From contig CM035360.1 in NCBI GenBank assembly GCA_020137815.1, forward strand, positions 7,378,001-7,442,000: a stretch of 64,000 nucleotides of DNA. The letters are read 5' to 3'. The stretch is from Hormiphora californensis. Taxonomy: Eukaryota > Animalia > Ctenophora. A model generated the notes under the pieces. The model saw nothing but the letters and a program-made list of their open reading frames with translations, ran no database searches and was not told the origin of the DNA. Below are positions 1 to 64,000 of the stretch, one piece after another. Made by a program: the position numbers and the translations under genes. Every line of letters begins with the position of its first letter. The first letter of the stretch is position 1.

Positions 1-3000
1 GAAGAGCGAGGGGAGGGGGGGGGAGGTGAGGACTTATTGGTAGAAAAACATCAGATGTAAACATTGACAGATCTATACAACTTACCGTTTCTTGATCTCA
101 TTGACATTAATAATTACATCATCAGACGCCTCAGGAAGTTCAATTCCCAACTTTTTGAAAAGGACAGTTTCTCTCAGCAGCTCAATGAAGGAGGGATCAA
201 AGTTGATAAAGAGCTGTCCTGTCTCAGGGTGCTTCACCAGCACAGACGCTTTAAGAGCTACAGGGGGTAGGAGATTGTGAGATCTTGTTGACTGTTGTTA
301 CCCGAATTCATTCCTCACGGGAGTACCTACCCCACATCATGATATTTCACTTACAAGTTTTGATGATTTCGTACACTTGATAGTACGCTTCAGTGTGCTT
401 CAGTTCGTAATTGATGAGACATCCCGCCATTTTGTTAAACTTCTTAATTAGCTTCTTGTGCACATCGTTTGTCTAGATAGAAATTGGGAATATAATCAGG
501 GGATAATGGGGAGCCTCCCTCTTTCTTTAGGGATGGCAAATCTGTCATTCTGTCAAGAGTGCCAGCTAACAGTTGTCGCACTATACTAGATCATGTTTTA
601 CTTTGGTTCCATAATCATACCTGTGGTTTCAGCACGCCCAACTTCTCGAACTCAAATATGGGTCTCTCTATAATGCGGTGAAGGTGCCTGGCCCACTGGA
701 TAGCACTGCTCGTCTTTGGGACGTTCCTCATTAACAAAGGGGAGTTCTTCTCTGCTGTATACATCTGTAGTATAGATAGTGTGTTTATTAGTGGGATGCT
801 GTTGAAACTTTTGTAACCCCAGTGCAGTTTATAGTAGCGAGATTGCGGTATAAACAGAAGGTATCATGATAAGTATCATCACCTCCTATCCGTTCCTTCT
901 ACTCCCCCCAACCCCCGGCACTAGCAGACACTATCTCACCTGTTTGATTCTCTCCAGCTCAATCTGGTACTTGTCAACAGCAATGGCGTAGTGGTTGGAA
1001 AACTTGAGCTCGCTAATATTCAGTCTGTCTAACCTGAGAAATAAATTGTTCATGATTCCTGAAAATACTGGTTCTAACCCTCCGTCGCGGGACACGGTAA
1101 GAGATATAGATGGTCGAGCAAGGTAAGAAAATACAGCCTACTGCTTGAAGGTGAGCTTGAAGCTTGGACCCAGCTTGAAGCAGGTCGGGGTCTACTAACT
1201 TTCCAAGGATTTCAAGGCATCGTGTGACACTGGTACACTTGTTGATCTGGGTTTCAGCATACGTCATCACACCGTTTGCGAGCTGTGTAATCTGGCTCAG
1301 GAAATACTCGAAATCTTCATCAAACGTTGCCTTCCGTTGATCAAGGAAGTCGTAGCCCTTCTTTTGCATAGTCGATACAATCACCTGCAAAGGATTTAAT
1401 GGTGATTATTCTGCAATCTGGTATCGCATGATATTATGTAGGAGTTTCTGCACGTTACCAACCCGATCGGAAAACATAATTCAAAATAAACCCGATTAAG
1501 ACACGTCATGATGGGGAAACCCGTTACCTTGTACTTGGTGATGATGGACTCGAATCCCTCAAGTTTGATAGTCTGAAGTGCCTTGAACCGCTCAATAATG
1601 TTCAACATTCGCTGGATGTTCTCCAGCCGCTTGCAGAACGCTACAAACTTCCCAAAGGTATACATTTCTGAGAAATCGAACTCTTTCTCGCTCTTACTTT
1701 TCATAAACTGGTGAAGGGGAAGTTTAGGATAATGAATTTGATTTTTTAATCCACTATCAGTGATCGATAATTGGTATTGTAGAGAGAGAACGAACCTGGA
1801 AGCTCCTGTCATATTCCTTGTACAGCTCAATAGCATTCTGTATTTTCACCATAACATTATCATACTCGAAATCCCAGATTCTCTTGACGCCCTTCTCAGT
1901 GATGTAGTCCTTGCAAGAAACTACCATTTGGTTGGTAATCTGGGGGAGATACCAGTTAGTAAAACTCACATAAGACGTCCACCGAACTTGGCCGACGCTG
2001 CGTGCGTGACGTTACAGTCATGCAGTACAAGTAACACCTGCTCATGGGGTCGACGTGAAGTGGAATTCATTAGAAGGTGTACCTTTACAAAAAGATGAGT
2101 CATGCAGTCAGTGGTGTTGTAGTATTTTGAGGTGGTATAGATCAGTAGAATGCTCTCCATGATCTTCTTGATATTAGGTTTTATTCCCATAGGATCAGAA
2201 TAGTAGAGAGGTTTACACAACTCAAACAACTTCTCCAAAATCCTCACATTATCCCTTGATTCGTTTGCTGCATCTGTGATTTTCTGGTCAAACTTTATCC
2301 AGGTCTCCAGGAGCTTACTTTTCGCGTTCCTGAGAATACCACATGCATTCCTGCACAGTGGTGATTGGATTTGTTCTAGAAGATAGTTGAACTTTGCCTG
2401 GCGGAGTTTCCAGCTGGCTAGCTCTGCGTAGGGGCCAATGTCATCAGATTCCTTCTGGATCAGATCAGATTCTATTAGAACCTGTAGAAAGTGGAGATAT
2501 CATTTCTCTGATTAGAAAACTTGAAAGAATTCTAGTCTTCCCTAGGTTCGTACCTATTTCTACGATATTACCTTACTAGAACCTTGTTAGAACATAACAA
2601 CATACCAGTTCAATTCTCCTGCACCACGCCTGAATCATTCCCTCCACAGCAGCCAAGGTCTTTTTATCACACGCTAATTCGTGCCACTTATCCTTGTTAG
2701 GAGGTCCATTTAGATTCTGTAGAGTGTCCGGCTTTACAAGCTCAACTGTCTCCTTCAGACAGGACTTAGCGTCACTTAGCGCCTTGTCAAACTCTGGGGG
2801 GGATGAAACGTGATTTCACAGAATGCACCATGCAGTGATATATGGAGAGATTTGTTCGAGATTTGGTTGGGTTTAGAGGTTGATTCTATTTACCCTGTAC
2901 GGTAATTTGAAAATCTCGTTTCAGTTCTTCCCCATTACTGCATTGCTTTGATTCCAGCTCAAATTCGTGCAGGTAGGGAGTAAAAAGGGATCCTAGGAGT

Positions 3001-3795
3001 TCCTGAGCGACTGTAATGGGAGATTGTCCTTCGTTGACATAGTAAACACCGAACAATACCTCCTGGAAAGATACCGATGTTGTTGGGGGCCGGGGGGGGG
3101 GGTGTGCTGAGAAATCAGTAAAATGGAACATTGTCTAGCGACCCGATCCGATCTCGAGTGCACTGTCGTTTTGAGCATTAATTATTAAACTGGCGGCGTC
3201 AGAAAAGTAAAACATTGAACATAGTAACATACCGAATCAACATTAGCTCTGAGTGCACCCCTTCCCAGTGACCCTAGTCATGTAGACGATCTGTCCCCTC
3301 TCCGTTTAGTTTCCCAGTTGAATCAGCTGTCACTAATAAACGGTTTTGGGATGGAGCTCTTCCCGCTTCCAACTCGTTCAGTTTCAGTGGGGGCAGGGGT
3401 TTCAGGGTGAAATATCACCACACATTTCCTCTCGTTTGCCTTGAAGAACGAATCAAACACGTCCATTTGACTTGTTGACAGGAAGGAATCGTGGATGAAG
3501 TCGGAGGGGGCATCCAAGATGAGAGATAATCTATCAATTACCCATCTGTGAGTGGGCATTATTCGCAGCGCAAGAGCTGCTCTATCCTCCACAACCACTG
3601 CATCTTTCTGAAAGTAGAACACCTGGTTTTGAACAGCTAATTTGGACAGTCTAGATCACATTTCTAGGGTTTAAGGCACGAAGCCTCATACTAATTATAG
3701 ATGTAACATTATGACAAAGAGACACTTACTTTATTAGTGGTTGCATGGATGTTGTGTTTGGTTGCCAACCGGGGTCGACCCCGCTTGGAAGCCAT
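1..3795 (-). CDS. Axonemal dynein heavy chain, outer-arm gamma type (DNAH5/DNAH8-like), N-terminal exons; gene continues beyond window start
   Basis: Exon translations YTTSKYYNTTDCMTHLFVK/ITNQMVVSCKDYI, FSEMYTFGKFVAFCKRL and KKGYDFLDQRKATFDEDFEYF resemble the DHC_N1 region of DNAH5/8. GT-AG introns. Putative ATG at 3795 (MASKRGRPR...). Confidence 0.85.
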
Positions 3796-4425
3796 ATTTA
3801 TCAAGCTATTTACTTAGCTATGAAAATGGATATAAGTGGATATAACTGAACTAAACTTCGATATAACTAGTAGACAAATTGTGCAGTAGCTTATGTTATG
3901 CAAAAAGTAGTCGCGCTGTCAGAGCATTGGCCTGACAGGAGTCGCGAGCTCAAGCCTGAAGTGGATTAATGTGTTCCCGCTTCTCCATTAAAATGGGGAG
4001 TCATAAACCCTGCAGACAACTAACAAGCAAAATTCATGATATATTCAGGCAGTTTGACGACATCCAGCCGGCAGCCAGCGATGCGACGGCAACCGGTAGA
4101 ACGTACCCACTTCGAAATTTACTTGTTTGGTTGCGAACGCGAAGATCGCAAAGTTACTTCACGAAGAAATTCTTTGATATTTCTTCACGCGCACTAAAAA
4201 TTCACTGCGCGGCACAAACAGTTGATTTGCGCGCACATAAATATAGCACGCGCAGACTTTTTGTCGTCAAACTTTTATTTCTCGATCCAGCGATCAAAGC
4301 TAAAGAACTTTTTGCCCCAAAACTTTTTCGGACCTCCCTCTTTCCACATGAAGCCTTAGCTCTCGCCACGTGACACGTCCTGGGTCCCTTTCTCTAGCTA
4401 ACTTAAACCACCGTTTCAGCATGCT

Positions 4426-6330
4426 ATGAAAGTAAAAGTTCTCAACAGAAACCCTAACGATTATCTCAAAACTCGGTCCGGAGACCTCCCCAAGCTCCCT
4501 CGAAATGTAGATCCTACACTTCATCCCCATGCATCACAACGAGAATACACCCAGGCCCTTAATGCTGTGAAACTTGAACGAGTGTTTGCTAAACCCTTTG
4601 TTGGATCGCTTGATGGCCACCGAGATGGAGTGTATTCAATGCTTACCCACCCGAAACGGCTACCAATTTTGATTTCTGGTGCTTGTGACGGTGAAATCAA
4701 GATCTGGAATGTAACGACAAAGGAATGTCTTAGCACCCTGGCTGCTCACTCTGGATTTGTTCGGGGAATGGGGATTAACGAGGTCAGTCTTCCAGATAGC
4801 ACATCAATTTGTCATGACTTCAGTCCTACTAGGACTGTCCTAGTCAGTATTCTGGTCCTAATGATGTGATTTCGTTAGTTTCAATGACATTTCTCCCAAG
4901 CCAGGTGACTGTCTGATCTCTGTGGGTGATGACCAAATGGTGAAAGTTGTGGAATGTTGATGAAGCCATGAACAAAGGATCTATCCAGCCCAAACATACC
5001 ATTGTATCAAAGGTAGGATTGAATAACGAGCATATCATATGCCCTATCTTCACCTACAGCTATCTTACATCTTCGTTTTCCTTAATTCTTTCAAGCTCTA
5101 ATCAGAACCCCTTCAGACAATGTTGACTGGGGTTGACTATCAGTGGGGATCTAGCTCCGACACATTTGCCACGTGCGGTACATCGGTCGGGATTTGGAGT
5201 GTGAACCGAAACTGAGCCCCTTCGAACCTTTGATTGGGGAGTCGATACGATCAGTTCAGTAACTTACAATAAGGTTAGTCTTTCGTCAAAGATCAATTGG
5301 GATGTTGAAAAGAATAACTTGGACGATAGATAAATAAGCACTTTTAGATAAATAAGCACTTTTTTATCCACACTTCATCTCAGGTTGAAACGTATATGCT
5401 AGCCTCGACAGCTAGTGATCCGTAACATTGTCCTCTATGACTGTCGAGAGAACCAGCCCCTAAGAAAAGTCATCCTGTCCCAGAAGACTAACCAAGTAGC
5501 GTTTAATCCAATGGAAGCGTTTAACTTCACAGCAGCGTGCGACTGACAACTAATTTGTATACTTTTGATATGAGGAAACTGAAGACGCCTCTAAATGTTC
5601 ATATGGGCCATGCGATGGCAGTTTTATCAGTCAACTATTCACCAACAGGTATGTTGTCTCTCAGGATACTCTCTCCTAGTTAAAGTATCAATCTCTCTTC
5701 TGCTCCCTTTAGTTAAAGTAACAATCTCACTTACTATCTCATATTTCTCTGACACTTCCTCTCCTGTCAGGTCGTGAGTTTGTATCAGGAAGTTACGACA
5801 AGACTGTCCGTATTTTCCCAGTTGGGAAGGGCAGATCGAAGGAGGTCTACCACACGAAACGGATGCAGCGTGTGTTTCTGTACCCACTACAGTGCTGACA
5901 GCAAGTTCATACTGACGGGTAGTGATGAGACGAACATCAGGTTATGGAAGAGTCTGGCGTGGGGCCAAATGGGTCCTGTTAGTGCTCGGGAGAGGGCTGC
6001 ATTCGATTATAACAAGAAACTGATTGATAGATACAGTGAACATCCGCAGGTAAACCCCGCTTTTCTCTCTCCATCTTTCTATTTCTCGTCATAGTTTCAC
6101 AGTTTACCCCCTTACCAGCTAAGTCACCATCCTCACCCCCACCCCCCTAGGTTAAGAGGATAAAGAGGCACCGTAACCTTCCTAAGATGGTTAAATCTAT
6201 CAGCAAGGAACACATGAACATCAGATCTGCTCAAAAGAAGAAGGATGACAACAGAAGGAGACATGCAAAGGCTGGATCTGTGCCAAGAGTTGCGGAGAGG
6301 GCTAAACATGTTGTCAACGAGGAGGAATGA
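4426..6330 (+). CDS. DCAF13: DDB1- and CUL4-associated factor 13 / Sof1 (U3 snoRNP WD40 protein), multi-exon; several apparent 1-nt insertions
   Basis: MKVKVLNRNPNDY..., REYTQALNAVKLERVFAKPF, SDETNIRLWK and VKRIKRHRNLPK are Sof1 hallmarks. Frame breaks near 4943, 5210, 5420 and 5545. Confidence 0.93.
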
Positions 6331-6683
6331 ATCCCTCCATCTTGAAATGATGAGAGACGGTATGAAATGGGTGTATTTAATTTATTGACCAACCAACAAG
6401 GAACTGTGTATGAACTGTGAAAAAGAGACAACTGCAACAGAATATAAAGCTTGTTTTATGTGTTTCTTTAATCCCGAATTGTTTTATCAGACCACCAAAC
6501 CGTTCTGTCTTTATATCGTCTCATGTCCTACTTGTGCGGCTGTTTTTTACTTGACCTCAGTCCTTGTATTTAGTTATCATGTCTTAGTAGAAAGTACCCG
6601 ATATTTCAGTGCCGCCAACACCACAAGAAGATGAACTACTGATCTCATTTCTGGATTGGCCTTGCTCGATCGGTTGGTATTGA

Positions 6684-7316
<633 letters not shown>

Positions 7317-7463
7317 CTGTTGGTTTATATTGTTTATTTTTATGTGTTGTTCATAGTAATATTCTTGTTAACATTTTATTGTCCTAATTATGGTTTTATG
7401 CTCAACTCTAAAGGATTATTTTTATTACAAATTACAAATACCTAACCGATCCCAATCTGTAGC

Positions 7464-8929
7464 ATGGCACCACCCAGAGGCAGAGGCAGTTTCGGAGGAG
7501 GTCGAGGTGGCGGCGGCGGTGGTCGAGGTGGAAGCAGGGGCCGAGGTGGCTTTGGAGGTAAATATTAAACACCCATTTCCTAATCAGAAACATAACACCT
7601 AGAAAGATAATCGAATAGTAGTCACATACGGATATATGTCTATCACTCTAATTAGTTTTCCTACTTCCTAGTCCCTAACTCCCCCTCTCTCTGTAGGTCG
7701 AGGAGGAGGTGGTCGAGGTGGTGGTGGTCGAGGAGGTGGCAGGGGTGGTATGAGGGGAGGAAAGAAGGTGGTGGTTGAGCCCCACAGGCATAACGGTGTC
7801 TTCATTGCACGAGGAAAGGAAGACGCTCTGGTTACCAAGAACCTGACACCTGGTGATACCGTGTATGGAGAGAAGAAGGTAATTTCACTTAACAGATCCA
7901 GCTTTATTCTTTACAGTTCCCGGAGTCAATAGAAGAATAAACCAGTTTTAACAAAACCCTATTTTGTTCCTCACCCCTCCCTCCCTCAGGTTACTATTGA
8001 AGGAGTTGACGCCTCAGACAAGATCGAGTACAGGGTATGGAATCCTTTCAGGTCAAAACTTGCCGCTGCTATTCTTGGTGGAGTATCAGATATTCACATC
8101 CGTAAGTGGGAGATACGTGTATAACTTCTGACATTCATTATTTGTTCCCCAATCCCAAAATTAACTAACATCTCCTTCCCTCTCTCCTAGGACCTGGCAG
8201 CAAGGTTCTGTATCTCGGTGCTGCCAGTGGAACTACGGTGTCCCACGTTGCTGATATCGTTGGACCGGAAGGTATTGTGTACGCTGTTGAATTCTCCCAT
8301 CGATCAGGCCGAGATCTGATTAATGTTGCCAAGAAGAGGATGAACATTGTACCAATCATTGAGGTGAGAAAGGGTGACACAGTTTATTAATTCTGCTTAA
8401 AGGTTCTAACCTCTCCTCTTCTAGCCCCTGATCTAGTTGATTGTGTTTGCCTCTTCTAACCACTTCTCTTCTCCTTAACACCTCCTTTCCCTCTTCTAAC
8501 CCCCTCCCTCTTCTGCCCAGGATGCCCGACATCCCCACAAATACAGGATGCTCGTTGGTATGGTTGATGTCATCTTTGCCGATGTTGCCCAGCCAGATCA
8601 GGCGAGGATTGTCGCCCTGAACGCTCACTCCTTCCTGAAGAACAGCGGTCATTTTGTTATCTCCATCAAGGCCAACTGTATTGATAGTACTGCCGCTGCA
8701 GAGGCTGTCTTCGCAGGAGAGGTAGGAGCTTACAGTTAGATTCTTTTGTGATTACATTTTAAAGAACCATGGTTTTTGATGCACTCGTCTCCAACTCATA
8801 ACTCTCTTTCTCCAGGTCAAGAAGATGAAGGCCGAAAAGATGAAGCCAGTTGAGCAGATCACCCTTGAGCCCTATGAGCGAGATCACGCCGTGGTAGTAG
8901 GTGTCTACAGACCTCCTCCCAAGAAATAG
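7464..8929 (+). CDS. FBL: rRNA 2'-O-methyltransferase fibrillarin, 6 exons
   Basis: N-terminal RGG/GAR region; [81 protein letters not shown]. Confidence 0.97.
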
Positions 8930-9360
8930 GCTGGTGATGACGTCATAGGACACTGAGTGCCGAGAGAGTTTAGGTCGGGTGCTTGTGCTAGCCAGGGGAG
9001 GGCACAGGCGAGGTGTTTTATTCTTTTATTTATTAACCAGCTCTTTTTAAACAACTCTACACACTACCTTAATTTATTACAATTACAAACTCTCTTGCGT
9101 GAGAAAGGAAGGACAAGGGTTTAACGACATTTTTCAAACATACCAGCATAGCCCTAATTTATTAACAAAATGTGACACCCGCCCTCTGCGGAAAAATGTA
9201 CTGCTGAAAATTGCGTTTTACTACATCGTAACAACTTGTTTTCTTGTCTTTTGTTTCTCAACACTCATTTTCATACTCAAACAATATTAACCGTCTTTCT
9301 CCTTTAGTGATACCTCATTCCCCCAAACTCACTAACCAATACTCTGTTCTCTCTCTAGCC

Positions 9361-9728
9361 ATGACTAAGGGTACATGCTCGTTTGGAAAGCGACATAACA
9401 AGTCGCACACAATCTGCATCAGGTGTGGCAAGTCCTCCTTCCACGTCCAGAAGAAGAGGTAAATGTTGTTCCCCTTTCAATAGCTCACTTTTCTGTTCCT
9501 TTTTCTAACTAGAAAACCGTCCCTGACACTCATTCTCTTCCTACTAGGTGCTCCCAGTGTGCTTACCCCGCCGCCAAGCTGCGATCTTTCAACTGGTCTG
9601 TCAAGGGCAAGAGGAGGAAGACCACCGGAACCGGACGAATGGCCCATCTGAGGAACGTGCAGAGGCGATTCAGGAATGGATTCCAGAGCGGAGCTGCCAA
9701 ACCCCAGGCCAAGAAGACCAGCTCTTAA
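9361..9728 (+). CDS. RPL37: 60S ribosomal protein L37, 2 exons
   Basis: [64 protein letters not shown]. Confidence 0.97.
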
Positions 9729-9883
9729 ATTATTCTGATTCTGAGTTCATTTTTAACTATTGAAACTGCGTGTTTGTTCTGTCTCTACCATATCAAGATC
9801 CCAACTTACCTCGATTGTTACCATTTCTCTCGCTGTCTTTCTTTCTCCATTTCTGTCCCTAAATTCCCCATCTCTTCCCTAGC

Positions 9884-11707
9884 ATGACATTGTTCAGTCA
9901 GACCTCCAAGCTGCTTAAAGCTGAGGGGGAGAAGCCTAATGCCGTTGAGAGTGCCGTGTCCCAGGCCCTCCTTGACCTTGAGGCCAACTCCGACCTCGCC
10001 AACGCCCTCAGGGGTCTCTACTTTGTAGGAGCCGAGGAGGTCGTCATCAGGGACGATAAGGTGAGACGGGGGGGACGACATGTTAATTGTTAATAAATCA
10101 CCTCTTTTTTCGATTTTGTTAATTAACGTTAATTAACAAAATTAACAAAGTTAACAAATCAGCAAAGACTGTTCTTATTGGTTGATAACACGACTTTTAC
10201 TGGTTTAATTTTATAGTTTAATGACTTTTCTAACACATATACAGTCAGACCCCGATTTACCGGGCCCCGATTTACCGGTACCCCGATTTACCGGGACGAT
10301 AAAATTCCCCCGATCTAGGAAATTAACGGTAATTGACCCCGATATACCGGGCACCCCGTTTTACCGGTCAAAACCCTTTCCCCCGAGCATCCCGGTAAAT
10401 CGGGGTCCGACTGTATACCCAAACAAGGCCTCTTCCGATAACCAAAGTCCGAAATACATGTTTTTTTGGCTCAAAATCGATAAAAATCCAAAAGTTACAA
10501 ATATTTCAATTTAGCGTAAAAAATCTCACTTTAACGTGATTTTTTCATTGACAATCGATTCTTTGGACTTAAGAAGCTTCTAGAAGATGATGTACAACGT
10601 TTCTGTCGGAAAAAGAAACAAAATATTTCCAAAATCAATTTTTTGTTTAAAAATTGAAAATATGCTTCGCTACAAATCCTTGTGTTTTTTTAGAAAAATT
10701 AATTTTTGGGATATTTTTGTTTTATGGTAAATTCATGAGTCTTATTTAGTTTTTAGGGTTAAAAAAGGTGGATTAGGGTCAATTGACTTCAATTGCGGTT
10801 TAGTTTGGCTAGTTTTTATTAAAATTTACACAATGGAACAAATCGCTCTAGAAAAGCCGTAGTAGAGGTTAGTAGGGGTGTGCAAATCGTGCAAAAGGAA
10901 CAACTTTGCTCGCAGAACAAGTGTTAAATACCAAAAACACGCGCTAAAGGTGATTTAGATGGCATAAATGGCATTTGTTAACGTTTGTTAACTTTTTGTT
11001 AATTTTGTTAATAAATCACCTGTTTTCTCGATGTTAATATTAACAAAGTTAACAAAATTAACATGTCGCACCCCCCGGTGAGACGAGAGAGATATTTTAG
11101 AATGAATACTTCTTGTTTCTAACATAAGAATTTTAAAAAAGTTAGGTAAATCTGCCAACACTAACCCCATCCTCTTTCCTCCTCAGGTTGCGGTTGTCAT
11201 CCACATTCCCTTCCCCCAACAAAAGGTCTACCAGAAGATCCAATCGAAACTTGTCAGGGAGCTGGAGAAGAAGCTGAGTGGAAAGCACGTCATCTTCCTG
11301 GCCAAGAGGAGGATCCTCTCTAAACCCACCCGACACAGCCGAAACCTGAGCAAGCAGAAGAGGCCAAGGAGCCGAACTCTCACCGCCGTCCACGATTCCA
11401 TCCTCGACGATTTGGTTTTCCCCGCTGAGGTGTGTAGCATTTCTTTCATTCATCCCTGAACCCACCCGGCACCCCCTCTCGTTTTATGTGAACGCAATGA
11501 CAGTGTCATAGTGAATTCAAGTTAACTAACCCCACTTCCCATCAGATCACCGGAAAGCGAAAGAGGGTGAAGCTGGATGGATCCCAGTTGCTCAAGGTCC
11601 ACCTCGAGAAGTCCGCTCAGATTAACACCGAAACCAAGGTCGATACTTTCATGGCTGTCTACAAGAAACTGACGGGAAAAGACGTCGTGTTTGAATATGT
11701 GGACTAA
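9884..11707 (+). CDS. RPS7: 40S ribosomal protein S7 (eS7), 3 exons
   Basis: [22 protein letters not shown]; [24 protein letters not shown]; [25 protein letters not shown]; [13 protein letters not shown]...[14 protein letters not shown]. Confidence 0.97.
10069..11076. mobile_element. Non-autonomous TIR DNA transposon (Mutator-like) in RPS7 intron 1
   Basis: Termini GGGGGGACGACATGTTAATT / AATTAACATGTCGCACCCCCC; 9-bp direct repeat GGTGAGACG at 10060-10068 and 11077-11085. Confidence 0.75.
10242..10413. mobile_element. Tc1/mariner-type MITE nested in the Mutator-like element; degenerate relatives near 30240-30300, 34165-34195 and 62814-62883
   Basis: TA-flanked CAGTCAGACCCCGATTTACCGGG ... CCCGGTAAATCGGGGTCCGACTG inverted termini. 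Confidence 0.8.
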
Positions 11708-11734
11708 TTTATTGACGCCTTTTTAATTTATCTT

Positions 11735-12290
11735 AAAAAGAGATCAGATCTTTGCTTTTGAGTGTACAATGTGCGTGTGTCCCTGTGTGTGACATGGTTA
11801 TGGGGCTTGGTGAGCTGAGCGCGCACGCCGAACGACTCTCTTGTGATGCGTAATGCACACTGTTACTATTACCATTTGAAAAATCAAGTGCGCGCGCTAA
11901 GCCTTTTCCCACCGTTTTCAGGGCCATGTGGTCCTCCCTGGTTTTGCTTTCGGCAACCGGACAGTGCTTGTGGAACCGGCTTCTTGATTTGCTTGTCAAC
12001 ATGGCAGTTTGATCAGTCAAATTCCTGAAACGAGCCTTGTTCCGGAGTTGATTTCCATTCCCCTCGACGCGGGACCTCGCGTGCAAATGGTGCGCGCGCA
12101 AAATGGGACACACCACAGCCAGCAGTTGAGTGACATCGGAGTTGTCAGGTGACAATGTCACGGTACGGCTGACAGTCACGTGATTTGGACCGTAACCCCA
12201 CCCCTTTCAGCCATTGTGGATTGTGGAACCGATGCATCTCGTGTACAAAACACCGGGAGTGGATCAGTGCCCCTTTTACCGCCAAGATGC
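11735..12290. repeat. Probable interspersed repeat (GC-rich; gives a spurious 148-aa ORF)
   Basis: Abrupt compositional change after RPS7 and no recognisable protein. Resembles a ctenophore repeat from memory only; boundaries approximate. Confidence 0.35.
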
Positions 12291-13502
12291 TGGAAACATA
12301 AAACAAGGTAACTTTAAAACTGACAAAAACATTTTATACCTACACACAAAACTATACAGTTCTCTCTATACACAGTTTATTTACACTATAATGCTTGAAA
12401 ATCAGGCATTTGAACAATTGGATGTCTCTTATCCATATAGTTTTAACCCCTTCCTAAAAAACAGGGTAGGTACAGGTATTATAATACACGGTAGAAAACA
12501 AAGCTACAAAACTGGCTGTGGTACTTGAAGAAGTTGGCTTAAATTTTGAAACTCATAGTATGCAATTTGTTTTTAATTTTATTTGGGTATCAACCAACTT
12601 CTTCAAGCACCCAAAAAAATATTCTGACACTCACTCGACAACTCAAAATATATCAGTCTCTATAACAGTCCTATCTCTCAGCGGCACTCCATGCAAGGAC
12701 ACTTTTCATGTAGTAGCGGGCTGAATTATCTGCATGCGGGTTGGAGATTTAATGGGGGTATGATCGGCGATTATTGGTAACGTCTCGTATACATCTGTCT
12801 GCAGTAAATCAAATGTCAGCAAGGGGTATCAGCAAGGGAGAGAGGGGGTAGTTTTACAAGGAATGCGGGTTGGGGTTCTGGGAATTATGGGGACCATATC
12901 ATGATAGGGAGGGGTGGGGGACAATCAATCTAACTTTACAGCATTATCAGACGGGGCTATATAATGTAGTTTTGGTATCGTTCAGTCAGCAATTCAGTTT
13001 CACATAATCGTGCAGCGATATAGCGTTCTCTTCACGCGGCGTTGAATAGCATTGAATTACTCAAACCCTCTTTTAACAAGTAAAAATGAGGGTACGAGCA
13101 AGGCAACAACAACAAGCTTCATAATTCATTTCATGTGTCATGCTATTAACCCAGACAAGTGGTTTAGTAGAATTTAGGTCGTGTATAATTCAACTGTAGG
13201 TCACGGAGTAGAATTCTGTTTTTCTGTTTTTGTTTTGACCTCCCACTTTTACTTTCAATTCTCAGTGCTGCGTTATCAAGTGTTGGAAGGTGCCTGTGGT
13301 AGCTTGCACTGGGGAAACACATGACGTCACACATGAACAGTTACCATGGTTACAGGTAAGCAACTAAGCAGTTTAAATGAGTTACCACTATTAAATGTAG
13401 ATGGAGATTAGGGCCTAGGTTTGGGGTTTCGCCTTCTATATCGTGTACTAGGGTTGTATTCGGAACTGGAATGGGATTGTACTGGGTATTTTTAGGGGCT
13501 CT

Positions 13503-39731
<26,229 letters not shown>

Positions 39732-40320
39732 GACATGCCCTCCTGTGAAAAATACATATTGAAGCTTAGGTTATGGTCGAATACTGCGTCGGTTCAGGGG
39801 GTAGGCCACCCGCCACAGGGCTCCAAGACCCAAGTGGAATCGAAAACCCCTAATGCATGCATACCACATTTGGGATAAATAATGCTAATCTAAATCAGCC
39901 TGGATATCCTGAAAAAGTGTAAAGCAAGCACGCTCGTCCTCGACAGGGAAAATCAAAAAATCGCCAAAAAAGAAGTCGGAAAAGTTTTTTGCGTCAAGTA
40001 AAAAAGTTGAGCTGACCAAGAAGATCAATCTCTGTCAAAGTATAACGCCGTTTAGTGGTTTAAATGTAACACGCGAACTTTATTTTGTTTTTATGGAATT
40101 TGCGCGCGCCAAGCTGGAGTTTTGTGCCAAAAAGTCGTTTTTTTTCTGTGCAGCTTCAGTTTGGGGCCAGCAACGTTTGCCAAGGGCGGCGTTAAAATCT
40201 TGGTGCCTTCTCGCGCGAAGCTCTTCTCGGCGTAAGGGCTTCCACTAATACATATGTCACAAACACACACACTCACACAGTCACACACACTCTCTCTTTA
40301 AAATCTGGGTGTTTCGTGAG

Positions 40321-40875
40321 TGCTCCTTAACCTGCTGCTCCCTCCTTAACCTGCTACATCCTCCTTAACCTGCTACATCCTCCTTAACCTGCTACATCCT
40401 CCTTAACCTGCACTCCTGCTCCCTCCTGAAACCTCCTGCTCCCTCCTTAACCTGCTAATTCCTCCTTAACCTGCTGCTCCCTCCTTAGCCTGCACTGCTG
40501 CTCCCTCCTTAACCTGCACTGCTGCTTCCTCCCTAACCTGCTGCTCCCTCCTCAACCTGCTGCTCCCTCCTTAACCTGCTACATCCTCCTTAACCTGCTA
40601 CATCCTCCTTAACCTGCTACATCCTCCTTAACCTGCACTCCTGCTCCCTCCTGAAACCTCCTGCTCCCTCCTTAACCTGCTGCTCCCTCCTTAACCTGCA
40701 CTGCTGCTCCCTCCTTAACCTGCACTCCTGCTCCCTCCTGAAACCTCCTGCTCCCTCCTTAACCTCCTGCTCCCTCCTTAACCTGCTGCTCCCTCCATAA
40801 CCTGCTACATCCTCCTTAACCTGCACTGCTGCTTCCTCCCTAACCTGCTGCTCCCCCCTCCTTAACCTGCTACAT
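40321..40875 (+). repeat. Degenerate ~19-22-bp minisatellite (CTCCTTAACCTGCTGCTCC)
   Basis: Direct inspection. Confidence 0.92.
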
Positions 40876-42294
40876 TTCCCATTTCCCTGTCCTTCCTACA
40901 TCTTCATGAGACTTAGTAGAGGGATCATCCAAGCCAGAGTAGTGAGAATTTTAGGTTCTTAGTGTGTTTTTTCTGTTTTAAGTGTATCTTGGCCTACGAG
41001 TTTGTGTAGAGTCTGAGTAGATGAGGTTCCAGATTGACTGAGTCTAAAGGGAGAAACGAAAGAAGAAAGAAGATCCATACATACCGTTTTAACGTTTTTA
41101 CCGATAAAAAACTATGCCATGTATGGACAATAAACTATTCGTGATGCTGAACTCTATTATTACCTATTAACCGTGTGTGTCTCATCTGATATTATGTCTG
41201 TTGTTATTATTTTGATGTTCACTTGTACCTGTTTGTTTATTTATTTATTTGACTGTTCTTTTGTTTGTTTGTTTGTATATATGCTTGTTTGTTAACTTTC
41301 TTGTTTGCCTGTCTGTTTAGTGTTAACTTATTTGTTTGTTTGTTTGCTTATTTATTTGTTTGGTTGTTTGTTTGTTCGTTTTGTTTGTCTGCGGGCTGTG
41401 TTGGTTTGTTTGTGCACTTTTTCAAAAGCCGTTGTATCTCAGTTATTTAATTGTGCAGTTTATGCTGATGTTATCTGCCTCATTGTATCGTGAACTAGCT
41501 TAACCCGCTTTAGGTAACCGCTGGTGCTTTCACATCAGCCTTGTAGCTTATTTTTTATATCTATTTATATTAAATATGTTTGGTGTAAGAGCGGGACAAG
41601 GTTTTAATATTTTTATATTGACTTTGTGATAAATAGTGATTAAACTTAAACTTGACAAACGGTTTTTCAGGGTTAAGTCTTAGGGCTAAAGTAGGGTTAG
41701 GGTTGGGGTTTGGCCTTGGGTTTGCGTTGGGGTTTGGGTCGGGGTTAGGCCTTGAGGCTTGACATTTCCTACCAGATAAACTTTGAATTAGCCAAATCGG
41801 TTGAGTGGTTTGGCGGTTAGAGCCATTTTTTTAGTAATTAGTGTATCAACTTTTTTGGCAGCGTGCACCTGTAAACATTTTTTTGAAAAACCGGGTTGAC
41901 CGGGCCCATTAATACGGAATATAACAATAAGTGTAATCAGTACATAAAGGTTAAAATAAATTAATTCGTTGCATTGTTTTTAATCAAGTATAAAATATTA
42001 AAATCATTCCTGTCTGTAAACCGTTTAGGACTGGAACCTCGGTGACCACGGAGGCTGACAACAAGGGTTTTCAAGAGACAAAAAACATGCCACCAAACAC
42101 CCAGATCGTAACGGCGCCCCTTCAGTTTCTTTTTTTGGAAAAACATTTTTCACGGCTATTTCAAAAAATGAATCATAGCCAGTAGCCACGCAGCCATTGG
42201 CCAATTTTAGTAATTTAGCCGGTATCTGATTGCTACTAATCCCTATTATCAAAATTGAGCTTAAATTGATGTTATTCTCGAAATCATAGTTAAA

Positions 42295-43559
42295 ATGGCA
42301 ACTGCTGAGGTAGAGATCCCGTCAGCTCTTGAAGAGTTAAAGGAGGTGAAGGAAGCAATCCCTCCAGTGCCCAAGAAACATCCTCTGGAAAATGCCTGGA
42401 CTCTGTGGTTCTTCAAGGAGGAGCGAGATAAGGACTGGATTGAATGCTACAAGAAAGTTGCTTCTTTTGAGACTGTCGAAGATTTCTGGGCCCTCTACAA
42501 CTTTATAATGCCTCCCACCCGACTTGGTGTAAAATGTGAATACTCTGTGTTTAAGGTATGTGTGATATATGTGTCAGCTGTGCAGTATGTGTCTTCCACA
42601 CCTCACTCACGCCTCACACATCTCTCTGAATCTGGTTAGGAGCCCTTGTCCCCATTTTTTAGGAGGGAATTCAGCCCATGTGGGAAGACAAGAGAAACCT
42701 TAGAGGCGGTCGATGGGTTTACGCAGTTCCCCAACAAAAAAATAGCAACGCACTTGACAAGCAATGGATGGAGATGGTAAGAGATTATGAGTGTTTTTAT
42801 ATTTCAGGATGGCATCAATCCTATGTGGGAGGATCCTAGAAATTGTGAAGGCGGCAAGTGGCGGTACAACATGCTGCTAAAGCAACAGGGAAATCTAGAT
42901 ATGTATTGGAAGGAGATGGTAAAGTTTTGGGGAGTAATTTTGACCTAAAAATAAAGTGTGGGGTTTTGCATGCCAGTGTGATTGAAATGTATGATTTGAC
43001 CTCGACTGACTATTCCTCTCTCAGCTGATGAGCATTGTGGGAGAGCAGTTTGATGAGCATTCCGGTGATGTGAACGGTGTTGTTCTACAGAGACGGCTGC
43101 GAAATGATCGTCTCTCCATCTGGGTATCAGACACTAACAACCTTACCTCCGTTCAAAGCATTGGGTGAGTGCTTCAACAAGCTATTTGTCAAAAATAAGC
43201 ATTTTTTATATTTGAATCACCATTTATACTTATTTCACATAAATTAAACCACCCAATTGTGTGTTGTTTTTACTTGCTGTTTTCACTGTAAACTAAGCAA
43301 TGCTGATCTGTTTGCCATTTCTACATTTCTGTCAGCTGAGCTTTTTATGTTGTTTTGGTCAATAATATTGAGATTTGACACTTCTCCCTACATGGTCTGA
43401 TTTAAATTGGGCCAACTTGACTAATATCTCTCTCCCCCTCCCTACAGATTGAAATTCAAGAGCACTCTCGGCCTCCCACCCAGTGTCAACATCCACTACG
43501 AATCCCACGCGGACGCTCAGACCAAGGCATCCAGTCACAAGTTCTCACTAAAACTCTAG
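42295..43559 (+). CDS. EIF4E: Eukaryotic translation initiation factor 4E (class I) with duplicated exon 2 (2A 42663-42776; 2B 42808-42918)
   Basis: KHPLENAWTLWFF...DW...FETVEDFWALY...CEYSVFK / (E/D)GI(Q/N)PMWED...GG(R/K)W / LMSIVGEQFD...DRLSIW / YESHAD. Other exons: 42295-42555, 43025-43164, 43448-43559. Confidence 0.96.
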
Positions 43560-43829
43560 GAAAACTCTGTGAACGCTCTCGGACTCACACGATTCGGACG
43601 ATCATTCGGATCTTTTGCTTCTTCTATTTTTTAAATCTCAGAGAGATCGTGGTGGGGTGGTTTGAATGGAATTGATAACGTTTGACAAATGTAATTTATT
43701 TGTGCAAAACACAAAACAAGTATAATTGTTTATGTGTTCCCATCGCCAGTTTCCCCTTTTCTCTATAAATGCCCCTCTCTGATAAAACCTCCCTCCCTCT
43801 CTCTGTCACCCTTCCCTCCCTTTAGCACT

Positions 43830-44924
43830 ATGGAAGGCTACTCAATCGGTGATATCAGTTCTCTCCTAAACTCCAGCACAGCACCAACTGCCACCCCCAC
43901 AAATGACCTCTTCTCAGCTACCCCTGCTACCACCCCCGTATCACTTGATGAGATCTACGCCAAACCGGCAGCTAAACGAGCCAAGAAAGACAAAAAGAAG
44001 AAGTCTGAGGATGATGTTTTAGAAAAAGAGGAGGAGAAAGAGGATGAACAACAGGGAGTTACTTACCAGCAGTTGTCTGCCGAGGAGAAGTTAGCCATTG
44101 ACAAAAGGACATTGTTCATTGGAAATTTGCCAATTGGTAGTAACAAGAAACAGCTGCACCGTGTGTTTAGAGAGTTTGGTAAGATTGAGTCAATGAGGTT
44201 CCGATCAGTTGCTGTTAGTGACCTAAAACTCGGTAAGAAAGTGTGTATGAAGGCAAACAAGGTGAACGAGAATGCGACCAATAAGAATGCTTACATCGTG
44301 TTTGCTAGTGAGGAATGTGTGACTGGGGCGGTTGTAAAGAACGGCTCCAAAATAGGAGACAACTGTATCCGAGTAGACAAGGTGGTTAAATCGAAAAAGG
44401 AACAGAGTGATGACCAACAAAAGTCCATATTTGTTGGTAACATGCCATTTGGTGCAGCTGAAGAGGAGGTCCGGGAGGCCCTGGCTCAGTGTGGGGAAAT
44501 TGAGTACGTGAGACTAACTCGTGACAAACAAACCAACATTGGTAAAGGGTTTGGGTATGTTAAGTTTGTGGATTCTGCTGGAGTGATGTTGGCTATGAAG
44601 ATCAAGGATAGTGTTACAGTTGGGGGAAGGCAACTCAGGATTCAGCGGTGTAAGAGCAAGGTTACACTGGAAAACAAGAAGAAGATATCGGATGAGAAGA
44701 AGAAGAAGAAAGAAGAGGAAGAGGAGGGAAGGAAGAAGGGTGGGTTCCGAGGGAGAAAATCCAAGGGTACAGATAAGGATTTGTTTAAAACTAAATCACC
44801 CGCTGGGAAGAAGGGTTTCAAGCCACCCGGTAAGGGGAGCAACAAACAGAAACCGATCAGTAAGAGGAAGTTCGATAAAAAGGTTAACAAGGCATCCAAG
44901 AAAAATCAGGCTCCAGCGAAATGA
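43830..44924 (+). CDS. RBM34: RNA-binding protein 34 / Nop12-like nucleolar protein with two RRMs; intronless
   Basis: RTLFIGNLP...FGKIESMRFRSV...NAYIVF; SIFVGNMPF...NIGKGFGYVKF; Lys-rich tail. ATG 43830 follows a pyrimidine tract-AG. Confidence 0.9.
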   Translation: MEGYSIGDISSLLNSSTAPTATPTNDLFSATPATTPVSLDEIYAKPAAKRAKKDKKKKSEDDVLEKEEEKEDEQQGVTYQQLSAEEKLAIDKRTLFIGNLPIGSNKKQLHRVFREFGKIESMRFRSVAVSDLKLGKKVCMKANKVNENATNKNAYIVFASEECVTGAVVKNGSKIGDNCIRVDKVVKSKKEQSDDQQKSIFVGNMPFGAAEEEVREALAQCGEIEYVRLTRDKQTNIGKGFGYVKFVDSAGVMLAMKIKDSVTVGGRQLRIQRCKSKVTLENKKKISDEKKKKKEEEEEGRKKGGFRGRKSKGTDKDLFKTKSPAGKKGFKPPGKGSNKQKPISKRKFDKKVNKASKKNQAPAK

Positions 44925-45339
44925 GGAAAAACGACAGCTGATGATTGATGGATGACTGGTTAAGTTTGAAGGACGCTCTGTTTTAACTGTAGCTTTGGAG
45001 AGGTTTTTAAGTTTCAGTTATGTGACACGGGTAATTTATTATTTTACTGCAGAGTAACACTTTTAACAAAACAACTTTGTTTTCTTTCCCCCTTCTCCCC
45101 TACTATACCTCTCTTGCATGGAGAATTCTTACATGTACAACATGTTTTTTATTCAACCAAGCTAAGATTGCTTTTAATAACATGTTGCACAACTTTTCTC
45201 AGCTACATCTCTCTCAACGATTTTCTCCCCCAATCCTGATAACTCCATCACCCCCTCGCATAATACATCCCATATCCTTTCATCCCCCACCTTTCCTGAT
45301 TCTCTAGTTCTCTCACTAACACCTTATCTTACAGCACAC

Positions 45340-48010
45340 ATGGCGTTAGCAGCAACCAGGAGAACTAATGTGCGTCTCCCGCCTGAGGTTAACAGGATTC
45401 TATACGTGAGGAACCTTCCCTATAAAATCACTGCTGAGGAGATTTACGATATTTTCGGGAAGTACGGGCCTATCAGACAAGTCAGAGTGTAAGTAGTTAT
45501 CTGGGCCTATCAGACAAGTCAGAGTGTAAGTATTTATCTGGGGTTCAGGAGTAAATAATAATAATAATAATAATAAAGGGTTTTTAGTATACCGCTCAGT
45601 CCAGACAGGGCTGGATCATTGACATGAGTCCAACACTGCCCAGATTCAGAGCGGTACACCAAGGTTGCTAATATCCTGACTCACTTAGAACAAAATAGAC
45701 ACATCTACTGATTATATACTCCAAAAATTGAAAAAAGCCTAAGGAAAAACGGGACACATAAACTTCTGGAAAACAACTTGTTAGCTGAAATTAAATAACA
45801 GACTATAAATCGAGATAAAGAAACAAAGCCAGTAGCCCTCATGCTACAAACAAAAGTCAGCCCAACTGCATCAGCAGCCCCCCTGCTATAATAGCCCTAG
45901 GAAGGGAAATAGTAAGGAATTGTTATGCTAGAATTGCCTGCTCGACACGGGAAAGGGGAAGGATAGGACACCTCCGATTACAACTCTGAAGCAGATCCGA
46001 ATGCCTCCTGAAACAACCTTGTCTTTAGTCTTGTTTTAAACAGATCAACAGGATGAACTGATCTGAGCTCAAGGGGGAGATCATTCCATACATCAGGAAG
46101 AAACACCGAAAGTCTCCTCCGACGCAACTTCGAGTTTGCATTGATACTTGATAGTTTGGGATATTTTAGCCGGAGAAAGTCTGGAACAGTTGTAGCCCTC
46201 GTCATCCTCACAGATCCATATTCCTCATCCCTAGGTACCAAATCCAACAAGTACCTAGGGGCAGTTCCTCGAACAATCTTGTAAGCCAGGAGACATGCCT
46301 TAAAAGTTAATCTCTGCTGTATTGGAAGAATGTGAGCCTCTTTGAAATACTCCATGTAATCATCTTGATGACCATTCAGATTAAAGACAAATCGGATACA
46401 GGAGTTCAGAGTCTTCTGTAGATTTTGAAGGATTCGTTGTGGAAGTCCATAGTACAAGATATTACAATAGTCAATCTTTGATATCACCAGCTGCTTTACC
46501 AGAAGGATCTTAGTACTCTTGTCTAGGCACTTATTAACTTGCCAGAGGTTCTTCAGCATCAGTCCACATTGTCGTTTCACATTATTTACCTGACGCTCCA
46601 GCGTAAGGTGATCATCAAGTAGTACTCCTAGTGTTTTTCCAGTCTGTCCTTGGCATCTCATTGGTACTAATGACGTACCCCCAAAGTTTATTACCGGATC
46701 AAAATTGAGCTTTTCCAAAGAGCTCGATTTCCCAAGGAGGACAAACTCTGTCTTGTCTTCATTACACTTAAGCCAGTTAGAGACCATCCACTTCTTCATA
46801 TTACCAAGGCACTCCTCCACTGCCTGCTTCGTTACATTCCATCCATCTGCATCAGTCGGTATCAGGCTAACATACAGTTGAGAGTCATCAGCATAGAGCT
46901 TGATGCTCAAACCATATGGCCGGGCAATATCCTGTAATTCCTCAATGTAAAGTAGAAAAAGAACCGGTCCTAACAGAGATCCCTGTGGAACCCCACAGAT
47001 AAGGGCAATAGCCGCTGAAAGTTCTCCTCGTATGTTCACTTGAAAATTCCTCGATCCCAGGTAACTCCTAAACCAGTCCAACGCCAATCCAGTAACACCA
47101 AACCTCCTCTCTAATACTCCAATCAGCGCCTGATGGTCCACCGTGTCAAATGCCGCACTCATGCCGCACGCATGTTTTTTGTTACTAGGATTTTTCCGTG
47201 TCTGGGATTTAGTTACGAAGTCACCCCTAATATTTCGCCCCACTGGGGTGCTCACGCGGAGGGATAATTTCATTACCAAGTCTGGGAGTTGGAGAGATCT
47301 TGTTTAGTTGTTTTCAGTGTGATGAAGCAACATTTTTCTTGTATGTGGGCACTAATTATAACTCAGCATCGTTTTAAAGAGACAGCTCATGACCGTCTCT
47401 TCAAGAGACTCTCTTGATACCTTTTACGTACTACCATTCGAGTTACGAAATGCCTTGATATTATAACTCTATCTCTATAATAGTTCTTTAGAGTTTAATC
47501 GATCACCGATCACAAAACTTAAGGTAGGATTCTCAGAACATCCATTTCCAAGAACAATCCTTATTTTCAGGGGCACCAATCCTGAGACAAAGGGGACAGC
47601 GTTTGTTGTGTATGAGGACATATTCGATGCTAAGAACGCGTGTGATCATCTTAGTGGATTTAATGTGTGTAACAGATATCTTGTAGTTCTTTACTATCAA
47701 TCAACAAAGGTAAAATATTAGCAGATTTAGTGTTGTACTAAGTGGTACTTACTTGGTTCAAATGATGCCATAATGAAAGAGAGAAAGAGAATAAGAGATG
47801 TGGGATGATGGATTTTGTTGCTAATGGATAACAATATAGTACTTGTAGTTGCATTGTCATAGCTTTTACAACGCCCATCACTACCTTTCCATAGAATAAT
47901 ATACCTAACCCATTCTCCCACTACAGTTGTACCAGAAAGTTGACGCTGAGAAGAAGCAAGCTCAGTTAGATGCCGCTAAAAAGAAGTATGGTGTAGATGG
48001 GGCTAAATAA
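45340..48010 (+). CDS. SF3B6: Splicing factor 3B subunit 6 (p14), 3 exons
   Basis: [39 protein letters not shown] / [42 protein letters not shown]. Confidence 0.97.
45553..47160 (-). mobile_element. 5'-truncated CR1/L2-group LINE in SF3B6 intron 1
   Basis: RT motifs [41 protein letters not shown]; C-terminal WNDLP...FKTRLKT; 3' (TTA)n tail near 45553-45575. Confidence 0.93.
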
Positions 48011-48283
48011 GGGGGACGGCTGGAGATTAGGAAATCTCTAACTACACACCAGTGAGCTATTCAGATACTGCAACAAGCGGGGCAAAGAGAAGAACTAAGA
48101 AGGAGACAGAGACAATATGTTCTATTTTATTATATTGACACATCTTATCATAACCTTGGGGTCAATGCCCTGGTATTCAACTTGTATTATTTTCTAATAG
48201 GGTCCGACACCAGATATTTCCCTGTTTTATCTAACTATCCTTCTTCTATCTACAGCATGTAAATCAGATAGTAACGTGGTGTA

Positions 48284-48992
48284 ATGTCTGATTTGAGGTC
48301 CTTCACGTCGATATTCATAAGGCAGGATCAAGGTAAGATTTTCCCAGGACCCTGACTAACCCTTTTCTTGCCTAGCTAGACTGTCTGAACAAAAGTCAAA
48401 ACAACCCTTTTCTATCTAGGACACTTCAAACTAACCCTTTCTTCTCTTCCCAGATCGGCCATCTGATCAGAGTGACCAGGACCTCCTCACCGAGCAGTCA
48501 ACATCATGGAATCCATGGTCAACAGCTGTCCAGGAAGACCCCTGGCTCCCCTCCATGACCAAAAAGCAAAGACTCATGGGCTTCCTAGCATGTCTCATGG
48601 GTGGCTCTCTCTTCTTCTCAATCTCCTTGATTTACCTTCCCTTTATCCTGCTCAAAGCACGGAAGTTTGCCCTTCTCTTTTCACTAGGCTCGGTGTTTAC
48701 CATGGCCAGTTTCTCACTCCTGTGGGGTCCGATGAATCACATTAAACACCTCCTATCCCGGGCCAGGCTACCCTTTACTGTGGCCTATGTAGGAACACTA
48801 TTCGGGACTATATATGTGGCTATGGTACTAAAAAGTACTCTTCTCACAGTACCCTGTGCGGTGTTTCAATTAGTTGCCCTCCTGTGGTATGTGTTTAGTT
48901 ATGTACCAGGTGGGGTGACTGGTCTCAAGTTTTTAACCAAGTTGTTGGGGAGTGCGCTGGTGAAGAAAGCAGAAAATATCCTGCCGGTGTAA
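48284..48992 (+). CDS. Vesicle transport protein SFT2 (Got1/Sft2 family, SFT2D3-like), 2 exons
   Basis: LPSMTKKQRLMGF...KARKFALLFSLGS...LWGP...RLPFT...WYVFSYVPGG. Confidence 0.9.
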
Positions 48993-49066
48993 AAGACAAT
49001 TGTGTGATGTTTTGGTGGTCTTCAGATGCACAGAATCTTCCATTTCTTTGCAGGGGGTATTACAAG

Positions 49067-50616
49067 GTGGCCCATAAATTATGATAGCGGGGGACGAGCT
49101 GTACCTCCGAAACGGTGATAGTTATGTAAAAACAAACTACGGGAACATGCTGGAACAATTCCTGGACGGCTTTTTGCAAATTATGAAATTTTTATTCAAA
49201 AGTTCATTTCTCATTCATGAACTTTCTCCACGTTCATTAATGAACTAAGGACTCTAATTTACCGAGAGTGAGGCATTTTGTTTGGGTTGAATTTATCTTT
49301 CCAATGAGCACCATGAAAATCAAATTGAAGCACCAGGTCACATGGCAGTTGAGAAAATGCACATGCATGATTTTGGCTCTTCCTGCGACTTTCAATCAGC
49401 TGCATCACGGCTACCTTTTGTTCAATCTATTTGAAACTTTGGGTGAACATAGGATAACCAAAGATCTTTCCTCACAAGAAAAATCAAGGTCAAAACTGAA
49501 AGTTCATTTTTGAGTTTTGGTAGTTCATTCCACTCATTCAGGAACCAACATCCCTAAAGTGATGAAAAGTGATTGGTTTTGTTTGGCCCATACCCTGCGA
49601 TGATGGAGAGGTGTAAAAACACGTTTCCGGGCTAGTTAGTGGGTGTCCATGTGATCATGATGATATCTGACACCTCTTCTGAGCCATAATCAAGGGATTT
49701 TCTCGAATTCAAGAATGTGATTTGGGTTATCTGTGATTGGTATCGTGCAGCAATGTTGAGAGACCTCATAGCACCTCAAAAATTATGATTAGCTCAATGA
49801 AATGAGTTGATTTATGATAGAAGAGATAAAACAGACGTCAAAATGAACTTAACTACCATTTTCGATCCAAAATCAGCTCATTTCATTGAGCTAATCATAA
49901 TTTTCGAGGTGCTATGAGACCTCTCAACATTGCTGCACGATACCAATCACAGATAACTCAAATCACATGCTTGAATTCGAGAAAATCCCTTGATTATGGC
50001 TCAGAAGAGGTGTCAGATATCATCATGATCACATGGACACCCACTAACTAGCCCGGAAACGTGTTTTTACACCTCTCCATCATCGCAGGGTATGGGCCAA
50101 ACAAAACCAATCACTTTTCATCACTTTAGGGATGTTGGTTCCTGAATGAGTGGAATGAACTACCAAAACTCAAAAATGAACTTTCAGTTTTGACCTTGAT
50201 TTTTCTTGTGAGGAAAGATCTTTGGTTATCCGATGTTCACCCAAAGTTTCAAAAAGATTGAACAAAAGGTAGCCGTGATACAGCTGATTGAAAGTCGCAG
50301 GAAGAGCCAAAATCATGCATGTGCATTTTCTCAACTGCCATGTGACCTGGTGCTTCAATTTGATTTTCATGGTGCTCATTGGAAAGATAAATTCAACCCA
50401 AACAAAATGCCTCACTCTCGGTAAATTAGAGTCCTTAGTTCATTAATGAACGTGGAGAAAGTTCATGAATGAGAAATGAACTTTTGAATAAAAATTTCAT
50501 AATTTGCAAAAAGCCGTCCAGGAATTGTTCCAGCATGTTCCCGTAGTTTGTTTTTACATAACTATCACCGTTTCGGAGGTACAGCTCGTCCCCCGCTATC
50601 ATAATTTATGGGCCAC
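49067..50616. mobile_element. 1.55-kb near-perfect palindromic foldback element
   Basis: ~745-bp arms (49067-~49812 vs ~49869-50616) with a ~55-bp spacer; the mirrored 81-aa ORFs differ by one residue. Confidence 0.92.
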
Positions 50617-50821
50617 GCATTTATTCAGCATGTTGTGTGGTACGTTATGAGTGTACAGTTTGAGTATAATTTATTTGTGAGAGTTTGTGTATAAACCATT
50701 GGTTGAATGTTGGTATCTTTTTGCATGATATTTCGGGGAAAATGTTTGTCATCATAATTCGCTTAATCAGCTCATTTGAAAACTTTTTAAAAACTAACTT
50801 AACCCCTAGCCTAGTTACATT

Positions 50822-52179
50822 ATGGGTGACAGTGCACTTACCTCGCTGACTAAAGAGCAGATTGATGAGCTGTATAAAACTGGTGCCTTTCTCGTAATTA
50901 AGAATATGCCGCCTGGCACAGAGTTTGGAATCGACTACGCTAGCTGGACGGTAAGAGTGGTATAGTAGGGTGAACTAGTGGGGAAATTCGAGTGAAAATT
51001 GAGTCATTTATTATTTTTTATAGTTCAACTTCTAAAATTTAAAAATAACCTCCTCTCCAGGTTGGACCCAAGTTCATGGGGCTGAAGATGGTCCCACCGG
51101 GTGTCCACTTTATATTTTACAATGCTGTCAGTAAAGAGGGGGCGGTGGGATCTAGAACCGGATTCTTCCACTCATTCTCTAAGGGCGAGGTTAGTAAACT
51201 GCAGACAACTCCTATTGCAGTTGTACTTGTAGAGGAAGCATACGACGTGTCCAATTTATGGAACCTCTTTTAATTTTTTAAGGTTCAGCGATAGTACTCT
51301 ATTTTCTTGCCATCCTAATTCTCAACCCATCCCATTTAGGTATTGTATAAGGAGTGGAACGCGAAGGAGGAAACCCTAACAAACCTTCCTGAACCTCACC
51401 CCTCTCCTCAATCCCTCGATACCAACCTCGCAGCATACCCCTTCCAGCACCTCAAACGGTGGACAAGTCTCAGTGACCATGTGACGCCTCTCTCTGTTGC
51501 TCGAACCACTCCCTCCTCGGGGTATATCTACTCAGCTACTGCCCTGCTGCCCAATCCCAATGCTGCCCAAGATGTGAATGATGCAGTGACAATTGAGGAA
51601 AAGTTGGACGCTAAGTTTGTTACAGACCCAGAAAACACGATGAAATTCACAAAAGTTGACCGGAAAGGTGCGAGTAGGGGTAAATCAGGGTCTGATTTAT
51701 CCCAGTTTTTCCTGGATACATCTGGTACAGTTGATTGGATGATGGGGGAGTGCGGGGGTGAAGGTGAGGTTCTGGCGGAACTCCAGATATCCTTCATTGT
51801 CTTTCTTCTGGGACATGTTTACAGTGCCTTTGAGCAGTGGAAACAAATGGTGGACACCCTTTGTAGAGCTCAGACATCCCTCCAAACTCGACCAGAGTTC
51901 TACAAATCATTTATCCACACCCTACATTTCCACCTGAAGGAGACACCACGTGACTTCTTCGTGGACATAGTGTCACGTGACAATTTCCTGGCAGCTTGTC
52001 TGGGAGAGTTTTTCAGGACGCTTGGTGAGGGGGAGCAGGAGGGGGTTATAGATAAAGGGTTAGTTGAGAAGGGGAGGAAGTTTAGAGGGCATCTAGAGGA
52101 ACATTTTAGTTGGGAGTTTGATGAGGGAGATGAGGATGAGTTACCTGTTGTGGTTGAACTGCCGAGTGATGTTGCTTAA
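50822..52179 (+). CDS. AAR2: AAR2 U5 snRNP assembly factor, 3 exons
   Basis: PPGTEFGIDYASWT/VGPKFMGLKMVPPGVHFIFY; LAELQISFIVFLLGH...FEQWK; DFFVDIVSRDNFL; DEDELPVVV. Confidence 0.93.
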
Positions 52180-52428
52180 CTTTATCATGTTTTAATGATC
52201 TGTGGGATACGTTACAGACGTTTTTAGTTGTTTATTTATTTTGATAAATAGTATTTTTAACCGATTTTATCCAGTTCTCGTTTATTTCGGCTCCATTCCC
52301 CATCTTTACCCTACTAACTCCCCCTCCCCTCCTTCCCCCATCTCTACCCAACTAACTCCCCCTCCCCTCCCCTGGCCCTCCTTCCCCCATCTTTACCTAA
52401 CTAACTCCTCCTCCACCTGACAGCGTGT

Positions 52429-53487
52429 ATGAGTCACGGCACCGGGTCCTCCTCCCACAAGACGGTCCAGGGTCTGAGTGTCAACCAAGATGGGGCATGT
52501 TTCACTGTCGCCATGGATACTGGATACAGGGTCTACAACTTGGAACCATTAGCACCCCTCGCTCAGGGAAGTTTTGAGGAGTTCGGTTCAGTTCGTATTG
52601 TCCAGATGTTACACCGGACTAACCTGATAGCAATGGTCGGAGGGGGGTATCAGAGTAAATTTAGCGGGAAAATGTGCCGCATTTGGGATGCCGCTAAGAA
52701 ACAATTTGTCTTGGAATTCTCATTTGATTCTGTGATAAAGGCAGTGAGAATGACCCGGGATCGACTTGTTATCGTGCTCACAAATAAGATTTGTATATTC
52801 AGTTTCCCGGAGGACCCAAAACACCTCCAAACCCTTGAGACCAGGGCCAATATCCGGGGTATTTGTGAAGTATGTCCCTCGAATTCTGTAATGGTATACC
52901 CTGGTACCTGGGCGGGTAGCCTCCAAATATTCGATCTGACCACTGCAGGGGCAGCAGTTGGGGCCACCTCTACGCCACCTACCATTAACGCCCACAAGAC
53001 GGAACTACAGTGTGTGGCTCTGAACCACAGTGGTACAATGGCTGCCACAGCTAGTGGGAAGGGGACACTTATCCGGGTGTTTGATATGAGGTCCAGGCAG
53101 TTGATTATTGAGGTTAGGAGGGGTACAGACACTGCCACTGTTAATTGTATCACCTTCAATAGAGACAATACTTATCTGTGTGTTAGTAGCGATAAAGGGA
53201 CAGTCCATATATTTGCTATTAGAAATCCTGAACTAAATAAACGGATAACGGTAGCGAATGTTGGTTATCTGGGTAGCCAATGGGCCATGTCTAGTTTCAC
53301 ACTGAAATCAGAATGTTCTTCAGTCTGTGTATTTCCACCCCACTCCTCCGGTGCTGCTGTTAAAAATGCGGTGATAGCCCTGTGTTATGATGGTACCTAT
53401 CACAAGTATGTCTTCACAAAGGATGGGAACTGTAACAGAGAGGCGTATAATGTATTTCTGGATATCACACAGGACCTTGAGATATGA
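52429..53487 (+). CDS. WDR45: WD repeat phosphoinositide-interacting protein (WDR45/WIPI4-like PROPPIN); intronless
   Basis: NQDGACF, MLHRTNLIAMVGGG, ATASGKGTLIRVFD, EVRRGTD, SSDKGTVHIF, YHKYVFTKDGNCNREAY. Confidence 0.9.
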   Translation: MSHGTGSSSHKTVQGLSVNQDGACFTVAMDTGYRVYNLEPLAPLAQGSFEEFGSVRIVQMLHRTNLIAMVGGGYQSKFSGKMCRIWDAAKKQFVLEFSFDSVIKAVRMTRDRLVIVLTNKICIFSFPEDPKHLQTLETRANIRGICEVCPSNSVMVYPGTWAGSLQIFDLTTAGAAVGATSTPPTINAHKTELQCVALNHSGTMAATASGKGTLIRVFDMRSRQLIIEVRRGTDTATVNCITFNRDNTYLCVSSDKGTVHIFAIRNPELNKRITVANVGYLGSQWAMSSFTLKSECSSVCVFPPHSSGAAVKNAVIALCYDGTYHKYVFTKDGNCNREAYNVFLDITQDLEI

Positions 53488-53951
53488 GGGGTGTTTTGAT
53501 TTTCTGTTTGTTTCTAAATTTCTTTTGAACTTGTGACAGCTCAGATAATGTGTGTTACATGTATAATTACAGAGAGAGTTAGAGAGAGTTAGAGAGAGAG
53601 AGGGTACTGACTGTCAGAGAAGGCTGGATACTCCCTGCCATTGCAAGTCTGGGTAGTGTGATGTGAATTTGTTTGTTTGATTTTGTTAAGAATTTGTATG
53701 AATTGTAAACACAACATTTTAGCTGCTAATGTCCTGAGACAGTATTATATAGCAGTGTACTAAGAATTGTTTGACTGCCACCATTCTCTACCTCCTGATT
53801 TCTACACGCTTAGCTGCTGAGAAATCTCTCTTTCTCTCCCCCTCTCCAATCCCCTTCTCCTGAGATCATCCTCTCTGATCCTCTGTATTATCTGACCCTG
53901 TTTCATCATCATACATTTCAAGTTATCGTCTTGTATTCTAGTAGGTGCAGG

Positions 53952-55738
53952 ATGAATTACGACCAGTTGATTCAGAAGATTGGGGCGGCTGTATTTAAGA
54001 TTGGGTCCAATGTTAATAGTCTTCAGAAGCAGGTCTCTATTATTGGGACTCCCGGGGAAACACCCGCTCTTAGGGCACAGTGGGAGAAAAAGAAGGTAAG
54101 GATGCCCTATTTTGTTTTGAAACCGGTCCAAAAAGAAACATCTTCATCTGAATGTTACCATTTAATAATAGTTATATTATTAGTGAATTATCTCTCTCAG
54201 AATGAGATCCAGGCAGCGGTAGAGAGTACTAACACGATGATGAGACAAGTAACAGACATCTGCAAAGATTCACCTTCCCCACAGGAAGAGGTATCTATAT
54301 TAACATGTACTACAACTGTTTACTGTGAATATGGGACTTGGGTCACCCAAAATATGTGTATTTACAGCACTCGACTCATACAGTTCACGGTCATCCTCAA
54401 TAAATAGTTTTACGTTGTAGTTGATGAAAGTTTGAAACTTATGTTTTTAGTTTTACTGATTGTAGCAGTTGCTAAATTTGAAATGTTTGTCATTCGTCGT
54501 TGTTTGATAATCGTTTAATTCGTGTTTGTAACAAAATCAAACATGATAATTGTCTGGGAGTGGTACAATATTATGTTAACGCTATGTAGTGTCTCTTGCA
54601 GAAAACAAGGAAGATTCAGGTAGAGAGACTACGACAACAGTTTACAGATGCATTGAAACAGTACAAGAAATATCAGTCGGTAAGTTAATAGAGTGAGAGA
54701 GAGAGAGAGAGAGAGGGGGAGAGAAAGAGAGGGAGTGACAGAAAGGTGACATCACCACATATAATATAAATTCTTCAAAATTCTCCCACTCCCAAAAGAG
54801 GGTTCTAACCCCTGATATTCCCCCTAGATTGAGGCTGAGAAGGAGAGGGCAGCCCTGTCCCGAATGAGATCCCGAACTGCCTCCCTGCGTTCTGAGATCA
54901 CGAGACAGCCTGTTGTAGACACTCAGTATGCTGAGAACGACCAACTCGTAGATGATGATAACAGGTAACGCGCAGCAACTCCAAACTTATTAAAGTTCAC
55001 TCCTGCCAGCAAAAGGGTGGCGCGCGACCCACCGCGACTCTGAATATCTGGAGCGGCGATAAAAATGCTCCCTTTTTCGGCTGATAACAGTGTTTTGACA
55101 GGCAGCAAAAGTTGTCTGAGCTCCAGGAATTTCAAGATGAACTGGACACCACGACAGCTTTGATAAATGAGAGAGAAGAGGCAATCAGGCGATTAGAGGT
55201 TAGTAATGTTAAGATTGCATCAATCGATTATCATAAAAAGAGATTACTATAACGTTTTGCTTTGCAAAAGGATGTTATTTGATAATATGTATTTGTTTCA
55301 GACTGATATGGTTACAGTTAATGAAATGTTCCGAGAGATTGGTGCTATGGTATATGAACAAGGCGATATGATCGGTATGTTACAACATCCTGTCACCATT
55401 AGATTGTCACCCTCTATTCCTCCCACTACAACAACACGTTATAATTCCTAGAATAAGGATCGGTTGATTGATTATCAGCCACATAATCAGTGAATAATCA
55501 AGTGAGAAATCAAGATTTATTCACAAGTTATAATTCCATTAAACCTCCCCCAGATAATATCGAGGCGAATGTGGAAGTAGCGCACCAGCGAGTGGAAGAA
55601 GGAACAGCGGAGGTGGTGAAGGCTTCTCAATACCAAAACAAATACAGAAAAAAGGTGTTCATCCTTCTGGGGATTGTAACGATAGCCGCTGTTGTTATTG
55701 GTCTGGTTATCTATCTGTCTACAAAGGGGAAGAAATGA
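53952..55738 (+). CDS. Endosomal syntaxin (STX7/STX12-like), about 7 exons
   Basis: Habc helices; SNARE motif EREEAIRRLE/TDMVTVNEMFREIGAMVYEQGDMI/DNIEANVE; C-terminal TM. Confidence 0.88.
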
Positions 55739-56768
55739 CACTGATTATATGATGAGATGATTGTTTTGTGTGTGTATATAACGTGGTAGAGGGTTGATTA
55801 AAGAGACGCTAATGAGGACGTTAATGTTGGTGTAACAGCTGATTGATGATCGAACGCGAAGGGAATTAATAATTATTTTTACCGTGTGCAAATCGTGTCA
55901 CAAAAGACTCCTAAGGTAGAGTGAATAAAATTCTTTCCTTGAATTTGAACACTGAACAGGTGTATTTGATTTCCATGGGCAAGTTTGCAATAGATCGATG
56001 TTATGTTTGATGTACAACTATCGATGTGTGAATCCTCCTGGCCTCTCAGACTACTGAGACACTATTCGAAGGAGGGTTTTAACAGCAGCTGTGGTTGTGA
56101 GCATGGTGTACAATTTTTATCTTTTTGAGTGTATTTTGTGTAAAATGTATACAACGCCGTTAAATAATTGGGCAGAATTTGTAATGATACAAGTGGAGCA
56201 TTACCAAATATCTTGAGTTGGTGTGATTCCCTGGCTGTGTATTTTAGTTATCTTTCGTTGAAATCTTCAAAATCCTTCCAGATTTGCTCAAATAAGATGA
56301 CTTAAAGCCATGGCCTGGAAAATACCACCACTCAAGTCGTTTAAAATGAACTCTGTTTATGTGTTTCTGCGTGTCAGTGTGTGAAGTATAACACACGCCC
56401 TGTTTTTGTGATAATCTCTCCTTTATATTGATACATTCTTCACACCCCCAAAAACTATGCTGTTTTGAATTTGTTAGAAGTTGAATACCGACAAGGTGTC
56501 AATTAGAAAGGTACTGTCTGTTGGCTCCAGACCCTGTTATAATTCTCGAAATCGACAGTGTGCTCAGATCGGGTCGGTGCCGCCAAATAAATGCTATCAG
56601 CTATGATCGGGGTGGATTCGTAGTCTGGTCCAACTCTAACCTTCGCAGTGACGAGGCTGTCGGTTATATCTGTCCTAATTGATGTACAATGTACCTAATC
56701 CACATGTACCACTACCAGGACGTGGTAAAGTACAGAACTGTCATCATGCTATTGTAGCTACGTACTGG

Positions 56769-57471
56769 AAACCTCCCAGAGCCATTTCAAACCTAATTTC
56801 CAGTTCCACAAACCTCCCAGAGTCATTTCAAACCTAATTTCCAGTTCCACAAACCTCCCAGAGCCATTTCAAACCTAATTTCCAGTTCCACAAACCTCCC
56901 AGAGCCATTTCAAACCTAATTTCCAGTTCCACAAACCTCCCAGAGCCATTTCAAACCTAATTTCCAGTTCCACAAACCTCCCAGAGCCATTTCAAACCTA
57001 ATTTCCAGTTCCACAAACCTCCCAGAGCCATTTCAAACCTAATTTCCAGTCCCACAAACCTCCCAGAGCCATTTCAAACCTAATTTCCAGTTCCACAAAC
57101 CTCCCAGAGCCATTTCAAACCTAATTTCCAGTTCCACAAACCTCCCAGAGCCATTTCAAACCTAATTTCCAGTTCCACAAACCTCCCAGAGCCATTTCAA
57201 ACCTAATTTCCAGTTCCACAAACCTCCCAGAGCCATTTCAAACCTAATTTCCAGTTCCACAAACCTCCCAGAGCCATTTCAAACCTAATTTCCAGTTCCA
57301 CAAACCTCCCAGAGTCATTTCAAACCTAATTTCCAGTTCCACAAACCTCCCAGAGCCATTTCAAACCTAATTTCCAGTTCCACAAACCTCCCAGAGCCAT
57401 TTCAAACCTAATTTCCAGTTCCACAAACCTCCCAGTTTCCCAGTTCAAACCTAATTTCCAGTTCCACAAAC
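56769..57471 (+). repeat. 41-bp minisatellite (AAACCTCCCAGAGCCATTTCAAACCTAATTTCCAGTTCCAC), about 17 copies
   Basis: Near-identical direct repeats without spacers. Confidence 0.96.
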
Positions 57472-58338
57472 ACCTTGAACTGTTGACAGCAGCTGTCTTC
57501 TGACAATGTTAACTTTTAACCTGTTTCCGGGTTACTTCTGGGCGTGTGAGGAGAGAGAGAGGGTCGAGAGCAGGGCACAACACGTCATCCTGCTGCAGTT
57601 GTCGGGGCATGTGCCATGTTGATAATGTATTTCCTTCCCTTCATCGGATGAGTCATCTGCATCATCAGCTCTCAGTTTCATTTGGTTGTCTCAGAACACT
57701 GTAGAAGTTGTCAAGTTGTCAATGACAAGCTATCGGCTGTCGGCTGTCCCTCTCTTTTTCTCACACTGTGTTTAACAGCTATAATAATGAGTGTGCACTG
57801 TGCGATCGTCACACTCTCTGAGACTGAGCGCGCGGGCACGTGCAGCAGGCAGCTCGTGGCAAAGATAAGGAGTTCACATTCGACGTTCGTACAGTTACTG
57901 TTGGTTGTGTGTTGTGTTGCTCACACCGATCCCTTTTATTTGTTGGTATCGAAGACACCTTCGCACGCCGGCAAGGGAGCGAGGGGTAACTTCGTTACCA
58001 AATCCTTTTGAGGGTTTGGTAGATCAAGTGCTGCTGCAGATCTGTGTTTGTATTGATTTTGATTCTCTGGAGCCCTCTACCACTAGTAGTAGTAGTGGAA
58101 CTAACTACCAGTTAATTTCTGGCACAAACTACAAAACCTGGTTTCCCATATATTTCTCGATCAGTGAATCAGAATAGTGGGCTCTCACAATCCCGTGCTT
58201 CACTGTGTATTAGGATAGCAGTTGTTACACTTGTTTCACTTTCCGTATGTGTGTGATAAAGAGAGACTCTCTATTAGACTCTATTCGACTCTCTATTAGA
58301 GAGAGTAAGAGAGAGGGAGATGGAGAGAGAGAGAGAGT

Positions 58339-58381
<43 letters not shown>

Positions 58382-59245
58382 AGAGAGAGATTAGAGAACA
58401 CACGTGTCATGATGTTTGCAGAAAGTCTCCTCGATAGTCGTTACCGGTAGTCGGTAACTAACCTCTCCAATTTTGTACGCTATAGCTATTTGCTGATAGT
58501 CTGGTACAGTATTTGGCTGCTATGCCCATTGAGCCAGCCCTACGGTATGTTGTTTCAACTGTGAAGGGTGATGTGAGAGACTGCACTATCTATAATTGAT
58601 GATAGTGTCCTTCCAATTTGGGCATTGTTTGTATTGGTGACACGTGTATCTATTTCACTGTTTTACTGTCCCTTGAAGTGGTACTTCCGCTACTTTCGGC
58701 TATTGCTTATTATGGAGGAGCTGTGTATCTTCAGATAGTAGATATCCTCTCTTTTCGTCTAGTAGCGAGCTCAGTTCAACACTACTACGACACAGATAGT
58801 ATAGCTGTCAGATACTCCCGTTCAACTGATAATGTGCAGTAATGTGATCTATATACTACCTGGTAGTTACCACCACACAGCAGCTTGTTGAGTAACAAAC
58901 AGTAGCAGGAATTACTCCTCAAATACCCTGCATAGACGATAAGCTGATTTAGTAATGCAGCCACAGTTAGAACATGTGCTGCAGTGTAAATCCAAAACCA
59001 GGGCAAAACTGTGTCATATGTTTAAACGGCACACGTACTGTTGTTCTGAAAGAGGTTGTAACTGCACAATAGGAGAGCTCAGTTCCATTGTAACAGCTTC
59101 CCTGTGTTGTCTGTAATGAATTCTGTGGTCAAATGCAGAACTACCACCAGCAAGGTTATATGTACTTCGTGGCTACTGCATGCAGCCAATGCTGTCATGT
59201 GGGCTGGTTATAAACAATGAACACGTGCCGTCGTGCCCTTTGTAT

Positions 59246-59370
<125 letters not shown>

Positions 59371-60369
59371 TAGCAGTGGCAACTTGACATTTAACAATGA
59401 ACAAGCAGCAAAATTCCTCTCCCTTTTACCGATTCCTCTTGCCATACAACGTAGTATATAAATCTCCCTCTCTCCTGCTCTCTCTCCATCCATGTCTCTT
59501 GATCTTGCGACTTGCTACTATGCAGACAACATCCTTTAATGGCCGTGCCAGCCTCTCTTGACTCTTAAACAATAGTCAATACCGATATCAGTATGTGACA
59601 CTGCCGACAACGTGCCTTACAATTATATCTGAGATTCTGATCACTTTACTCAAAGCTCACTAAGAACCTCACTGAGAGAGTGATGCAGTTGCCATATGTT
59701 ACAGCTGCCATTTGCAAGTGCCATTTTTGCCTCCTGGAAGAATGATTAATTCATGAATCTCCCCTTCATTTCTACACCCATAAAATGAACCTTGCATGCT
59801 TAAGGCATATGAACACCGACTCCATCTCTCGCTTGCAGTATAATACAGTTCAATAGTTCATGTGGACTGGTATCATTTTGTGAATACGATAGTCCACTTA
59901 TTAGAGTAAAAGAACTTTGGTCCAAAATCAAATAGCATGCCCCTTTTTCTAATTACTGTATCATAAAGTGTATGAGTCTGACAAAGAGAGAAGCTCCCAA
60001 TTTCCGTTTCACAATAAAATTCTTTGGAAGTATAAACAGCAACACATTGGTACTGAAAATTTCACACATCAAGATACGAGATGTGTGAGTTGCATATAAA
60101 AAACAACTGTCCCGCATGTTGATTTGCCTCCTTTAAATTGGAAAATGAGACTTTATCAATTACACACACGGAATTAACAGCAGCTGCAGAACTCACTGAA
60201 TCAGTTTGTAATTGTTGACACCAGCTTTGGAGCTTCTTTCGATGGGCCAGCCAACGAATAAGGAGGGTTGCCTTTATTAGTACCTAACACAACGTCAATA
60301 AGTGGTTTCAGATCGTTATAATATTCGGCACTGTCACCTTGGAGCTCTGCCTCACCATAATCCAAATCT

Positions 60370-62305
60370 CACCAGAAATCACCCGGATAGTGTTCTGAAA
60401 GATTCAGTCTCTCTCCCCTGATATCACGTATTAACACTCAGTTCTCATCTCTCACCATCCCCTAATAGTGACCCTCTCCTGTTCATTAGTATCGACCTCC
60501 TTGTGGGGAGCGGTTACATCTGCCCCTACTGTCCGTTTGTGTTTCTGGCTCCATTTTAAACAGGCCACTATGACTAGGAAGGTAAATATAGCGAGAAGGA
60601 TGGCGAACACGACCCATAGAACAGTTTCTATCTCCTCATTATCTCGCATCTTCTTTAAACCTGGAGGAGGAGTAGAGTTAGAAATTAGTGGGGCTTGAGG
60701 GAGGAGTAGAGTTAGGGGACAATTTTTCTAACCAATGATAATTGAAAGTGGGAAAACGGGCAAAATTTTGTCTGGGTGATCAAAAAGTAATGATCAAAAT
60801 TCGAAACAATTTTTGCCAAAAGTTTGGGGAGAATTCCCCCCTGTTTTTTTTGGTTTTTGTTTTTTCTGCCAGTGCCGGCTACCGCCAAGCCTCCCTACGT
60901 GGGGAGGCCCCCACTGTTGCGTCTCCTAGAACGCTTCCACTGTTGCGTCCCCTAGAACGCCTCCACTGTTGCGTCCCGTAGAACGCCTCCACTGTTGCGT
61001 CCCCTAGAACACCCCCACTGTTGCGTCCCCTAGAACACCCCCACTGTTGCGTCCCCTTGAACGCTTCCACTGTTGCGTCCCCTAGAGCGCCTCCACTGTT
61101 GCGTCCCCTATAGAACACTTCCACTGTTGCGTCCCCTAGAACGCCTCCACTGTTGCGTCCCCTAGAACTGAGGCCAGTGCCCCCCTTGTTGAGTTTCGGT
61201 CCACTCCTGAAGCGGCCGGCCCCGAAGGGCAATCCTTCTATCTTACCCTCCTTTATATACCATCGAAGTGTTATAGAAACTTTCCTTTCCAGTTTGAGAC
61301 TAAAAGTTGCACCAAATATGGGCTGATGAGGTCAAATAACACGTGTCCGCATTACTCCCGATTGGGTTTCAGTAAATACCACGCATCTACTAGAATTCAG
61401 ATTTCAGAGTCTCAGGCCCTTTTCCTCGGCTCTCTAATTTGCATTAGATAGTTAGGTAGCTAAAGCTAAGCACATCCTAAAATCACTAAAGTTACTATCC
61501 ATGTCTGCTGATCGGTTATCGTTTAACAGCCTACTTCTGGTGCTGAGTCGGCATGTTTAGTGCAGCTGTTAGTATCTCAATTTTGTGTGTTTATGCCCGA
61601 ACCACTGTCTGCAGATGAGATATTATCTTAGCACCTGCGTCCTGCATGTTCTTCTAGCTCTACAGTTTTTCCCCTGTTGGTACCACGTCAGTGAACACAC
61701 AGCTGCTATTGCTATACTACAGCTGGGGTCTGGGGATTCCCGATCACAGCTGCTGTAGCTGGCTATGCAGTGGTGGCACCACCAGAAAATGAAGCCTTCA
61801 CACGAGGATAGAGACTAGACTTGGAAAGTCTTCACACGTGAATTGGAAGGTATAGCAGCCTCCACATACACACGAGGGACCAGGTACAGCTGCATGTCAG
61901 CAGGGACACCTTGAGGTATTAGAGTAGTGGTCACGGGTAGCTAGTGGTGTCATGCTGCATAGAGTCGCATAGTATGTGCATAATTAATATACGCTGCTAG
62001 CTGTAGTAATACATCTCACTGGCAGAATATAGTAAAGCATCGGAGAGTCGCTTGACTCCCCTCTAGGCCGGCTACTATTATAGTATATAACTTATATATA
62101 ACTTATATGACATGTCTACTGATCTCTCAAAGTCGGACCAAAATTTCTCAACGACCGTACCCGTTTCAACTATTATATTTACCTGACTTGTTGGCCGTAT
62201 TTTCCACTCCGTTTGGTACGCTCTCTCCCAATGCTTGTCTTCTAATCTGCATCTTTATTGCATCACCTTGTTTTGTAAAGTCTCCTTCTTCATTGAAAAC
62301 ATGAC
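60370..62305 (-). CDS. 3' exons of an unknown single-pass membrane protein; upstream exons not identified
   Basis: Exon ~62184-62305 (HVFNEEGDFTKQ...) with a GTAAAT donor joins exon ~60456-60661, which encodes a TM segment (VLWVVFAILLAIFTFLVIVACL) followed by basic KWSQKHKR. Confidence 0.5.
60910..61167 (+). repeat. 26-bp minisatellite (CCACTGTTGCGTCCCCTAGAACGCCT), about 10 copies
   Basis: Direct inspection. Confidence 0.92.
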
Positions 62306-63593
62306 TGTAAAATGGGGGGATTATATGCAACACTGCAATTGTATGCAACCCACCCAGAGAGACATGCAAATGTTGTAGAGACAGAGAGAGAAAGATAGAG
62401 GCTATATAATATAGAGACACAGAGAAGGCGGAATTTAACTGATGATGTTGATCAATTGAACTAGATCCATATCCGTTTCCTAATTGTACAATTGTAGTAT
62501 CTGAGTTAATTTAATTAGATCTGTAGCTGTGTTTAAAATATCAAAACGGTGAGATAAGAGAGGGATCATATGTGGTTACGTAGATTACAGAAAAGTAAGT
62601 ATAAACGTGAGAAACAAGATAAAGTTATGTCATTACGAGATTTAAGAAAATTAGATACACTATATCATACAGATATGACCACGAATTAAAATTATAATCG
62701 ATGATGAAACTGAAAATTAAAAACGAGCTTAGCTTAGATCTTTCAAGGATACTGACATTATAGTTATACACCGGATATTGATAGTTTCGACATTTGTTCT
62801 GATATTAGATATACAGTCGCACCCTGATTTACCGGTATAATACTCGGTGGAAAGGGAATTTCCCGGTAAATCGGGGTCCGATTGAATTCGGTATGTTCCC
62901 TGTCAACGCCCAGATTTTGTGATATATTTTCTGTTGATGACAGCCCGCCCTTCTGCAGTACTGCACATATTTCCCTCCCAAAAGTGACTTGCAATTTAGC
63001 TGACAGCGAAAGATAGAGAGAGAGAGAGAGAGAGAGATAAAGAGAGCTCTTGCAGCTGTTATTAGTAGTCACAGTTGTTTGTACAGTAATGTTTTTATGG
63101 GTGGCATGGGGAGGGGGGCGGGGGAGAGCGCTCATGTAGAATTAGAATTAAACAAATTAAACAATGTTTGATGCTGAGAGTTCTCAGTTGTTCTTGCGCT
63201 CTTGCACAAACACGTCAGATGAAATATTGAAATTAATTAAACAAATTTATAACAGTAATGATGGAATGTGTCTGATCTAAAAGCTTACACTTTTTCACTT
63301 TGATATATCATGATATAACGCTGTTTTGTTGCTGTTTACCCAATCATACTCATGGCCATTTGTATGCTTTGAATATTTGTTGTGAACCTATCGAAATTAC
63401 AAGTTGCTAGAGTGTTTTTTAATTTGCCTGCTGGTCGTGATAATGACATGTGTATTAAGTTTTAGATATAACAAAAGAATTAAATAACTAGATGTAAGCT
63501 GAGATAAAACTTCAAAGCAAAACAGAAAGACTGGACGAGAGCCGAAAGGGTAGCGCGAGCGGTCATACAAAAAAGGGAATCGCATAATAATAA

Positions 63594-63706
<113 letters not shown>

Positions 63707-64000
63707 CCTCTTTCTCTCTCTCTCCCTCTTTCTCTCTCTCTCTCTCTCATCCCATATTACTTCGCTTCCTCTTTTTGATTTTATGAGGTAACCATGACAA
63801 CACGCTGTGTGTTGGGTCGGCTAGAATTATAACTAACTTATGGCAGATCACGGCCGGAGAAAAATAAGATTAATATCATACCCTCAGGTTATAAGTCTGA
63901 GTCTTTACTATAGAAAGAAATTAGTCTTGGCTTGTTACTCAACTCAAGTCTTGGTTCATGAATCTTCCCTCTCTGGTTCCCTTTTCTACCTAACTCAAAA

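Follow-up and report, generated by a model that had tools for sequence, protein, structure and literature searches.

The class I eIF4E gene of the ctenophore Hormiphora californensis carries two homologous phase-0 exons, 2A (114 nt) and 2B (111 nt), that lie 31 nt apart. The gene was found in a 64,000-nucleotide stretch of contig CM035360.1 (assembly GCA_020137815.1, positions 7,378,001 to 7,442,000 of the forward strand), referred to here as the window; all positions below are counted from its first nucleotide. Exons 2A and 2B are very probably spliced in a mutually exclusive manner, use of 2B being evident from annotated products of related species. Going by the sequences, we lean toward an explanation in which each mRNA receives only one of the two exons, the canonical 2A form being common and the 2B form, probably minor, being predicted to dock partners and RNA differently.

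The gene lies on the + strand. The spliced leader is joined at a trans-splice acceptor AG at 42288-42289, marked by loose 5' ends in 3/4 RNA runs. Exon 1 (42290-42555) starts translation at the ATG at 42295 and provides 87 codons, including the equivalents of W43, W56, V69 and W73; residues 1-59 match the Pfam IF4E domain. Intron 1, leading to exon 2A (42556-42662; 107 nt, GT..AG), was seen as a junction in three of the four runs. Exon 2A (42663-42776), the canonical-type copy, aligns with human eIF4E residues 96-133, has R112, V114 and M131, and is flanked by RNA junctions on both sides. The spacer (42777-42807, GT..AG) contains the 2A donor and the 2B acceptor. Exon 2B (42808-42918), the derived copy, has C108, K112, R114, N116 and K131. 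An inferred 106-nt intron (42919-43024) connects 2B to exon 3 (43025-43164), the acceptor of which is also used from 2A across 248 nt. Exon 3 encodes the equivalents of R157, K162 and W166. Intron 3 (43165-43447, 283 nt), with a junction in 4/4 runs, is followed by exon 4 (43448-43719), which has the stop codon TAG at 43557-43559 and a poly(A) site past 43719, placed by an A-rich loose end in one run. Exon 2A is preceded by AG and followed by GTAAGA, and exon 2B by AG and GTAAAG, both in phase 0/0. The initial annotation had described two intact phase-0/0 exons, each with its own AG acceptor and GTAA donor; the coordinates, translations and sites all match, and its 31-nt gap is exact. The predicted products have 208 aa with 2A only, 207 aa with 2B only, 245 aa with both and 170 aa with neither, and retention of the spacer between 2A and 2B leads to a stop at 145 aa.

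Class I eIF4Es are defined by tryptophans at human positions 43 and 56, both of which are present in the alignment to human eIF4E. The IF4E domain (Pfam, on exon 1) and the eIF4E fold (2B model) were also found. Against human eIF4E the two isoforms reach 189 and 194 bits; class II and class III chains stay far below, at 98 and 79 bits compared with 189. Human EIF4E (PDB 2w97/1ipb; PF01652), the best PDB match for both isoforms, has the same fold and the same aromatic and basic cap positions, but the ctenophore gene encodes residues 96-133 in two alternative exons, one of which, 2B, introduces lysine at 112 and 131 and arginine at 114.

The 2A and 2B peptides are identical at 19/37 positions, and their alignment score was reached by none of 2000 shuffles. 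Nucleotide identity at codon positions 1, 2 and 3 is 24/37, 27/37 and 15/37, respectively, and of the 19 residues in common, 10 are encoded by different codons. The decay at third positions and the different codons for shared residues identify an old exon duplicate under constraint at the protein level.

Both exon types were recovered from relatives. In Bolinopsis microptera one gene has two annotated products, XP_063689787.1 (isoform X1, 2B-type) and XP_063689788.1 (isoform X2, 2A-type). In Mnemiopsis leidyi, KAL5248229.1 (2B-type) and KAL5248230.1 (2A-type) are annotated under one locus tag. Neither pair shows any difference outside the alternative exon. The 2A exon of the window is identical at 28/35 positions to lobate 2A (Bolinopsis X2, Mnemiopsis 230) and at 23/37 to lobate 2B; the 2B exon matches Bolinopsis X1 at 27/37 and Mnemiopsis 229 at 28/37, but lobate 2A at only 18/35. 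Closer to Hormiphora, a Pleurobrachia bachei gene model is identical to exon 1 at 85/87 residues (76% for Bolinopsis microptera) and to exon 2B at 37/37, whereas the intron after 2B has diverged there; the match in exon 1 marks the window as that of a Pleurobrachia-type ctenophore. In this record, the only one from Pleurobrachia to include 2B, the gene model continues past 2B into intron sequence. It was the sole candidate (1/1) in a search with the 2B exon, and the corresponding 2B region from Bolinopsis, used as query, gave no homologue candidate. The presence of both exons in related species, which the initial annotation had put forward as a check, thus holds for Bolinopsis and Mnemiopsis, and 2B is also present in the P. 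bachei model. A scan of metagenome contigs with a degenerate 2B motif gave one match, rejected as an out-of-frame chance match in a bacterial ilvD-like gene.

In a tree of the exon (12 rows and 37 columns, with 3 of 5 intended outgroups left out), a single branch separates the three named 2A rows from the four 2B rows. This branch has a support of 87/100 (not starred) and is present in 100% of 200 bootstrap trees. Since the exons group by type across genera, the duplication is older than the split between Pleurobrachia and the lobates. All 11 of the other full-length ctenophore eIF4E proteins, from transcript-size contigs in two clusters, are 2A-type. A more distant ctenophore-like cluster of eIF4Es (P0005, P0031-P0042) carries an exon of the 2A type in which position 105 is P, as it is in 2B, and may represent a lineage that branched off before the exon duplication.

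The spacer is probably not long enough for splicing as an intron. Thirteen other introns were placed in the window: three from RNA (107, 248 and 283 nt) and ten inferred by eye or from exons with contiguous Pfam matches (89, 89, 106, 111, 116, 143, ~150, 157, 1126 and 2082 nt), the Pfam scan taking in 150 of the 214 ORFs of the window. The initial annotation had considered the spacer shorter than the other introns; at 31 nt it is below all 13, but the shortest of these is 89 nt rather than 60. An ultra-short spliceable intron, as occurs in some compact genomes, was considered for the spacer and is unlikely given this shortest length, in a small sample. The motif YTRAY is found 15-27 nt before the AG in all six constitutive acceptors tested. 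It is absent from the introns of both alternative acceptors (the last 60 nt of 42556-42662, and 42777-42807). The nearest YTRAY to the 2B acceptor lies within exon 2A, 50 nt upstream. TTGAC within exon 2A (A at 42757) is a candidate distant branch point for 2B.

If the usual YTRAY spacing applied within the spacer, the 2B branch point would lie about 4-16 nt from the 2A donor. A distance of less than 50 nt between donor and branch point is regarded as steric interference (PMC5740500); the whole spacer is 31 nt, so that a branch point anywhere within it would fall under this limit. The exons also have the features of a mutually exclusive pair in being neighbouring, homologous, of similar length and same phase, with splice sites of their own. 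Because both are multiples of three, decay triggered by a frame shift cannot police double inclusion, so that a steric mechanism probably maintains exclusivity. No docker/selector RNA structure was found: each of 100 shuffled versions folds better than the 501-nt region, in which the inverted repeats are short and weak. Among the ctenophore proteins retrieved, none contains both 2A and 2B. Taken together, the annotated isoform pairs in two lobate genera, the conservation of 2B and the short spacer make mutually exclusive splicing very likely. The initial proposal of this splicing mode is well supported by these three points, though no 2B junction was seen in the contigs of this species.

The RNA evidence comes from contigs of 4 of the 20 listed runs, all of them marine RNA assemblies from three studies. 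These contigs show the junctions from exon 1 to 2A (42555>42663) in 3/4 runs, from 2A to exon 3 (42776>43025) in 4/4 and from exon 3 to exon 4 in 4/4. Of the junctions that the initial annotation had listed for counting, the two of exon 2A were thus found, but 42555>42808 and 42918>43025 were not, and exon 2B was neither covered nor joined in the contigs, which drop minor variants, of any of the four runs. The 2A-2B joint, 42776>42808, was likewise missing from the contigs of all four runs, a weak negative as contigs cannot show absence. Since minor variants are dropped, these data indicate that 2A prevails in these samples, and not that 2B is unused. In 3/4 runs the eIF4E mRNA has 19-24 extra nucleotides at its 5' end (42288). 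They match the ctenophore spliced leader, which we take to be TMG-capped, and show that the eIF4E mRNA is itself trans-spliced; the premise of leader trans-splicing in the initial annotation is therefore real for this very gene. The leader sequence is printed in PMC8527503, where it is also reported on 56% or more of the long reads from Hormiphora. The leader is joined 5 nt upstream of the ATG. No copy of it was found within the 64-kb window.

Residues W102, E103, W113 and W130 are present in both exon copies, as initially annotated, but of the two copies only 2A has R at the 112 equivalent listed with them, 2B having K. The PMWED loop, which grips the guanine, does not vary across the 2A and 2B copies. 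The remaining cap residues W56, R157, K162 and W166 are encoded by shared exons, with R at 162 in both isoforms. Thus the full set of cap residues (W56, W102, E103, W166, R112, R157 and K162, with Arg112 touching the cap phosphates; PMC4306533) is present in this eIF4E, save for K at 112 in 2B and R at 162 in both. Five differences from 2A to 2B are fixed in three genera: L108C, R112K, V114R, A116N and M131K. In addition, 2B has a conserved K-Q/H-Q/H-G loop.

The rarity of these residues was assessed in 139 parsed sequences of 167 non-ctenophore eIF4Es, best-scoring relatives and thus class I-biased, with 28 unparsed sequences left out. Of the 139, 118 have L, M, I, V or F at position 131, while 7 have R and 1 has K. 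Position 114 is basic in 4/139; K112 is common (32/139). The combination of basic 114 and basic 131 occurs in 0/139 and in all 2B copies. From these counts, 2A is the canonical copy and 2B the derived one. The dorsal surface that binds eIF4G and 4E-BP comprises H37, V69, W73, L131, E132, L135, I138 and E140, and Leu131 is one of the mouse eIF4E residues contacting 4E-BP1 (review, PMC12644199). These residues are kept in kind in 2A; in 2B, 131 is K, with E132 and the rest unchanged.

Modelled with AlphaFold from a 112-row alignment, the 2B isoform of Bolinopsis comes out as a normal eIF4E; it has a pLDDT of 91 and matches eIF4E in Foldseek with an E value of 1e-27 and a TM score of 0.83; a single-sequence fold (pLDDT 43) was not usable. 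In the model, the swapped exon accounts for the loop with W102, for one strand and for the first part of the long dorsal helix. Residues 112, 114 and 116 alternate along the strand. Because they share it with residue 112, which contacts the cap phosphates, residues 114 and 116 likely face the RNA side in this model. In a study of Ascaris eIF4E (PMC3203607), the segment Val128-Arg135 is perturbed only by spliced leader RNA, and an effect of the leader on the interface between eIF4E and eIF4G is proposed. Ascaris Glu116 and Val128 correspond to human 103 and 115, which places the leader-sensing segment at 115-122, inside the swapped exon. Human 115-122 is the most divergent part of the 2A/2B swap.

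In the mechanism we propose, the 31-nt spacer would block double inclusion by placing the 2B branch point beside the 2A donor. 2A would be the housekeeping form and 2B a minor form, or one limited to a stage or cell type. The change from M/L131 to K on the dorsal helix would weaken or redirect binding of the eIF4G/4E-BP motif. R112K, V114R and A116N, together with the K-Q/H-Q/H-G loop, would alter the strand and loop where capped RNA, including the spliced leader, exits the pocket. 2B keeps the residues that grip m7G, and the swap would re-tune the coupling of the capped 5' end to eIF4G/4E-BP rather than the fit of the methylated cap. The residue roles in 2A and 2B are by analogy, carried over from mouse, human and Ascaris. 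M131K may be tolerated, since 2B leaves E132 and the remaining dorsal contacts as they are and since K or R is found at 131 in 8/139 other eIF4Es.

The consequences of the swap could also be smaller. The exons would still be mutually exclusive, but the swap would tune only affinity, stability or kinetics, both forms having the same partners and mRNAs and 2B serving stage or tissue dosage. The core cap residues and E132 retained in both copies are consistent with such mild tuning, as are the occurrence of K112 and of basic 131 elsewhere in the family and the similar scores of the isoforms against human eIF4E. We nevertheless consider it rather unlikely, since the rare C108, R114 and K131 are fixed in 2B of three genera while the loops drift. 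It is very improbable that 2B is not an alternative exon in this species at all, being silent, a product of annotation, or included along with 2A. Its absence from the contigs of the four runs, the single Pleurobrachia record running into an intron, and the open frame that double inclusion would keep can be cited for this. They are outweighed by the loss of minor variants from contigs, the fully identical P. bachei peptide next to a diverged downstream intron, the orthologous 2B peptides in two lobate genera, the intact splice sites, and the lack of any two-copy product among the ctenophore proteins retrieved.

A larger effect was suggested by the initial annotation, which spoke of swapped cap pockets and of a switch between m7G and trimethylguanosine (TMG) caps, as made by nematode paralogs. 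The first term is overstated, as PMWED is invariant and the other pocket residues lie in shared exons. The switch itself is poorly supported and in our judgment quite doubtful. The swapped exon does carry W102, E103 and R112, and trans-splicing is widespread in ctenophores (in Hormiphora, at least 56% of long reads; PMC8527503) and acts on the eIF4E mRNA. Furthermore, simulations tie TMG tolerance to loop dynamics and not to pocket residues (PMC3076583), so that an indirect effect of the swap on cap choice is possible; however, the loops named in that study (S1-S2, S5-S6 and S7-S8) are encoded by shared exons. Ascaris eIF4E-3, which translates both cap types, has R112, L114 and L131, like 2A in kind and like C. 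elegans eIF4E-3, but 2B has K, R and K; thus 2B has no signature at 112, 114 and 131 in common with the TMG-translating protein. The N2 methyls are without protein contact, and TMG affinity is similarly low for human and Ascaris proteins (Liu et al., PMC3203607). With the leader on so many transcripts, the prevailing 2A form should already read trans-spliced mRNAs. A more far-reaching possibility, judged from sequence and unlikely, is that the exon switch makes a dedicated second eIF4E, in which 2B would read leader RNA through R114 and the 115-122 loop and would escape or redirect 4E-BP/eIF4G control through K131. If so, one splicing choice would reset the class of mRNA translated, trans-spliced or not, for example maternal mRNA. 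We continue to favor a common 2A form alongside a probably minor 2B form that is predicted to dock differently.

Known eIF4E diversity stems from paralogous genes or alternative N-termini. The nematode paralogs (Ascaris eIF4E-3, C. elegans IFE-1 to IFE-5) also represent several eIF4E forms in animals with leader trans-splicing, and the leader-sensing segment of the Ascaris protein corresponds to part of the swapped exon, but nematodes use a separate gene for each form and the ctenophore swaps an exon in one gene. Vertebrate eIF4E1b, an oocyte paralog, binds 4E-T rather than eIF4G (PMC4306533). A class I-type cap binder with an intact pocket and altered partners, it is what 2B is predicted to be, but is a separate gene. 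Among exons that arose by tandem duplication, those of myosin heavy chain and the human mutually exclusive exons with steric interference are likewise homologous neighbours of the same phase and similar length that encode one structural element and have a very short spacer (PMC3912159, PMC5740500). What sets the ctenophore case apart from known hosts of such exons is that the host gene is a core cap-binding translation factor. The main text of PMC5740500 does not name EIF4E. In Ctenophora, to which 2A/2B adds a deeply conserved pair, the one predicted case found in print is that of cluster-0 of the Mnemiopsis myosin gene Mhc2 (PMC3912159).

A full-text search of mostly open-access literature, judged by titles and abstract openings, gave no description, among the matches listed, of alternative core exons in eIF4E or of ctenophore eIF4E isoforms. 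This search covers main texts; whether the pair is new may also depend on the tables of mutually exclusive exons in PMC5740500 and on the annotation of Hormiphora. Both isoforms are already in public annotation, but without interpretation as far as the literature searched is concerned. A conserved exon swap in the folded core yields two otherwise identical proteins. They amount to a controlled experiment set up by nature on 37 residues that connect the loop at the cap with the strand where the RNA exits and with the helix for eIF4G/4E-BP. In Mnemiopsis, a laboratory model from the earliest-branching animal lineage, the 2A/2B pair allows a direct test of how eIF4G recruitment is coupled to spliced leader RNA, a question left open in PMC3203607.

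Other features were noted among eIF4E records and in the window. Two non-ctenophore eIF4E records (P0068, P0079) have the cap-loop motif twice; the repeats reach beyond the swapped exon and may be an artefact of assembly or gene models. An SF3B6-like gene has a 37-nt tandem duplication of the end of exon 1 with its donor (45466-45539), resulting in two GTAAGTA donors 37 nt apart. Its inferred 2082-nt intron contains an antisense reverse transcriptase ORF (Pfam RVT_1; 45981-47303, - strand). An intronless nucleoside transporter ORF (36002-37198, + strand) lies amid minus-strand exons encoding leucine-rich repeats (28677-39612) and is probably a nested gene, a common arrangement in Hormiphora. 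Two runs of closely packed genes occupy the + strand. One (4402-11704) consists of the housekeeping genes DCAF13-like, NKAP, fibrillarin, RPL37 and RPS7, and the other (42290-55735) of eIF4E, an RRM protein, SF3B6-like, SFT2, AAR2, WD40 and syntaxin. The RRM ORF begins about 110 nt past the eIF4E poly(A) site. Both same-strand housekeeping runs could be gene clusters resolved by the leader.
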